Positions 1-64,000 of a stretch of DNA of 64,000 nucleotides are shown in pieces. The DNA is taken from IMG/VR virus record IMGVR_UViG_3300013414_000053, positions 1 to 64,000 of that record; one strand, 5' to 3'. The notes beneath the pieces were generated by a model, which saw nothing but the letters and a program-made list of their open reading frames with translations, did no database searches and was not told the origin of the DNA. This DNA is from a virus. Its lineage: Duplodnaviria; Caudoviricetes. A program made the position numbers and the translations under genes. Within the stretch, counting starts at the first letter, position 1. Every line of letters begins with the position of its first letter.

Positions 1-153
1 GTGTATATCAGACTCCCATAACCGACTGTTATGTTCTTTAGAATGCTTGACAGCCAGTTCAATGGCTTTTTCAAATGTTGTGCATACTGCCAACAATTCT
101 AAACTGGAATTGCTTAACCAAGCATCTCCAATATAAAGCAAGTAAAGTTTCAT
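1..153 (-). CDS. small hypothetical protein, truncated by the window edge (MKLYLLYIGDAWLSNSS...)
   Basis: Hand-translated open frame from ATG at 153 running off the window start; co-oriented with upstream genes. Confidence 0.55.
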   Translation of the reverse strand, partial: MKLYLLYIGDAWLSNSSLELLAVCTTFEKAIELAVKHSKEHNSRLWESDIH

Positions 154-222
154 TTTGTGAGAAGAATTATAACCGTGTCAACACCATCATTTATGCTGAC
201 ACGGTTAAGCGAATGGAGAGGA

Positions 223-1266
223 TTATTTACGCCATGAGGCTCGCATTGCCTCAATGTTGATACCGTTGACAACCAGAAATTCTCTCAGAACACCGAAGAG
301 TTTGTGTCCCTCACAATCCTTGGGAGCCACCAGTTGATAGAGATATTCCAACGACTCATCCTGAGTCATGTGCCGGAATCCACAGCGGTGGAAGAGAATG
401 AGGTTTTTCATCGTGTAGAAAGCACCGGCTCCTTTGTAGGCATCTTTGAAAGCTCTGGACTGCTCCATATCGAAGAACAGACAAGTCTCTTTGACGGCCT
501 TGTAGAAATTGGCAGTTGCTCGATGAAGAGCTGCCGGCTGGCGAGTATTCTTGATTGAGCGGAGCAGCTTTTCAAGTGGCTGGTACACCTTGGTGGGAAT
601 GTCTTTGATAAAGATATTGGTTTTATCCAAACGAACATAAGGAACACCCCTGCAATGTCTGATACGGAGCTTGGCCACAATGTTTCTGACCAACTGAATG
701 TAGTCAGTGGCCATCTGAACCACAACTCCACGATTGAACCAGCGGTTACGTTCTGCGAAGTTTTCCGGGTCAGTGACATTGAGTCTGGCTTGAACACGCA
801 ATTCTTCAACAACCATCTCCCACTGATACTTGTAACCTTTGCGACGGAAAGCGGCAGTGAAGCCGATGGGCTGGCCGGTCTTGTAATCGGTTTCGGTCAT
901 CATGTGAAAGACCTGAGCCATAACCCAGCGACGGAAGAGACGGCGGTCGGGAATTGTCTGACTGGCACGGATTGCAGCGAAGATAGGATCATCATCAGGA
1001 ACCACAGCGAACTGACCGTCAGTGAGGCGTCCGACTTCATAGCTGCCGTCAGTGCCACGAATAGAGAAGAGGTTGGCCACGTTGACTCCAGCATTGCGGA
1101 GAGCTTCGATTTTGGCCTCAGCTTCATTGAGCTTGTTAGCCGGAACGGGGATTTCAACAGCGATTGCTGTGGGTACGCAGTGAACTGGCATAACCACATT
1201 CACTTCTGCTGCTTCTACTTCGAGATTGGCGCCACACTTAGGACATTTTACGCTTACTTTCTTCAT
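223..1266 (-). CDS. hypothetical protein (~347 aa) with N-terminal CPKC motif; second gene downstream of the RT/hairpin array
   Basis: ORF 223..1311; ATG at 1266 (MKKVSVKCPKCG) is preferred because 1311 overlaps the upstream gene. Confidence 0.8.
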   Translation of the reverse strand: MKKVSVKCPKCGANLEVEAAEVNVVMPVHCVPTAIAVEIPVPANKLNEAEAKIEALRNAGVNVANLFSIRGTDGSYEVGRLTDGQFAVVPDDDPIFAAIRASQTIPDRRLFRRWVMAQVFHMMTETDYKTGQPIGFTAAFRRKGYKYQWEMVVEELRVQARLNVTDPENFAERNRWFNRGVVVQMATDYIQLVRNIVAKLRIRHCRGVPYVRLDKTNIFIKDIPTKVYQPLEKLLRSIKNTRQPAALHRATANFYKAVKETCLFFDMEQSRAFKDAYKGAGAFYTMKNLILFHRCGFRHMTQDESLEYLYQLVAPKDCEGHKLFGVLREFLVVNGINIEAMRASWRK

Positions 1267-1285
1267 ATTGGTGTTTATTTTGATG

Positions 1286-1747
1286 TTATTTGTTTTCTGA
1301 TTTGGGTTCAATCCATTCTTTCAGGATAATAAATTCTTTTACGGTAGGACTTTGCCAGAACCATTTATCCTTAGCAAATTCATCCCATTTGAGAGAGCCA
1401 TTCAATATCATTATCAGGATATGGAGTTCCAACTTGATTTGAGCAACTTCTCGTGGTTCGCCATAGAGCATATCCTCATCTGAAAGCTGATGTTCAGGGA
1501 GAGCGTTAAAGTATTTTCTGCGCTTATGATCGCTTCGTTCAGACGGTAGGCTATGCTGATAGCGGACAAACAGCTGAGTAATAATAGTGAGCGGGTTGTC
1601 AAATATCTGAAGTCCTAACTCACCTTCATACTCACCTTGTTTGATGACGTATTTACCATCAATTTTGAGTGTCCTTTTCTGAAAGTCAATATGGAATTTT
1701 GAACCACGTTTGACTTTCTCAATACATTCATTATAAATGTTTTCCAT
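1286..1747 (-). CDS. hypothetical protein (153 aa, MENIYNEC...); first gene downstream of the hairpin array
   Basis: ORF 1286..1840; ATG at 1747 follows an AT-rich leader, whereas the longer start lies inside hairpin 1. Confidence 0.8.
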   Translation of the reverse strand: MENIYNECIEKVKRGSKFHIDFQKRTLKIDGKYVIKQGEYEGELGLQIFDNPLTIITQLFVRYQHSLPSERSDHKRRKYFNALPEHQLSDEDMLYGEPREVAQIKLELHILIMILNGSLKWDEFAKDKWFWQSPTVKEFIILKEWIEPKSENK

Positions 1748-1801
1748 TTCTATTTGAATTAAAATTATAATCTCACTGACTTGGCACATTACTTTATCGT
1801 A

Positions 1802-2548
1802 TTGATTAAAGAGCTGGTGACAAGGTTCCGAATCGAACAAGCCAGGTGGCTAACCTGGCTGTCGATTCGAGTCCCTTGGTTAAAACCAGCTCTATTGAAC
1901 TTGCCAGTCTTGATTAAATCCTCTGTGCTGAGGTTTATCAGTTCTCAAAGCATTGATGCGTAACTCTATTCGGTTGATGGAATCCAGATAAGGACTCAGG
2001 TAGAACCGGCTGAAACATCCCAGGCAAGGATGTGAAAGCCGGTGGAACCTGAGTCCTATTCAGGTCTGGATGACTAAACAGTTGCTTTCTTGAACTGAGG
2101 TGCCGCATTACATTAGCTACTGAAGATGATTTGGTATATCGCTTTAAGAGGTTGATGTTTGGGCTTTACGGCTGCTGATGGAGGGTTGATAGAGCCTCCT
2201 AACAGCAGCTTAATGAAGCCAAAACTAAAATTACCATCTCTCAGATTGCTGCCATATACTTGGCTTGATATATCTGTCATGTCACTGATATGTTTCTTTA
2301 CTATCTTGATATTCTTCAGAAGTTACAGATGGTCCAGGTCCGTCATATACGATAGGAGATGAAGTAACTGGACCATCTGCTATTAATTCTGAATAATTGA
2401 ATGATTGACCCTTCAGATAAGACCGCATATTCGGTAATTGGTAGTCAGACAATATCGTGTGTGGCTATAAGGATTTGATGTCAGAAGGATCTGAGACTGT
2501 TGGCCAAAGGCGATAGCATGGCCCACAGTTCGATGATCCTTCTCTGAA
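1802..2548 (-). ncRNA. array of five long imperfect hairpins (~170-nt period), putative RT-associated ncRNA(s)
   Basis: Inverted repeats read directly: 1811-1892, 1982-2071, 2158-2224, 2314-2393, 2481-2547; each is flanked by TTGAT on + (ATCAA on -) at 1802, 1974, 2152, 2306, 2475; no credible ORF. Confidence 0.75.
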
Positions 2549-2592
2549 AGGATTGCCGTTCTACCATTCATTGCACACTCAATCTATATCGG

Positions 2593-3867
2593 TTATCCGT
2601 ACTGATGAAGAGAGGAAACCAGCGTCCTGTAAACATCTTTACTGGTCAAGAGCGCATTTTGCATACATCCTATCGTAAAGAAGCCGGAGAACATCTTGTC
2701 TGTCTTTATACGGTTAGCTTTCACATTCCGTCCTATGCCTCGCTGTATGCAGCCATCGGATTGATTGGCAATATATCCCAGTCCTCCGATTTTAGTCTTG
2801 CCAGTCACGACAGCCCTCAAACAATCCATCACAAAGAGTGTGAGAGTTTGAATGTCTTTCTTCACGTTGATGACCGGCAACACCTGAGTGGCCCAGCTAT
2901 ACTCACCATTTCCGCAATAGAGATAATGATTTATATCATTCGTGGCTTTGATGAGGCTTTTCTTTTTGGCTTTGATAGTGCGGGATTCAATCTCTTTCTG
3001 GAAGGCTTTTATTCGGGTTGAGCTGAGAGAAATGGAGGCTCCTTTGATTGAAAACCCAAGGAATTTGAACCACCGAGTATGAGTAAGAAACTCTATCTTT
3101 TTGGGATTGAGTTTCATTTCTCGCTTCGTGACCTCTTCAGTCATTATCTCCATTGCTTTCATATAGTCCGGCCCGACAAATAAGGCATCATCAGAATATC
3201 GGACATACTCGCCATTCAGTTGGCTCAGTCTTTCATCCAGGGTAAACATTACTACATTTGCCAACCAAGAAGCGACCGAACAGCCTTGTTTGAGTGACTG
3301 ATAGGCTTTCTGGAGTTTGCCGTCAGTATCAAAATACCAGTCCGAATGATAATACTTTCGGAGAACATCTATGATAGCGGAATGGCCGTGTTTTGCCTCG
3401 ACTTTATCAAAGGCTTCGTCAATAAATCTGATAGGTACAGAATCGAAATACTTACTGAAATCAGACTTCCACCCAATCACTTCGCCCTTGGTTTGGCAAA
3501 TTCTCTTGGAGATCTCTTTCACAATCTTGCCACAACCGATACCTTTCTGATAAGATTGACAAGTGGGATGAATCATCTCAGGCATCAGCTCAAATAAAAG
3601 GTCATTAGCGATACTGAGGAAGATACGGTCAATCGGCTCATTGACATAGACTGTGCGGAACTCTCCGTTATCCTTGGGGATAAGAGCCGTGTGAGGTGGT
3701 GCAATCTCATATCGGCCGTCTCGTATAGCAGCGTACATAGCAGCTCTGGTATCAGGTTTTGTAAGCTGATAGAGATGAGCCTTATTGATGTGCTTCCCGA
3801 CACCTTTTTCAATGGCATATCGCCATCTCTCAGTATCGAAAAACATTTCTAATATCTTATCATTCAT
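2593..3867 (-). CDS. reverse transcriptase, non-DGR, class unassigned (YSDD)
   Basis: RT motifs IPKDNGEFRTVYV..DR, KSDFSKYFDSV, LKQGCSVASWLAN, YVRYSDD, LNPKK, FKFLGFSI plus a ~140-aa C-terminal extension; no endonuclease domain. Confidence 0.93.
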   Translation of the reverse strand: MNDKILEMFFDTERWRYAIEKGVGKHINKAHLYQLTKPDTRAAMYAAIRDGRYEIAPPHTALIPKDNGEFRTVYVNEPIDRIFLSIANDLLFELMPEMIHPTCQSYQKGIGCGKIVKEISKRICQTKGEVIGWKSDFSKYFDSVPIRFIDEAFDKVEAKHGHSAIIDVLRKYYHSDWYFDTDGKLQKAYQSLKQGCSVASWLANVVMFTLDERLSQLNGEYVRYSDDALFVGPDYMKAMEIMTEEVTKREMKLNPKKIEFLTHTRWFKFLGFSIKGASISLSSTRIKAFQKEIESRTIKAKKKSLIKATNDINHYLYCGNGEYSWATQVLPVINVKKDIQTLTLFVMDCLRAVVTGKTKIGGLGYIANQSDGCIQRGIGRNVKANRIKTDKMFSGFFTIGCMQNALLTSKDVYRTLVSSLHQYG

Positions 3868-4114
3868 GGACTGGTTCTTTACTTATTGTGACATTGTAAG
3901 ACTCGCTATAATATTCATCTATTGTAGCGGAAAAACGGTCATCTTCATCTGCTTCAATGGTATCTTCAGACCATCCGGGCTTTTTAAGAATGTCCTTACG
4001 TTCTTGCTTTAAGGCGCGTCTGGCACCTTCAAGTGTTGCCCACAGAGTGAAAGAAGTATAGTTGTCTGAAGGTCGAACACCCTCATATTCAACTGTTACA
4101 CAGAATACTTCCAT
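3860..4114 (-). CDS. hypothetical protein (84 aa), translationally coupled to the RT
   Basis: ORF track; its stop overlaps the RT start (ATGAATGA). Confidence 0.7.
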   Translation of the reverse strand: MEVFCVTVEYEGVRPSDNYTSFTLWATLEGARRALKQERKDILKKPGWSEDTIEADEDDRFSATIDEYYSESYNVTISKEPVHE

Positions 4115-4116
4115 AG

Positions 4117-4434
4117 CTATGAGAATAAAGGCTTTTCGCCGTTATAGTTTTGGATAATCCATTCCAGCAAGAGCTTGCGATTCTTATCGTCAAGGTCTGC
4201 ATAGAACTTGACCATATATGTGTCAGGATCCTGAGTTCTGGTAGCGTGTTGCCACTTTCCCAGCATGTGACTGATATGACAAGTCCATTTCACTTCTTTG
4301 AGAAATTCCGGTACATTTACCGTATCTGTACCACCACCAGGGAAGGTGACAGTCATTGGAACCACCTTGTAATTCCAACCGTGAAACAGCCATTTATTAA
4401 TGGCCGTCATAGCAATTTTGAGATTTTCAGTCAT
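4117..4434 (-). CDS. hypothetical protein
   Basis: ORF 4117..4536; ATG at 4434 lies just after the PcfJ stop. Confidence 0.7.
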   Translation of the reverse strand: MTENLKIAMTAINKWLFHGWNYKVVPMTVTFPGGGTDTVNVPEFLKEVKWTCHISHMLGKWQHATRTQDPDTYMVKFYADLDDKNRKLLLEWIIQNYNGEKPLFS

Positions 4435-4439
4435 AGCTG

Positions 4440-5735
4440 TTATGCGATTTTTGATATTATTTTTGAACTGTTTGTTTGTATCAGAGACATTATCCGGTCG
4501 TAGTTTTCTGGAGTCTTGTTGTATTTGCCACGACATTGAAGAACCGAGAAATTATCTAATGAGAACTCTATGGTTGCGATTGAAATGCCTCCAACCAAAG
4601 CGTGAAGCACCAATACATTAGCTTTGGAATAATACTTGTTGGTGAAAACGCAGTGGTGCATATACTCGCCTTCGTCAACAAACTCTCTTACAGACTGAAG
4701 AGGTTTGACAACAATTTCCTTATCGACAAATTCCAAATCCAAAAATCTTGATTTAGCCTCTTTATACTTGGCCTCATCGACCTTGCTATTGGCTTCATAG
4801 CGTTGGATAGCCGTCATTTGCCTTTCACGCTCTCTTCGTCTGTCCTCTTCATCCATCTTAGCTCGTTTTTTAGCGATCCAAAAATCGTGAGCCTCTTTAA
4901 GATTGTCAGGACAGATGAATTTGGGATTTCTCAAATCTTTCCCACAATAATCAAGAGCATCGAGCATATCATACCAAGTCGAAGCATCAGTAATCTTATA
5001 GTTATGCCGGAAAGCGATCTTAGCGGAGGGCCAATATTTCTCAAACTTATACTTTTTAGCCAATGAGAAAGCTACCATTTTGTATTGCCCTAATTTCCAT
5101 GCCGTCTCAGTTTTATTGCAAGTGAGTAAGCGTTGAAACAAGGTATATGGGGAGCAATTATGAAAATCACCGTTATAGCCATTTCTCCGAATTTCAGGAA
5201 TTACTGAAGATTGTCCGATAACTTTGTAAGGAGTGACGTAGTGGCCGTAATTTTCTGTTCGGATTTCCATTTCGCTGTCATAGTTCCATATATCGCAATA
5301 ACTGCACATCCAATGTCGAGCACGACCGACTATCACTTCTTTAGCGTCTGGTGTGAGCCAGCGTTGAAAAGCCTCACTAATCCAATAAGTAGCCTTCTCG
5401 CCTCTTCTCAGATTAGTCTGCATAAAGAACATTCTGACAACTTGACAGCCTCCACGCTTGGTTACGATTGCGAAATAAGCTCTATCACAAAAATTCCACT
5501 TGCGAGTCTTGTCAACATCCAGCTTTGCGGAGCAGTGAGGACATACAACCTTAGTAGCCTCATCACCTTTCCAAGAGTGACCACAATCCAAACACACATA
5601 TTCCTTCTTGGAATTGAATTTGGCAATATGCGGAGCCACTTTTCTGACAGCCTCCTTATATTGATGTTCGTTCAAAGGAGAGAGTGTTTTGGATAACTCC
5701 AAAATTTTTCTTTGAAATTTGTTTCTGGGTTTCAT
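4440..5735 (-). CDS. PcfJ-like domain protein
   Basis: N-terminal CxxC...CPHC zinc ribbon; C-terminal EGEYMHHCVF..Y and IATIEFSL..F.VLQCRGKYNK typical of the PcfJ family. Confidence 0.85.
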   Translation of the reverse strand: MKPRNKFQRKILELSKTLSPLNEHQYKEAVRKVAPHIAKFNSKKEYVCLDCGHSWKGDEATKVVCPHCSAKLDVDKTRKWNFCDRAYFAIVTKRGGCQVVRMFFMQTNLRRGEKATYWISEAFQRWLTPDAKEVIVGRARHWMCSYCDIWNYDSEMEIRTENYGHYVTPYKVIGQSSVIPEIRRNGYNGDFHNCSPYTLFQRLLTCNKTETAWKLGQYKMVAFSLAKKYKFEKYWPSAKIAFRHNYKITDASTWYDMLDALDYCGKDLRNPKFICPDNLKEAHDFWIAKKRAKMDEEDRRRERERQMTAIQRYEANSKVDEAKYKEAKSRFLDLEFVDKEIVVKPLQSVREFVDEGEYMHHCVFTNKYYSKANVLVLHALVGGISIATIEFSLDNFSVLQCRGKYNKTPENYDRIMSLIQTNSSKIISKIA

Positions 5736-5756
5736 ATTGTGAAAGAGCTGATAGGA

Positions 5757-6161
5757 TTAGAAAATCGGAATATCCAAAGGCTCCGGGATATTGGGGTCAA
5801 CAGCTGCTTTGGGCTTTCTGGGTTTGCGCTGCTTAGGCTTTTCTTCTGATTTAGGCTTTTCAGGAGATGAAGCCGGCTCAGGTGAGGGGCTTTGTACGGC
5901 TTCCACTTTATTCTTAGGGCCATCTACCACGATGTCATCTTCATCATAGTAGTGGACTGCCAGTCCAAACACCTCATCATCGGAAACACCGACACAACGC
6001 TCACCTTTCGGCTTGTTCTTTTCGACTTGCTGAAAGATGTACTTGCAGCACTCTTTGATATTTTTGTTGGGTTTTGCGTATGTGGTTGCGAACTGAGCAT
6101 CTTCTTCAGCACGCTTGTCAAGATAATTCTTGATAGCGGTTTCAAAAGGGGTAAATTCCAT
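5757..6161 (-). CDS. PcfK-like / AcrIIA9-family protein
   Basis: FETAIKNYLDKRA..D..FA..Y.K.NK.I.EC..YI and SDDEVFGLAVHYYDEDDI motifs; adjacent to PcfJ. Confidence 0.8.
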   Translation of the reverse strand: MEFTPFETAIKNYLDKRAEEDAQFATTYAKPNKNIKECCKYIFQQVEKNKPKGERCVGVSDDEVFGLAVHYYDEDDIVVDGPKNKVEAVQSPSPEPASSPEKPKSEEKPKQRKPRKPKAAVDPNIPEPLDIPIF

Positions 6162-6173
6162 ATTGAAAGATTT

Positions 6174-6698
6174 TTAGGAGTTAAAGAAAAAGAATGTATA
6201 TCTTGTGTTTACATTCTCCTTTTGAGGAGAAGTCAACTGTCTGATTGCGAATTTGAAGGTGTTAGCTTTGAAAGTATGCTCAAAGCCATTCATAGGTTCG
6301 TGATGAGTGTACCGTATTTCAACTTTGGCATCATCAATTACTTTATTGAGGATTACCGGGTTGGTATGCCATTTGCCTTTGTATTTCCAGCAATATAAGG
6401 TTACATCATCAGTCTGGAGGGATTTGAAGTCATCTATTTTAACTAATCCATATTCACTCATAAGCTCATCTAACAGACCTAATAAATAGTCTGGTAATGG
6501 GTCAGTTGAGTCTTTTTTCTTGCCATTACAAAGAGATTCAAACGTAAGTAGAAATGCCTGTTTTATCTCTATCGAGTCAATGCACTTACTTAATTTGTAC
6601 TTACAGAATTGTATGATTTGAGGTTCTATTTTTTTGACAGCCTCATTATTCTTTGCCCGTAATAACTGACGAACATGATCAAGATTGGGGCGTTCCAT
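6174..6698 (-). CDS. hypothetical protein
   Basis: 174-aa ORF, co-oriented. Confidence 0.65.
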   Translation of the reverse strand: MERPNLDHVRQLLRAKNNEAVKKIEPQIIQFCKYKLSKCIDSIEIKQAFLLTFESLCNGKKKDSTDPLPDYLLGLLDELMSEYGLVKIDDFKSLQTDDVTLYCWKYKGKWHTNPVILNKVIDDAKVEIRYTHHEPMNGFEHTFKANTFKFAIRQLTSPQKENVNTRYTFFFFNS

Positions 6699-6712
6699 AG
6701 AAGTGGAAGTTA

Positions 6713-6780
6713 AACCCCTTTATCCCTAACTCGCTGCGCTCGTGTCGCTTCGCTCCAAGGGTTAAAGGGATAAAGGGGTT
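6713..6780 (-). other. hairpin/cruciform downstream of DGR VR2 (putative retrohoming element)
   Basis: 15-bp perfect stem 6713-6727/6766-6780, 5 nt after the target stop; loop shares GGAGCG.AGCGAC..GAGCG.AGCGA with the VR1 hairpin. Confidence 0.7.
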
Positions 6781-6785
6781 AAGGG

Positions 6786-7496
6786 TTAATGAAATGCTGC
6801 CACGGCACGGACGTAGCTGCTGGGCGTGACCTTAGGGGTCCAGCGGAGGCTGCCGGCGTGCAGGCCCAAGTACCAAGCGTGCGTCGCCGAGTGCTCAGTG
6901 CTGGTCCAGTACCAGCCATCTTTAATGCGGCTACCGCCGCTAAGTTCGATGGCGGCATTAATTGAACGCTTGTTAAGATAGATGAGATAGAGTTCAGCAA
7001 CTGAAGGAATCCACTCGTCATCCTCCAGCTCTATGCCGGTGCCGATAGACTTGATATGCTCAGTGTTTGACTGGCCGTTCCAATCAGCAACAGCATCATC
7101 ATATTCAGTGATGTAACCGTCATAACCGCCGGGGTCTTTCTGGTTAGTAAGGGGCTGTTCCGGGTAATCCTCCAGATTGACTGCGAGAGCATGGCGGCCC
7201 ATCACTACGCCGATACGCTTTACCGTCTTAGTCGGGGCATTGCGCTTCTTGTAGTCGAACTTTTCAACTGTGTTATCCTCATAGATGTAGTACACTCCAT
7301 CATTCAGAATGGCTTGATGAGAGCCTTCAGTCTGCTGAATGTCGATTTTGATTTGCTCAACCTCCTTTATCGGAGATTTGATGAAGTCATACACAGCCTG
7401 TGCTTCTTCACCGAAGTCACTGAAGAGAGCAAGTTTCAGCTTCTCATCCATCGGGAGGGAAGCGTAGATAGTTTTTGTGATTTCGTCTGAGATCAT
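6786..7496 (-). CDS. remote DGR target protein (DUF1566/C-type-lectin-like C-terminus)
   Basis: WIPSVAEL and YWTSTE..AW...YVRAVAAFH motifs; 3' end aligns to the TR at 56824-56936. Confidence 0.92.
   Translation of the reverse strand: MISDEITKTIYASLPMDEKLKLALFSDFGEEAQAVYDFIKSPIKEVEQIKIDIQQTEGSHQAILNDGVYYIYEDNTVEKFDYKKRNAPTKTVKRIGVVMGRHALAVNLEDYPEQPLTNQKDPGGYDGYITEYDDAVADWNGQSNTEHIKSIGTGIELEDDEWIPSVAELYLIYLNKRSINAAIELSGGSRIKDGWYWTSTEHSATHAWYLGLHAGSLRWTPKVTPSSYVRAVAAFH
6790..6899 (-). repeat. DGR variable region VR2
   Basis: 110 nt aligning to the 113-nt TR with 15 substitutions, all at TR adenines, plus a 3-nt deletion. Confidence 0.95.
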
Positions 7497-7519
7497 ATTT
7501 TTATATTTTGGATGATGTG

Positions 7520-7687
7520 TTATTTACCTTTGCTGAGGCAGACAGCCAGCTTGTCGAGGTCGTTAGTGCCGAAGTGATCTTTCAGCTCCTTTACGACAGA
7601 TGGTTTCTGATGTTGGAGCAACTGCTTGATAGTAGCGGGGTTGCCGCCTCGATATAAATCAAGGCAGTTCATTGCTTGTGTTGTCAT
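7520..7687 (-). CDS. small hypothetical protein (55 aa, MTTQAMNCLDLY...)
   Basis: Hand-translated; fills the gap between co-oriented genes. Confidence 0.5.
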   Translation of the reverse strand: MTTQAMNCLDLYRGGNPATIKQLLQHQKPSVVKELKDHFGTNDLDKLAVCLSKGK

Positions 7688-7768
7688 ACGTTATTGGTTA
7701 TTTGGTTTTTATTTGAATAGTCTCGTAATGATGAAAAATTAGAATGGAAACGAGATTTTTAAGAGTTT

Positions 7769-8152
7769 TTAAGGAATCGTCACGTCTTGCACCTCATCAG
7801 TTTCCGGAATAAGGTCGATTACATACTCCAACTGACCGTGTGCTATGCTGGTCAGCTCCTGCTCATCATCTGCCCACCCCTCCTTGGGAAAGCCATAAAT
7901 GGCCAGACAACCAAATTCTTCAATGGCAACGCGAGAGATATAAAAATCCTCATAAGTATCCATCCATTTGGTAGAAGCGACGATGATAGGAGCATTGTTC
8001 TTTTCCTCTGAGATGTTCTCGTCATCTCCATCATCTTCATCGGTGTGAATAAACACATATTCATTACCGTGAGCCTTAATTGCTGCTTTAAGCTCTTCAC
8101 GAGTACAATCGTCAAGATGCTTGTACTGATTGTAAAAATCGGTATGTTTCAT
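7769..8152 (-). CDS. acidic hypothetical protein
   Basis: 127-aa ORF in a tightly packed minus-strand cluster. Confidence 0.75.
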   Translation of the reverse strand: MKHTDFYNQYKHLDDCTREELKAAIKAHGNEYVFIHTDEDDGDDENISEEKNNAPIIVASTKWMDTYEDFYISRVAIEEFGCLAIYGFPKEGWADDEQELTSIAHGQLEYVIDLIPETDEVQDVTIP

Positions 8153-8676
8153 TTTTGAAAATCTTTAACTGTAAATCGTTTGAATTTTGTATCGGCCGGC
8201 ACGATATGCCAGTGAAGTCTGTTCTGACTATATCCACAGTACACGAAAAGAAAATGCTCAATCAGTTCATCTTCCTCATCAGGGATTTCATAGAAGTAGT
8301 CGTATTCTTCGTTGTCAATCAACCATTGAGGCAACTGACAGTGAAGCCACTCTCTCTTCACTTTGATGATTGCGACAACCGGAGTATCAGTATCACAATC
8401 AATGATTGCAATGTGGATTTCTTCGTTCATTCGTTTTTGGAAGGCTTCTCCCCATTCTCCCAGCACCCTTTGATTGACTGGGAGCTGAACCGGGAAGTCT
8501 GGATGATATTCAAGGTCAACGGTTTCTTGGAAAGCCTGACCAATTACTTCAGCAGTAGGATTGCCTGTCTTTCTTTCACGCTCATAACACTCTTTGAAGT
8601 ATTTGTCAAAAGTGCGGCGCCAGGCTATATCAGATTGAGAGGGTATTGCCATATCACCAACAATTATTTGAAACAA
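8149..8676 (-). CDS. hypothetical protein
   Basis: 175-aa ORF overlapping its neighbours. Confidence 0.7.
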   Translation of the reverse strand: MFQIIVGDMAIPSQSDIAWRRTFDKYFKECYERERKTGNPTAEVIGQAFQETVDLEYHPDFPVQLPVNQRVLGEWGEAFQKRMNEEIHIAIIDCDTDTPVVAIIKVKREWLHCQLPQWLIDNEEYDYFYEIPDEEDELIEHFLFVYCGYSQNRLHWHIVPADTKFKRFTVKDFQK

Positions 8677-8935
8677 AATCAGCTATTTCATTCGCTTCTC
8701 CACATTCCAGCTCATCAGGAATGTAGAAGAAAATCTCTTCATCAACGGCGGCTGCTTCAGCATTTACTGGATTGCCTGAAGAGTCTATCAACAATCCTTC
8801 AAGGGACTCAACCGATACAGAAACCTCAATGGTTTTCATATTTTGTGCCGAATCCTCATCGCTTTGGTCAACGATATAGATGTCAAACACTGGATAGTGT
8901 TCGCCATTATATTCTATGTATCTATCGGGTATCAT
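8654..8935 (-). CDS. acidic hypothetical protein
   Basis: 93-aa ORF. Confidence 0.7.
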   Translation of the reverse strand: MIPDRYIEYNGEHYPVFDIYIVDQSDEDSAQNMKTIEVSVSVESLEGLLIDSSGNPVNAEAAAVDEEIFFYIPDELECGEANEIADFVSNNCW

Positions 8936-8937
8936 AA

Positions 8938-9531
8938 TTAAAAGGGTAAAGACTTAGAAGTTTCGCCCATCAGGTCAACTGCAAGACCATTTGGGCAGAG
9001 TTTATCAAACCAGTGCCAGATGTCAAAGCGGGATGTTCCAGCTTCCCAGAAATAGAAAGGGGTTTCAATCTCATCTTCATCATTGATTGGAGTATTAGCG
9101 AATTTGCTCCACATCTCCTGAAGTTCCCATAAGTAAGCGTCCTTTTCAATGCGAGCTTTTATTCTTGCTAATATGTAAGGACTTCTTGGGGCATCTGGAT
9201 CGAAGAAGCAACCCTCTTCAGAAAAAGTGGGAAGGCGTTGATTGTCTTTTGCCTCATAATATCTCGTCAACCACCAAGGCTCCATACCAAAAAGGGATTC
9301 TTGATATTCTAAGACCACCATAAACTGACGGATTGGGCAATCGTCATCTTCCATTCGGTAGTAATGCCCATTTGGTCCATCACAATCTCTGCTATAATGA
9401 CCAGGAACTTTGCAATCAGCAATCCATTCTCCCCAATCATTTTGGCGAACCGCAATCACCTTGCCACCCCAAGGAAAGTAACTCAGGGTGTTATTAAACT
9501 GCTGTTCCACCAGTTCTTTCGTTATTATCAT
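8938..9531 (-). CDS. hypothetical protein
   Basis: 197-aa ORF with a 4-nt overlap with the upstream gene. Confidence 0.75.
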   Translation of the reverse strand: MIITKELVEQQFNNTLSYFPWGGKVIAVRQNDWGEWIADCKVPGHYSRDCDGPNGHYYRMEDDDCPIRQFMVVLEYQESLFGMEPWWLTRYYEAKDNQRLPTFSEEGCFFDPDAPRSPYILARIKARIEKDAYLWELQEMWSKFANTPINDEDEIETPFYFWEAGTSRFDIWHWFDKLCPNGLAVDLMGETSKSLPF

Positions 9532-10235
9532 AATCCAGGAATTGTTGGCTGGTTGCGCAAAGCCTCCAGACGTTCTTGTTCTTTGAAATAAGCATCAAGC
9601 TCTTCTTTAGCCTCATCTGTGGTGGGAACAAGTGTCATTGTATCTCTGCCGCAACTCAGTTCTTCATAAATTTGGTCAGCCATACCCCAATCACCATCGC
9701 CGGAGATTGACTCCTGAGTTTTGAGGCAATAGAGATACCAAAGAACACACTCCAGATAATTGGTGTTATCTGGGTCGATAATGGCACCGAACCAATCTTC
9801 TATATCGTTGCTCATCCAGCTCCAGAAACCGGAGCGATCAGAATGATTTTCTTTGATGATTTTTGCAAGTTCAACACGAATGTCAAGCTCGCTCATCAGA
9901 GAGATAATCTTTCGAGTGTACTCATCCCAGTCACCAACCTCTACATAGCAGATTACTTGGTCGTTTGTGAAATTATATTCTCTGGGAGATTCTACGGACT
10001 CTTTGGTAAGCTCCATTTTGAGTCCGAGCTTGTCATTCAGTTCACTTACATACATTTCAGCGAACTCTTTTGCAACCTCAGAACGATAATCTTCAGGCAA
10101 CTCCCAATCTGAGAGATGCTTGAAGTCGGGATATTGCTCTTCCAGTCTTTCCCGACCGTCATACTCGACATATTCTTCCCCGAACATACTGCCGTAAAAT
10201 CCGGGAAAGCTCTTAACAGCTATTGAAGTTTGCAT
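9528..10235 (-). CDS. acidic hypothetical protein
   Basis: 235-aa ORF. Confidence 0.8.
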   Translation of the reverse strand: MQTSIAVKSFPGFYGSMFGEEYVEYDGRERLEEQYPDFKHLSDWELPEDYRSEVAKEFAEMYVSELNDKLGLKMELTKESVESPREYNFTNDQVICYVEVGDWDEYTRKIISLMSELDIRVELAKIIKENHSDRSGFWSWMSNDIEDWFGAIIDPDNTNYLECVLWYLYCLKTQESISGDGDWGMADQIYEELSCGRDTMTLVPTTDEAKEELDAYFKEQERLEALRNQPTIPGL

Positions 10236-10246
10236 AGTGATATGGA

Positions 10247-10708
10247 TTATTTCTTTTCTCCCAGCTCACGCTTTGCGATTTCATTGGTGGTGTACCAATC
10301 CACGTAGCTCCAGCCGGTTCCGAAATGTGTGACACAGAGGATATAGCAATCAAGGAGGTCACTGTAAGTAAAAATCAGACCAAAAGCATTGGTGAGATAT
10401 TCCACATCAAATTTGGAGCAATCAGTTATGTACCACTGATAGATTTCCACCGGCTCATCGCAATATCCACATTCAGGACATTCCATATTGGGACCATACT
10501 GCGATAGCTCTGCACCACATTCAGGACACTTGGGTTTTATTTCCTCGCCCTCTTCATCATATTCTGGCTCATACTCCAGATTTACAATAGGTTCAAAGTT
10601 ATCCCATATTGAATCATCAATGTTAGGGATATTGTTGCAGAGAACCAGTGCATTGTTGCACCAGCTCACCGCAACCGCGAAGTTGGTATGATATAATTCC
10701 TTTTTCAT
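10247..10708 (-). CDS. hypothetical protein with zinc ribbon (CPEC...CPEC)
   Basis: 153-aa ORF with paired CxxC motifs. Confidence 0.8.
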   Translation of the reverse strand: MKKELYHTNFAVAVSWCNNALVLCNNIPNIDDSIWDNFEPIVNLEYEPEYDEEGEEIKPKCPECGAELSQYGPNMECPECGYCDEPVEIYQWYITDCSKFDVEYLTNAFGLIFTYSDLLDCYILCVTHFGTGWSYVDWYTTNEIAKRELGEKK

Positions 10709-11310
10709 TGTTCTTCAGATTTTTTGTGAACTCTCATCATTTCATCACGGAACTGTTCTTTGGTCGGGAAATCTGTGAGATTTTCGTGACCGTTATCATC
10801 TTCAAAAAGAGCTTCCATAAGGTCGGATGCACCATACTCTTTCAGAAGATGATCGTATATTCGCTCACCTATCCAGTCAGGATAATCAGGAGCGTTTTGA
10901 GCTTCTTCCTCTTCCGCTTCAGTTGAGGCGAAATCAAGATAATCGCCACCAAAGCAATTCTCATAGAGATAGACGATAGCATCAGTGCCTTCTCGTTCTT
11001 TGACAGTCTGGAGGAATGAGGCAAACCACTCTTCAACATATTCTTCCAAATCATCATCATCGAGATAATTGGGGTCGTGCTGGCGGTCAAAATCCTCTTC
11101 ATCTTCGTAGCCGAGATGTTGGGCGATTGTATCGAAATCGAACCAGAACATATCGTTGATAGCGGTGTCAGTCCACCCGTCAGCCGGCTCAATTTCTTCG
11201 AGAAATTCCTCTATGCGGTCAAGTTCATCAGCAGTGCAATTATCAGCTCTGTCCTTGCTTCCGCTCCAAAATTTGAAGTTCCGGAGGCTTTCTTCAACTG
11301 TATATTTCAT
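10705..11310 (-). CDS. highly acidic protein, possible DNA mimic
   Basis: Hand count about 60 D/E versus 16 K/R in 201 aa. Confidence 0.8.
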   Translation of the reverse strand: MKYTVEESLRNFKFWSGSKDRADNCTADELDRIEEFLEEIEPADGWTDTAINDMFWFDFDTIAQHLGYEDEEDFDRQHDPNYLDDDDLEEYVEEWFASFLQTVKEREGTDAIVYLYENCFGGDYLDFASTEAEEEEAQNAPDYPDWIGERIYDHLLKEYGASDLMEALFEDDNGHENLTDFPTKEQFRDEMMRVHKKSEEQ

Positions 11311-11315
11311 TATAT

Positions 11316-11597
11316 TTAGGGGATATTTGATAAATTATCTCTTTCATAATCCTCTGGCTCACCGTCATTAATGGACCGATAAAAATGATCTCCCTCGATA
11401 TAACTCATCAATGTCATATAGACATAAAACCAATCCTCTACGGTCAGAGAATCAATATTTGGAATATCTTTGGCAATCAGTGCCCCCAAAAGATCCCCAA
11501 TACAAACATCATCGTTATGATAGATATGATAAATATATTCTACCACTTTCTGAGCTTCTTTAGAAAGCGTTTGATATAATTTATTATTACTAATCAT
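11316..11597 (-). CDS. hypothetical protein
   Basis: 93-aa ORF. Confidence 0.65.
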   Translation of the reverse strand: MISNNKLYQTLSKEAQKVVEYIYHIYHNDDVCIGDLLGALIAKDIPNIDSLTVEDWFYVYMTLMSYIEGDHFYRSINDGEPEDYERDNLSNIP

Positions 11598-11602
11598 AGA
11601 TT

Positions 11603-11932
11603 TTATTTTAATTGGTGGTCATTATGCCAATCTATTTCAGTTTCAGTAGCTTCTCGATAAAGCATAAAACACCCGCCCAAATTTGAATTATATAAGAGAG
11701 TGTAAATGCCATTCTTATCAGCATAAGACGTGTCGCCTATCTTGCCAATCATCGGCTCTTCTTCAGAAAGCTCATTTTCTTCATCATCCCAATCACTGAG
11801 ATAGTCAATGACTGGTTGAGAATTACCTTCGCAATAGTATAGGCTAATACCTGAGAACACAGCCTCAATGCGATTATAGTCATCATCTGCGCTTTGCACA
11901 AATCTGACAATGGAATATATTTTGTTTTTCAT
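11603..11932 (-). CDS. acidic hypothetical protein
   Basis: 109-aa ORF. Confidence 0.7.
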   Translation of the reverse strand: MKNKIYSIVRFVQSADDDYNRIEAVFSGISLYYCEGNSQPVIDYLSDWDDEENELSEEEPMIGKIGDTSYADKNGIYTLLYNSNLGGCFMLYREATETEIDWHNDHQLK

Positions 11933-12501
11933 TTTGTGGCGAAATAATAATTTCCATCAATTTTGAATATCCACCAGAAACCCTCGTGATACCGATATGC
12001 TTTCTTTCCATTGATGCTGAGTTCAATCCAATCTACTTTGCCCATATTATCAAGTTCGATAAACAGGTCATTTGAATGACTTGATACCATCAGCACATCA
12101 ATATTCCCTTCCATAAAGTTGGTATGATTAAGAAGTGGACATCCATGAGCCTCAATCCATTCCATTACGGCGATTGTACCACATCCAGTTCCGGACAGTT
12201 TGATATTCTTGCCAGCATAATCAGGATTAGATTGCTTCTTAACCCCAATCATTATCTCGCCAGTAAATTCACACGAAAGACCGGCTATAAATCCACGAGC
12301 ATTTACGATGTATTTATCCGTTTCCACCGACTTTTTCATTAGGTCAAGAACCTTAGTCAAGTCTTGCTCACCATATTTGAATGAGCCTTTGAAACCATAT
12401 ATGGTATCAAATTTTTCACGTCCTAAGTCAGTCATTACTAACTCATTGAGCTCACTGCCCTCCAACATTATAGCGGAGGGAATAATGTCTTTTAATTTCA
12501 T
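11929..12501 (-). CDS. hypothetical protein
   Basis: 190-aa ORF. Confidence 0.7.
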   Translation of the reverse strand: MKLKDIIPSAIMLEGSELNELVMTDLGREKFDTIYGFKGSFKYGEQDLTKVLDLMKKSVETDKYIVNARGFIAGLSCEFTGEIMIGVKKQSNPDYAGKNIKLSGTGCGTIAVMEWIEAHGCPLLNHTNFMEGNIDVLMVSSHSNDLFIELDNMGKVDWIELSINGKKAYRYHEGFWWIFKIDGNYYFATK

Positions 12502-12671
12502 AGCGTTATTGTTTATTGATTATGGAGAAGGCGGTCACGACAACCGCAACTGTTTGTTTTATGGTTCCCAGATGCTTCTTTACCCTCCAGACCTTGTGGC
12601 TTTCCCGGTACAATCTCGAAAGAATCCATATTGTTAGCAGCATTTCCCAACAAGTATCATCTCCTGTGTAA

Positions 12672-12950
12672 TTATGCAATTTCCTTAAAGAATATTGGGT
12701 ATTTACCCAGTTCGGCACAGCAGTTGTAATTTGTGAAGCTGAGGACATCGCTATCAAACGAATCGCCCCACCAAACTGCGTGTTCTTTATCAATCGGATA
12801 TGGAGTGACCCACACCCCATCCACACTGCAAAGACAAGAGAGCAGATAAACTGTCTCCCCAGCCTCATATAGCTTGCGAGCCTGAGTTTTGTTGATTTGC
12901 TTAATTCTCTTCTTCAGGCTGTTAGAGAATATCGGTTCCGGATAACGCAT
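12672..12950 (-). CDS. hypothetical protein
   Basis: 92-aa ORF. Confidence 0.7.
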   Translation of the reverse strand: MRYPEPIFSNSLKKRIKQINKTQARKLYEAGETVYLLSCLCSVDGVWVTPYPIDKEHAVWWGDSFDSDVLSFTNYNCCAELGKYPIFFKEIA

Positions 12951-12961
12951 TTTGTGAATTT

Positions 12962-13900
12962 TTAAGCAGCCTCTTTCAAATCGTATTCTGCGATAACTTC
13001 GGAGATAAGTTCCTCCGTTTCCATATAAAAGCCCCAGCAGGAACCAATCTCTTCCCAGTCAAATGACTCAACCTTACGACCATCTGAATAAGTCTTAGTG
13101 TATGGTTCCTTCTTTTTCAGAACATAACCTTTGACATCCCCCCAAGCCCACATTCCGATACATTTGACTTCTCCGTCAATCACTTTCATAGCTTGTTCTT
13201 GCCAAGTTTTGTAGTGGTTGGGAGAAAAAACACAACGCTCATCGAACATCTTTTTGGTAATATAGGAGAACCCTCTCATGTGATCGCCCTGGGAATATCC
13301 ACTGGAATTCCATTCTTTTATCACGAAGTCCTTGGCACATTCTTGGATGAGGGCCATTAGGTCATCCTCATCCAGTGGCTCCAACAACTCCATTCGGTAG
13401 TCATGTTTTTTGAGGTCGGAAGGGTCAATTTCCAAGTCATTTAGCCATTGCCCCTCATATAGACCATATCCTCGTTTGCCTTGGAGAACCCATTGACGCT
13501 GTGAACGGTCGTAGAAGAACCGCAAACCATCCACCTTGCCAGCTTTGAAATACTTGATGATGTCTTTCTGTTCCACCACTTCAGCAGCTATACGCTGGAG
13601 AATATCAGCTACTGAATATTCACGACAGTTGGAAACGTGTTCTTTCCAGTCGCAGCTCTGACTCAACCAATAGCGTCCGTGTTCCAGATGCTCAAAAATG
13701 TGAATTGCACCCATATCCCAATCTTGGACCGGGCAACTTGGGTAATCATCGTGGTATATCTTGATGCGATAGTCACCAATCTCTTTGGTTTCTATCAATA
13801 AATTATCATTCATAGTTTCAGGAATAAGCGAATAAAACAAATCTCTTGACATCTTTGAGGTCAAGTGAAAAATCATCCCACTTGAAATCAAGCTCTTCAT
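12962..13900 (-). CDS. hypothetical protein (true start may be internal, MNDNLL)
   Basis: 312-aa ORF. Confidence 0.75.
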   Translation of the reverse strand: MKSLISSGMIFHLTSKMSRDLFYSLIPETMNDNLLIETKEIGDYRIKIYHDDYPSCPVQDWDMGAIHIFEHLEHGRYWLSQSCDWKEHVSNCREYSVADILQRIAAEVVEQKDIIKYFKAGKVDGLRFFYDRSQRQWVLQGKRGYGLYEGQWLNDLEIDPSDLKKHDYRMELLEPLDEDDLMALIQECAKDFVIKEWNSSGYSQGDHMRGFSYITKKMFDERCVFSPNHYKTWQEQAMKVIDGEVKCIGMWAWGDVKGYVLKKKEPYTKTYSDGRKVESFDWEEIGSCWGFYMETEELISEVIAEYDLKEAA

Positions 13901-14150
13901 CAGTGTTCCAATCTCCGTTAATTATTTCAGTCATCAATACCGAGGTATCTCCGATAATTCTGAAGAGTGGGACAAACTGATAGTAGGTTGTGCGGTCAGT
14001 CTTGTCAAGATAGACTCTGATGCAAGGCTGTTTCTCTCCTTTGGTGGGAGAATAAGTGCCTTTTCTTGCAGACACATCAGAGATATGAATCCCGTTCTTA
14101 TATTTGATGTTGTCTGCATTGTTGAGGAGTAGAAAATCGTAGAAGTTCAT
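13818..14150 (-). CDS. hypothetical protein
   Basis: 110-aa ORF. Confidence 0.65.
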   Translation of the reverse strand: MNFYDFLLLNNADNIKYKNGIHISDVSARKGTYSPTKGEKQPCIRVYLDKTDRTTYYQFVPLFRIIGDTSVLMTEIINGDWNTDEELDFKWDDFSLDLKDVKRFVLFAYS

Positions 14151-14162
14151 AAGACTCAGTAT

Positions 14163-15071
14163 TTAAGTGTGTCTTGACCAGCCGTAAGACGGGTCAATTT
14201 GGTAGGCAAAATTCTGTTGATAGCCTGTTTCGGGCCAGCCGTGAAATACTATTCCACCGGTAAGACCTTCTTGACGATTTCGGTATTCGCAGAAAGTGAA
14301 CTCATTACGTGTCGGATAGTATGTGACTTCATAGAAATGATCATCAGCCGTCTTACGATAGTTGCGAAACTCACGCAAAATCTGAATTAAGGTTCTTCCG
14401 TCACGGCTCTCTTCGGAACGGAACATTTCTTTCAGTTTGCCGAGAGTGATATTCTTGAAGCGAACAGGCATCTTGAAATTTTTGGGAAGCGGACCATTCT
14501 TCGCTTTCCAATTCTCGACAACGGGTGTGATCACATCGCGGATAATCTCACGAGCTGCCTTTTCAGTGGTTTCCTTTACCTCATCTTTGGTGATTAAGAA
14601 AATTTTGTCACCACCCAGCCAATCGAGAAATGCGATGAAAGGGTCGGAGCCTTGGGCGTAAACATATCTGGCAGCCTCATCAGTGTTGAAATGCTCATCG
14701 TACTCCCCAAGTTTGAGCAAGTGGGTATGGCTATCACCAACAATCCACAGCATCGGGAATTTTGACTCATCGGCAGCCTCGATGTAAGGCTTATCGTATT
14801 TGGTGAAGTCGCTTTGAAAGCTCTTCATTAAGTCCGCAACGATATTGGTCATGCGGTTGATTATTTTCTCATTCATAGGAAGTTGATTGTTGGGTGTTGA
14901 TAACTTGGTGTTCTGCATTGAGAGCGAGCTGCATCTTTTTTGCACGACGGTCATGCCACTGATGATACACCGAGGTACGAATGTGAAATTTCTTCCACAG
15001 CACTTTGATACAGAAGCGGCGATAGTGGCGACGTGAGAATTTATAGATGGTTGCGATAAACATAATCGCAA
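14163..15071 (-). CDS. hypothetical protein (likely start internal, near MNEKIINRM)
   Basis: 302-aa ORF whose N-terminal ~65 aa look non-coding. Confidence 0.7.
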   Translation of the reverse strand: MRLCLSQPSINSHVATIAASVSKCCGRNFTFVPRCIISGMTVVQKRCSSLSMQNTKLSTPNNQLPMNEKIINRMTNIVADLMKSFQSDFTKYDKPYIEAADESKFPMLWIVGDSHTHLLKLGEYDEHFNTDEAARYVYAQGSDPFIAFLDWLGGDKIFLITKDEVKETTEKAAREIIRDVITPVVENWKAKNGPLPKNFKMPVRFKNITLGKLKEMFRSEESRDGRTLIQILREFRNYRKTADDHFYEVTYYPTRNEFTFCEYRNRQEGLTGGIVFHGWPETGYQQNFAYQIDPSYGWSRHT

Positions 15072-15226
15072 ATATCAAAAGTGCTTTGATGAGATTGAAA
15101 AGAGGGGTTTTCATATTGATAAGCGTTTTATTCGTATTAGTTGAAGTCGCTCTCAGAATTTTCTTAACGGATGTTAATAATTGAAGTCGGGCGATGTTTT
15201 TGGGCACACCGCCCTAATCAATTCAG

Positions 15227-15790
15227 TCAAGCGACTTTTGCTTTAAGTCCGAGAGCGGTTGCACATTCCTGGGCGTTGGCGGTCTTGATAACCCAGCCTT
15301 CGCCACCAGTCAAATGGCTATTGAATACACCTTTGAACTGCTCTTTGAGGACTTTGCGGAGAGGCTTAGTATTGCCACGAAGCACCCAGCAACGGTCATT
15401 ATACTTCTCGAAAGTTAGACCGAGTTTCTTGATGGCAGCCGTGTCAGTGATGGCGATGAGAGTATCAGTTTCGCCGGCGGTCTTAGTTTCAGCTTTGGGA
15501 GCCTCAACAGGCTTTGCCTTGGGCGTCTTGTCCTTTTTGGACTTGGTTTCGGTCTTAGTGGGTGTCGGAGTTGTAGTTTTGGCTTTCCCAGTAGTGGCAC
15601 TGGCTGCGATTTCTTTATATCGTGCCTCATAAGCGGACTGAACCTGCTTGATAAGACCATTGGCAGCAGATTTTAACTCATCAGTTGACTCGTACTGAGC
15701 AAATACGCTCTCTAATACGCTTGAAAAATTTATTCTCATTGTTTTGGATTTTAGAAGTGAAAGAAAAAGCCGGCACCTCAGATGAAGCAC
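15227..15790 (-). CDS. hypothetical protein with K/T/P/A-rich linker (likely start MRINFSS)
   Basis: 187-aa ORF. Confidence 0.7.
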   Translation of the reverse strand: MLHLRCRLFLSLLKSKTMRINFSSVLESVFAQYESTDELKSAANGLIKQVQSAYEARYKEIAASATTGKAKTTTPTPTKTETKSKKDKTPKAKPVEAPKAETKTAGETDTLIAITDTAAIKKLGLTFEKYNDRCWVLRGNTKPLRKVLKEQFKGVFNSHLTGGEGWVIKTANAQECATALGLKAKVA

Positions 15791-15816
15791 CGGCTATTGA
15801 TTTTGATTTTGGCAGT

Positions 15817-15984
15817 TTAATCCTCTACCAGCGGATCGCGCTCATTGAGAATATCCTCGATACCCTCAATTTCCTGACTGAGCAGTTCGATTTCAGCAGT
15901 GTCGTTTGACTGCATCATTCGTTCCGCAAGATTGTCGCGCTTTTCCTCCAATTCGGAGGTGGTCATTGCATCATAGTTTGCCAT
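15817..15984 (-). CDS. small acidic coiled-coil protein (MANYDAMTT...)
   Basis: C-terminal part of ORF 15817..16053. Confidence 0.55.
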   Translation of the reverse strand: MANYDAMTTSELEEKRDNLAERMMQSNDTAEIELLSQEIEGIEDILNERDPLVED

Positions 15985-15992
15985 AGTTGATA

Positions 15993-16298
15993 TTAGTTTA
16001 GAATGATACGTTTGCGGTTGGTTTTCTTGTTCACCACCACAGCGAGGCGGCATTTTGCATCGTGCTTTTTACAGAGATTATATGACTCCACAACGTGTCG
16101 GGAAGCCTGTATCAACTCACCATTGTACAGGAAATAGAACTTGGTCGTTTTGTTCCCCTTGGAGTTGACACTTTCGTCCTCGACTATCTTCACGATTTGG
16201 GAGTTATTCACGGGGATTGTGTCGTTTTTGACTTCATCGGCAGCATAAGCGGACACAGCAGCCACCGCGAGAATGATTGTGAGAATGAGTTTCTTCAT
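15993..16298 (-). CDS. secreted protein with signal peptide
   Basis: MKKLILTIILAVAAVSAYA-A is a classical signal peptide. Confidence 0.75.
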   Translation of the reverse strand: MKKLILTIILAVAAVSAYAADEVKNDTIPVNNSQIVKIVEDESVNSKGNKTTKFYFLYNGELIQASRHVVESYNLCKKHDAKCRLAVVVNKKTNRKRIILN

Positions 16299-16310
16299 CG
16301 CTTGGAATTT

Positions 16311-16730
16311 TTAGAGATTTGCACTTGCGTCTGCCATCTCAAACTCAGGGTCGGGCATAAAGGTGTACACCTCCAGACCGTCAAAACTGTAATCCTCATT
16401 CAGCACCAGGGCGCCGACGAGTTTCTTGCCCTCTTCGATATAGTTGTGAACCATTTGGAAAGTTTCAAGGTCAACGAGGATTTCACACTCGAAGAGATTT
16501 GCGTCGGCATCGTTATAGAGCAGACAATAGGCATCGTCATACTCATACTCTTCCACCACATATTCAGTGGAAAAGAACATTCCGCTCACTGGGCGGTTTT
16601 CAGACGGATATTCCGCAAGAGATGCAGTGATTTCGTCCTGATACTTCACGAAAGAGGCAGCAACGGCACAGCCGACACCGAGGAAAGCAGCCACACAGCC
16701 GACTGCAAGGGTTTTGAGAAGTGATTTCAT
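16311..16730 (-). CDS. secreted/membrane protein
   Basis: MKSLLKTLAVGCVAAFLGVGC hydrophobic N-terminus followed by an acidic body. Confidence 0.7.
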   Translation of the reverse strand: MKSLLKTLAVGCVAAFLGVGCAVAASFVKYQDEITASLAEYPSENRPVSGMFFSTEYVVEEYEYDDAYCLLYNDADANLFECEILVDLETFQMVHNYIEEGKKLVGALVLNEDYSFDGLEVYTFMPDPEFEMADASANL

Positions 16731-16869
16731 TTTCTGTTGGATTTTGAAGGGTTAGCGTAATTGATGTACTTGCCACCAGAGCAGGAAGCGACTCTCACAG
16801 CCACACGAGGGCGACCGCAGATGTAATAAACTGTTCTAATCATTTTGTTGAATTTTTATTGGGTTGATA

Positions 16870-17358
16870 TTATTTTTCCATACGGACGGAGTTTGCCAAA
16901 CGTGTTGACAGACCCATTTTGGGAGCGTTTTTGCGTGACGGTCTGCGACCTTTGGCAGCATTGAAGATTTCCCTCGCACTCATCTCAGAAAGTGGCTTGG
17001 AAGTATCACGACACTCATACGCACTCATCGCTTTTTCAGCGGTCATATTGACGGAAGTATGCAACACAGTCACTCTTTTCCCCTCAATCACATAGTGGGC
17101 ACGGAACCGCAAGTTTGCTTGGAATTGAGCGGTCACTTTACGGCGTACCTCAGAAGTACGACCGCCGACAGCCCAATTATTCCCGATACGACCCAGCACC
17201 ACCTTGCGCCGGCGGATGCTGCATTTCCCGATATATTCGATTTCTTCACGCTCAAAGTTTTCGGCATTGATATGTGCCTCACTCAAACGCAAAAGCCCAA
17301 CGCCATAGGCATTGAGTTCAGATTTGGGCATAGAAACCCCTTTGAATGATGTTACCAT
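16870..17358 (-). CDS. basic hypothetical protein
   Basis: 162-aa ORF. Confidence 0.6.
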   Translation of the reverse strand: MVTSFKGVSMPKSELNAYGVGLLRLSEAHINAENFEREEIEYIGKCSIRRRKVVLGRIGNNWAVGGRTSEVRRKVTAQFQANLRFRAHYVIEGKRVTVLHTSVNMTAEKAMSAYECRDTSKPLSEMSAREIFNAAKGRRPSRKNAPKMGLSTRLANSVRMEK

Positions 17359-17434
17359 TTTTAAGTGTTTTTGTTTGGTGAGTGTGGGGGACTCGCACCC
17401 CCAATGTCGCTAAAGTTCACCCGATAGTTGAGGC

Positions 17435-18055
17435 TTAGAAATACACCTCAGACTTTTCAATGTTCACGATTTCGCGGACTTCTTTGCCGTCTTTTTCAGC
17501 GATGCGAATGATGCAAAGGTCTTCCATCTCTTCCCACGCGAGGTCGGACTCCACGCTTTTGTCGTTGTACTTTTTGTAATCACGACCTTGCTTCAGACCG
17601 CGCAGAATGATTGCGACAGTCCACTTGTCGTCAGCGATTTCGGACAGCATGAAGCGTGAAACGCACTTGCCGTCAATCTTTGCAGCCTCTTCGGGTGTGA
17701 ACACACGATAGACCGTGCCGTCCTCATCTTTGTACTTTGCAGGGATATTCTTGAACACACACATTTTCCCCTTTTCGCCCTCAGTCTGCATTGCAGTGTT
17801 CCACCCTTTGCGGATAGTGCCGGGGGTGTAGCCCTTTTTCTGCACTTTGCCGTTTTGCTTGGTCACAGTGAAACGCTCCACACCCATTGCGCTCATCCAC
17901 GCCTCCACAGTGAGTCCGTCGCACGAAGCGAGTTTTTTACTGTACAGCGTCTCGAATTGACGCAGTACCTGCGTGAGTTGCGAGGTCTTGCCGAGGATTT
18001 CACGGGTGCCGGCGTTGATTTGCTTTGCGTTAAGAGTAGTTGCAGAAGTTGCCAT
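17435..18055 (-). CDS. hypothetical protein; first gene leftward of the large non-coding region
   Basis: 206-aa ORF. Confidence 0.8.
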   Translation of the reverse strand: MATSATTLNAKQINAGTREILGKTSQLTQVLRQFETLYSKKLASCDGLTVEAWMSAMGVERFTVTKQNGKVQKKGYTPGTIRKGWNTAMQTEGEKGKMCVFKNIPAKYKDEDGTVYRVFTPEEAAKIDGKCVSRFMLSEIADDKWTVAIILRGLKQGRDYKKYNDKSVESDLAWEEMEDLCIIRIAEKDGKEVREIVNIEKSEVYF

Positions 18056-18084
18056 GATGATTTAGTAACCCCACACGAGAGCGG

Positions 18085-18120
18085 TTACAACTGCTTTAAT
18101 TATTACAACTGCTTTAATTA
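18085..18120. repeat. 18-bp tandem duplication (TTACAACTGCTTTAATTA x2) carrying two copies of the AAAGCAGT motif
   Basis: Read directly. Confidence 0.85.
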
Positions 18121-18998
18121 TTAGACATAGTGGGTACGGGGACGCATTGCAATCCCCTGCGCCGCTTTTACGGACTTACCCTATAAAGTGTTAATTGGAT
18201 TGTAAAATCTACCAGAACGGGCGTAACTTGTGCTCCTACGCCAATCCGAACACGCCCACTAAGGGGTACGGTCAGTGCGCTTGCATGGTATGCCTTTACC
18301 GCATTCGTACGCAACCGTTTTTGCACATTTCGGACTTCTTTGCGTTCTATGCTATCCGATTGAGTCGTTTCACCCTACAAGTCGGACAAAGGTTTCCCCC
18401 GAATGGTCACATTACGCCACTCTTCCCCCATGCGCAGGGGCTTCCATGCTTTATACGCCCGCACTATTGCGGTTTTTACTCACACACGGATATTTTTGTA
18501 ACTTAATCATTGAAACGGTTTGCTACTTCGATACTTCACACGTTTTTTGCTATATTGCAGTTCATGGAATTGCATAGCATAGACGAAAATTTGCTAAATT
18601 TTGCTCACTCCTGAAGTCAAGCGGTTTCACTTTTCGCACCTATTGCCAAAGGTTACTAAGCATCAATATGTCAAAGTTCTCTTGCAAGTTTTTGAGAGGT
18701 TCGGGAGCTAATCCGTTTCTCAAATCTTACACCACAATATTGCAGTGGTCTTTGGACGGTTACAACACCTTTGGCAAAAATTTTTTTGAAATAGTCCATC
18801 TTTTATATATATTAAGGTGTAAGGCTGTTTGCAAGGTTGTAAGTGATTGATTTACAGTAAACTAAAAATCTTCATTTTTCTTGAAAAATTTTTGTGAGAA
18901 GGGTTATTTTTGTGTTTGAAGAAGGTCTAAAAAAGGTTTAGGGTGTTTTGGAGTGTTAAATAAATATTAAAATCTGGAGTTACACATATATAAAATAA

Positions 18999-19026
18999 GG
19001 TTTCACTTTCTAAAAATAGTGAAACC
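18999..19026. promoter_or_regulatory. inverted GTTTCACT/AGTGAAAC site pair
   Basis: 19000-19007 and 19018-19025; a similar pair at 19136-19160. Confidence 0.55.
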
Positions 19027-20311
19027 AAAATTTCAAAATTGAGCCAAAAGATTGAAAAACAAGCAATTATCGGCAATCAATGTAGATTAAACACTTTTTA
19101 ACACTTAAAGTCGGTTTTTCAGTCTAAAAATGTATGTTTCACTTATTGCAAAAGTGAAACCAAAATAAGCCAAAAATGGAGCTAAACATCTGAAAATAAA
19201 TAAAAAACCGGGGTGGGTGCCTCCCTTGCTCTTCAAGGCAGATGTAAATTTTTCCCAATTTTCAAATCTCGTTTTTGGTAGTTGTTTTACTGGTAGGATG
19301 AGTGCCATCCCAGCTCCACAAAACCCCTTTGAATCGACCCAATTTTCTTCCCAGAAATCGGCGTCAAACCATCATTTTTAAGCCAAAATCGGCTAAACCC
19401 CTGAGCCATCTTAGCTTACCTAATTTACAGCACCTCAGTTCTTTCTCTTAATACTGAGAGGTCATCCCAGCCAATTTTCAAAACCGTCTAAAATGCCCCA
19501 AATTTCGCCTTTCTCAACCTCAAATGAACAACTACACATCTCAGCACACAAAATTGATTGTACGGCCTCCTATGGGGCAAATTTGGGCATATTTCATCTC
19601 AACGTCCGTTCAGGATATTTGGCAACCATAAAAATTCTTGTTTTTGGCACACCAGAAACCTCTCAGAACACTTGCCCAAATTTTTCCGGGGGCGATTTTT
19701 CAAATCGGTTTTTGGACTGGGGGCGATCGGCGGGGCGAGGCCGGCGGCGGGCGCGGTCTTATTTGGGAAAGTTTTAAGAATTTCAAAAAAGAAAAACCTT
19801 AAACCTCCTTCCACTCCCTAAAACTTCCTCAACACTTCTTCCAAACATCACAAAACAGTTTTTGTAAGAATACTGGGATAGGAACTAAGCTCTATTCAAA
19901 AAATCTCTAAACAGTCTTTTTGAAGGTTTACTGGGAATGAGGGGAACAGACTTTGATAAAGATACTGGGATAGGGAGCTACGATTACTAAGAAGTTCTCT
20001 GCCTTGGGCGCGCTCGCGTGTGCGCGGGCCACTCGACCGAATTTCCTTTTCGACTTTAGGAGAAAAGGAATGAGGGAGAGTGGACCCTTTCTTTCTATTT
20101 TTTCTTTTTATTTATTTTTCTTTTTTCTTTTTCTGTCGGTTTTTCTTTTTTCTGTTTTTTCTTTTTCTTGTTGTTCTTTCTTTCGTGGCCTTCGACCACC
20201 CCAGCCACAAAAACAATGCGCCGAGCTTCACAGCCCAGCGCACTTGTAAACCAAAATTTGTATGAGACAAAAACTCGTGCTTATTTCATAATAATCGGTG
20301 GAGAGAGGAAT

Positions 20312-20324
20312 ACTGCTTTCATCA
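20312..20324 (-). promoter_or_regulatory. TGATGAAAGCAGT motif copy
   Basis: Identical 13-mer also at 21050, 21666 and 23845. Confidence 0.6.
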
Positions 20325-20466
20325 GGATCTGCGCCGATTGTTTGCCCTGCGCTCTTTTCTGGATATTGGCTTTCGGCTCTCTTCTCCGGGAGTCAGGATT
20401 GCGTACTGTTTGGGTACATCAGGTATCGGGGTCTTTGGATGGAAAGGCGAAACGCCCATCATCGCA

Positions 20467-20724
20467 CTAATCAGAATTTCGGGTATCATAACTTTCTTCA
20501 GTTTTTTCTACTGGCAGCCAAGAGAACCGCCATTGGTGTTTGTTGGATGATTTGCTCACTATGCTCTGGAAGTCGAAGCAGACAGCATTGAACTGTCGTA
20601 CTCTGAAAAACTTGTGATTGCTACCGTCATCAGTGTAACAGTGAATGTAAATGTCCGAACCTTGGGCCGGATATTTGGCAAACGTGTTCCAATGAAGTGA
20701 CAGCAGATGTTCTTTGAAGTCCAT
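20467..20724 (-). CDS. hypothetical protein
   Basis: 85-aa ORF. Confidence 0.65.
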   Translation of the reverse strand: MDFKEHLLSLHWNTFAKYPAQGSDIYIHCYTDDGSNHKFFRVRQFNAVCFDFQSIVSKSSNKHQWRFSWLPVEKTEESYDTRNSD

Positions 20725-20725
20725 C

Positions 20726-21028
20726 TCAGATTATGAATTTGTTGTCAGGTACAACCAAGCCCTTTCCAGGCTTCCAGCCTTTCTCGACTTTCAGCTTTTG
20801 GAATTTCTCGATAAGGTCAACCATAACCCGATCAGAAACTCTACCAAGATGGAAATACACACATCCGTCAATGTTACGGCAATCTTTGATGGTCTTTTCA
20901 GGAATTTGCATCATCATCTTTCCATTCTGCATTACCGGCTTGAAATCATAGTCGGCAAATCTGGAATCCAGTGTTACCAAGGTCAGGTTCCCGAATTTCT
21001 GGAACTCAAACGGTATCGGTCTGCTCAT
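20726..21028 (-). CDS. hypothetical protein
   Basis: 100-aa ORF preceded by the TGATGAAAGCAGT motif. Confidence 0.75.
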   Translation of the reverse strand: MSRPIPFEFQKFGNLTLVTLDSRFADYDFKPVMQNGKMMMQIPEKTIKDCRNIDGCVYFHLGRVSDRVMVDLIEKFQKLKVEKGWKPGKGLVVPDNKFII

Positions 21029-21049
21029 TGTGTTTCAGTTTTTGAAAAC

Positions 21050-21062
21050 ACTGCTTTCATCA
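21050..21062 (-). promoter_or_regulatory. TGATGAAAGCAGT motif copy
   Basis: 21 nt upstream of the ATG at 21028. Confidence 0.65.
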
Positions 21063-21064
21063 AT

Positions 21065-21646
21065 TTAATCATATTCCTCTTCCTCTGCCGGATCGTGGTC
21101 TGGGTCAAGAACGTGGGTATCGTATGCCCCCTTTACATCATCCTTGGTAAGATTGAGGATATTGATTTTGCGTGAGGCTTTCCTGATCCGAGTGTAAATA
21201 CCCGGATCTTCGCCTTCAACGAGGTCATTCAAATGTTGGATAGCTGGATAATTGAGTTTACGGAGTCGGCCACCACCCTTTTTCCCATTTGGAGTCTCCA
21301 GTAATAACCCGATTTTTCTGAGAGAATACAGACAGTTGCTAAGAGTAGGAGTAGAAATCTTCATTCTAACTGCCATCTCTTTTAACGACAATGCACAATC
21401 ACCATTCTCATTGGTTTCTTCGATGATGGTGGAAAGCAACATCAATTCATTCTTGCTAAGAAAATATATCAGGACTTTGGGGAGTGGGATAACCATTCCG
21501 TCAAAAACCTCATCGGCCTCTACGGATGCAATTACCTGATACTTGACTTTAGGCAAGACTATTCTGCCTCTAAGCTGTTTTTGATCGAGCTTGATGATAA
21601 TCGGCTCCGGGGGTGGGAGTTTAGCTCTATTTGGTACTCGCTTCAT
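21065..21646 (-). CDS. winged helix-turn-helix protein (regulator or replication initiator-like)
   Basis: LSLKEMAVRMKISTPTLSNCLYSLRKIGLL HTH pattern. Confidence 0.7.
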   Translation of the reverse strand: MKRVPNRAKLPPPEPIIIKLDQKQLRGRIVLPKVKYQVIASVEADEVFDGMVIPLPKVLIYFLSKNELMLLSTIIEETNENGDCALSLKEMAVRMKISTPTLSNCLYSLRKIGLLLETPNGKKGGGRLRKLNYPAIQHLNDLVEGEDPGIYTRIRKASRKINILNLTKDDVKGAYDTHVLDPDHDPAEEEEYD

Positions 21647-21665
21647 GTTATGAATTGTTCATAAC

Positions 21666-21678
21666 ACTGCTTTCATCA
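21666..21678 (-). promoter_or_regulatory. TGATGAAAGCAGT motif copy
   Basis: 19 nt upstream of the ATG at 21646. Confidence 0.65.
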
Positions 21679-21784
21679 CGTCAGGATGTGGCAACATCCT
21701 CATTTGCAAGTTGCAAAATTATTAAAAATTTAAGTTCGGACAAAATAATGGGCGAATAATTCACCCAGTTTTAATTTTTAATAG

Positions 21785-21792
21785 TAACTTTG
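21785..21792 (+). promoter_or_regulatory. Bacteroidetes housekeeping promoter -7 element (TAACTTTG)
   Basis: Matches TAnnTTTG, 28 nt before the ATG at 21820. Confidence 0.6.
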
Positions 21793-21819
21793 CAGGTTAA
21801 AAAGACAAGACCGTTCCAG

Positions 21820-22683
21820 ATGAAAACTCTGAATCAAATATACCGATACACTTCTGATTGCCAGTTCCCAGACGAGGACTGGCAGAAAGTTCTCGCATAT
21901 TGTCGCAAACGGTTTAAGGGAGGGGACATTCGTGTCTCTCAGATTCCCAAATCTACTTCAACATATCAGGAATTTCTTGATTGGATAGAGTTTGGATTTG
22001 GAGCTGGTGATTTTGTTAGCTATGGCAATACAATGGGTGTGGTCGGAAATAGCACGCCGGCAGGAGTAATTTTAGCTGCTTATTGTGACTATGATGGAAA
22101 TCTCATCGTAAATGATATGGAGGTTCTGGAGCCAGGGAGATTAAAACCTCTTGATGAGGCCCGGATATTACAGATGAAACGCCTCTTATTTGAGAAAGGG
22201 GTGGATTTTCATGTTCGATTTGGTAAGTTTGAGAAACTGTACACCCCTAAAAAATATTTTTATGGCACTATTGAAAACCCCAATAGTGATGAGCCAAATG
22301 TGGGTATGTTCTTAGAGTCAGACAATTCCAAATATCATTTTCTGGCGTATCTGGAGGGGGATGAACTTAAAATGGATTATTGGGTGGATTCTAACTATAC
22401 ACCCTTAAAACCAGCATTGGAGGCTGATATAAAACGATTACACGCGGCTACATCTAAGCAAGGTTGGTTCTATAATGAGCGGTGTCATCAATTTGTAAAA
22501 GCACCCAAAAAAGGAAAGAATAATGTGTACTGGTACCTAAATGAGAACTTTGAACTTGTGATGGATCGGGATAATGGCTCAAAGAAACATTTAGATAGAT
22601 TTAAGGCCGGTAACTATATCTTAGATTATACTGAAGGTTTATTCTTTATGAAAGAGGTCAAAAAGATGAGGGGGAAAGCATAA
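21820..22683 (+). CDS. hypothetical protein (lone plus-strand gene in the left arm)
   Basis: ORF 21790..22683, ATG at 21820. Confidence 0.8.
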   Translation: MKTLNQIYRYTSDCQFPDEDWQKVLAYCRKRFKGGDIRVSQIPKSTSTYQEFLDWIEFGFGAGDFVSYGNTMGVVGNSTPAGVILAAYCDYDGNLIVNDMEVLEPGRLKPLDEARILQMKRLLFEKGVDFHVRFGKFEKLYTPKKYFYGTIENPNSDEPNVGMFLESDNSKYHFLAYLEGDELKMDYWVDSNYTPLKPALEADIKRLHAATSKQGWFYNERCHQFVKAPKKGKNNVYWYLNENFELVMDRDNGSKKHLDRFKAGNYILDYTEGLFFMKEVKKMRGKA

Positions 22684-22700
22684 TGCAATCCCCCCCCTCA
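22665..22700. terminator. hairpin between convergent genes
   Basis: GATGAGGGG...CCCCTCATC inverted repeat. Confidence 0.5.
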
Positions 22701-22702
22701 TC

Positions 22703-23539
22703 TTATCGTTGATCAATCGGTTTGAAAGTCTTTTTCAAGGCCACATCATACCAATAATCTTCTGCCTTATCAGCTGGAATCTTGTCAGCGAATGATTGTT
22801 GGCCGTTAGCTTTATTCCAAGCAAGAACTTTATCATACGAAAACGCATACATTCCCACCGGCTGTTGTCTGAGTGTGGATTTCTCATTAAGACAGCTGAG
22901 AATATCCTTCTCAGTGACGTAAAGATAATCCTTGTATTCTTTTTTGAAGTGGATAAAGTTATCGTACTGGTGCTTATTGTAGAAAAGTGCCCAACAATAT
23001 ACCACAATCTCCATATCCGTCAGTTGATCCCAACCATTGTTCTCATCATCTTCGGCAAGCATAATCACTTGTCTGAGATAGGTGCGATTGACTTTGGCCT
23101 GCTCTTTTGTTACCTCATAAGGTTTAAGCATAGGATCTACAAGACCGCCCAGATTAAGAACCCCCTCTTTGGTCAAGGTATATTCTCCATTTTCCAATGG
23201 GAAGCTGAAGATGAGATTGAGACGCTTGTGATCATAAGCGTTTACTTTTCGGATTGAGTAATTCTTATCCCATATACGGACTTGCTTTCGATTGGAAGCT
23301 GCATCGTTGAAATCATCAGCAATATCCAAAACCAGACGGTCAAGGATTTTTTTCTCAATCTTGCACCCCCATATATCCTCTGGAGTAAACTCTTCGTCAT
23401 CCTCTGGGGCCACAATATCATAGAGGCAGCTGAGAGCATAGGCTGCATGGAGCATGAATGGCTGGTCACTGATTTCCCAAGGTTCATTCATCAATGTGTC
23501 TATATCTGACACATCGTATGGCATATACTTGTTACTCAT
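22703..23539 (-). CDS. hypothetical protein
   Basis: 278-aa ORF. Confidence 0.8.
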   Translation of the reverse strand: MSNKYMPYDVSDIDTLMNEPWEISDQPFMLHAAYALSCLYDIVAPEDDEEFTPEDIWGCKIEKKILDRLVLDIADDFNDAASNRKQVRIWDKNYSIRKVNAYDHKRLNLIFSFPLENGEYTLTKEGVLNLGGLVDPMLKPYEVTKEQAKVNRTYLRQVIMLAEDDENNGWDQLTDMEIVVYCWALFYNKHQYDNFIHFKKEYKDYLYVTEKDILSCLNEKSTLRQQPVGMYAFSYDKVLAWNKANGQQSFADKIPADKAEDYWYDVALKKTFKPIDQR

Positions 23540-23822
23540 CGTCAGGGAGGATTTTTTCTATTGCGTTGATGAGATCAGAAGCATAAGGCGAAGGATTCTG
23601 CATTGTGTTCAACACAATGAGCTTGATGATGCGATACAGTGTCGAGCCGATAGGATTGTTGGGCTGGTGCATACAAGAGAATATCGCCTGAGCAATATTA
23701 TCAGTTTCTCCGTGGGCAACGGCACCACACTGCCCATCTTTGTGAGCGATTATGAGGAAGTCTGAGTCTTTCCCCATAATCTGCTGTGCTTGTTTAAGCA
23801 ACTCTTCAGTTTTTTGTTTCAT
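23532..23822 (-). CDS. hypothetical protein
   Basis: 96-aa ORF preceded by the TGATGAAAGCAGT motif at 23845. Confidence 0.75.
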   Translation of the reverse strand: MKQKTEELLKQAQQIMGKDSDFLIIAHKDGQCGAVAHGETDNIAQAIFSCMHQPNNPIGSTLYRIIKLIVLNTMQNPSPYASDLINAIEKILPDDE

Positions 23823-24429
23823 TGGAATTTGGTTTACTGATTATACTGCTTTCATCACTTTTTATATCCTGGAGATTGATAAAGAAACCACAATGTTCAT
23901 CACCTACATTCCATTTTGGTGGAACTGTATTGAATGGGCCTCTTTCATCATTCTCCAATGCCCGGTTATATCTGAAACAATGATAGCGATCCAGACACGC
24001 ACGAGCCTGACATTTCTTATTGCTTTTCTTCAGTTGACGATATGCTTTCAAGGTTATCTCTACTGCTGAGGTGGGAAGTTGTGAGGAAAATCGGTCCGGT
24101 ATGGTGCCTATAACCCATATATCATTTGACTGAATAAGGGAACCGTCGGTACGCATAAAATATCTCATCTTTCCCTTACCTCCGAGAATAAGGGTCTTAT
24201 CCTTTTTGTCGGCAACCGGATGCAGACGCAGACACTGATGATTGACCACCTCCATATATTCTGGGGGGTAAGCAATCAAATCTTCCCAGTACGCACACTC
24301 ATAACAGACACTATCTCTGACCATAATATGAGCGATACGATTTTGGGTATTGTAGTTCTGCATCCAGATTTTCTTTCCACAAAGACTACAATATTTGATT
24401 TTACTCATTATTCTGCATCGACTTTCCAT
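23806..24429 (-). CDS. Cys-rich hypothetical protein
   Basis: CSLC, CYEC and further Cys motifs. Confidence 0.7.
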   Translation of the reverse strand: MESRCRIMSKIKYCSLCGKKIWMQNYNTQNRIAHIMVRDSVCYECAYWEDLIAYPPEYMEVVNHQCLRLHPVADKKDKTLILGGKGKMRYFMRTDGSLIQSNDIWVIGTIPDRFSSQLPTSAVEITLKAYRQLKKSNKKCQARACLDRYHCFRYNRALENDERGPFNTVPPKWNVGDEHCGFFINLQDIKSDESSIISKPNSNETKN

Positions 24430-24431
24430 TC

Positions 24432-25025
24432 TTATATCTGTATAGAATCAAAGATGTTTGAAATTTCATCATTACGAATACCAAGATATGTAATCGTAGT
24501 ATCTAAGCTGGTATGCTTAAAAATTCGATTGAGGTACATAAGAGTCTTTTCATCTTGACCTCCTTTATCATATACATACCTTCCAAATGTTTTCCGAAAT
24601 GTGTGAGTGCTGAAATTGTCAATATCCAGATCATATTTTACCGCCCATTTTTTTAAGGTGCGATTGATATACTGAATTGACACAGCCTTTCCCTCTTCTC
24701 CTTTTTGCCCTACAAGGATAATGTCTCTTTTGGGAGGTTTACCCATCAGTTTATAAAGAGAAGTGAAATGGTCAGAAGCATTTTGTCCGATTGGGATAAC
24801 GTGAGTCTTATTGGTTTTCTTTGCCGTGATAATAATCTTCCTTTGGTCAAGCACGTCAGTCCACCTTAGTTTACATACATCAGAAAAGCGCAGCCCGGTG
24901 CAAAAAGACAGGATGCAATAACAGGCCCACCAATATTTCTTTTCATCAATAAGGGTCTGAACAAGTTTTTGATAATCGGCATACGGCAGATAGTCGGCCG
25001 TAGTCACGCTTCCTTTTTTACTCAT
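24432..25025 (-). CDS. tyrosine recombinase, catalytic domain only
   Basis: TGLRFSDV (Arg), K, STHTFRKTFGR (HxxR), FKHTS, and TITYLG (Tyr); 197 aa with no arm-binding domain. Confidence 0.92.
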   Translation of the reverse strand: MSKKGSVTTADYLPYADYQKLVQTLIDEKKYWWACYCILSFCTGLRFSDVCKLRWTDVLDQRKIIITAKKTNKTHVIPIGQNASDHFTSLYKLMGKPPKRDIILVGQKGEEGKAVSIQYINRTLKKWAVKYDLDIDNFSTHTFRKTFGRYVYDKGGQDEKTLMYLNRIFKHTSLDTTITYLGIRNDEISNIFDSIQI

Positions 25026-25064
25026 ACAATTTTTGGTTTTGGTATCGCAAAATTAATTCCAAAA

Positions 25065-25097
25065 AGTGAAACCACCAAATATTTTTGTAGTTTCACT
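25065..25097. promoter_or_regulatory. AGTGAAAC-N17-GTTTCACT inverted pair upstream of the recombinase
   Basis: Read directly; a further copy at 25160; TAATTTTG promoter on the minus strand near 25047. Confidence 0.55.
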
Positions 25098-25266
25098 TTC
25101 TAAAAAATGTTAAACTTGACTTAAAACACTGGTAACGTGCTATCTAAGTATTTAAGGAAGTTTCACTTTTTACAATAGGTACACCTTAATTATATAGGAA
25201 AGGTCATTAAAAAAGGAGCGTGTGCCTTTCAACTTCACGCTCCTTGATTGTGCTGTATGGATCGGA

Positions 25267-25728
25267 TTACTGGTGTTCCAGCTGACCAAAACCTTTAGTG
25301 CCTCGGTCTGTAGTCGTAAGTTCTGAGACAATCTCAAACGGAGTGCCAACATACTTTTTGACTACAAGCTGTGCGATTTTCTCCTTATGCTTGATGAGGA
25401 AAGGCTCTTTTTCAAAGCTCTTGATGATGACACCCACTATGCCCCTGTAATCTTCGTCCACCGTCCCAATGATTACATCGGCATCAAATCGCTTCTCAGT
25501 GTTGGGGTCATTAAGAGAATATCCTTTCATTCCCTTAATTGAGAAACCACTGCAAGGCCTGACCTCTCCTTCAGTCTGAGGGTCTAACTCAACCGATATG
25601 TCGAGTGGAATCATATTGCGGCCAGGATTGACCAACACATCTTTGGGAGTAAAGAGATCGTAGCCGGCGGCAAACTCATTTACTCGTTTGGGAACCATAG
25701 CTCCCTCTGATAACAGAACTACTTTCAT
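25267..25728 (-). CDS. dut: trimeric dUTPase
   Basis: AGYDL, RPCSG, GTVDEDYRG, IAQLV, RGTKGFG motifs. Confidence 0.93.
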   Translation of the reverse strand: MKVVLLSEGAMVPKRVNEFAAGYDLFTPKDVLVNPGRNMIPLDISVELDPQTEGEVRPCSGFSIKGMKGYSLNDPNTEKRFDADVIIGTVDEDYRGIVGVIIKSFEKEPFLIKHKEKIAQLVVKKYVGTPFEIVSELTTTDRGTKGFGQLEHQ

Positions 25729-25748
25729 TTTTTATATTTGTTATGAGA

Positions 25749-26102
25749 TTATTTTCCTTGGGATTTCTGGAGAGCAAGATATTCACTCTCCAACATTACA
25801 GAATTTTTGAGCATCTTCCGCGTAGTGTAAATCTTTCGATCATCTCCTACAGCTTCATCAAACTCAAATAAAGTCAGTTTACCCACATCATCAGGCTCAA
25901 TCTGAAAATCCGGGGGAACCACTCTCCAGTATCTTTTATTGACTGAGATAATGCTCCCATAGGCTGCTTTGATTAAGGACTGACGGATTGTGTTAGTCAA
26001 AGTGGCGGCCTCGCTTATGGATTTGAATATCGCCACCAGAATGTATGACGAATCAAATGCCACGATTGTGGTCGGCTTATTGTTCACTTCCTGCTGCGTC
26101 AT
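25749..26102 (-). CDS. small DNA-binding protein (NUMOD1-like HTH)
   Basis: FKSISEAA pattern. Confidence 0.55.
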   Translation of the reverse strand: MTQQEVNNKPTTIVAFDSSYILVAIFKSISEAATLTNTIRQSLIKAAYGSIISVNKRYWRVVPPDFQIEPDDVGKLTLFEFDEAVGDDRKIYTTRKMLKNSVMLESEYLALQKSQGK

Positions 26103-26550
26103 TCTCTCTATCTTTGATTATATCGCTTAGCACGTCTGACGGCAATCTCTCAGCTGCCATACTAAATATGAAGCCGTGACTGTAAGCAACTCCATCAGTT
26201 ATGGCATCCACCAATATGCTGTTGAAGTACAAAAACATTTCAGGGTTCACATAAGCTATGAAGATAAAAGCTAATTCCGCATCTACCAGGATATGACCAT
26301 CGGTGTTTTGATAGAAAAGTTCTGAGGTTTTCTTGTTAGCATTTTTAGTAAGGGTCTCTATAAAATGCTTATTAGCCCTCATAAACACTCGATGATCAAT
26401 CGCTGGAAGTTTACTGGCTTCAAGATATGCTGTATAATCAAATACAGCTTTCTTTTCACCTAAGAATCCAAAATGCAGATCAGCTATCTCTGGAAGCAGT
26501 GTCTCGTCAGTTGTTACTTTCTCTTTGAGGATAGTTGTCTTGTAATCCAT
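26077..26550 (-). CDS. hypothetical protein
   Basis: 157-aa ORF. Confidence 0.75.
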   Translation of the reverse strand: MDYKTTILKEKVTTDETLLPEIADLHFGFLGEKKAVFDYTAYLEASKLPAIDHRVFMRANKHFIETLTKNANKKTSELFYQNTDGHILVDAELAFIFIAYVNPEMFLYFNSILVDAITDGVAYSHGFIFSMAAERLPSDVLSDIIKDRENDAAGSEQ

Positions 26551-26555
26551 AGCGT

Positions 26556-26975
26556 TTACTCAAACACATCCATAACTTTGGTTTCTGTGATGCTGGCAAC
26601 TTCAAAGTCTGTAACCGTACCCTTCATGCCTTTCATAAAGTTGTCGAGAGCACTACGGAAATCGTATGCCTGAACCATATAGTAGGCCGGGGCCAACTTT
26701 TCAGTGTTGGTCTTTTCATCAATGTGAATGAAATTGGCTTTAACCTTATACCAGCGATCGCCATTGGGGTCATAAAAGATTTCAGACACATTGGACTTAG
26801 TAACGGCAGCCACTGAGAACTCTCCTGAAATGTAAGGTGTCACTTCCTTAGTGACACGAGCTTCAGCTTCTGTAAAAGAATCGGCCTTCACGAGATATGG
26901 CTCAACAACGTCTTTGATTTTGCCATTCTCTAATTGTTTCTTGAATCGAACTTTCGCTTCAATGTAAGCTAACAT
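26556..26975 (-). CDS. DUF4494-like protein
   Basis: YLVKADSFTEAEAR and YMVQAYDFRSALDN duplicated motif typical of Bacteroidetes DUF4494. Confidence 0.75.
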   Translation of the reverse strand: MLAYIEAKVRFKKQLENGKIKDVVEPYLVKADSFTEAEARVTKEVTPYISGEFSVAAVTKSNVSEIFYDPNGDRWYKVKANFIHIDEKTNTEKLAPAYYMVQAYDFRSALDNFMKGMKGTVTDFEVASITETKVMDVFE

Positions 26976-27008
26976 ATAAATGGGATTTGAATAATGAACT
27001 GCGGATAA

Positions 27009-27275
27009 TCATTTGATCTCATCGAGATTTATGTAGAAAGCATTGTCAGGAACTTTCTCCGGACCAATGGCCCTGGGGAATTTGTATAGTTCCCAACTAT
27101 AACTGGTATATCGCTTGAAATAATAAGTATCATAACTGACACCAATCTTCAGGCAGATATTACAGCTTTCAGTCGGTGGGTTATTCTTCAGGTTTTTCCA
27201 ATTTGTCATTTGACTGTAGTATTTGTGAGTTGTTTCGATGTACTCCTTTTTATAATAGTATTGGGTGTATAGCAA
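27009..27275 (-). CDS. hypothetical protein
   Basis: 88-aa ORF, start uncertain. Confidence 0.45.
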   Translation of the reverse strand: MLYTQYYYKKEYIETTHKYYSQMTNWKNLKNNPPTESCNICLKIGVSYDTYYFKRYTSYSWELYKFPRAIGPEKVPDNAFYINLDEIK

Positions 27276-27434
27276 GATTAAGCAAAGTGAAACATCGCTA
27301 CCTATATTGTGCTGAATATCAACAATAAAAAAGTTGAAAATTTTTTATTTCACCTGTGTACTGACCGAATTTGTGGTGTTCAGGGTTTTCCCAACCCACT
27401 GTACAGTAAGACTATTACCAATAAAATCAAGATT

Positions 27435-28769
27435 ATGCGTAAACGCACAGAACATAATTCAAATGGTAATTTCTTTACTGATGAGGCCCTGATTGCCAGT
27501 TATAACCTTGTCAAAAAGACCATTACCGATTATACCGATGAACTGACACGTCGGTGTCGTTACAAAAGTGTTGTCAGTCAAGTTGAGAACGGCACCATTA
27601 TGGATGACCGTTCCAGACTCATAGACCTATATGAAGCCTGCTACATTCAGAATGCACATCTTCAGGGCACCATTGCAACTCTGTTTTCTCAGCTCGTAGG
27701 CAAACGATATATGTTTGCTCGTGAAGATAAAGACGGGAAATGGATAAGAGACCCCAAACAGTCAAAAATATGCCAGGGATCTCAGTTTGAAAAGATTATC
27801 AAAGGCATCATTGAAGCCGAATTATATGGCTATACCTTGCTGGAGATAATGCCTGAAATAGACCCTGAAACTGGATTGCTGAAAGAGGTCAACAGCATTG
27901 AACGCCGATGTGTCCTTCCTGATCAGCGTCGTGTGGTTCAGCGTTGGTGTCAGTGGAGTCCGGGATGGGATTTAGATTCAGAACAGTATCGCCACAACTA
28001 CATTCTGGTCAACACTGGTGGTTTTGGCATCTTTGCCGCCACCACTCCTAACATCCTTGCTCAGAAATATACCGTAAGTAACTGGGTAAACTTCAGCCAT
28101 ACCTATGGGCAACCGATTATTCACGGAAAAACCGAAGCTGAAGATAATGATTCAAGGCAAAGGTTAGCAAGAAAAATTGGTTCTGCTGCTCAAAACAAAG
28201 TCTTAGTGACTGGGAAGGGGGATGAGATTGATATTAAGGCATTTGCCGCCTCTAACTCTGAAAAGATATATGAGTCTTTGGCAAACTTTGTCAACAAGGA
28301 AAATGACAGTCTTATTCTTGGTTCAGAATCAATGGCTGGTGCAACTCAGGCTTATGTCGGTTCTACCAAAGCTCACGAAAATATTTATCGTGCCCGTATC
28401 AATTCATATCGTACACGCATTGAAAATGTGATGAACGAGCAGGTTGTACCGGTACTCAGATATTGGGGTATCATCGAAGCAGATGTGTACTTCAAATATA
28501 TGAATAAAGTGGAAATGTCAGATGAGAATAAGATTAAACTCTATGATATGCTCACTGACAAGTATGAGATTGAGCCAGAAGAAATCAACAAAGAATGGGG
28601 TGTTGAAGTTGGCAAGCAACGCAACTTTGAAGCTGGTAACGGAGGCGGTGGCCTTGGTGACTGGGAAGGTGATGAAGATGGCGATGGTCATCGAATGAGT
28701 GATGAGGAGTATTACAAACGCTATGGTCATCACAGGAATAAAGTAAATTTTCTATCAGGGGTGCGTTAA
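27435..28769 (+). CDS. portal protein (DUF935/Mu gp29-like)
   Basis: ELYGYTLLEI and YGQPIIHGK motifs; first gene of the virion module; ATG 27435 follows ACTATTA. Confidence 0.8.
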   Translation: MRKRTEHNSNGNFFTDEALIASYNLVKKTITDYTDELTRRCRYKSVVSQVENGTIMDDRSRLIDLYEACYIQNAHLQGTIATLFSQLVGKRYMFAREDKDGKWIRDPKQSKICQGSQFEKIIKGIIEAELYGYTLLEIMPEIDPETGLLKEVNSIERRCVLPDQRRVVQRWCQWSPGWDLDSEQYRHNYILVNTGGFGIFAATTPNILAQKYTVSNWVNFSHTYGQPIIHGKTEAEDNDSRQRLARKIGSAAQNKVLVTGKGDEIDIKAFAASNSEKIYESLANFVNKENDSLILGSESMAGATQAYVGSTKAHENIYRARINSYRTRIENVMNEQVVPVLRYWGIIEADVYFKYMNKVEMSDENKIKLYDMLTDKYEIEPEEINKEWGVEVGKQRNFEAGNGGGGLGDWEGDEDGDGHRMSDEEYYKRYGHHRNKVNFLSGVR

Positions 28770-28813
28770 AAGGCGGGCGCACCTCTGAATTGGTCAAACA
28801 GACTAAAGCTGCC

Positions 28814-29668
28814 ATGACCGAAGAACAACAAGCAGAGCATGACAGCGATTATCAGTCTTTGTTAGCCTTATATACTCAGCTACTTAAATCCTTACATAAC
28901 GATGATAAGGAAGAGGCTCTATATGCTCTTGCAGAACTGAGAACAGAGATTGCTTTTAAGCACGTTGTCAAAGGGTTAGGGATTGATATTGATGAGGCTC
29001 TTCAATTATTGAAGAACTCAAATGATGAAAACCTCACCCAGCATGATAAAGACCTTATAGCCCGTCTTACAGCCGGCATCTTAAATCTCATTGACTTTTC
29101 AGTATGTGAAGAGTATCAGTTGTATGATGAGGTGCTGGAGGTTGTGGGAGACACTGAGATTGACTTCAACTCTGATGATTATGATGACTTGGTTGCATTG
29201 TGTAAAAAATACAATGACCAATATTCTGCCATAGAAAACTCCGACATTGAATATGCTGGTGTGATGGCTGCCTTGTGGCTAAAGATGTCAGCAACTGATT
29301 ATGCTGTCTATTGGACTCAAAATGATGCAAAGGTTAGACCCTGGCACATGGCGTTACAAGGATATGCTGCACCCAGAGATGAATTTCCATCGTGGATGAT
29401 TCCACCTATTGAATACAACTGTCGTTGTTTCTTGGAGATTTTGGAGGTTCCACACGCTAATGCAAAGTTGAGCCAAATCAAGGGGTCTGCCAAAGACCTT
29501 ACCAAACCTCAGCAGCTAAATACTGTTTACAGTGAGTCTTTGGCAAAATGTGGTAGAATTTTTGGACCATCCCATAGTTATTTTTCAATTAAAGAAGCTG
29601 ATTCTTCGATGCTTATGGGCTTTGTTTCCAGATTAAGAGAAAAGTATTATGTCTCGGCAGAAATTTGA
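28814..29668 (+). CDS. Mu gpF-like minor head protein
   Basis: YWTQNDAKVRPWH...PPIEYNCRC motif. Confidence 0.85.
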   Translation: MTEEQQAEHDSDYQSLLALYTQLLKSLHNDDKEEALYALAELRTEIAFKHVVKGLGIDIDEALQLLKNSNDENLTQHDKDLIARLTAGILNLIDFSVCEEYQLYDEVLEVVGDTEIDFNSDDYDDLVALCKKYNDQYSAIENSDIEYAGVMAALWLKMSATDYAVYWTQNDAKVRPWHMALQGYAAPRDEFPSWMIPPIEYNCRCFLEILEVPHANAKLSQIKGSAKDLTKPQQLNTVYSESLAKCGRIFGPSHSYFSIKEADSSMLMGFVSRLREKYYVSAEI

Positions 29669-30572
29669 TCCCAGTAAAGTCAAAACCCAATTTGGCAAGC
29701 ATTTCTACGAGGGGCAACGATTAGGTTCTCATCGGGAGAGATTGTATCAGCAATGGCTTCGTAATCAAGGTGGTGGTAGCGTTAAAGGACGTGCCACCTT
29801 CCCGAAGCAATATAGCAAATACTTCAGCTCTGGTACAAAATTCACCACTCGACAAGGCCATATTGCTCCTTGGGCCAAACCTATGACTTTGAAAGGAGGC
29901 TCAAATCCCAACTATAACTGGGGAAGAGTAAGCTATATCAATTCAAAAGGTTTGGTCAGTAAGTCCTCATCCAGTGGTCGTTGGGGTGCTGATACCAATC
30001 AGGGGAAAAGAGGCGCCGGTGGTTCAGCTACAATTCTTAATGGAACAAAGCAATGGATAGGACAAATTCAAATCAGTCAGTATGCTCTTCGTGTGCAGGC
30101 AGAAAACTTTAGGGTTGTAGTCGGTCGAAGAGCAATGAAAGTGTTTCAAAATTCTTTCAAATATCAGCAATTCTATAGTAATCGCTCTCGAAGATGGACT
30201 CCGCTTTCCCCCTATACTCTAAAGAAACGTGCGAAAAGAGGTACTGGCAGTCGAATCCTCAAAGAATATGGGGATTTGTATAACTCAATCAAACTGGATG
30301 AAAGTGCTGGAATGGGACGTACCAGGGTTTACACTGATATTGTGCCGGCCAATGCTGGTCATCATAAAAAGCACAGCATCTGTTACGCTGGTTATCACAA
30401 TGAGGGTAAAGGAACCTATGGTAGTGCATGGAATGGGCATAAACCCAAACCATATATAAAACGACAATTTATGGGCCACTCCAGTTACTTAAATCCATTT
30501 ACCGATAGCTTTATGCGCAAAATGATGAAGCTATACCTCTTTGACAGTGTGTTCCTTATAAAGAAAACCTAA
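29649..30572 (+). CDS. virion morphogenesis protein (Mu gpG-like)
   Basis: WTPLSPYT.K.R....RIL...G.LYNSI and RQFMG motifs; very basic. Confidence 0.65.
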   Translation: MSRQKFDPSKVKTQFGKHFYEGQRLGSHRERLYQQWLRNQGGGSVKGRATFPKQYSKYFSSGTKFTTRQGHIAPWAKPMTLKGGSNPNYNWGRVSYINSKGLVSKSSSSGRWGADTNQGKRGAGGSATILNGTKQWIGQIQISQYALRVQAENFRVVVGRRAMKVFQNSFKYQQFYSNRSRRWTPLSPYTLKKRAKRGTGSRILKEYGDLYNSIKLDESAGMGRTRVYTDIVPANAGHHKKHSICYAGYHNEGKGTYGSAWNGHKPKPYIKRQFMGHSSYLNPFTDSFMRKMMKLYLFDSVFLIKKT

Positions 30573-30596
30573 GCTATTATCAATAAAGATTGAACA

Positions 30597-31337
30597 ATGC
30601 TTGTAGATAAGAAAAACAATAAAGTCATAAGTGGCAATAAAACCAGTGCCATAGCACCAAAAGACCCACCTAAAGAGAAGCCTATTAAGCCTCTTCAGGT
30701 GGAGTCTAATGGGCCTATGGATGTACTGAAAGCGATGAAAGAGATTCTTCGCTCCGTCACTTGGGAATATGGGGTTGAAAATAGCCCTAAGATATTCAAA
30801 ACTGTTCAAATTGATGATGGTCAATATGAGCGCATTATTTCTCCCAGTGGCAATAAGGAAGAAACTTTGGGTTTTCCAGCAGCCTTTGTTCACTTTATAA
30901 ACTGGAGGTATTTGGTGCAGCAATCCAGAATTAATGAGGGTCGAGCAGAACTGAGAATAAGATTTATCCTCAATAGTCTTAACGTACATGAGGACGGTCA
31001 CGATATGGGAGTGTATTATGTCGCAGAGCGTATCCATCAGACAATTCAAGAAAGTATCAGTAAATATGAGTGTCTGCAAGAACGCTGTCAACTGGAATAT
31101 ATCGACCCAATGGAAAGTTTTGATCACGGACTCCAACCTTGCTGGATGACTTATGAAGTATGGTTCAGGCAAAGGAATATTTGGGCCACACGCAATAAAA
31201 TCTATAAGAAATTTGTGTGTCCTCCATTTACAAATCATGCCGACCAAGACCCCACAGTCGAAGGCGTTAATCCAGATGAACATACCAATTTGGAACACCC
31301 TAAGACTTATGATGAGGCCACAGAGTACATTCCATAG
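30597..31337 (+). CDS. putative neck/tail completion protein
   Basis: Position in the module; FPAAFVHF motif. Confidence 0.5.
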   Translation: MLVDKKNNKVISGNKTSAIAPKDPPKEKPIKPLQVESNGPMDVLKAMKEILRSVTWEYGVENSPKIFKTVQIDDGQYERIISPSGNKEETLGFPAAFVHFINWRYLVQQSRINEGRAELRIRFILNSLNVHEDGHDMGVYYVAERIHQTIQESISKYECLQERCQLEYIDPMESFDHGLQPCWMTYEVWFRQRNIWATRNKIYKKFVCPPFTNHADQDPTVEGVNPDEHTNLEHPKTYDEATEYIP

Positions 31338-31373
31338 CCATTTTGAATGTAATATATTGTATTACCGATATTT

Positions 31374-31402
31374 AGCCCCTGTTTATCGCAGGGGCTTTTT
31401 TG
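31374..31402 (+). terminator. Rho-independent terminator
   Basis: AGCCCCTG...CAGGGGCT followed by a T-tract. Confidence 0.75.
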
Positions 31403-31434
31403 TTGCTCACTATTACTAAGAAAATTAAGCAACA

Positions 31435-32682
31435 ATGGCAAAAAGTAAAGAATTTAAGTTTATCAAAGGTGCTTATTGTACCGGTTCTCCTGCCGATATT
31501 TGCTACTACACCGATGTTGATTACTGGAGTGTACAAGACTTTATCTGGGAATTTGATTACCTCGTCAATTATATCAATCCCAGCAAAATCCGCATCCATA
31601 TTAATTCAGTCGGGGGCAGTGTCATCGAAGGGATGAGCGTATTCGCCAAAATTATGGATTGTAAGATCCCCACTGAATGTATCAACGACGCTTTGGCTGC
31701 TTCTATGGGCTCAATCATTTGGGCTGCCGGCGATGAGCTCTTTATGAAAGATTATGCTCTTCTGATGATACACAATCCTTTTTGCGATTGCAATGGGGAT
31801 AAGCAATACAATCAGGCAACTGAAGCCCTCACTCAGCAACTTAAAACTATCTATGTCAAGCGTTTCGGCCTCTCAGAAGATGAAGTTGAAAACATTATGA
31901 ATGGCAAAGAGGGTGAAGATGGAACATTCCTTACAGCAACCCAGGCTCTTGAAAAGGGATTTGTGGACGCAGAACACATCATTGAAACACCAAAAGCCAT
32001 CAAAGATAAAATTCAAGCTGCCCTGAAAGACACCAAAGATGTGGCTCAAATCAGGGCCATTTACGGATTGATGGCACCTACGCTTCCCTCCACGACTATT
32101 AACGAACAGAATATCACATCAAATTCAAACACAATGGATAAAAGCGAAATCACAGTTTTTGCCGCTCTTTTCGGACTGACTGGAGAGAAGGCTACCGCCG
32201 ACAACATCACGGCGAAGATTAATGAGCTTAAAGCCAAAGCTGACAAGGCAGAGGCAAACCAGAAAGCTCTTGATGAAGCAAAGGCAGAGCTTACCACTGT
32301 CAAAGCGGAACTCACCGGCGCAAAGACTTCAATCAGCAACCTTACCGCCGATCTCACCAAGGCCAAGGATGCACTGAAGGTCTATCAGGATGCAGAGGCG
32401 AAGGCTAAGGAGGACAAGATAAATGCTCTTGTTGACAAGGCCATCAAGGACTGCAAAATCAGCAAGGATGATCGTGAGGCTTACGTCAAGATGGCCCAGA
32501 ACGATTTTGAGCTTGCTGAACGCATCCTCGCCACCATCCCCGCTCGTGACAACATCGGCGCAGCTATTTCTGAGGCCAACCAGGACACCGCCAAAGACGG
32601 TATCCAGACCGAAGAGCAGAAAGTTCAGGCCAAGGTCGAAGATGTCGTGGGAAAAGACTTCAAGTTCAAATCCCTCGACTAA
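31435..32682 (+). CDS. ClpP-type head maturation protease fused to a scaffold domain
   Basis: HINSVGGSV, LAASMGS (catalytic Ser), LMIHNP (His); coiled-coil C-terminus. Confidence 0.9.
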   Translation: MAKSKEFKFIKGAYCTGSPADICYYTDVDYWSVQDFIWEFDYLVNYINPSKIRIHINSVGGSVIEGMSVFAKIMDCKIPTECINDALAASMGSIIWAAGDELFMKDYALLMIHNPFCDCNGDKQYNQATEALTQQLKTIYVKRFGLSEDEVENIMNGKEGEDGTFLTATQALEKGFVDAEHIIETPKAIKDKIQAALKDTKDVAQIRAIYGLMAPTLPSTTINEQNITSNSNTMDKSEITVFAALFGLTGEKATADNITAKINELKAKADKAEANQKALDEAKAELTTVKAELTGAKTSISNLTADLTKAKDALKVYQDAEAKAKEDKINALVDKAIKDCKISKDDREAYVKMAQNDFELAERILATIPARDNIGAAISEANQDTAKDGIQTEEQKVQAKVEDVVGKDFKFKSLD

Positions 32683-32725
32683 TCGCCAGCAAATCAATCA
32701 ATAAATAATTTAATTCACAACAACA

Positions 32726-33781
32726 ATGGCAGCATTTACTTTTAACGCGGGTCAGAGTAACTATACTGGTGAAGTCCTTGGTGATCTTCTGACCCTTACC
32801 GCCCAGGAGAATGAGACCTACAAGGAGGGTCTTATTCACATCAAGTCGGGCATCCAGAAGAAATATGCTCTTCCCAGTGTACGTCTTGGAAAAATCATTC
32901 AGGACCACAAGGCTACTCCTAATTCAAGCGTGGGCGAATATCAGTTTGCAGAGCGCTATCTGGAGCCGGAAGATTTTATGATCTATCTGGAGTTCAACCC
33001 CCGCGACTTCGAGCAGTATTATCGTCCGTTCCAGCCGAAGGGCAATCTCGTATTCCGCGAACTCGACCCCAAGGTTCAGGCAACAATGATCCGTCTGCTT
33101 ATGGAGTCAGAGCAGGAATACATCAACCAGGCTATCTGGTGCTCCGCAACTGCAACAGAACGTGCCAAGATCGCAAGCAGCGATGGCTCAGTTGCCGCTG
33201 GTGCAACAGAAATTGGTGGCGATGCAGAGGCCGGCCCCATGAAGTATTTTAACGGTGCTATCGCCCGTATGCTTATGAACGCCGCCGCAGCTGCTACCTC
33301 CGAAGATGCAAAATGTGGTCAGGTCAATATCGCCGGCACCGGCACATTTGCCGATGGTGAGGCTGTCGAGAAAGAGCTTTACGCGATGTGGGAAGCAACC
33401 GCTCCCAAGATCCGCAAGAAAGCTGGTCTTGTCATCCTTATGGACTACAAGTCTTGGGATGCTTACAACAAGTACCTCTCGGCCAAGACCATGAAGTACA
33501 GCGACAACCGCAAGGAGAACGAGCATCGTTTCCAGGGCAAGCGCATCATTCCTATGGTTGCTCTTCCCAACGATACCATCTTCATGGGCGTGTTCACTAC
33601 TGGCGTTGACTCAAATCTCTGGATGGGTGTTGACTACGCCAACGATGAGGACGTACTTCAGATCGACAAGCTCCAGAACAACTCTGAGCTTTACTTCTTC
33701 AAGGTGCTTCTCAAAATGGACGTCAACATTGTCCGTCCTTCGGAGATCACGGCTCACATTCCGTTCAAGTACACCGCGTAA
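32726..33781 (+). CDS. major capsid protein
   Basis: 351 aa, directly after the protease/scaffold, highly biased codon usage. Confidence 0.8.
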   Translation: MAAFTFNAGQSNYTGEVLGDLLTLTAQENETYKEGLIHIKSGIQKKYALPSVRLGKIIQDHKATPNSSVGEYQFAERYLEPEDFMIYLEFNPRDFEQYYRPFQPKGNLVFRELDPKVQATMIRLLMESEQEYINQAIWCSATATERAKIASSDGSVAAGATEIGGDAEAGPMKYFNGAIARMLMNAAAAATSEDAKCGQVNIAGTGTFADGEAVEKELYAMWEATAPKIRKKAGLVILMDYKSWDAYNKYLSAKTMKYSDNRKENEHRFQGKRIIPMVALPNDTIFMGVFTTGVDSNLWMGVDYANDEDVLQIDKLQNNSELYFFKVLLKMDVNIVRPSEITAHIPFKYTA

Positions 33782-33796
33782 CCAACATCAACAACT

Positions 33797-33826
33797 TAGC
33801 AAGGTGGTGTAAAAGCCACCTTGCTT
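33797..33826 (+). terminator. hairpin after the capsid gene
   Basis: AGCAAGGTGG...CCACCTTGCT. Confidence 0.55.
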
Positions 33827-33841
33827 AAATCCTTCACAACT

Positions 33842-34198
33842 ATGGGTAGAAGCAAAAAAACCGAAACAGCAAAAGCCGAAGAAGCAGTTGTGGTTGACGT
33901 TCAGGTGAGCGAAGAGGTAACACCCTCAGAACCTACTCCAGAAGCGGAAGCACAGCCGTCAAATGAAATCGAAGAGGTCGAAGAAGCTCCTAAGATTGCT
34001 AAAGAGGTGAAAACCTCAGCAAAGAGCGAGCCGGCCGAAGAGATTTCCCCTCGTGAAGCAGAGCTGATGCGCCTTTATCCCCAGTATGAGAAAATCTGGA
34101 TTACTCCCAGAGGATTTGTACATCCCGAAGGAACTCCAGCCTATCTGCTGAAAGGTGCTAAACTTTTCAAAAACAAATTTTTCAACAATAAAAAGTAA
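33842..34198 (+). CDS. hypothetical virion-associated protein, E/P/A-rich
   Basis: ORF 33821..34198, ATG at 33842. Confidence 0.7.
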   Translation: MGRSKKTETAKAEEAVVVDVQVSEEVTPSEPTPEAEAQPSNEIEEVEEAPKIAKEVKTSAKSEPAEEISPREAELMRLYPQYEKIWITPRGFVHPEGTPAYLLKGAKLFKNKFFNNKK

Positions 34199-34204
34199 TT
34201 CACA

Positions 34205-35575
34205 ATGGCTACGAATACAAATTTAGGTGGTGTTTTTACCACTGACATTGACGGCAAGCGCAATAGCAATGTGTTCCTGAGCACTGAGAATGTTGTGGGT
34301 ATCATCTTCGATACAAGTATCGTTGGTGGTCTTGACAAGGCTCTGGGCGAAGATACTCTTGCTGCTCAGACGTTTGCCAAGGGCAGTGTCGTGGAACTTA
34401 ACACCACAAAGGATGTAGCTGAAGCCGGTATCGACGATACTGTACTTGCTGGTATTGCAAAATATCATCTTGACAGCTTCTTCAGTCTGGCCGGTGGCAC
34501 TCAGCGCATCTTCGTTTCATTTATGAACAGCGATGAGGATCCCGATTTTGAGGCTGTTGAGCAGATGCAGCTCGCATCGGGTGGTATCATCTATCAGATC
34601 GGTGTCTGGACCGGCAAGCCGATTGCCAAGACAAATAAGGATGGTTCCTATTCTGTCGAGGCCGGTAACATCTGTGCAAAGCTCGAAGCAGTGGCAGAAG
34701 TTCTCGGTGGCAAAGTCGGTATCACAAACTATGAGGGCAACGCGCCTCTGAACCTTCTCGTTTCGGCGCCTATTCTCAATGAGCCTACAATCGACATCAA
34801 GAAACTGCCCGATCTGAGCGGTCTCAATATGCCGAAAACTACAGTGCTTATTGGTCAGGCTCCCACCGATACTGTTCACGAGCTGATGTATGCTGTCAAT
34901 CACGTTGCTGACACCCCCTCCTACGCTCCTGTAGGTTGTGTAGGTGCCGCTCTGGGTTGTCTTGCAGTTGCACCGGCCAATGAGAGTATCGCCCACGTCG
35001 CCAGCTTCAATCTTGCTGCTGTGATGCAGGATGCAGAGCTTGGTTTTGGTAATCTCGTCGAGGACGCAGAGAACAAGACCTACTCCGATGAGTCCTCATT
35101 CACCAACATCAAGACTCTTGGTTATACCAAGCGCAACACTTTCCTTCACAAGAATGGTTATGTGTTCCTGGTGAACTATGATGGTCTTGAAAACAGCATC
35201 TTCTTCAGCAGCGACCAGACCCTCAGCACCGGCGATTATCGCACACTTGCTCGTTGTCGCGTAATGCACAAGAGCCGTCGTGTAGTTCGCCGCGCCCTTC
35301 TTCCCCGTGTCAACTCTAACGTAGAGGTGGATCTGTCAACCGGACATCTTTCTGCTTCTGCTGTGGCAGAGTTCCAGAATCTCGTTATCGAGGCTTTGGA
35401 TAAGAATATGGTCGAACCCGGCACCTCAAAGCCCCAGGTAAGTGGCCGCACCTGTACGATTGACCCCAATCAGAACGTGCTTGACACTGATGCCATCGAC
35501 ATCAATTATGCCCTCGTTCCGCTGGGTGTAACTGGAGAGATCAAAGTCACCGAAGGTTTTGCCAACTCCATCTAA
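34205..35575 (+). CDS. tail sheath protein (DUF2586-like)
   Basis: 456 aa, precedes the tube; RVMHKSRRVVRRAL and C-terminal sheath pattern. Confidence 0.75.
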   Translation: MATNTNLGGVFTTDIDGKRNSNVFLSTENVVGIIFDTSIVGGLDKALGEDTLAAQTFAKGSVVELNTTKDVAEAGIDDTVLAGIAKYHLDSFFSLAGGTQRIFVSFMNSDEDPDFEAVEQMQLASGGIIYQIGVWTGKPIAKTNKDGSYSVEAGNICAKLEAVAEVLGGKVGITNYEGNAPLNLLVSAPILNEPTIDIKKLPDLSGLNMPKTTVLIGQAPTDTVHELMYAVNHVADTPSYAPVGCVGAALGCLAVAPANESIAHVASFNLAAVMQDAELGFGNLVEDAENKTYSDESSFTNIKTLGYTKRNTFLHKNGYVFLVNYDGLENSIFFSSDQTLSTGDYRTLARCRVMHKSRRVVRRALLPRVNSNVEVDLSTGHLSASAVAEFQNLVIEALDKNMVEPGTSKPQVSGRTCTIDPNQNVLDTDAIDINYALVPLGVTGEIKVTEGFANSI

Positions 35576-35608
35576 AGCCAATGTTTAACAAACTAATATA
35601 ATACAACA

Positions 35609-36109
35609 ATGGCAGCAACAATCAATAATGTAGCATACAGTTGGTCAATGATTCAGCTTCAGACCAACCTCGATGGTGAGAGTGCTCAGAACCCGATTTT
35701 CGTTGATTGTACCGCTATCAAGTGGGACACCAAACGTAAAATCGAGTCTATCTACGGACTCGGTGGCCAGCCTCGCAAGCGTGGTTTCGGTAATGTGACC
35801 TATGAGGCAAGTATCACTCTGCCTTACGGCACACAGATTGACCTTCGTGACCGTTCAACTGACGGTACGCTTCTGGGTCTTGGTGAGTTCAACCTCATCA
35901 TCTCTTGGGTCAACGACGTGGCCGCAAACATCACTACCGAAACCGTAACTCTCGCAGGATGTATTCTTGCAGAAGGTGGTATGGATGCCAGCCAGGACGA
36001 TACTTCTCTGTCAAGAGAGTTCGATCTGCACCCGCACCGCATCTACACCGGCAAGGTTCAAAGCAACGCAAACATGAGCTGGTCTCACGAGCTTTACGGC
36101 GGCGCGTAA
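35609..36109 (+). CDS. tail tube protein
   Basis: YSWSMIQL, YGLGGQPRKRGFGNVTYEASITL; follows the sheath. Confidence 0.8.
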   Translation: MAATINNVAYSWSMIQLQTNLDGESAQNPIFVDCTAIKWDTKRKIESIYGLGGQPRKRGFGNVTYEASITLPYGTQIDLRDRSTDGTLLGLGEFNLIISWVNDVAANITTETVTLAGCILAEGGMDASQDDTSLSREFDLHPHRIYTGKVQSNANMSWSHELYGGA

Positions 36110-36135
36110 TCGGTTTTCTTGTTATACTTTCAGTT

Positions 36136-36178
36136 GGAGAGAGCAGTCGGAAACGGTTGCTCTCTCATATTTTTTTTG
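36136..36178 (+). terminator. Rho-independent terminator
   Basis: GAGAGAGCA...TGCTCTCTC followed by a T-tract. Confidence 0.7.
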
Positions 36179-36257
36179 AAGATGAACTATTATATATTGA
36201 CGACTGACAAAACTCGTCAAACTGATAACATTTAACAATTAAACCAAATAACCAACA

Positions 36258-36677
36258 ATGGCAAAAGAAAAGAAAACAGCAGATGCTGTAGCTGAGGCTC
36301 AGGCTGCTCCCGCAATCGAGTTCGTAGGTAACGTGAATGTACCTCTCGAAATCCGTGAAGAAATCGTCAAGAAGGCCGAAGCTCTGAAGGCCGAGCATAA
36401 GCTCCGCAAGATCTTTATCATCGTTGTCGAAGGCGAAGAAGGTGATGACAAACCTTTCTACATCGCTTACATGCGCCGCCCCAGCCTCATGCACTTCAGC
36501 CAGTATATGAATTTCGCCCAGAAGGACGTGATTCAGGCAAACAAGATGCTCGCAACAAACGTGTTCCTCGCCGGCGACCGCGAACTGGTCGATGATGATG
36601 AACTCTTCCTCTACGGTGCGATGAACCAGCTCACCTCGCTCATTGAGGCCCGCAATGCCGAAATGGTAAAAAAATAG
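36258..36677 (+). CDS. tail assembly chaperone (G-like)
   Basis: 139 aa between tube and tape measure; ends in A AAA AAA TAG. Confidence 0.75.
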   Translation: MAKEKKTADAVAEAQAAPAIEFVGNVNVPLEIREEIVKKAEALKAEHKLRKIFIIVVEGEEGDDKPFYIAYMRRPSLMHFSQYMNFAQKDVIQANKMLATNVFLAGDRELVDDDELFLYGAMNQLTSLIEARNAEMVKK

Positions 36678-36877
36678 AGCGTTGTCGAATAGACAAAGAG
36701 GATGTTTACAGACAACGCTATGCACTGATGGCTTACTACTATCCTCATTTGGACTTAGACAACATGACAGACGATGATTTTGCCTTTTGGTCAGAAAATG
36801 CCTACTGGGTACATTCTCAGATGCTCATGGTTCAACAAGCCAATACGGTAGGTATGCTGACAGGAGGTGCAAAATAA
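36674..36877 (+). CDS. -1 frameshift extension of the tail chaperone (GT-like)
   Basis: 67-codon open -1 frame (IERCRIDKEDVYRQRYALMAYYYPHLD...GGAK*) starting at the A7 slippery run 36668-36674. Confidence 0.75.
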   Translation: MERCRIDKEDVYRQRYALMAYYYPHLDLDNMTDDDFAFWSENAYWVHSQMLMVQQANTVGMLTGGAK

Positions 36878-36939
36878 TTCAGGATAGGAGCTTAACGGCT
36901 CCTATTCTTGTTTTTGGACTATTATTATAAAAAGACAGA

Positions 36940-38223
36940 ATGGCACAACTCAGTTATATAAATACTGGGGTTAAGCAAACCCCAGACTTAACTTTCAATA
37001 TCCCGACAGATGAGAGTGTCGGAGCCTTTTTATTTGACACAAGTGGGTTTGATAAGCCGTTTGAGTCATTCCCACTGTTGTATCACAATTTCAAAGATGG
37101 CCAGATTCAGTGTATCAAAAATATGGATGATGCACTATTGCTTGGTATAACTAATGATGGTTTTCTCAATGGATTGATATACTATCATTTATCTCAATTC
37201 TTTGATTTTATTGGAGAGAACCAAGCTGTATATATTGCCATTGCTGATTGTACTAAGGACTGGGATGTGATACAGTATATTCAGCAGCAGGCCAGCGGGC
37301 GAATATTTCATATTGGAGTTTGGACTTCTCAACCTATCTGGAATAAGAAAACCGATGGGTCAATGGGGTTTACCTCGCTCATAACCGACCTTCAGGCACA
37401 AGCTGATGAAATCAATGGTAAAATCGGAGTGTCAACTCATACGATGGTGCCTCTGCATATAATGTTATGCGGAAATACGAATTATATTGGAGGCGATCAA
37501 ATCCATTATAAGAAATTGCCTAACGCTATTGAATTGAATTGCCCTAAGGTTTCCGTAGCTTTAGTACAAAACGGCTCTCAGGAAGTGCGCCAGATGCAGG
37601 GCAACAATCCTCTTCAGGCCCCAGTTTCTTCTTTGGGATTGATAATGGCTTGTCTGGCTTTATGTGGAGCTGAAGAAAGTATTGCATCTCTGGAAAAATG
37701 TGATTTGAACAAAAATGAGGGATTCAATAATCCGGAATGGGGCGTAGGTAGTACCGGTACTCCAATGAGTAGCGTACACCGTGTATGGGCCAATACTATC
37801 TCTTCACGAGGCTACATCATTCCAGTTGATTATGAAGGGTTGGAAGCCTCATACTTTCTTAGCAGTGACCAGACTTTGTGTGAAGGTGACTTCAACAATA
37901 TAGCCAACAATCGTGTAATGCACAAATGTCGCCGGGCAATGTGTACAGCTCTTATTCCCTATGTAAACAGCAATCATATTTATGTTCCCGGCACCCATAA
38001 TATCAGCGCAACATCAATCACTATTATCACAGATTCTATCAACACACTTTTGGATTCCGTGATGAGAAATAAGCAAGGTCAAAATCAGATTAATGGTCGA
38101 GTAGTAACATTCTTGGAAAATGATGAGCTTCTGGAGAATGACTCTATTTCACTGAGACTGGAAATCGGGCCGGTAAACTATAGTGGTTTCTTGTCAGAAG
38201 AAGTTTCGCACGATATAGATTAA
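36940..38223 (+). CDS. second sheath-like paralogue
   Basis: Shares IGVWT, SSDQTL..GD, RVMHK.RR motifs with 34205..35575. Confidence 0.75.
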   Translation: MAQLSYINTGVKQTPDLTFNIPTDESVGAFLFDTSGFDKPFESFPLLYHNFKDGQIQCIKNMDDALLLGITNDGFLNGLIYYHLSQFFDFIGENQAVYIAIADCTKDWDVIQYIQQQASGRIFHIGVWTSQPIWNKKTDGSMGFTSLITDLQAQADEINGKIGVSTHTMVPLHIMLCGNTNYIGGDQIHYKKLPNAIELNCPKVSVALVQNGSQEVRQMQGNNPLQAPVSSLGLIMACLALCGAEESIASLEKCDLNKNEGFNNPEWGVGSTGTPMSSVHRVWANTISSRGYIIPVDYEGLEASYFLSSDQTLCEGDFNNIANNRVMHKCRRAMCTALIPYVNSNHIYVPGTHNISATSITIITDSINTLLDSVMRNKQGQNQINGRVVTFLENDELLENDSISLRLEIGPVNYSGFLSEEVSHDID

Positions 38224-38331
38224 GATTTTTAAGGTTCAAGCGTATCAAAGAACCACATGCCCCAGGCCGTAAATGGCTTGGGGCTTCTCTTTGACTATTA
38301 ATAGGTAGCAAATCATTTAGCATTACTACCA

Positions 38332-41300
38332 ATGGCAGATTATAAAGATTACATCGTCAGGTATGACATTATTGCTGATGTAACCAAGGCCGCCGAGGGA
38401 CTTCAATCCATTGCGAACATCGCAAAGGAATTTGAAGGTCCAATGAACACGCTTAAAACAGCGATCACTCAGGTTAGCCAGTCGGTATATCAGCTCAAAC
38501 AGAACTCGCAAATGACATTTGCTCCTAAGATTGATGTAGGGGCATTTAATAATCAGTTGCGAGCAATGGTGACACAAGTTAGAAGTGCCGCCGCCGAAAT
38601 GCACTCTGCAATCTTTCAAGCTCTTTCTGGTAACTCAACTGCAACCCAAACCGTTCAAAAAGGTATCAGTTCTGCTCTAAATTCTCCAAGAACAGTTGCA
38701 GCAATAAAGAAGGATATTGAAAGCTATAACAGAGAGTTAGATAAACTCTTAGGTACACCCAAAAAAAATAAAAAGGGCGATACCATAAGAAATCGTGATG
38801 GCTTGATTCAAATGACTAAAAATGGATTGGCAAAAGCCAGTGTGCATGATCAAGCCATATTCCAGGAAAAATTAATGAAACTGGAAACTCAGAAAAGAGC
38901 TATCCAAAACATCATTCAGCAACGCAAGGCTGAACTTGCAATGGCTGAAAAACTTGAAAAGGAGGTAGCGGCACAGCAGGCAAAAACGACAAAAGCACAG
39001 TCATCTGCTATTACTGCCACTTCCCATGCCTCCGCACCTCAGCCAGCCAAACTCACCAATGTAACTCCAGCAGTTATTAGAGAGTGGAAGAAAGCTTTTG
39101 GCGATGCAAAAAATAAATCTCTGACAGTCAATATCCGTGGAAACGCTTCAGGTACCAATGGTGCATTGACTGTGATTGAACAAATTCAGACTTCATTAAA
39201 AGCTTTACAGTCGCAAGCATCCTTCAATATCAATCCGGTATTGAACACTGAAGGCTTTGCTGCTGCTGAAGCTCAACTGCGTCAGCTCGCAAGTTTAAGT
39301 GCTGCCGTTGTTGCTCCCTTCACTTCAAAAGATACAAAGGCTAAAGGGAAGCCCGGCAATGTGGTTTCTACTCTTACTAAAGAAGAAAAAAACAGATTAG
39401 CGGACGCTCGTAAGCAAATCAAGACTTGGAATGATAAAATCACCCCCATTCAGCAACGTCTTGATGCTAACAGAGCTATTCCCGAAGAGCAGAGGACACC
39501 TGCTATTAAAGGGCAAATAACTCGTGATGTAAAGACATTAGCCACTTATCAGGCAAATAGGGCTGAACAAGAAAATATTGTTCGCAATTTGCAAGGCAGA
39601 TCTGTCGCAGCAGTTCAGTCAACAGCCAGAGCGATTAAGCCATTGGCTCTTGATATAGTAGGTAATCTGTCAAAGATTAATGTAACAGCTAAACCGCCTG
39701 TCATTCCTGTTGTTGGTGAAATAACCAAACTGGAAGGTAAGGTTACAGAAGCTATACCGGTCAATGTAAAAATAATGTCAGACCAGGTTGCAGCTTCTGT
39801 CAGGTCAATTACACCCAGACCGGTTCTGGATGTACAGGTTCATCTTGTCACAGATCAGGCAAAGCAACAGTTACAAACTCTTGCTTCACAAACTAAACCT
39901 ATTCAGAAGCCAGTAACTAAATCTGCATCTGGCTCCAAGACAACTGCAACAACTCCTGTTTCATCTACAACTCCTGCTGCAATCTCTCCTACTGCCAAAA
40001 CTAAAAAGGCATCTTCAAAAGCAGCTGTGACCAGTGTAGTTGATACAAAAGACGTTATACGTCAGATTCAAGAAATTCCACGTCAGACTATTCCAGTTGC
40101 TGTGAAGTTGATGTGGGAACGTGGTGTTATCGGAAAACAAGAGCAACTAAAAAAAATGGCTGGCACCATCCCGCCTATAAAACTGTCTCTTGATTCTTCG
40201 ATTGCTCTTGTTCAACTTGAAGAGTTCATTGCCAAAATTAAAGCTGCAAGTCCACAAAACATAAAGCTGACAGCCACTGGTGTACCGGCAGCTCCTTCCG
40301 CAACTACACCCGCTTCCGCTTCAAAACCTGCTGTTGTACCTCAGTCAAAACAACAGACTGTAACTTCAGCAACTAAGAAAACTCCTGTTGTCGATTCTAC
40401 CAAGAAACTGAATCAACCTAAAATTCCACCAGTTTCTTTAACTCTTGATACAACTGGAGCTGTAGCTGCTTTGGAAGAGTTTATCGCTAAGGTAAGAGCT
40501 GCAAGTCCACAAAACATAAAGCTGACAGCCACTGGTGTACCGGCTAACACTCCTACTCAGACAACAGCTGCACAGCAAACACCAGTTGCTTCAACAACTC
40601 CGGCTACCTCTATTGTGCCCCCTATTACTACCGGCGGTTCAACTCAGAAAGGAAAAAAACAAGCTGGTCACACCGGTCATCAACCCCTTACTGTTCAAGA
40701 ACGCTACGATAGGCAAAGACAGCAATCTGAAGAAAGAGCGCGTAAGCAAAGAGGTGATAATAGATTTAGAGCTGCAAAACATCAGGAATATATCTCACAG
40801 CAGCAAGCATGGCATGCTCAACAGCAATCCATGTATAATCATCTTTTCCGAAATATTCCGAGAGATGCAAAGCCTGATGTGAATTGGGCTCAACGTGAAC
40901 AAGCAAAACGCAATGCTGAATTAGCTCGCATGAGAGCAGATGCTACAGCCGCATTTGCAACTCCCACCCCTTATGAGACAAAGGAACGAGCCAATGCCGT
41001 AGCCAAAAGCATAAATCGACATCAACAACAGGCAACCAGATTAAGGGCACAAGCTTATAATTCAATGCTTCCATTTGCTCAGAATAAAGAGCAAGTGAAT
41101 ATGCTGACTAAGCATCGCAAGTTCTTCCGTCAAGCGGTTGCCACTACTGGCATTGTGCCTACTCCCGGCATGGAAGCCCCTCAGATGCTGAAATACTTGC
41201 AGGGTGTTTCGTCTCAAGTGCAGCAGGCAAGTGTTGCTGTTCCCTGGCAGTTGCAAAGCCAAATCAACAAACTGGAAGGTCAGATAGCTAAGAGTGAGGG

Positions 41301-44300
41301 TATTGGAGAATCTTCACCTTCTCGTAGTTCGATGGCCCCTATGCCTGTTAGACAGAAGCCTTTTTTTGATCGTACACGTAAATGGGCATATCCCTTTACC
41401 GGGCAAACATCTTTCGGTGTTCGCACACCTATGGCTGTTGATATGGCAAAGGGTATGGGCGTTATGTTTGCGATTGGGGGTGCCATGTCTGCTATCGGCA
41501 GCTCCTTTAGTCAAGCTATGGAGTACCAAAACACTATGCGCACTACCCAAGCCATACTTCAGAATGGTACTGATTCTTATAGTCAGAACGCCTTCAAAAA
41601 TATGGAGGGTACTGTGCGTAATGTTGGTGTCAAAACTAAATTCTCTGCCCCTGAAGTAGCAAGCGCAGCACGATTCCTTGCAATGGCAGGCTATGACATT
41701 GATGCTATCAACGATGCTATCAGACCTATTGCTGACTTAGCTCTTATTGGCGATTCCGATTTAGGAGAGACCGCCGATAAGATGACTAACATTATGACCA
41801 CGTTCCAGATTGCGCCGGAGCGTATGCGTGAAACCGCAAATATTATGGCAACAACTGCAACAAGGTCAAATACAGACCTGATGATGCTGGCTGAATCTGC
41901 TAAATATGGTGGTGGCGTAGCTAATATGTATGGGCGTAATGATCCCAATCTCTTTGCTGATACAATGGCTTTGTTTGGTGTCATGGGTAATGCCGGTATT
42001 CAGGCATCATCTGCCGGTACTGCATTGCGTATGATGTATCAGAACTTATTCAAGCCGAATAAGAATCAGCAGAAGGTTCTCGATATGATGAAGCAGAGCT
42101 ATGGAATTGCCACTTTGAAAGAAGATGGTAGCTACAGAGCTATGTCTGACATCTTGATTGAGATGGCGCAGCGCATACCTGAGAATCAGATGGCTCAGAT
42201 TGTAGGTAATCTTTTCCGTATTACTGCACAGCCAGGCGCGGCTGCAACATTGTTGGCAGCTGCCGGAGGTGATAAAGGAATAGCTGAAGAAATTGGCAGC
42301 GGCATTGAGATGATGTCTAACAAGATGAGCAGCAAGGCTGGTATGAGTTCGCTTGTCTCTCTAATGTTGGCTAACCGAAATTCTGTCAACGGCAATATTT
42401 CAGGTGCTATTGCTGAAGAAAAACAGAATACCATTACAGGTTTATGGGCGCAGGTAACTTCAACATTTACTGAAGGTATCGTTCAGGCATTTGAAAATCG
42501 TCAAGGTGGCTTTGAGGGTATGCTCAAAAAGCTCAGGGATTACCTTGCAAAACCTGAAACTATACAAATGATGCAGAACCTTCTCGATTTGATTATCGAA
42601 ATCGGTAAGGTTATGGCTTGGTTTGTTAAGATTTGGGCCTCGCTTTACAATGCTGCTCCTGGTCTTATCGAATTCTGGATTACATTCCAAATGGGCATTA
42701 CTCAGATGGGTACTCTAATTGCTCCTATTATATCACTGATAGGTGTATTTGACCGTCTGAAGGGTTCAATTATGGCTCTGGCTGGCATTTCTGCTGTCGG
42801 AGGATCAGCTGTGACACGCAATGTGGCCGGTAGTGTGGCTGCCGGTACAGCAGCTAATGCTGCAATAGCGAACACGCCATTCATAGTTGGTTCTGGTAAA
42901 TTCGGCACTAATAAGGTTATTCGTGGTAATATTGCTACCAGAGCGCATAATGCTATGGCTGCAAATGCTATCCTTGCCGGAGAGCTTGCACTAAGTGGCG
43001 CCAATAAGCAGACCACACTGGCCGCTCTCAATAAAGAGACACGTCAGCATTATGCTGCTGTTCGTGAACGTGCTGCAAGAATATATGGGCCATCGAGAGC
43101 TGTACGAGCCTTCAAAACAGCTGCCACAACACTGCCGACAATGGCATCTTTGGCTCCTATGTTTGGAGGATTAAAGAGTATGCTGATGGATCTGTTGACC
43201 GGGCTTGCAAAAGCTGCCGGATTCCTTGTTAATCCTGTAACTTTGGCAGTTGGTGCTGTTGCAGGTCTTGGTTATGGTCTTTATAAACTCAAACAGCGTA
43301 TTGACGGTACTACAGAAGCACAGCAAATTGCAGCGCAAAAAGCTAAAGTTGCGGCACAATCAACTGCAAAGGAATTGAATCTTCAAGGTAAATGGCACAA
43401 TGAACTTGGTGTTAATCGAATAATTGATGGAACAGTTATTCATGCACCTCAATCCGAAGAAGTACAACAATACTTGAAAGATCAAGAACGATTCAAACAG
43501 AGTTATAATATTCTATGGAATAATCTTGCACAAGATGCGTCTAAGCAGTCCATAAATACGACCGCAAGTGAATGGCGTGGTATTATTAAGCAGAATCCTG
43601 CATATAAAATTGCTTTTGGCAATAAATACGACGAATATGCTGGTGAGGGCTTGACAAAATGGACCAATAGCAATAAAATGTGGAATCACGGTCCTAATGA
43701 TTTAATCGGAGCTATACATGATATTTGGGTAGAGCAAGATGACCATGCTATTGATCTTCAGAAACGCATGGTACAGGCTTCGTTAATGATTGAAGGTGCC
43801 AATAGTAGTCTTACACAAAAATATGTAAATGATATTATTGCGCTTCGAGAGCGAGTCATTAATAAGGAGATTGACGAACAGGAATATCAAAATACAACTC
43901 AAGAAATCCTCAATAAGGTAAAAGGATTTTTGCCCGCTAATCGACTGGATGCCACAAATATGACACCAGACGAGTTAAAAAACACAAGTAATAGAAGTGT
44001 TTATGCCCCCTACCAGGATGCTATCTTTAATGTACTTAATGCGTATATTAGAGGCGACTATGGTACCGATACAGGAGCCTTAAACGCATGGCATGACCTT
44101 ACTAACAGAAATGAAGATGGAAGTCTTGCTAATGGTTTGGTTGAATGGTCTCAACAGTGGTATGCAAAATTAGCAAATGTTGCTAAAGACATACGTCTCA
44201 CTGATAGTTTCTTCTCACCAGATGGTACTCATCAGGAAAATATGAAAATCATATTATCAATGATGCCTGATACTGGTAAGTTTGATGCTTCATCAATAGT

Positions 44301-45003
44301 TGAGCAAGTTCGTCAAAAAATCAATGGTTTCCAGCTTACATTACAGCAGTTCTCTGATATGCTCTCAACAGTATATGATATACTTAAACAGGCTGGTATT
44401 CTTGATGAAAATGACATCAACAGATTCCAATTCATTAGAAATCAACTGATGGGGCAGAAATTTACTTCTAATACAGTTCGTAAATATTGGCAGGAAAATA
44501 TCGGAATTAATAATAATTCTGAATGGATCAAGGCTGGCATTTCTGAAAATGATTACGTTAACTGGATGATGGGGGTAAAAGGCGCTATGAATGATCTTGA
44601 CATCAGTAAAAAACTGGGTAGAACAATTACTCGAAGTCAAGAAAATTCTCAAATGGCGACAAATATAGCAAGAAAAGCTGCAAATTTGGGAAACAAAAAT
44701 GCACCTGTAAAAACTCCAACTACCACCACAGAGATCAAAACTCCTACAACACCTCAAACTACTCCTACGCCTACCGTCAAGGACCAGCAGGCATACGCCT
44801 CTCACTATGATAGAAGTGCAGCCAGACCAACCCAAGTGATATTCAATATCAACAATCTGGCGAGCTTCGATAGAACCACAGTAGCCTCCAGTGCTGAAGA
44901 GCGAGATCTGATGGCTGCGATGGAAGATAAGATAGTCGGGGCGGTTTATCAGATGTTTGCTGAAGCCTCTAATCAAGCTCAAAGAGTAATGGATCTTACA
45001 TAA
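38332..45003 (+). CDS. tape measure protein (2223 aa, TP901-type core)
   Basis: TKFSAPEVASAARFLAMAG, TATRSNTDL..LAESAKY, GIQASSAGTALR motifs. Confidence 0.92.
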   Translation: MADYKDYIVRYDIIADVTKAAEGLQSIANIAKEFEGPMNTLKTAITQVSQSVYQLKQNSQMTFAPKIDVGAFNNQLRAMVTQVRSAAAEMHSAIFQALSGNSTATQTVQKGISSALNSPRTVAAIKKDIESYNRELDKLLGTPKKNKKGDTIRNRDGLIQMTKNGLAKASVHDQAIFQEKLMKLETQKRAIQNIIQQRKAELAMAEKLEKEVAAQQAKTTKAQSSAITATSHASAPQPAKLTNVTPAVIREWKKAFGDAKNKSLTVNIRGNASGTNGALTVIEQIQTSLKALQSQASFNINPVLNTEGFAAAEAQLRQLASLSAAVVAPFTSKDTKAKGKPGNVVSTLTKEEKNRLADARKQIKTWNDKITPIQQRLDANRAIPEEQRTPAIKGQITRDVKTLATYQANRAEQENIVRNLQGRSVAAVQSTARAIKPLALDIVGNLSKINVTAKPPVIPVVGEITKLEGKVTEAIPVNVKIMSDQVAASVRSITPRPVLDVQVHLVTDQAKQQLQTLASQTKPIQKPVTKSASGSKTTATTPVSSTTPAAISPTAKTKKASSKAAVTSVVDTKDVIRQIQEIPRQTIPVAVKLMWERGVIGKQEQLKKMAGTIPPIKLSLDSSIALVQLEEFIAKIKAASPQNIKLTATGVPAAPSATTPASASKPAVVPQSKQQTVTSATKKTPVVDSTKKLNQPKIPPVSLTLDTTGAVAALEEFIAKVRAASPQNIKLTATGVPANTPTQTTAAQQTPVASTTPATSIVPPITTGGSTQKGKKQAGHTGHQPLTVQERYDRQRQQSEERARKQRGDNRFRAAKHQEYISQQQAWHAQQQSMYNHLFRNIPRDAKPDVNWAQREQAKRNAELARMRADATAAFATPTPYETKERANAVAKSINRHQQQATRLRAQAYNSMLPFAQNKEQVNMLTKHRKFFRQAVATTGIVPTPGMEAPQMLKYLQGVSSQVQQASVAVPWQLQSQINKLEGQIAKSEGIGESSPSRSSMAPMPVRQKPFFDRTRKWAYPFTGQTSFGVRTPMAVDMAKGMGVMFAIGGAMSAIGSSFSQAMEYQNTMRTTQAILQNGTDSYSQNAFKNMEGTVRNVGVKTKFSAPEVASAARFLAMAGYDIDAINDAIRPIADLALIGDSDLGETADKMTNIMTTFQIAPERMRETANIMATTATRSNTDLMMLAESAKYGGGVANMYGRNDPNLFADTMALFGVMGNAGIQASSAGTALRMMYQNLFKPNKNQQKVLDMMKQSYGIATLKEDGSYRAMSDILIEMAQRIPENQMAQIVGNLFRITAQPGAAATLLAAAGGDKGIAEEIGSGIEMMSNKMSSKAGMSSLVSLMLANRNSVNGNISGAIAEEKQNTITGLWAQVTSTFTEGIVQAFENRQGGFEGMLKKLRDYLAKPETIQMMQNLLDLIIEIGKVMAWFVKIWASLYNAAPGLIEFWITFQMGITQMGTLIAPIISLIGVFDRLKGSIMALAGISAVGGSAVTRNVAGSVAAGTAANAAIANTPFIVGSGKFGTNKVIRGNIATRAHNAMAANAILAGELALSGANKQTTLAALNKETRQHYAAVRERAARIYGPSRAVRAFKTAATTLPTMASLAPMFGGLKSMLMDLLTGLAKAAGFLVNPVTLAVGAVAGLGYGLYKLKQRIDGTTEAQQIAAQKAKVAAQSTAKELNLQGKWHNELGVNRIIDGTVIHAPQSEEVQQYLKDQERFKQSYNILWNNLAQDASKQSINTTASEWRGIIKQNPAYKIAFGNKYDEYAGEGLTKWTNSNKMWNHGPNDLIGAIHDIWVEQDDHAIDLQKRMVQASLMIEGANSSLTQKYVNDIIALRERVINKEIDEQEYQNTTQEILNKVKGFLPANRLDATNMTPDELKNTSNRSVYAPYQDAIFNVLNAYIRGDYGTDTGALNAWHDLTNRNEDGSLANGLVEWSQQWYAKLANVAKDIRLTDSFFSPDGTHQENMKIILSMMPDTGKFDASSIVEQVRQKINGFQLTLQQFSDMLSTVYDILKQAGILDENDINRFQFIRNQLMGQKFTSNTVRKYWQENIGINNNSEWIKAGISENDYVNWMMGVKGAMNDLDISKKLGRTITRSQENSQMATNIARKAANLGNKNAPVKTPTTTTEIKTPTTPQTTPTPTVKDQQAYASHYDRSAARPTQVIFNINNLASFDRTTVASSAEERDLMAAMEDKIVGAVYQMFAEASNQAQRVMDLT

Positions 45004-45007
45004 AATG

Positions 45008-45042
45008 AAATTGCACCGGGGTTGAATCTCCGGTGCAATTTT
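45008..45042. terminator. bidirectional terminator
   Basis: AAATTGCACCGG...CCGGTGCAATTT between convergent genes. Confidence 0.7.
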
Positions 45043-45608
45043 TATAATTCATTATAAGGTTCTTGATTATACTGATTATCCAAATTTACATCATCATAAG
45101 TCAATGTTAATGCAGGTTGATCTCCGACAATATCTAACTGTAAATTTAATGATGTTAAGTTATCAACAAATAAAACACCACTTTTTTGAGTAGCAGTATC
45201 TTCATAAGCTATCAAAGGGTTGTATTTGGATTTCAAAACAGACGATAGTGTATTATAATCTTGATAAAATGATTCCATATCATTTACAATCTTCACGAAC
45301 TGTATTTTTCTCACTTTATTTTGATAAGTGATCAAGCTCATGAAATCCCATATTTGATCTCCAAAACGTATAGGATCATTGTAAACAAATATATCACGAT
45401 CTATTTGATTCAGGTTATATCCAAGCTGTTTCATTTGTATCATAGCCGAATCTTTTGAAGTCTCCCCCAATATAACTCCCAACACCTCTCGTTTGAGAAC
45501 GGTATCTTTCTTTACTTCAGTTTGATCTACCGTAGTGGTCTTGCCTTTTTGATTATTACATCCCGTCAGCATGAAAAGGGATATGAGAATAATTACTAAT
45601 TGTCTCAT
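45042..45608 (-). CDS. lipoprotein (moron-like, antisense within the tail module)
   Basis: MRQLVIILISLFMLTG-C lipobox; own TAATTTTG promoter at 45726-45733. Confidence 0.8.
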   Translation of the reverse strand: MRQLVIILISLFMLTGCNNQKGKTTTVDQTEVKKDTVLKREVLGVILGETSKDSAMIQMKQLGYNLNQIDRDIFVYNDPIRFGDQIWDFMSLITYQNKVRKIQFVKIVNDMESFYQDYNTLSSVLKSKYNPLIAYEDTATQKSGVLFVDNLTSLNLQLDIVGDQPALTLTYDDVNLDNQYNQEPYNEL

Positions 45609-45784
45609 AGTTATTTTGAATTTGATATTATTCACAAATGACATATACTCTTTTTCTTATCTGAGGTGGTGATTTCGACGCGAATAGGAGTTATGCCACT
45701 TTTCACAAGTTTCTGAAAAGTAGTGCAAAATTACTCAAAATTTACCAATCCACCAAATTCATCGCTCCAGCACTATTATAAGAT

Positions 45785-46864
45785 ATGAGTATAAGTCTTA
45801 ATAACCTCGCAATAACATCCACCGGCGGAGCAATGGCCTCAACAATGGGGGCATTAATGAATACTTTGCAGAGTAAGATAGCCAATGGTGGTAGAGATAG
45901 TAACTGCAAATTTTACTATAATGATGGTGCCGGCGGCTCACTTCTTCAAGTAGCAGTCAAAGGTGTTGTCCGGGGCGCCGTGTCCGAATTAAAAAATGAA
46001 GCAGTCAATGCTTTTAATTCTTTGCTGAATGGTAAAAGAACCAAAGATTCTGTAGGTGCAGCATGGGTAGAGTCTGAACTAAAGAAGCAAGAGGTCGAGG
46101 CAAAAGAATATGGGATGATGCAAGTAGATGGTGGTACTATCTACGCTTTAGATGATTGGGGTGGCAAAGCCCCGGAAGCTCTGATGTTGGGAATTGAACT
46201 TGATCAGAACATAACCGTCACTCAAAAATTCCCAGTGTATCGTACCAAAGTAATTGATGCAAAAAAAGGTATCTATAAAGAGCAAGAGCCTGAAACCGTA
46301 AATAATGTTGTCAATACAAAGACTTTGGTATGGTACGACACCACTGCTTTGATAACCATTAATTCCGATAAAAATCTTATAGCCACTCGTGTTACTGGGC
46401 GTGATTATAGTCGTAAGGAACTTGTTTCCAATGGCGATATAAAATTCACTGTTTCAGGTCAAATCACAAGTGGAAAGCCAGACATCTATCCTACAGAAGA
46501 GATGCAGAAATTCTACAAGATTATGCAATACAAAGGCATTATCAAGGTCAATAATATGGTTCTTGATATGCTGGGTATCACGCATATTGTCATTGAGAAC
46601 TTCAGTGTCTCTCCACGTCAAGGATACAAATCTCTCCAACAATACACCTTCTCAGCTATTGGATTGCAGCCGGAGAATGAAATTGAAATCTCTGAAGATA
46701 CAATCTCGATCATACCGCAGAAGAATGTTTCCGCAAAAGAAGATGATGGCAGTGAATGGATGAAGATGTTGAACAATCAGCTTGAAGGACTTAAATCTAT
46801 GGCCACTGATTTGGTTAAACAGGGCGTAGGTTTGGCTGCCGGCTTGCTGGAAGAACAATTATAA
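45785..46864 (+). CDS. tail/baseplate protein (tube-initiator-like)
   Basis: Position after the tape measure; KELVSNGDIKFTVSG motif. Confidence 0.55.
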   Translation: MSISLNNLAITSTGGAMASTMGALMNTLQSKIANGGRDSNCKFYYNDGAGGSLLQVAVKGVVRGAVSELKNEAVNAFNSLLNGKRTKDSVGAAWVESELKKQEVEAKEYGMMQVDGGTIYALDDWGGKAPEALMLGIELDQNITVTQKFPVYRTKVIDAKKGIYKEQEPETVNNVVNTKTLVWYDTTALITINSDKNLIATRVTGRDYSRKELVSNGDIKFTVSGQITSGKPDIYPTEEMQKFYKIMQYKGIIKVNNMVLDMLGITHIVIENFSVSPRQGYKSLQQYTFSAIGLQPENEIEISEDTISIIPQKNVSAKEDDGSEWMKMLNNQLEGLKSMATDLVKQGVGLAAGLLEEQL

Positions 46865-46866
46865 TT

Positions 46867-48510
46867 ATGGCATCAGATTTAACTTCGCTCCGCACACAGC
46901 GACCCGATCTGGTGCAACAGGTCGAGTACACACTTACCCCTAAATACTATCAGCATAAAGCCTATGAGGATAAACTCGCTATACTGGTATGTCAAATCAA
47001 AATTTGGAAAGCAAATGGGAATAATTGGTTTTCCATACCTTCAGCCAACCAGTGTTTGACCATACGGGAATGTGAAAGTATTGAAATATCTGACTCTGCC
47101 AAAAATCTCATTAATAAAGCAGTTGTCAGATTTCCTCGTGGCACTGTTATCAATCTCTCCAGTCGTAAGGAAAAAGATGTGATGAGTGGTGATAAAGCGG
47201 ATTCAACCGATAAAGAAAACACCCTCAAAACAGCCAATAATGATGGTGATGTCACCTCCACTCCTACTGCATTATTCACTGAAGATGGTGTCTCCACCAC
47301 CTCTATGGCTGCTAATTATGATGATAAGGGCTTAATTGACTTCAACCGCACCAAGACTGAAGCTGCATTGCTTAGTCCTAATGATGTGGCCGTCGGTAAT
47401 CGTATCGAAATACGTTTAGGGTACGCATATTCTGAAACCGAGTTTAAGAAGATGAACACTGCTGACAGTGATCCGAATATGGATGTGGTGTTTACCGGCT
47501 TTATAACCGCTATTTCTGTTGATACTCCCTTGGAGTTAGAGTGTACCAATATGGCCCATATCCTCGCTTCTGTCAGCACACCCAACATATCAGCTAAGGC
47601 CACGTTAATGGTCAAGGATTTTCTTGATGATGACGGAGAATATCATCTTTTGAAAGATACAGGAATACCTCTGGCCGAAGCAAGTAAAGGCTCAACCATT
47701 TCTGTGAGTGGTGGCTCTATCAGCAATAACTTGACCATTGTCGATGTGCTTACTGAATGGAGCAAGAGCGGTGTCCTTTGTATGATTGAAACAAAATCAG
47801 ATGGGTCCGCTCAACTGCGTGTTGGTCTTACTTATTATGCCGGCAAAGGAGGTGGGCTTCCCAATAATGATAAGAAGTACATTACCTATAATGGGGGAAA
47901 CAACTCAGTCAAACTCATTCAGTTTGATTGGGATGTTGCCCAGGATAAACTGAATCTGAAACGCAACGACAAGAAATATCTGGCAGTCGAAGCTCAGGGG
48001 CGCACGAAAGACAATCAATTTTTTAAGCTGACACTCCGAAAAAATCCAAACCCTGATGATGAGGGGTGGATGATTGAAAGTGACGGTCAATTCCAGATTG
48101 TCAATCGCCGAAAGGTAAAGGATCGTAAGAAAATGAAATTTGTCAATGGTACTTATAGCACCAAAAGAATTGAAGGTCATCTTACGGATCCGGCCAAGCT
48201 CGATAAGTACAATGTCATCCAATATCTCTCAACCAAGGTGGGTATTACTGAAGAAGAACTTATTGAGGAGGCAAAACAATATTGGGCCAACTACAACCCC
48301 AATGGTATATCAGGCTCAATAGTGATATTTGGTGATTTGTATATTAAACCTACCGATATAGTGGGATTGATAGATGTACGTCAGCCGGAGAAAAACGGAT
48401 ATTACTATGTCGAAGCTGTGAATACCAGCTTTGGAATGGGTGGTTATCGCCGTGAACTTCATATCCCTTATAAGATAGCCACATTTTCAAAACCAGTTCA
48501 AATCATATAG
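46867..48510 (+). CDS. baseplate hub protein (gpD/gp27-like)
   Basis: Position; C-terminal G.YYVEAVNTSFGMGGYRREL typical of hubs. Confidence 0.65.
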   Translation: MASDLTSLRTQRPDLVQQVEYTLTPKYYQHKAYEDKLAILVCQIKIWKANGNNWFSIPSANQCLTIRECESIEISDSAKNLINKAVVRFPRGTVINLSSRKEKDVMSGDKADSTDKENTLKTANNDGDVTSTPTALFTEDGVSTTSMAANYDDKGLIDFNRTKTEAALLSPNDVAVGNRIEIRLGYAYSETEFKKMNTADSDPNMDVVFTGFITAISVDTPLELECTNMAHILASVSTPNISAKATLMVKDFLDDDGEYHLLKDTGIPLAEASKGSTISVSGGSISNNLTIVDVLTEWSKSGVLCMIETKSDGSAQLRVGLTYYAGKGGGLPNNDKKYITYNGGNNSVKLIQFDWDVAQDKLNLKRNDKKYLAVEAQGRTKDNQFFKLTLRKNPNPDDEGWMIESDGQFQIVNRRKVKDRKKMKFVNGTYSTKRIEGHLTDPAKLDKYNVIQYLSTKVGITEEELIEEAKQYWANYNPNGISGSIVIFGDLYIKPTDIVGLIDVRQPEKNGYYYVEAVNTSFGMGGYRRELHIPYKIATFSKPVQII

Positions 48511-48512
48511 TT

Positions 48513-49445
48513 ATGTCGCTTAAAGGAGAAATCAACAAATATTTAGGAGATGTCAGACGTTCTGTAGGGCAAATGGCCCGACAAGGGATGACTGGTCCTG
48601 ATGGTGCTGTGCGTGGCACCAAGAAAATTCTGGGATATGTATGTGCTATTCACGAAGAGGGAGATTTAGCTGGCACTATTGACGTTCAGGAATTTAACTA
48701 TGAACCTGATGAATATCCAATTATGGGTACTGGTCATCACGAAGGGGTATTGCTTTCTGCTATTCAGGATAATTCCCAGGGTGTGCTGATTGTTCCGGTG
48801 CTTTATTCGGAAGTTGTCATTACTCAAAATCCCACCGATGGCCGTGAATATGTGCTGATGTATAGTCACGCAAAGCGTATTCAATTTTTAGCTCAATCTA
48901 TCGAAGGTGAAGATGATGGGGAAATTGAGATTGGTGTTACCGAAACGGAAAAGCCTGTTGAAACAGATGATGGGCTGGATAAGGATTATTATGAGCTGGA
49001 GCCTACCAAAAATAAAACCAACACAAAATATACTTCCAAATCCATCACTGATCAAATCACCTCTCCAGATGATGAAGAAGGCTTTAAGCAAGAAAAAACT
49101 GTTGAGCATAAAATTATTACTGTGGGAGACACCAAAATTACTATTGATGGTGAGAATGTGATAATCGAGACAAGTGGTAAGGTTTCATTCACGGTTGGAG
49201 GCACCAGCATTACTGAAGAGGACGGCTCTGTCAATATTAAGACCGATAAGGCCAAAATCGAAACAAGCAGTTGTGAAATCAAAGGCTCCGACGTAAAAGT
49301 TGACGGAACTTCAGTTACCATTACCGGTGGCACTCTCAAAACCAAAGGAGTATCAGCTACCGACTTAAATGGACCGTTCAATGCCATTAAAGTGTGTCCT
49401 TTCAGTGGCGCTCCTCATTGTGGATCATCAGTTAGTGGAACTTAA
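48513..49445 (+). CDS. baseplate spike protein (gpV-like)
   Basis: OB-fold-like N-terminus, beta-repeat C-terminus, CPFSGAPHC tip motif. Confidence 0.7.
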   Translation: MSLKGEINKYLGDVRRSVGQMARQGMTGPDGAVRGTKKILGYVCAIHEEGDLAGTIDVQEFNYEPDEYPIMGTGHHEGVLLSAIQDNSQGVLIVPVLYSEVVITQNPTDGREYVLMYSHAKRIQFLAQSIEGEDDGEIEIGVTETEKPVETDDGLDKDYYELEPTKNKTNTKYTSKSITDQITSPDDEEGFKQEKTVEHKIITVGDTKITIDGENVIIETSGKVSFTVGGTSITEEDGSVNIKTDKAKIETSSCEIKGSDVKVDGTSVTITGGTLKTKGVSATDLNGPFNAIKVCPFSGAPHCGSSVSGT

Positions 49446-49447
49446 TT

Positions 49448-50023
49448 ATGAGTAAGTCAGCTTTTGCACAAACAATCATATCAAAACTCAAAAGTTCAAT
49501 AGGCACTTCCGGCAAAGATTATTCTGCCGGGAGTGTCACTGCCGCTATGAGTGCAGTAGCAGCTGGAATTACTGAGTATCTGGTAGCCAACACTACAGTC
49601 GTAGTTGCTTATGTTGGTATTATCCCTGGCGTTCCACCTGCCCCAGATCCATTAGTGTCCGACACTTTTAAGATTGTTGGCAGTTGCGCTCCCACTGGTC
49701 CATCGAATAGTTTTGATAGTTGGATTAAACAAATTGAGGCCAATATTATTGCTGGATTTCAATTAACTCCAATGGGCAACGGAGGACTGGTTTTTCCACA
49801 AAAACCATTTTTACCGATAGGAATTGTAACAACTCAGGCCAATCTGAAAGCTACACACGATGTTGGAGATAAAGACCCACAACAAAAGGTCTGGGAAGTG
49901 GTATGTGGGGGAATTATGGACTGGATAAACAGTCTTGCAATGAATGTGACTCCCGGTGCCGCCACTCATCCAGCCGTATCATCCACCGGCACAGCAACTA
50001 TAACCAAAATAACCATAAGTTGA
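49448..50023 (+). CDS. hypothetical baseplate-region protein
   Basis: 191-aa ORF. Confidence 0.65.
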   Translation: MSKSAFAQTIISKLKSSIGTSGKDYSAGSVTAAMSAVAAGITEYLVANTTVVVAYVGIIPGVPPAPDPLVSDTFKIVGSCAPTGPSNSFDSWIKQIEANIIAGFQLTPMGNGGLVFPQKPFLPIGIVTTQANLKATHDVGDKDPQQKVWEVVCGGIMDWINSLAMNVTPGAATHPAVSSTGTATITKITIS

Positions 50024-50066
50024 GCCATCAGATTTGACTATTATAGATAAAACGCAGTCAAGAAAG

Positions 50067-51449
50067 ATGGTAAGAGACTTAATCATAGATATGAAGGAGC
50101 GCGACTTGTTAACCGAGGACAAGTCCAATGCTTCAGTGCCGATGTTCGACTCATTGTGGGGTAATATCTTCGATGAGGATAAAGAACTTAACATTCTTAT
50201 CTGTAACATTATTATTCCCGAAGCCTACTGGAGTATTGTAGGATATGAAGATGGCGAAATGACTTGCCGTTTCAAATCTTCATACATACCCAATACCAGC
50301 AATTTCAGAATCAGACTTGTAGGATTACGCGATGGCAAGTATTATGTCTTTGAAAGAATCAGAGGCGATTTTGGTTTGCCAGTAAATAGCTATGTCCTTA
50401 GCAAGAATATTGCCGCCCCCATACCGGCTTGTATGCTTCCATTCATAGATATTGATGGGGAATTTATGATCAAGATGGTGCAAAACAGTAAATCTGAGGT
50501 ACTGGATAAGGCATATATCTACTCCGCAAAAAGCACTGACATCAGTATCAATTACAGTGATGATCAGGCTTCCCAGCTCCTGACATTATGTGCGCCCGGA
50601 AAAAGTTATAGATACCCGACAACTGGAGTGGGCATTACCAAATATTTGAATTGTGTAGTAGCTCATTCTGATTTACAGAAAGTTCTGGAAGCTCAATTTA
50701 ACGGCGATAAGAAACCCATTCAGGATGCAGAATTTGATAACGAGACGTGTAAGCTCGATGTGCTTTTTAGCCCTGAAAAGGAAGAATCAGATATAGGCTT
50801 AGATGATATTGATGACCTCAATCTCTCATTCTTCAGTCTGTTTACCGATGAATATGTGCGACGCAATGTAGTTCTGAATGAACTATCAGATACCGATTTT
50901 ATGGAGCTGTTAAATGGCTATCCCTACGTTCTTAATATTCTTCTGTTTACGGACTATACAACCAGTGTTTCCAGAATAGCCAATAAGGTCGAACCCGGTC
51001 AATTCAATGGTGTGGGAGAGATTGTTCCAAGTGATCAATACTACATCGTTTCTGATACCTTAGAGGCGAATACCATAGTTATGTTCAACGATGAGACCGA
51101 GGATAATGTAAAGGACGCTCCAATTTTCATCATCAATGATAACGATGAGACCCGACTCTATACCGCATTGGTCGAACAACCATACTGGCTCACTGAAACT
51201 TGCCACAAGTGCTTTATCCTAAAGCGCCGGGCAGTGGTGAAATATATGATTCGCCAAGATCAATTCCACGCAGGAAAGGGATTGTATATGGTGCCTCAAA
51301 CAAGTGCCAATATCAAGAATATGCTTGGACTGGTACAAGACATTCATACCGGCCGACTCCTTGGTATCGTATCAAACAGCACCAACATCAGTGATATGAC
51401 ACTGGATGAAATCACTCAGCATATTTACGCAACTCAAATAAATCAATAG
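50067..51449 (+). CDS. hypothetical structural protein
   Basis: ORF 50034..51449; ATG at 50067 follows ACTATTA. Confidence 0.7.
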   Translation: MVRDLIIDMKERDLLTEDKSNASVPMFDSLWGNIFDEDKELNILICNIIIPEAYWSIVGYEDGEMTCRFKSSYIPNTSNFRIRLVGLRDGKYYVFERIRGDFGLPVNSYVLSKNIAAPIPACMLPFIDIDGEFMIKMVQNSKSEVLDKAYIYSAKSTDISINYSDDQASQLLTLCAPGKSYRYPTTGVGITKYLNCVVAHSDLQKVLEAQFNGDKKPIQDAEFDNETCKLDVLFSPEKEESDIGLDDIDDLNLSFFSLFTDEYVRRNVVLNELSDTDFMELLNGYPYVLNILLFTDYTTSVSRIANKVEPGQFNGVGEIVPSDQYYIVSDTLEANTIVMFNDETEDNVKDAPIFIINDNDETRLYTALVEQPYWLTETCHKCFILKRRAVVKYMIRQDQFHAGKGLYMVPQTSANIKNMLGLVQDIHTGRLLGIVSNSTNISDMTLDEITQHIYATQINQ

Positions 51450-51450
51450 T

Positions 51451-53778
51451 ATGAGTATTAATAATGACAATATAGTCAAAATTGGTGTTGCCTTAAAATG
51501 GCGAAACACTTTTGACTTAACCAAGAAATACTACCAAGAGAACGTGGTCACGGCGTGTGGCTGCGTCTTTAGGTGTAAAGTATTGCAGGCCCAGGGGAAA
51601 ACCCCAATCAAGATGACTGATGACCAGGGGCACATTGTCTATACCAATACTGATGTGTGGGATGTGCTGGTTGATATGGCATATTATTACAATTATGCCG
51701 TTGATACTCGCAAACTTACACAGCAAATGTTGGATTATACCAAGAAACTGGATGAGGCTTTTCAAAAGCAACAGAAGGAAATCGAGGCACTTCAGGAGGA
51801 CAATCGAGACCAATGGGGTCACATCAACGACATTGAAAAAGTCAATACCGAACAACAGCGGGAGTTAAATTCAATTTTTGACACCATCAGCTGTTTCAGT
51901 GAAGGAATCTGGATTGATACTCTTCTGTGGAGTAATGAAACAATCTGGGATAACAACAAGTACGCCATTACTGACGATTTGCAAAATCAGATAAACGTTT
52001 TGGACGAAAACCATCGTCAAGACATAGAAGATTTAACTGAGAAGCATAACACAGAAATAAGCGCACTTGCTGCTCATGTCGCACGCCAAGAGAAGATTCA
52101 GATGGGTATCAATGAGTACCTTCAGGATCAGGTGTATGATTTGAATAATTCTTTCAGCTGTTTCAACACCGGTGTATGGGAAAATGACTTGCATTGGAGC
52201 CAGGAAGCATTGTGGGATAATAACAAATACGCTATCACTGATGCTCTTGCTGCTGATATAAAGAAACTTGACGAACACCTATCAAAAAGCGATAAGGCGT
52301 TTGAGGAGGCAATGCTTGAAAATGCTAAAGAGCATGGGTTAGTTAATACCCATCTCCAAAAGCATGATAGGGAAATGAAAGACCTTCAGGACCTTATCAA
52401 AGAGCACGATGAGCAGATTATCGACCTTATTGATACTCTTGCTTGCTTCAGTAATGGCTATTGGGATAATGGCCTGAAATGGAGCAATGTCGCTCTGTGG
52501 GAAAATTCTAATCTGATGTATAATATGTTTGAGGATATTTATTCTCAAATTGAAGGTCATCAGAAATCTATTGAGAATCTGACCAAAGAGATACAGAAAA
52601 TCAATACTGAGAAGGAAAATACATTAAAGGTTATCAATAAGACTTTTGATGATTTCCGTAAGGAACATGAGGATTTCCGCAAAGAGCATAAAGAGTTTGC
52701 CAAAGAGCACGATGAGTTCAAAAAAGAACATCAGACCATAACCGGCAGACTCGATGGGCTTGATACCAAACAGGAGGGTCAGCAACATGAAATTGATTCT
52801 CTTCTTTATCGCATTTCCATTCTCACCAATGGAGTATGGGATAATAATCTCTTGTGGATAAATGAATCTGAGTGGACCAACACAAATCTCAATGGTTCTT
52901 GTCATTGCCCGACAGATACCGAAGAACGTTTGGATGAACTTCAGGCAGGTCTTGAAGCCACAACTCAGAGAATATCTGATGCAGAAGAGAATATCAAAGT
53001 TATCATATCTGATGTTGAGGTAAACGCTTCGGTCATTGCTGATAATGCTGATGAAATTGAAATCATTAAGCAAAATGCGGTCACAGAACACCAAAATGTC
53101 GCTTACCAGCTTCGTGCCATAAGACGTGAGCAAACTGCACAAGATGATAATATCGCTAAATTAGGTGAACATTTTGGCTGTTTTGTCGATGGTGTCTGGG
53201 GAGATCTTTTTATTTGGAATAATGACCACCTATGGGCTAATGGCGCCGGAGTAATTGATGAGGCTATTGCCGATACCAATGAAAGGATTGACGTAATCAG
53301 TGAAGAGATTGATAACATCAATCAGAGAGCCGAAGATCATCAGTCTGAATATCAGAAAATGCTCGATGACATCCGAGCTTATAACGGATGTTTTGAGAAA
53401 GGCGAATGGGCAGACCCCTTCTTCTGGAATGATACGGATATATGGTACAACTCTCCCAATAGTATCTCCGAAGCAGAGAACGACATCATCAGTCACAACA
53501 GCCGTCTGACAGCTCTGGAATCTCAGTTTGTTCTCTTCATTCAGCAATATACTACTCAACAGACTATTATTGAACAGCACCAGAACCAACTTGAAACATT
53601 AATGGATTGCTTTACAGTCCTTAATGTCGGGAAATGGCAAAATCTGTTGCTTTGGGATAATACCTCAAAATGGTCAAATGCCCTGATTACTGAAGCTGCA
53701 GCTTCTGTAGGGACTGGAGGATCTTCGACTGTAACAGTAAAGTCTTACGACCCCGATACAGCTACAGTCACAATCTAA
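51451..53778 (+). CDS. fibre-like protein with alternating coiled coils and seven W-x5-W-x5-W repeats
   Basis: Repeats read from the translation. Confidence 0.75.
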   Translation: MSINNDNIVKIGVALKWRNTFDLTKKYYQENVVTACGCVFRCKVLQAQGKTPIKMTDDQGHIVYTNTDVWDVLVDMAYYYNYAVDTRKLTQQMLDYTKKLDEAFQKQQKEIEALQEDNRDQWGHINDIEKVNTEQQRELNSIFDTISCFSEGIWIDTLLWSNETIWDNNKYAITDDLQNQINVLDENHRQDIEDLTEKHNTEISALAAHVARQEKIQMGINEYLQDQVYDLNNSFSCFNTGVWENDLHWSQEALWDNNKYAITDALAADIKKLDEHLSKSDKAFEEAMLENAKEHGLVNTHLQKHDREMKDLQDLIKEHDEQIIDLIDTLACFSNGYWDNGLKWSNVALWENSNLMYNMFEDIYSQIEGHQKSIENLTKEIQKINTEKENTLKVINKTFDDFRKEHEDFRKEHKEFAKEHDEFKKEHQTITGRLDGLDTKQEGQQHEIDSLLYRISILTNGVWDNNLLWINESEWTNTNLNGSCHCPTDTEERLDELQAGLEATTQRISDAEENIKVIISDVEVNASVIADNADEIEIIKQNAVTEHQNVAYQLRAIRREQTAQDDNIAKLGEHFGCFVDGVWGDLFIWNNDHLWANGAGVIDEAIADTNERIDVISEEIDNINQRAEDHQSEYQKMLDDIRAYNGCFEKGEWADPFFWNDTDIWYNSPNSISEAENDIISHNSRLTALESQFVLFIQQYTTQQTIIEQHQNQLETLMDCFTVLNVGKWQNLLLWDNTSKWSNALITEAAASVGTGGSSTVTVKSYDPDTATVTI

Positions 53779-53838
53779 AAACTCTATTTACGAGGGAGTA
53801 ATGACTCGTAATTTTATATACTTCACATAAATAACAAA

Positions 53839-54696
53839 ATGGCAGATCTTAAAGTTACACGCTTTGTCATTGGCGGAGAATCCTTCGTCATCCCAGCTGC
53901 TGCTTCTGACCAGGCAGGTTTGATGTCTCCTGAAGATTTCAACAAACTTGCCGGCATTTCAGCAGGTGCAGAAGCTAATGTACTGGAAGGTGTCAAGGTT
54001 AACGGGGTTGCTCTCAGTATCGCTTCCAAAATTGTCGATATTCTGATTGCAACAGGTTCGACCAACGGCACCATCTCAGTGCAAGGAACCGATGTTCCTA
54101 TCAAGGGCCTCGCTGCTCTTGCTTATAAGGCCAATGTGTCAGCTGATGAGCTGGACGCAGCTTTGAAGGCGGTTATCGACGCTAAAGCCGAATCTTCTGA
54201 GGTATCTGTCCTCAGTGGCAAAATCGACACCCTTAACGGCACTGGATCCGGGTCAGTTTCCAAGGCGATCACAGACGCCTTCAACGACTTCGCCACCAAG
54301 GTTTCCGATGATGGTGTAGTAAACTCCTACAAAGAACTCATCGACTGGGTTGCTGAACATGGTGGTGAAGCTGCTCAGATGACTGCGGCAATTACCAACA
54401 TTGAAAATCTTTTGACAGGGATTGGTGGTGAAGGTGACCCCGCTACAGTCAAGGCCGCTATTGCCGCCGCAATCAACGACCTCAACATTGGTAACTATTA
54501 TACCAAGACTGAGGTAGATACCGCTCTGAATGGCAAAGTCAGCAAAGAGGACGGTAAAGGTCTTTCTCAGAATGACTTTACCAACGCATTCAAATCCAAA
54601 CTTGACGGAATACAGGCCGGTGCCACCGCAAACACTGTAGCGTATGACGCTGCCACTCAGACCGTCACGCTTTCCGGATTTTCAGTAGCGGAATAA
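53839..54696 (+). CDS. putative tail/head fibre protein
   Basis: A/G/D-rich; GLMSPEDFNKLAGI and KVSKEDGKGLSQNDFT..KSKLDGI motifs are common in phage fibres. Confidence 0.65.
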   Translation: MADLKVTRFVIGGESFVIPAAASDQAGLMSPEDFNKLAGISAGAEANVLEGVKVNGVALSIASKIVDILIATGSTNGTISVQGTDVPIKGLAALAYKANVSADELDAALKAVIDAKAESSEVSVLSGKIDTLNGTGSGSVSKAITDAFNDFATKVSDDGVVNSYKELIDWVAEHGGEAAQMTAAITNIENLLTGIGGEGDPATVKAAIAAAINDLNIGNYYTKTEVDTALNGKVSKEDGKGLSQNDFTNAFKSKLDGIQAGATANTVAYDAATQTVTLSGFSVAE

Positions 54697-54715
54697 ACTC
54701 TAAAAACTTATCGCA

Positions 54716-55177
54716 ATGGCAGATACTTCAAAAAAATTCCAAGCACTCAAAATAGCAGGTCAAGATTTTAGTATTCAGTCTTGCTGGGAGCAGTTAGGAC
54801 TTACTAAAACTTATATGCTTGCTCTTTTGAGTCGTGATGAGTACACTCCCGTTGCGACTCAACAGCCCACTGAAACAGACACTCTATATACAGACCCGGC
54901 AAGTGGGAACCTCGCTGGTTTCCACGCTGGGCAATGTGTAATCTACCCCGACAATCAAGTTTCTGATGGCTGGGGGCTTTCGATTGCTAAGAATGTAGTT
55001 CTCAATGCTCAGGGAATACCTACCAAAATCGCTTGGTTCCACGCCACTGAGATGGAGAAACGGCTTAGTAATCTGGAAGAAAAATTCATAATCACCCATT
55101 ACGGCGTAATAGGTACTGGATTATGGATTAATGAGTATTCTTGGCAACAGGACGCTGTGTGGGATAACGGGATTTAG
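54716..55177 (+). CDS. hypothetical fibre-associated protein ending in a W-x5-W-x5-W motif
   Basis: 153-aa ORF. Confidence 0.65.
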   Translation: MADTSKKFQALKIAGQDFSIQSCWEQLGLTKTYMLALLSRDEYTPVATQQPTETDTLYTDPASGNLAGFHAGQCVIYPDNQVSDGWGLSIAKNVVLNAQGIPTKIAWFHATEMEKRLSNLEEKFIITHYGVIGTGLWINEYSWQQDAVWDNGI

Positions 55178-55238
55178 AGTTTGAATGACTCGATACTATT
55201 ATATATAAACCAACAGTTTTTTAATTCAATTTTTCAAC

Positions 55239-56057
55239 ATGGCAGAAAAAGTTTTAACAATGGAAGATGACTGGGGTGCAAAGGGTGCCCAGGCAACTGG
55301 TGCTCAGGTCCAGAAATTCTTGAAAGATCAGATCAAGTCTCTGCATGACAAGGACGTCACTCTTCAGAATCAGGTCGACACTCTTTCCAACAATCAGCTG
55401 GAAGCTAACCCGCAGCTTCAGGCAGCCACTGACGGCTGTTTCGTGATCTACCACCGTAAGAGCGATAACTGGCCTTTCGCTGTTCCCTACTGGAAGTGGG
55501 CTGACCTCGAAGCCGCTGGTGAAGTTGCTGATGGTGTTCTCGTTCTCATTGACGGTCAGGCACCAATCATCGTTTCTCCCACCGGCACTCAGCTCACATG
55601 GTCGAAAAACGCTATCGCAGTCAATGCCGATACCGGCGGCGACTACAACAAAGCGTATGTTGACTACTCAGGCAAGACCCGCACCGCCGCTATCATGGCC
55701 AAAGGTGTCGAACTCTTCGGTGAAGAGGAAGAGACCTGGATCCAGTTTGCGCCTGCATGGTGCAACGCCTACGATCGCTCCTACATCAATGACAATGGCG
55801 AAACAGTCGGTATCGGCGCTGGCCAATGGTGGCTCCCCTCTATCGCAGAGCTGATCACCATCTGGAAGCACAAATACGCCATCAATCTGTGCCTCTCAGT
55901 CATTTCGGGCGCCAGCCCGCTGGTTGAGTCATGGCATTGGTCATCAACTGAGGGCTCGGCGGCGGGCGCTTGGGGCTTGTACCTGGACGGCGGCTTCCTC
56001 TGGCGCCCTAAGGTCGCGGGCAGCCTCTACGTCCGTGCCGTGGCAGCATTTCATTAA
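55239..56057 (+). CDS. adjacent DGR target protein (DUF1566/C-type-lectin-like), probable receptor-binding protein
   Basis: WWLPSIAEL, WHWSSTE..AW...YVRAVAAFH; 3' end aligns to the TR. Confidence 0.93.
   Translation: MAEKVLTMEDDWGAKGAQATGAQVQKFLKDQIKSLHDKDVTLQNQVDTLSNNQLEANPQLQAATDGCFVIYHRKSDNWPFAVPYWKWADLEAAGEVADGVLVLIDGQAPIIVSPTGTQLTWSKNAIAVNADTGGDYNKAYVDYSGKTRTAAIMAKGVELFGEEEETWIQFAPAWCNAYDRSYINDNGETVGIGAGQWWLPSIAELITIWKHKYAINLCLSVISGASPLVESWHWSSTEGSAAGAWGLYLDGGFLWRPKVAGSLYVRAVAAFH
55947..56053 (+). repeat. DGR variable region VR1
   Basis: 107 nt versus the 113-nt TR: 20 substitutions, all at TR adenines, plus a 6-nt deletion. Confidence 0.95.
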
Positions 56058-56063
56058 CCCTTT

Positions 56064-56134
56064 ATCTCTTCAACCCTTTAACTCTTCGGAGCGTAGCGAC
56101 GAGCGAGCGAAGCGAGCATAAGGGTTGAAGAGAT
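56064..56134 (+). other. hairpin/cruciform downstream of VR1 (putative retrohoming element)
   Basis: 15-bp perfect stem 56064-56078/56120-56134. Confidence 0.7.
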
Positions 56135-56323
56135 CCACACATTCAACTTATCTCAAAGTTGTTGTCGCCATCTTTGGAAGGTTCAGGATTATGTTCCAGA
56201 ACTTTGAGATAAGCAATGTGTGTCAATGGGTTATCCAAATGATGATTGAGCTGGTTATCTCTTTGGTAATCAGCTCAATATACGATAAATGATTAAAGCA
56301 GTGTATGTTAAAACCCCGTTGCG

Positions 56324-56707
56324 ATGGCTTTATCTAACGAATTGCCGGTTTATGTTGAAACCTATCATTATATTCAAGCAGTGATTGACACTCAAAAGAA
56401 TTTTCCAAGGGATGTAAAACACACCGTTGGTCAAGAATGGATTAGAGTTGCTATCTCATTGCCTACTTTTATAGTTAAGGCAAATATGTTCAAAAGTGAA
56501 CGAGAAGCATACTTGACTGATTTCATTTGTGAGTTTGAACACTGCAAACTGATAGTAAGACTTGCTGGCGATAATCGTTGGATAAGCCGGAAGCAGCAAT
56601 CCAACCTCATGTATTTGGAGGCGACTATTGGCAAACAAGTGACAGCATGGAAGAACGCATCGAAAAAGAGGTATCGAAAACGTACATCTCCTGAAGATGC
56701 TGATTAA
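56324..56707 (+). CDS. avd: DGR accessory variability determinant (four-helix bundle)
   Basis: LPVY..Y, FPRDVKHTVGQ, IGKQVTAWK motifs; lies between target and TR. Confidence 0.88.
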   Translation: MALSNELPVYVETYHYIQAVIDTQKNFPRDVKHTVGQEWIRVAISLPTFIVKANMFKSEREAYLTDFICEFEHCKLIVRLAGDNRWISRKQQSNLMYLEATIGKQVTAWKNASKKRYRKRTSPEDAD

Positions 56708-56823
56708 TCGGTGCAACGCACAGAGTATGGAAGGCTAAGGCTGCCCATAGAGTATGCGCTTCCGTGAGAAATGGGGGTATTACTGCCTAAATGTAGTTAA
56801 GGATAAGAAAACATACCCGATAC

Positions 56824-56936
56824 ACTGAGAACTCGGCGACGAACGCTTGGAACTTGAACCTGAACGACGGCAACCTCAACAACTGGAACACTAAGGTCAC
56901 GAACAGCAACTACGTCCGTGCCGTGGCAGCATTTCA
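56824..56936 (+). ncRNA. DGR template repeat (TR)
   Basis: AAC-rich non-coding copy of both VRs between avd and RT; ends GCATTTCAACG versus GCATTTCATTAA in the VRs (IMH*/IMH pattern). Confidence 0.95.
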
Positions 56937-57002
56937 ACGAATCGCATTTTTGCAAAATAGATAAGACTAATTATAAATGGCATTATCACTTTTAGTGCTG
57001 AT

Positions 57003-58322
57003 ATGGTAACGTATGAAGGATTGGTAGAAGCCTACTTAGATTGTCGTGTACACAAGTCGCGGACAAACAACTGCATCAGGTTTACTCTTGATGTGGAAGG
57101 CAATCTCTATGATATGATGCAAGCTATCAATAATAGAACCTATCAACCTAAACGTTCCATTTGCTTTGTCGTTAGTCGCCCCAAATACCGTGAGGTCTTT
57201 GCAGCTGATTTCGCAGACCGCATTATTCATCATTACATAAGACTTAGACTGGAGCCTATAATTGAACAAAAATTTAATGAACGTACCTTTAACTGTAGAA
57301 ATGGGAAAGGCACACTTGCTGGTGTAGAGCAGTTAAAGAAAGATATTGTGGAGTGCTCCCAGAATTATACACAAGACTGTTATGTGGCAACCGTAGATAT
57401 TAACAGTTTCTTTATGTCTATTCCGAAGAAACTGGTAGAAGATATGGTTGTCAAACTTGTAGAGGACAATTATTTTGGTGAAGATAAGGATGATTTAATT
57501 TATCTATGTCACGTTGTTTTAAGCCATTGCCCAGAAGAGAACTGCATCAGGCAATCTTCAGAGGCTATGTGGAACAACTTACCAGCAAGCAAATCTCTTT
57601 TTACTAATGGCAATGGATTGGGTATGCTCATCGGTAATCTCCCATCCCAGATGTTTGCCAATTATCTTTTGAACTCACTTGATTGGGCGATTGAAAACGA
57701 ATATGGGATAAAATATCACGGCAGATATGTTGATGATATATATTTGGTAGCTGAAACTAAAGAGCAAATTCTCAATGCTATCCCAAAAATCAGACAAAAG
57801 TTAGAATCCTTAGGATTGAAATTATCGCCCAAGAAATTCTATATGCAACATTATTCTAAGGGATTAGATTTTACTGGAGCCGTTGTTAAACCCGGAAGAG
57901 TCTATCCACTTAGTCGCACAGTCACTAACTTTAGACACAGCATTGGTAGGCTCAACAAATGTCGCACCAAAGCGCAGGTTATAAGAGCATTGTCCTCAGT
58001 CAATAGTTATCTTGGATTATTAAGACATTATGATAGCTATGCCATTAGATACAATGGATTGATGGAGATTGATGCAAAATTATTTAAGTGGGTTTACATC
58101 AAAGGACACATGGAAGTGGTGAAACTGAAGAAGAAGTATCACCCCAGAACCCGTATCCGTTACCGGCTTAACCATAACTTTCACGATAAACTCTCCCTGC
58201 CTCATCCCATTGCTGAGTTTGAGGAAAGAGATGATAAAGAAAAATATATGAGGATGTTAGCTGAATATACCCCAGTGAATATCCCCTCAATCCACATACT
58301 TGAAAGTCATTCGGACTATTAA
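57003..58322 (+). CDS. DGR reverse transcriptase
   Basis: KYREVFAADFADRIIHH, DINSFFMSI, IGNLPSQMFAN, GRYVDD, LDFTGAVV motifs. Confidence 0.95.
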   Translation: MVTYEGLVEAYLDCRVHKSRTNNCIRFTLDVEGNLYDMMQAINNRTYQPKRSICFVVSRPKYREVFAADFADRIIHHYIRLRLEPIIEQKFNERTFNCRNGKGTLAGVEQLKKDIVECSQNYTQDCYVATVDINSFFMSIPKKLVEDMVVKLVEDNYFGEDKDDLIYLCHVVLSHCPEENCIRQSSEAMWNNLPASKSLFTNGNGLGMLIGNLPSQMFANYLLNSLDWAIENEYGIKYHGRYVDDIYLVAETKEQILNAIPKIRQKLESLGLKLSPKKFYMQHYSKGLDFTGAVVKPGRVYPLSRTVTNFRHSIGRLNKCRTKAQVIRALSSVNSYLGLLRHYDSYAIRYNGLMEIDAKLFKWVYIKGHMEVVKLKKKYHPRTRIRYRLNHNFHDKLSLPHPIAEFEERDDKEKYMRMLAEYTPVNIPSIHILESHSDY

Positions 58323-58363
58323 TAATAAACAACATCAGTTTTAACTTTCAAAAAATCTGAACA

Positions 58364-58774
58364 ATGGACCAGATCAACAGCAACAACGAACCTGTAGAAC
58401 AGCAGGTAGAAGTAATGGCTCCCGAAGAGTCAGTAATGTCGCCTGAAATGCTTGCAGAAATGGAAGCTCAGAAGGATCAGGAACTCTATGGTGATAACGT
58501 CAAGAAAATCGGCGGTTGCGCTGTAGTGACCGTTGGAGACGAAGTTATCGCTCTCGAACTCCCGATTACCTATCCCCAGCTCCTTTCGGCTATCATCAAG
58601 CGCAAGTACGACTCCGACCAGGCCGAAGCGATCACCGCAAACTTCCTCAACGCCCGCCTTCAGGCCGTTCCTGAGAACAAGGCCGCTGAGTATGTCGCAG
58701 AATATGAGGCATACCAGGCATGGCGCAATACGGCTAAGGCCGTTGCCAAGGAAGTGATGGGGGTTGAAGAGTAA
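58364..58774 (+). CDS. hypothetical protein (fibre-assembly-like)
   Basis: 136-aa ORF; IIKRKYDSDQAEAI..N motif. Confidence 0.65.
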   Translation: MDQINSNNEPVEQQVEVMAPEESVMSPEMLAEMEAQKDQELYGDNVKKIGGCAVVTVGDEVIALELPITYPQLLSAIIKRKYDSDQAEAITANFLNARLQAVPENKAAEYVAEYEAYQAWRNTAKAVAKEVMGVEE

Positions 58775-58789
58775 TTACCCATCACAATA

Positions 58790-58830
58790 AGGCCGTCCTT
58801 GGATATACTATGTCCTTGGACGGCTTTTTT
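58790..58830 (+). terminator. Rho-independent terminator
   Basis: AAGGCCGTCC...GGACGGCTTTTTT. Confidence 0.6.
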
Positions 58831-58857
58831 ACAAAACCAACCAACATCAAATTCGCA

Positions 58858-59088
58858 ATGAAAAAGGTATTTTCTACCATAAAAGAACGCTGGAAAGCTC
58901 AAATCCCTATCTTCTTCCAGTGGATTATAGGAATTGGTACTGGTGTGGCTGCTGTCGCACTTGCAATTCAGATGGCTCTTACTTCCGGGGGCGCAACAAT
59001 CCCGGAATGGTGGGAGTCTCTTTATCCATACCTTATCGGTATCGGTGCCGGCATGACGGCAACTGCTAAGTTCACTCAAAAGCACTGA
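58858..59088 (+). CDS. putative holin (two transmembrane helices)
   Basis: 76 aa, two hydrophobic segments, basic termini. Confidence 0.65.
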   Translation: MKKVFSTIKERWKAQIPIFFQWIIGIGTGVAAVALAIQMALTSGGATIPEWWESLYPYLIGIGAGMTATAKFTQKH

Positions 59089-59114
59089 AGCCAGACTATT
59101 AATAATAAAAACCA

Positions 59115-59786
59115 ATGGCGCAATATAGAGTCCGAAGCGGACAAAACATATACGATGTAGCATTAACTCTCTATGGCAGTGTAGAGGGCATTTTTGATTT
59201 GCTGGCAAGCAATAGCTGGCTCAATATGGAGACCCAGCTTTCTTATGGTATGATTCTCGATTACCACGAAGAGTTTGCTATCAATAAAAACATCGTGATA
59301 TGGCTAAAGGACAATAATGTGCTGGTAAAAAATGGGGAGCATATCTATAACTATCTCGATATAGAAGAGGTGGTTAAGAATCATATTGCCACCTATCATT
59401 CCGCTCAATACAATTCGCTCTCTGAAATGTCATCAGACGAGCAGAATATGTATTGGGAATCACTCTATACTCCCAGAATGGTCATACACCATCAGGGTCA
59501 GGTATCTGATATGATTGTTCACTTGAAAGCTGACACTCATCTCATCGTGGACTGGGGAGATTACACCGCACCTCAGATTGTTGAAGGTACCGAAGAACAA
59601 GAAGTGGAACACTGTTATAAGGGAGCCGGGAAACACATCATCACTCTCTACGGAGATTTTGAGTGTGCCAAATTAGATTTCCGGGAATTAAATGGTGTTT
59701 ATTATCCGCTTGGTGTCATATATGCTGATGAATTTCTCTCAGTATTAGATAATGAGGATTTGAAAAAACTTATAATTACGCAATGA
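59115..59786 (+). CDS. LysM-like domain baseplate protein
   Basis: YRVRSGQNIYDVALTLYGS N-terminus. Confidence 0.65.
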   Translation: MAQYRVRSGQNIYDVALTLYGSVEGIFDLLASNSWLNMETQLSYGMILDYHEEFAINKNIVIWLKDNNVLVKNGEHIYNYLDIEEVVKNHIATYHSAQYNSLSEMSSDEQNMYWESLYTPRMVIHHQGQVSDMIVHLKADTHLIVDWGDYTAPQIVEGTEEQEVEHCYKGAGKHIITLYGDFECAKLDFRELNGVYYPLGVIYADEFLSVLDNEDLKKLIITQ

Positions 59787-60724
59787 GAAGTGTAAGTCAA
59801 ATATATTCCGAAGCTGTCAGCACAAGAAACAACTACTTACAGCTGACAGAACTCAATACAGGCCGTAGCAACAGTAAGCTCAGTATGCTCAATCTGCTGA
59901 CTTATGTTGTAGCGGTCTGCATCCATACCTATGAAGCCGTCCTCGATCTCTTTCAGGTAAGGGTTGCTGAAGTTCTCAATGGTCGTATCAATGGCACTCC
60001 AGATTGGTATGCAATGATGGCAAAAAAGTTTCAGTACAATAGTGTAACTGAAACTGGTGATGAGCTGCGATTCAATGAAGATACTATGAAAATTGAATAT
60101 GCCCAGCCGGACACTTCCCATAGGATCATTGAAAAAGCAGCCTGGCAAACCGATGACAAGTCTCTTACTCTGAAAATTTGTAAAGCAAACGATAACTCCA
60201 ATGAGGTTAATAATGGTATTCCTTATATGGCTCTCAATGACTATGAGCTGACCGCTTTCCGTATGTTTATCCAACAAATTAAGTTTGTTGGTGCCGACAT
60301 CTATTGTGAGAGTTCTCCCGGAGACATTGTGACGATAGTTGCTGACAAGCACAATCCCATTTTTTACAATGACAGCTATGTTACGGCAGCCCAAGCATTG
60401 ACTGAATTACAGCAGGCTATGATTGACTTTGCCAATGAAATGGAGTTTAATGGCATGTTCTACTATCAGTCTGTCTTAGACGTGATTAGAAAAACAGAAC
60501 ATATCACCGACATCAGCAATAACATCAAGATATACATCAGCTCTTACAATACTACCGACCGTAAGTATGACGAGCCGGTGGAACTGAGTAATCGGATCAG
60601 GTTAAAAAGTGGTTATATCCGCTTGCTTGATACGAACTCAGTAATGACAATCAATAGTGACAACCTCACGCTGGTTCCAGCATCAAAAATGGACCAGTAT
60701 TTTGCCGAACTGGAAGAGCAATGA
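59783..60724 (+). CDS. putative baseplate wedge protein (J-like)
   Basis: Position and size; 4-nt overlaps with neighbours. Confidence 0.55.
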   Translation: MRSVSQIYSEAVSTRNNYLQLTELNTGRSNSKLSMLNLLTYVVAVCIHTYEAVLDLFQVRVAEVLNGRINGTPDWYAMMAKKFQYNSVTETGDELRFNEDTMKIEYAQPDTSHRIIEKAAWQTDDKSLTLKICKANDNSNEVNNGIPYMALNDYELTAFRMFIQQIKFVGADIYCESSPGDIVTIVADKHNPIFYNDSYVTAAQALTELQQAMIDFANEMEFNGMFYYQSVLDVIRKTEHITDISNNIKIYISSYNTTDRKYDEPVELSNRIRLKSGYIRLLDTNSVMTINSDNLTLVPASKMDQYFAELEEQ

Positions 60725-61365
60725 TAAATATTGATTTTACAAATATCAACAATGCGAAACTGATTGGCAGACTATTGCCTTTCTGGGCCAGGGGCAAGAA
60801 AACATCTTTGCTCCTACAAGCCATTCTTAGCCCAATCGCTTCAGCGCACAGTCGATTTAAGGCTTGGGGATTGGAAAGGTATATAGAATGTCATATCACA
60901 GCGCAGAAATCTTCCTTGGAGTGGTATTTGAAGTATCGCCTCAAAGCCCATTTCTTGAAAGAAAACGATAATTTCTTTATCACTCAGGGTATCAATGAAT
61001 CCGTTTCTTGCTTCAGCAGTAATGTATGGCGAAATGGATTACACTGGGATAATGCTCTCAGATGGAGTGTTGATACAGAGCCTCTTGTCAATATGAATAT
61101 GAATCTCACTTGTATCAACACTGGCTTGTGGGAAAACAGGATGCTCTGGAATAATGCTTTGTTATGGGATAATGAGGATAATGGCAAGAAGTATAATGAT
61201 GATTATCTGGAGTCTATTGACCAAACCAATGTTTATGCTCCAGCCATTGTTGATACAGTCAATTACAATCACGAAGATTATGAACGAGACATCCGCAACA
61301 TCATGTCGAAGTTTATGATCAACTTCAATAAAATCAACATCATTGTGGCAGACACCGAATATTAA
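60721..61365 (+). CDS. putative baseplate wedge protein (I-like) with two W-x5-W-x5-W repeats
   Basis: 214-aa ORF. Confidence 0.55.
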   Translation: MINIDFTNINNAKLIGRLLPFWARGKKTSLLLQAILSPIASAHSRFKAWGLERYIECHITAQKSSLEWYLKYRLKAHFLKENDNFFITQGINESVSCFSSNVWRNGLHWDNALRWSVDTEPLVNMNMNLTCINTGLWENRMLWNNALLWDNEDNGKKYNDDYLESIDQTNVYAPAIVDTVNYNHEDYERDIRNIMSKFMINFNKINIIVADTEY

Positions 61366-61384
61366 CTATCAAACTCAATAGATT

Positions 61385-61633
61385 ATGAAAGTTCACAACC
61401 TGGGCAGTGACTATGCCTTTCAGAGAAAACAGAAACAAGAAAACCAGCCGGAAGTTAAGTCAACTGAACTGCCGGCGCCCACTGAAGTAACAACTGAAAC
61501 CGATGCTGGAGATCAAGTTCCGAGACGGGGAGAAGGAGAGGTTGTGGCAACAGCCGATGAAACCTCAGCCCCGAAGCAAAAAGGCCGTAAGAAAAAAGAA
61601 ACGGGGACCGAAAACGAACAGCCACAGGACTAA
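61385..61633 (+). CDS. low-complexity E/T/K-rich hypothetical protein
   Basis: 82-aa ORF. Confidence 0.55.
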   Translation: MKVHNLGSDYAFQRKQKQENQPEVKSTELPAPTEVTTETDAGDQVPRRGEGEVVATADETSAPKQKGRKKKETGTENEQPQD

Positions 61634-61952
61634 AGTCAAATTCAATGAAACGGCTGTAGGGCATTTTCTATTCGTATATGCTCCTATTCAATATTTACTA
61701 TTGATGGAGTATCATAGTGTGTTGAGATTAACTCATAGAAATCAAATCATCAGCTATGAGGCGATAGAAACCATTGCTTTGAATAGCGATAACCCAGCTT
61801 TTCGATCAGCACGCTTCAGAAGAGCCCTTATCTCATATCGCCGTTTTGGAATGAAACCTCTACGTCCTACTGGATGGACTCTAAAAGATGCCGTTTATTA
61901 CGCCAGAAATAGCTTCTACATTCACGAAGCTGTAAAGAAATGCACCGAGTAA
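61503..61952 (+). CDS. hypothetical protein (start uncertain)
   Basis: 149-aa ORF overlapping the previous gene. Confidence 0.5.
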   Translation: MLEIKFRDGEKERLWQQPMKPQPRSKKAVRKKKRGPKTNSHRTKVKFNETAVGHFLFVYAPIQYLLLMEYHSVLRLTHRNQIISYEAIETIALNSDNPAFRSARFRRALISYRRFGMKPLRPTGWTLKDAVYYARNSFYIHEAVKKCTE

Positions 61953-62137
61953 ATTGCCCGGTGCATTTTTATTAGAACTTCTTTCTGCTTGAAAATATAG
62001 GATTGTAAATGATCTATCACATTGTGAAACCGAGCTAAATGTTTGCGCCATTTAGTTACCTTAATGGTCTCTCCACACAATAAACACTTGACTAATGGCG
62101 CCGGTGGAGTATTACCTTTCTTTTGACTCATCGACAC
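61922..62137 (-). CDS. small zinc-finger-like protein
   Basis: CLLC-x9-HLARFH. Confidence 0.45.
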   Translation of the reverse strand: MSMSQKKGNTPPAPLVKCLLCGETIKVTKWRKHLARFHNVIDHLQSYIFKQKEVLIKMHRAIYSVHFFTAS

Positions 62138-62152
62138 TAACCCTTAATCAGC

Positions 62153-62506
62153 TTACTGTTTTACTCTTTTGAATACAAAATTAATTGTATTGGTGCGAGT
62201 GTTATTAACTCCATGCTCAGGAAAAACGGTCTCAGTTGTAGTATATACGCTTACCATTTCCCAACCATCTTTGCCATATAAATTTAGAGAGTTAGGTATA
62301 TCTGTTATTTCAGGAAAATGAAGCGATTGAGAATTGCTCAATTCTATCAAAGCCTCCTTATCAGTAGGGCTATATGTTGAGGGTAATTTAGAGCCTGGGA
62401 ACGATATGATGGTGTATTCCCATTGTTGTGGCGCAGTATCTTTGTTGCTGCAAGCTCCCAGCACCAAAGCGAGCAAAAGGATAATTATCGACTGTTTCAT
62501 AGCCAT
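62153..62506 (-). CDS. lipoprotein (DUF4177-like WEY motif)
   Basis: MKQSIIILLLALVLGA-C lipobox; QWEYTI and GKDGWEMVSV. Confidence 0.75.
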   Translation of the reverse strand: MAMKQSIIILLLALVLGACSNKDTAPQQWEYTIISFPGSKLPSTYSPTDKEALIELSNSQSLHFPEITDIPNSLNLYGKDGWEMVSVYTTTETVFPEHGVNNTRTNTINFVFKRVKQ

Positions 62507-62544
62507 TTTGGTTTATAGTTAATATTCTCTCAAAAATGGCAATG

Positions 62545-62690
62545 ACATACAAAAAGCGTAGAGCCATTGCCCTCGCGTCGTGGTTCACCACAAACCATAT
62601 CTCACAAGGCAGCTCTACGCTTATGCGCAGACCCGCCTAATGTGAGATAATGCCTTCTTCTTTTTCGAGGTGGTGATTTCGACGCGAATT
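62545..62690 (-). ncRNA. structured 5' leader (nested stems plus a possible pseudoknot)
   Basis: Pairings 62574-91/62670-86, 62599-606/62641-48, 62554-64/62612-22; TAATTTTG promoter at 62732-62739. Confidence 0.55.
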
Positions 62691-62823
62691 AGGCTATGTC
62701 ACATCCAATACTCAATGTACGGATGCACCTGCAAAATTACTAAAAAACTCGTATCGAGCCAAATAAAAAATCACAACCGCCAGAGTATCACTGACAAGTT
62801 GTGATTTCATTTTGTTAGGTAAG

Positions 62824-63285
62824 TTACCATAAAAGCCGGGTTATATTCCTTAATACCCCTCCTTCTACTTTATAAAGCCGTTGATTTGTCTTGGGAGAAC
62901 TGAGTGGTCCTAACTTTTTGATGAATGGTCCAAATTTCAAATAATCGAAATTTTGATACTCAGTGAAAACCGTGATTGTTTCGCCACCACTATACCAGCC
63001 AATCTTCAAGTCTGGATAATGGTTTCTAATGTAAGCTGCCAATTCGTTGATCTCATCAGGAGCAACATCTCCACCCATAAATAAGACACAAGTTATATCT
63101 TGAATTGTGGAATCTATCAGCATTTCAAGATTCTCATAACTCAATAGCTCACCAGAATCCTCCCATAAGTATTTAGTATTGCATCCTTTGCATTTGAATG
63201 GGCAGTTGGCAATATTGATTACAAGAGACACCTCATTAGGTATCTCCTGTTATCCTATTGCTATGTCACGATACTTCAGCATCAT
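62824..63285 (-). pseudogene. nrdG: anaerobic RNR activase (radical SAM) interrupted by an in-frame TAA
   Basis: MMLKYRDIAIG*QEIPNEVSLVINIANCPFKCKGC; stop at 63250-63252; CxxxCxxC and VLFMGGD intact. Confidence 0.7.
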
Positions 63286-64000
63286 CAGCTACATTTGGAA
63301 TAACCACACGAAGGGCACGTCATACAACCCTCAGACATATTCAGTTCCTCGCCACACTTCGGACACTTGGAATTTCCGCTTTTGGTTCCATTCTGAACCG
63401 ACTGATAAACACCAGTTTCCTTCTGTATATTTCTCACCTTCAACTCTTGCTGAAGCTGATTATACATATCGGTCAAAGCAAATCCGATAGCTACCGGGCA
63501 AGAAGATCCTTTGGAGGTATCATTCTTGGTGGCCTTGCGAACTGCATAAGAAGGACAAGTGCCAGCACTTTTAAGTTGATCCACAATATCCTCAATAGAG
63601 ATATTTCCTCTGGCTGCCAGCGACACCATTCGTGATAGTCCGGCCATAAAGAGAGCGCACCCACCCTGGGAGCCTTTGCTGAAATATGTTTCAAGCAACT
63701 GACCAGTCTCTCGATCAAAGAAAGCTGTAAGATGAAGAGTGCCACAACCAGTTATCAGAGTACGCTTTCGACCGATACAATCGTCAGAAGCCTTTTTGAT
63801 TTTGGTCGGAGTATTTGGTGAAACCTCTTCTTTTGTAGGCTGTTCATCTTTTGATAAGATAGCCTGTCGCTCACATCCATTACGCCAGATAGTAATGCCT
63901 TTGAGTCCTTTCTTCCAGGCCAGCATATATAAGTCTGCCACATCTTCCACAGTAGTGGAATTAGGAAGATTTACAGTCGAACTGATAGAAGCGTCTATGA
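63285..64000 (-). CDS. nrdJ: ribonucleotide reductase, class II-like, C-terminal part (partial)
   Basis: IDASISSTVNLP, LYMLAWKKGLKGITIWR, TSCPD-like domain and terminal CPKC...CPSC zinc ribbon; frame is open to the window edge. Confidence 0.8.
   Translation of the reverse strand, partial: IDASISSTVNLPNSTTVEDVADLYMLAWKKGLKGITIWRNGCERQAILSKDEQPTKEEVSPNTPTKIKKASDDCIGRKRTLITGCGTLHLTAFFDRETGQLLETYFSKGSQGGCALFMAGLSRMVSLAARGNISIEDIVDQLKSAGTCPSYAVRKATKNDTSKGSSCPVAIGFALTDMYNQLQQELKVRNIQKETGVYQSVQNGTKSGNSKCPKCGEELNMSEGCMTCPSCGYSKCS

Follow-up and report, generated by a model that had tools for sequence, protein, structure and literature searches.

The question raised by this locus is why, and by what route, a phage DGR should rewrite a gene far from its template that is encoded on the other strand and outside the virion genes. 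The window—the whole stretch of DNA analyzed here, 64 kb in length—is the first part of an 89.7-kb contig with an estimated completeness of 81%. Its DGR cassette is on the plus strand and comprises an Avd accessory protein (56324-56707; Pfam bAvd, E 2.8e-13, with an NCBIfam DivGenRetAVD match at E 3e-10 that falls under the model's cut-off), a 113-nt template repeat (TR; 56824-56936) with 35 adenines and, in the frame of the variable repeats (VRs), 11 AAC codons, and a 439-residue DGR RT (57003-58322; Pfam RVT_1, E 4.9e-19). The TR is flanked by Avd and the RVT_1 RT in the same genome, and RT orthologues adjoin the TR in relatives. Two genes end in a VR. One, encoding the 272-residue P0002 (55239-56057, plus strand), comes after baseplate-hub and baseplate-assembly homologues and carries VR1 (55947-56053, plus strand) at its end. 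The other, encoding the 236-residue P0001 (6786-7496, minus strand), lies outside the baseplate/tail module and carries VR2 (6790-6899, minus strand) at its 3' end, which encodes roughly the last 36 residues. Read from 6899 to 6790, VR2 departs from the TR by 15 substitutions, all 15 at TR adenines (9 A>C, 5 A>G and 1 A>T; hypergeometric P = 1.8e-9, with 35 A among 113 TR positions), and by an additional 3-nt (one-codon) deletion in the AAC-AAC tract of the TR. VR1 shows 20 substitutions, again all at A (P = 4e-13), and a 6-nt deletion at the same tract. Both VRs close with an identical GCAGCATTTCATTAA, and the whole 89.7-kb contig holds exactly three copies of the repeat, namely one TR and two VRs. 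The original prediction, made from the DNA alone, that a single TR serves both an adjacent target in the tail/baseplate module and a remote one with the same 3' end, is borne out in its coordinates, its substitution counts and its geometry: VR2 and the TR are ~49.9 kb apart, on opposite strands. Judged by its sequence, P0001 is a DGR target, with a TR-matching VR whose differences fall essentially at TR adenines. The 11 AAC codons of the TR alone permit ~15^11, roughly 9e12, variants.

VR2 is very probably a genuine and currently active second target that is diversified in trans by the single DGR of the phage, as comparison with related sequences argues. Among 11 IMG/VR orthologues of P0001, the scaffold is kept and variation is confined to positions that correspond to AAC codons in the TR. 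Three clusters formed at a minimum of 90% identity, with 535, 363 and 100 members, were each sampled at 15 sequences, P0001 being added to the alignment of the first (16 sequences). In these alignments, residues 1-197 are almost invariant, with 2-8 variable columns, and ~20 columns between 198 and 230 reach up to 9 states. At the DNA level, two metagenomic copies (L004 and L005) have the same sequence throughout the 597 nt preceding the VR, and so do another (L029) and each of three further copies (L030, L031 and L032). Despite these identical flanks, the VRs differ within each pair at 12-18 sites. Across eight genomes, VR columns are variable at 23 of the 35 TR-A positions as against 3 of the 78 non-A positions. 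Finally, the TRs of two clades differ at four non-A positions (GTCACG versus GTGTCG, and CTACGTCC versus CTATGTGC), and VR1 and VR2 of each clade carry the non-A version of their own TR, the one exception being VR1 of the window, which reads GTCGCG, with the adenine mutated. Such concerted evolution requires continuing transfer from TR to VR at both sites.

Because these four lines of evidence—orthologue variation, cluster diversity, identical-flank pairs and concerted evolution—are independent and all show VR2 to be active, we reject the reading of VR2 as an inactive relic, in which a duplicated target would have kept a TR-like end by descent while no longer being diversified; we regard it as extremely improbable. 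The one-codon difference in length between VR2 and the TR could suggest decay, but length polymorphism recurs within clusters among otherwise identical proteins. Moreover, descent from a duplicate would not explain copies with the same flanks that differ solely in the VR and, there, exclusively at TR-A positions, the hundreds of variants in each 90% cluster, or the tracking by both VRs of clade-specific non-A changes in the TR. The other point in favor of a relic is a relative, G003 (locus L011, IMGVR_UViG_3300045988_168810; 114 kb, 96% complete), that keeps the distant target, a VR-like end and the hairpin described below, and in whose record no DGR RT and no TR were found. Its VR has three non-A differences from related TRs, as expected if homing had stopped in this lineage. 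The protein can thus persist without a DGR.

Equally pertinent is whether the element that writes VR2 might be another one. A second RT gene (2593-3867, minus strand) lies 3 kb from VR2 on the same strand, and the contig is 81% complete, so that VR2 could in principle be served by this RT or by an additional TR beyond the assembled sequence. We give this very little credence, since the second RT matches the DGR RT weakly and locally, with 23% identity, and a repeat search returned no TR-like repeat around it. Between this RT and P0001 sit genes for a PcfJ-like protein (4440-5735, minus strand; E 1.8e-34) and a PcfK-like protein (5757-6161, minus strand; E 2e-24), whose Pfam names derive from genes of a conjugative plasmid, pCF10. 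The relatives also speak against another source: the complete ones measure 107-114 kb, have a single TR each and, including one with direct terminal repeats (G004), hold exactly one TR and two VRs. In four relatives (G001, G002, G004 and G005), VR1 sits next to the TR, with VR2 49-51 kb off on the opposite strand.

The same relationship between a distant target and a DGR is found in other lineages. In five near-complete genomes of 46, 52, 62, 88 and 110 kb (G006-G010; CheckV 99-100%), the RT is 38-55% identical and lies 12-54 kb from the P0001 homologue. Against the TR next to this RT, the distant VR shows mismatches almost exclusively at TR adenines (16 of 17, 20 of 22, 7 of 10, 14 of 17 and 14 of 14). 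The orientation of the target relative to the RT differs between lineages, and an RT is found within 10 kb in only 2 of the 75 viral loci that encode a P0001 homologue.

A plausible route to a site so far away is offered by the sequences that surround both VRs. Similarity between VR1 and VR2 extends 33 nt beyond the stop codon. The flank of the TR diverges from the VRs directly after ...CATTTCA, and the GC-rich end is common to the TR and the VRs. Beginning ~10 nt past the stop codon, each target gene is followed by a hairpin with a loop of ~40 nt that contains GAGCGNAGCGA-like motifs. The VR2 hairpin (6713-6780, minus strand) has a 15-bp stem, formed by 6713-6727 with 6766-6780, and a conserved GC-rich loop; the VR1 hairpin (56064-56134, plus strand) has an unlike stem sequence but the same architecture and loop motifs. 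Folded as DNA, the VR2 hairpin reaches -19.9 kcal/mol, with z ~ -3.8 for each of the two hairpins. In a covariation analysis of 16 VR1 and VR2 copies from relatives, which used slid partners as the control, the consensus structure of 20 pairs was paired in 99% of cells versus 38-54% in the slid controls, and compensatory double changes were seen at 7 hairpin pairs versus 1-2. No such hairpin follows the TR. There is no T-run downstream of the hairpins, and a consensus terminator scan of the VR2 hairpin returned no terminator.

We therefore propose, as a working model, that the RT and Avd copy TR RNA into an adenine-mutagenized cDNA, which, on encountering a shared set of recognition signals, would replace the 3' end of whichever target gene bears them. 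These signals would be the 3' end of the repeat, which is poor in A, rich in GC and ends in ...GCAGCATTTCA, the differing flank beyond it, and the hairpin ~10 nt downstream. Because the signals are shared by both targets, homing would act in trans across 49 kb, reaching the other strand. The parts of this model that can be read in the sequences are the single template, the confinement of differences to adenines, the continuing diversification, the concerted evolution and the covarying hairpin common to both targets. That the hairpin would serve as a homing signal, and that the shared signals would let a single cDNA pool reach a site 49 kb off on the other strand, is proposed by analogy with BPP-1. 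In BPP-1 (mtd, avd, TR, brt), as here, adenine-specific retrohoming acts on the 3' end of a C-lectin gene and involves Avd, a GC-rich IMH-like end and a downstream hairpin, although there is a single target and it is adjacent. In BPP-1, the hairpin is formed by a short GC stem with a small loop, unlike the 15-bp AT-rich stem and conserved ~40-nt loop found here, which could alternatively be an RNA element. It has been reported for BPP-1 that the IMH and the downstream inverted repeat direct homing and that avd-TR-brt acts in trans (PMC5758913).

The two-target layout itself is already known, and a claim to novelty would be unsupported, because it has been published, together with a homologous distant target, for the Bacteroides uniformis phages Bacuni_F1/F2/F4 (Hedzet, Rupnik and Accetto 2021, PMC8143477; MT635598). 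As in the window, one TR in these phages serves two DUF1566/C-lectin targets, one beside Avd-TR-RT and one distant (PMC8143477). By tblastn, Bacuni_F1_00026 is homologous to P0001, with 37-38% identity over 92% of the query; its gene has DNA polymerase A on one side and a C5 methylase on the other, at ~12 kb from the cassette and on the same strand, and its VR varies among near-identical isolates. On this full-length homology, and on a non-structural position away from the RT, we assign P0001 to a Bacuni-type family of distant targets. There are also clear differences. The Bacuni phages are 40-kb Siphoviridae with a target ~12 kb away on the same strand (PMC8143477), whereas the phage studied here belongs to a group with genomes of ~110 kb and baseplate genes, its target is 49 kb off on the opposite strand, and P0001 is accompanied by an RT, PcfJ and PcfK instead of polA and the C5 methylase.

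Other published systems resemble the present one in part. In a survey of DGRs, many phage-associated elements were found to have one adjacent and one non-adjacent target, with nearly all of the latter no more than 50 kb from the RT (Wu et al. 2018, NAR, PMC5758913), but the non-adjacent proteins, their neighborhoods and their population diversity were left uncharacterized there, unlike here (PMC5758913). A later large survey was unable to detect targets that do not adjoin the RT (Roux et al. 2021, PMC8144416), so distant phage targets are under-counted. Tentaclin cassettes (Baykov et al. 2023, PMC10743442) likewise have one TR for two C-lectin proteins that differ in topology, and the paper gives the second no known role (PMC10743442). 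They differ from the layout here in that both targets are inside the cassette and in that one VR is at the 5' end of its gene and is followed by Ig-like domains. About as large as the complete relatives is BS-TP1, a cultured phage of Bacteroides salyersiae (PQ571274, 111.7 kb; PMC12694917). Its gp76 (L104, PQ571274.1 77864-78535) is a P0001 homologue with 32% identity and is followed by a UG27-like RT (gp79, mis-annotated as a "tail protein"), so that the synteny with an RT is as in the window. BS-TP1 has a TR near 27.4 kb, an adjacent VR at 27-28 kb and, on the other strand near 78.4 kb, a distant VR with 14 core mismatches at TR adenines. The available text of the BS-TP1 paper names gp27 as the DGR target and makes no mention of gp76 (PMC12694917). 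Since this cultured phage has the distant target, it gives a ready experimental system.

What P0001 might do with a rewritten surface depends in part on its architecture. In an AF2 model (pLDDT 88.9), P0001 consists of two helices (residues 4-13 and 16-40), a disordered linker (43-61) and a compact domain (62-236), which is a C-type-lectin (Lcl_C/DUF1566) head with the VR at its C-terminal end. The Pfam Lcl_C match (E 2.8e-5) is under the gathering score. The best Foldseek matches are the C-terminal domain of Legionella Lcl (8q4e) and a B. ovatus fimbrial protein (4eps), with C-type lectins matched as well, and the matches in BFVD are phage DUF1566 proteins. The model thus predicts a small binder in which a helical stalk and a flexible linker carry a C-type-lectin head with a rewritten surface. 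P0002 has a disordered but conserved N terminus, a long helix (21-56) and a C-type-lectin head; longer relatives of ~390-400 residues exist, and one relative of 358 residues has a match to Pfam PF10473, which we take to be a coiled coil. By hhalign, homology between the two proteins is limited to the C-terminal ~113 columns. A full-length BLASTP alignment between them was rejected as evidence of N-terminal homology, only the C-terminal half being supported by hhalign. The expectation that the N terminus of P0001 is unrelated to that of the fiber-region target is therefore upheld at the profile level, but it needs tempering at the structural level, because both proteins place a C-type-lectin head behind an N-terminal helical stalk and a linker. 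Architecture and head are thus common to the two targets, but no N-terminal sequence similarity is detectable. A phmmer search with the first 66 residues of P0001 against 1.84 billion representatives returned only its own family, and a search of the ESM Atlas with residues 1-125 gave only sub-threshold matches. NCBIfam has no name for P0001, P0002 or six neighbors.

For the role of P0001, two readings in particular have to be weighed. The one toward which we lean, though at somewhat less than even odds, is that P0001 may be a low-copy accessory adhesin, either virion-borne or set free when the cell lyses, with some other protein as the main determinant of host range. The other, which builds on the original prediction and which we consider possible though not the better choice, is that P0001 binds ligands inside the cell without being a structural protein and is made early or together with the replication genes; variable proteins of host defense could be such ligands, and the DGR would adapt P0001 to new hosts. 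A smaller share of the probability falls to other roles. Gene position is the best argument for an intracellular protein. P0001 starts 23 nt past the preceding ORF, in a leftward block that contains small ORFs, PcfK, PcfJ and the second RT and in which PHROGs returned only families of unknown function; the DNA of 5000-9000 had no match in a phage collection. The heptamer ACTATTA, a putative late-gene motif judging by its distribution, occurs 17 times against 7.6 expected, and 14 of its copies fall within the structural block, on the plus strand from 27.4 to 59.1 kb (27411-59101). One of these (55195-55201) is 38 nt upstream of the P0002 start, and others are just 5' of the ORFs starting at 58364 and 59115. 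There is none on the minus strand between 1.6 and 21.8 kb and none near the VR2 gene, which lies outside the late block and lacks the putative late motif, contrary to what would be expected for a virion structural or receptor-binding protein. The position is also conserved elsewhere. In Bacuni F1 and three of the other lineages (G006, G008 and G009), the homologue follows DNA polymerase A at a distance of one or two small genes, with a sliding clamp, a methylase or a VapE-type primase coming after it; in two of these genomes (F1 and G009), the homologue and its upstream ORF overlap. In BS-TP1, the syntenic block carries Lar-like and immediate-early-like annotations. From its position, the packing with polA elsewhere and the putative late motif, it is plausible that P0001 is among early genes, and it is probably transcribed with non-late genes. 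A conserved partner gene beside the target was sought, and upstream ORFs were found to be kept only within lineage groups, the window ORF at 7769-8152 pairing with BS-TP1 gp75 and Bacuni_F1_00027 with its counterpart in G009. A T-rich imperfect repeat of five overlapping 39-nt copies (20089-20184) occupies part of the mostly ORF-poor DNA that separates the leftward block from the genes after it, and may be a regulatory or origin region.

Further evidence divides between the two readings. An intracellular location agrees with the lack of an obvious N-terminal signal peptide in P0001, as judged by eye. It also agrees with the Bacuni phages, in which 15 SNPs separate the distant VRs of F1 and F2, two phages with a common host, and F1 and F4 differ in the adjacent VR and in their hosts (PMC8143477), so that changes in the distant VR left the host unchanged. 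However, these same host data also suit an accessory adhesin that does not set host range, and together with the stalk-plus-head build, which parallels the tail-module paralogue P0002, and with a fold family (Lcl, fimbrial tip and DUF1566 proteins) that is typically extracellular, they make us lean slightly toward that reading. In addition, the N-terminal domain has no homologues that would hint at an effector, and the sole experimentally tested phage DGR target in the literature we compared, Mtd of BPP-1, is a virion surface protein (PMC5758913).

A broader proposal extends the intracellular reading to the whole family. P0001 and its homologues might represent a conserved class of DGR-diversified non-virion binders, expressed together with the early or replication genes and active within infected cells or lysogens, where variable proteins of host defense or of competitor phages would be candidate partners. 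We consider this proposal, partners included, rather unlikely; under it, phage hypermutation would serve something other than adsorption. Even the narrower possibility that the distant target is non-structural would mean that the assumption that phage DGRs serve only host recognition needs revising. At least six phage lineages (40-114 kb) have a homologous distant target, always off the virion genes and always with the same hairpin-flanked VR, and its natural diversity is as rich as that of the tail-module target. With the Bacuni phages and BS-TP1, there are two cultured systems in which its role is directly testable.

Two minor observations concern hosts and loop length. Members of the P0001 clusters include proteins named from Muribaculaceae and Prevotella sp. 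MGM2 assemblies. One P0001 orthologue, P0151 (WP_104404781.1), comes from a 149-kb contig of Prevotella sp. MGM2, assemblies of Prevotella and Muribaculaceae, from isolates as well as MAGs, contain orthologues, and one relative (G001) is classed as a provirus. These sources and this classification are hints to the host range and to a temperate or carrier lifestyle. Regarding length, VR2 is one codon shorter and VR1 two codons shorter than the TR in the AAC-AAC tract, and the adjacent VR of BS-TP1 has a 3-nt insertion. A polymorphism of 236 versus 237 residues is present in each of the clusters formed at 90% identity or more (P0003, P0037 and P0015; 5 of 16, 4 of 15 and 6 of 15 sequences, respectively), where it is seen among otherwise identical proteins. 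This pattern suggests that DGR homing here also creates loop-length variation.
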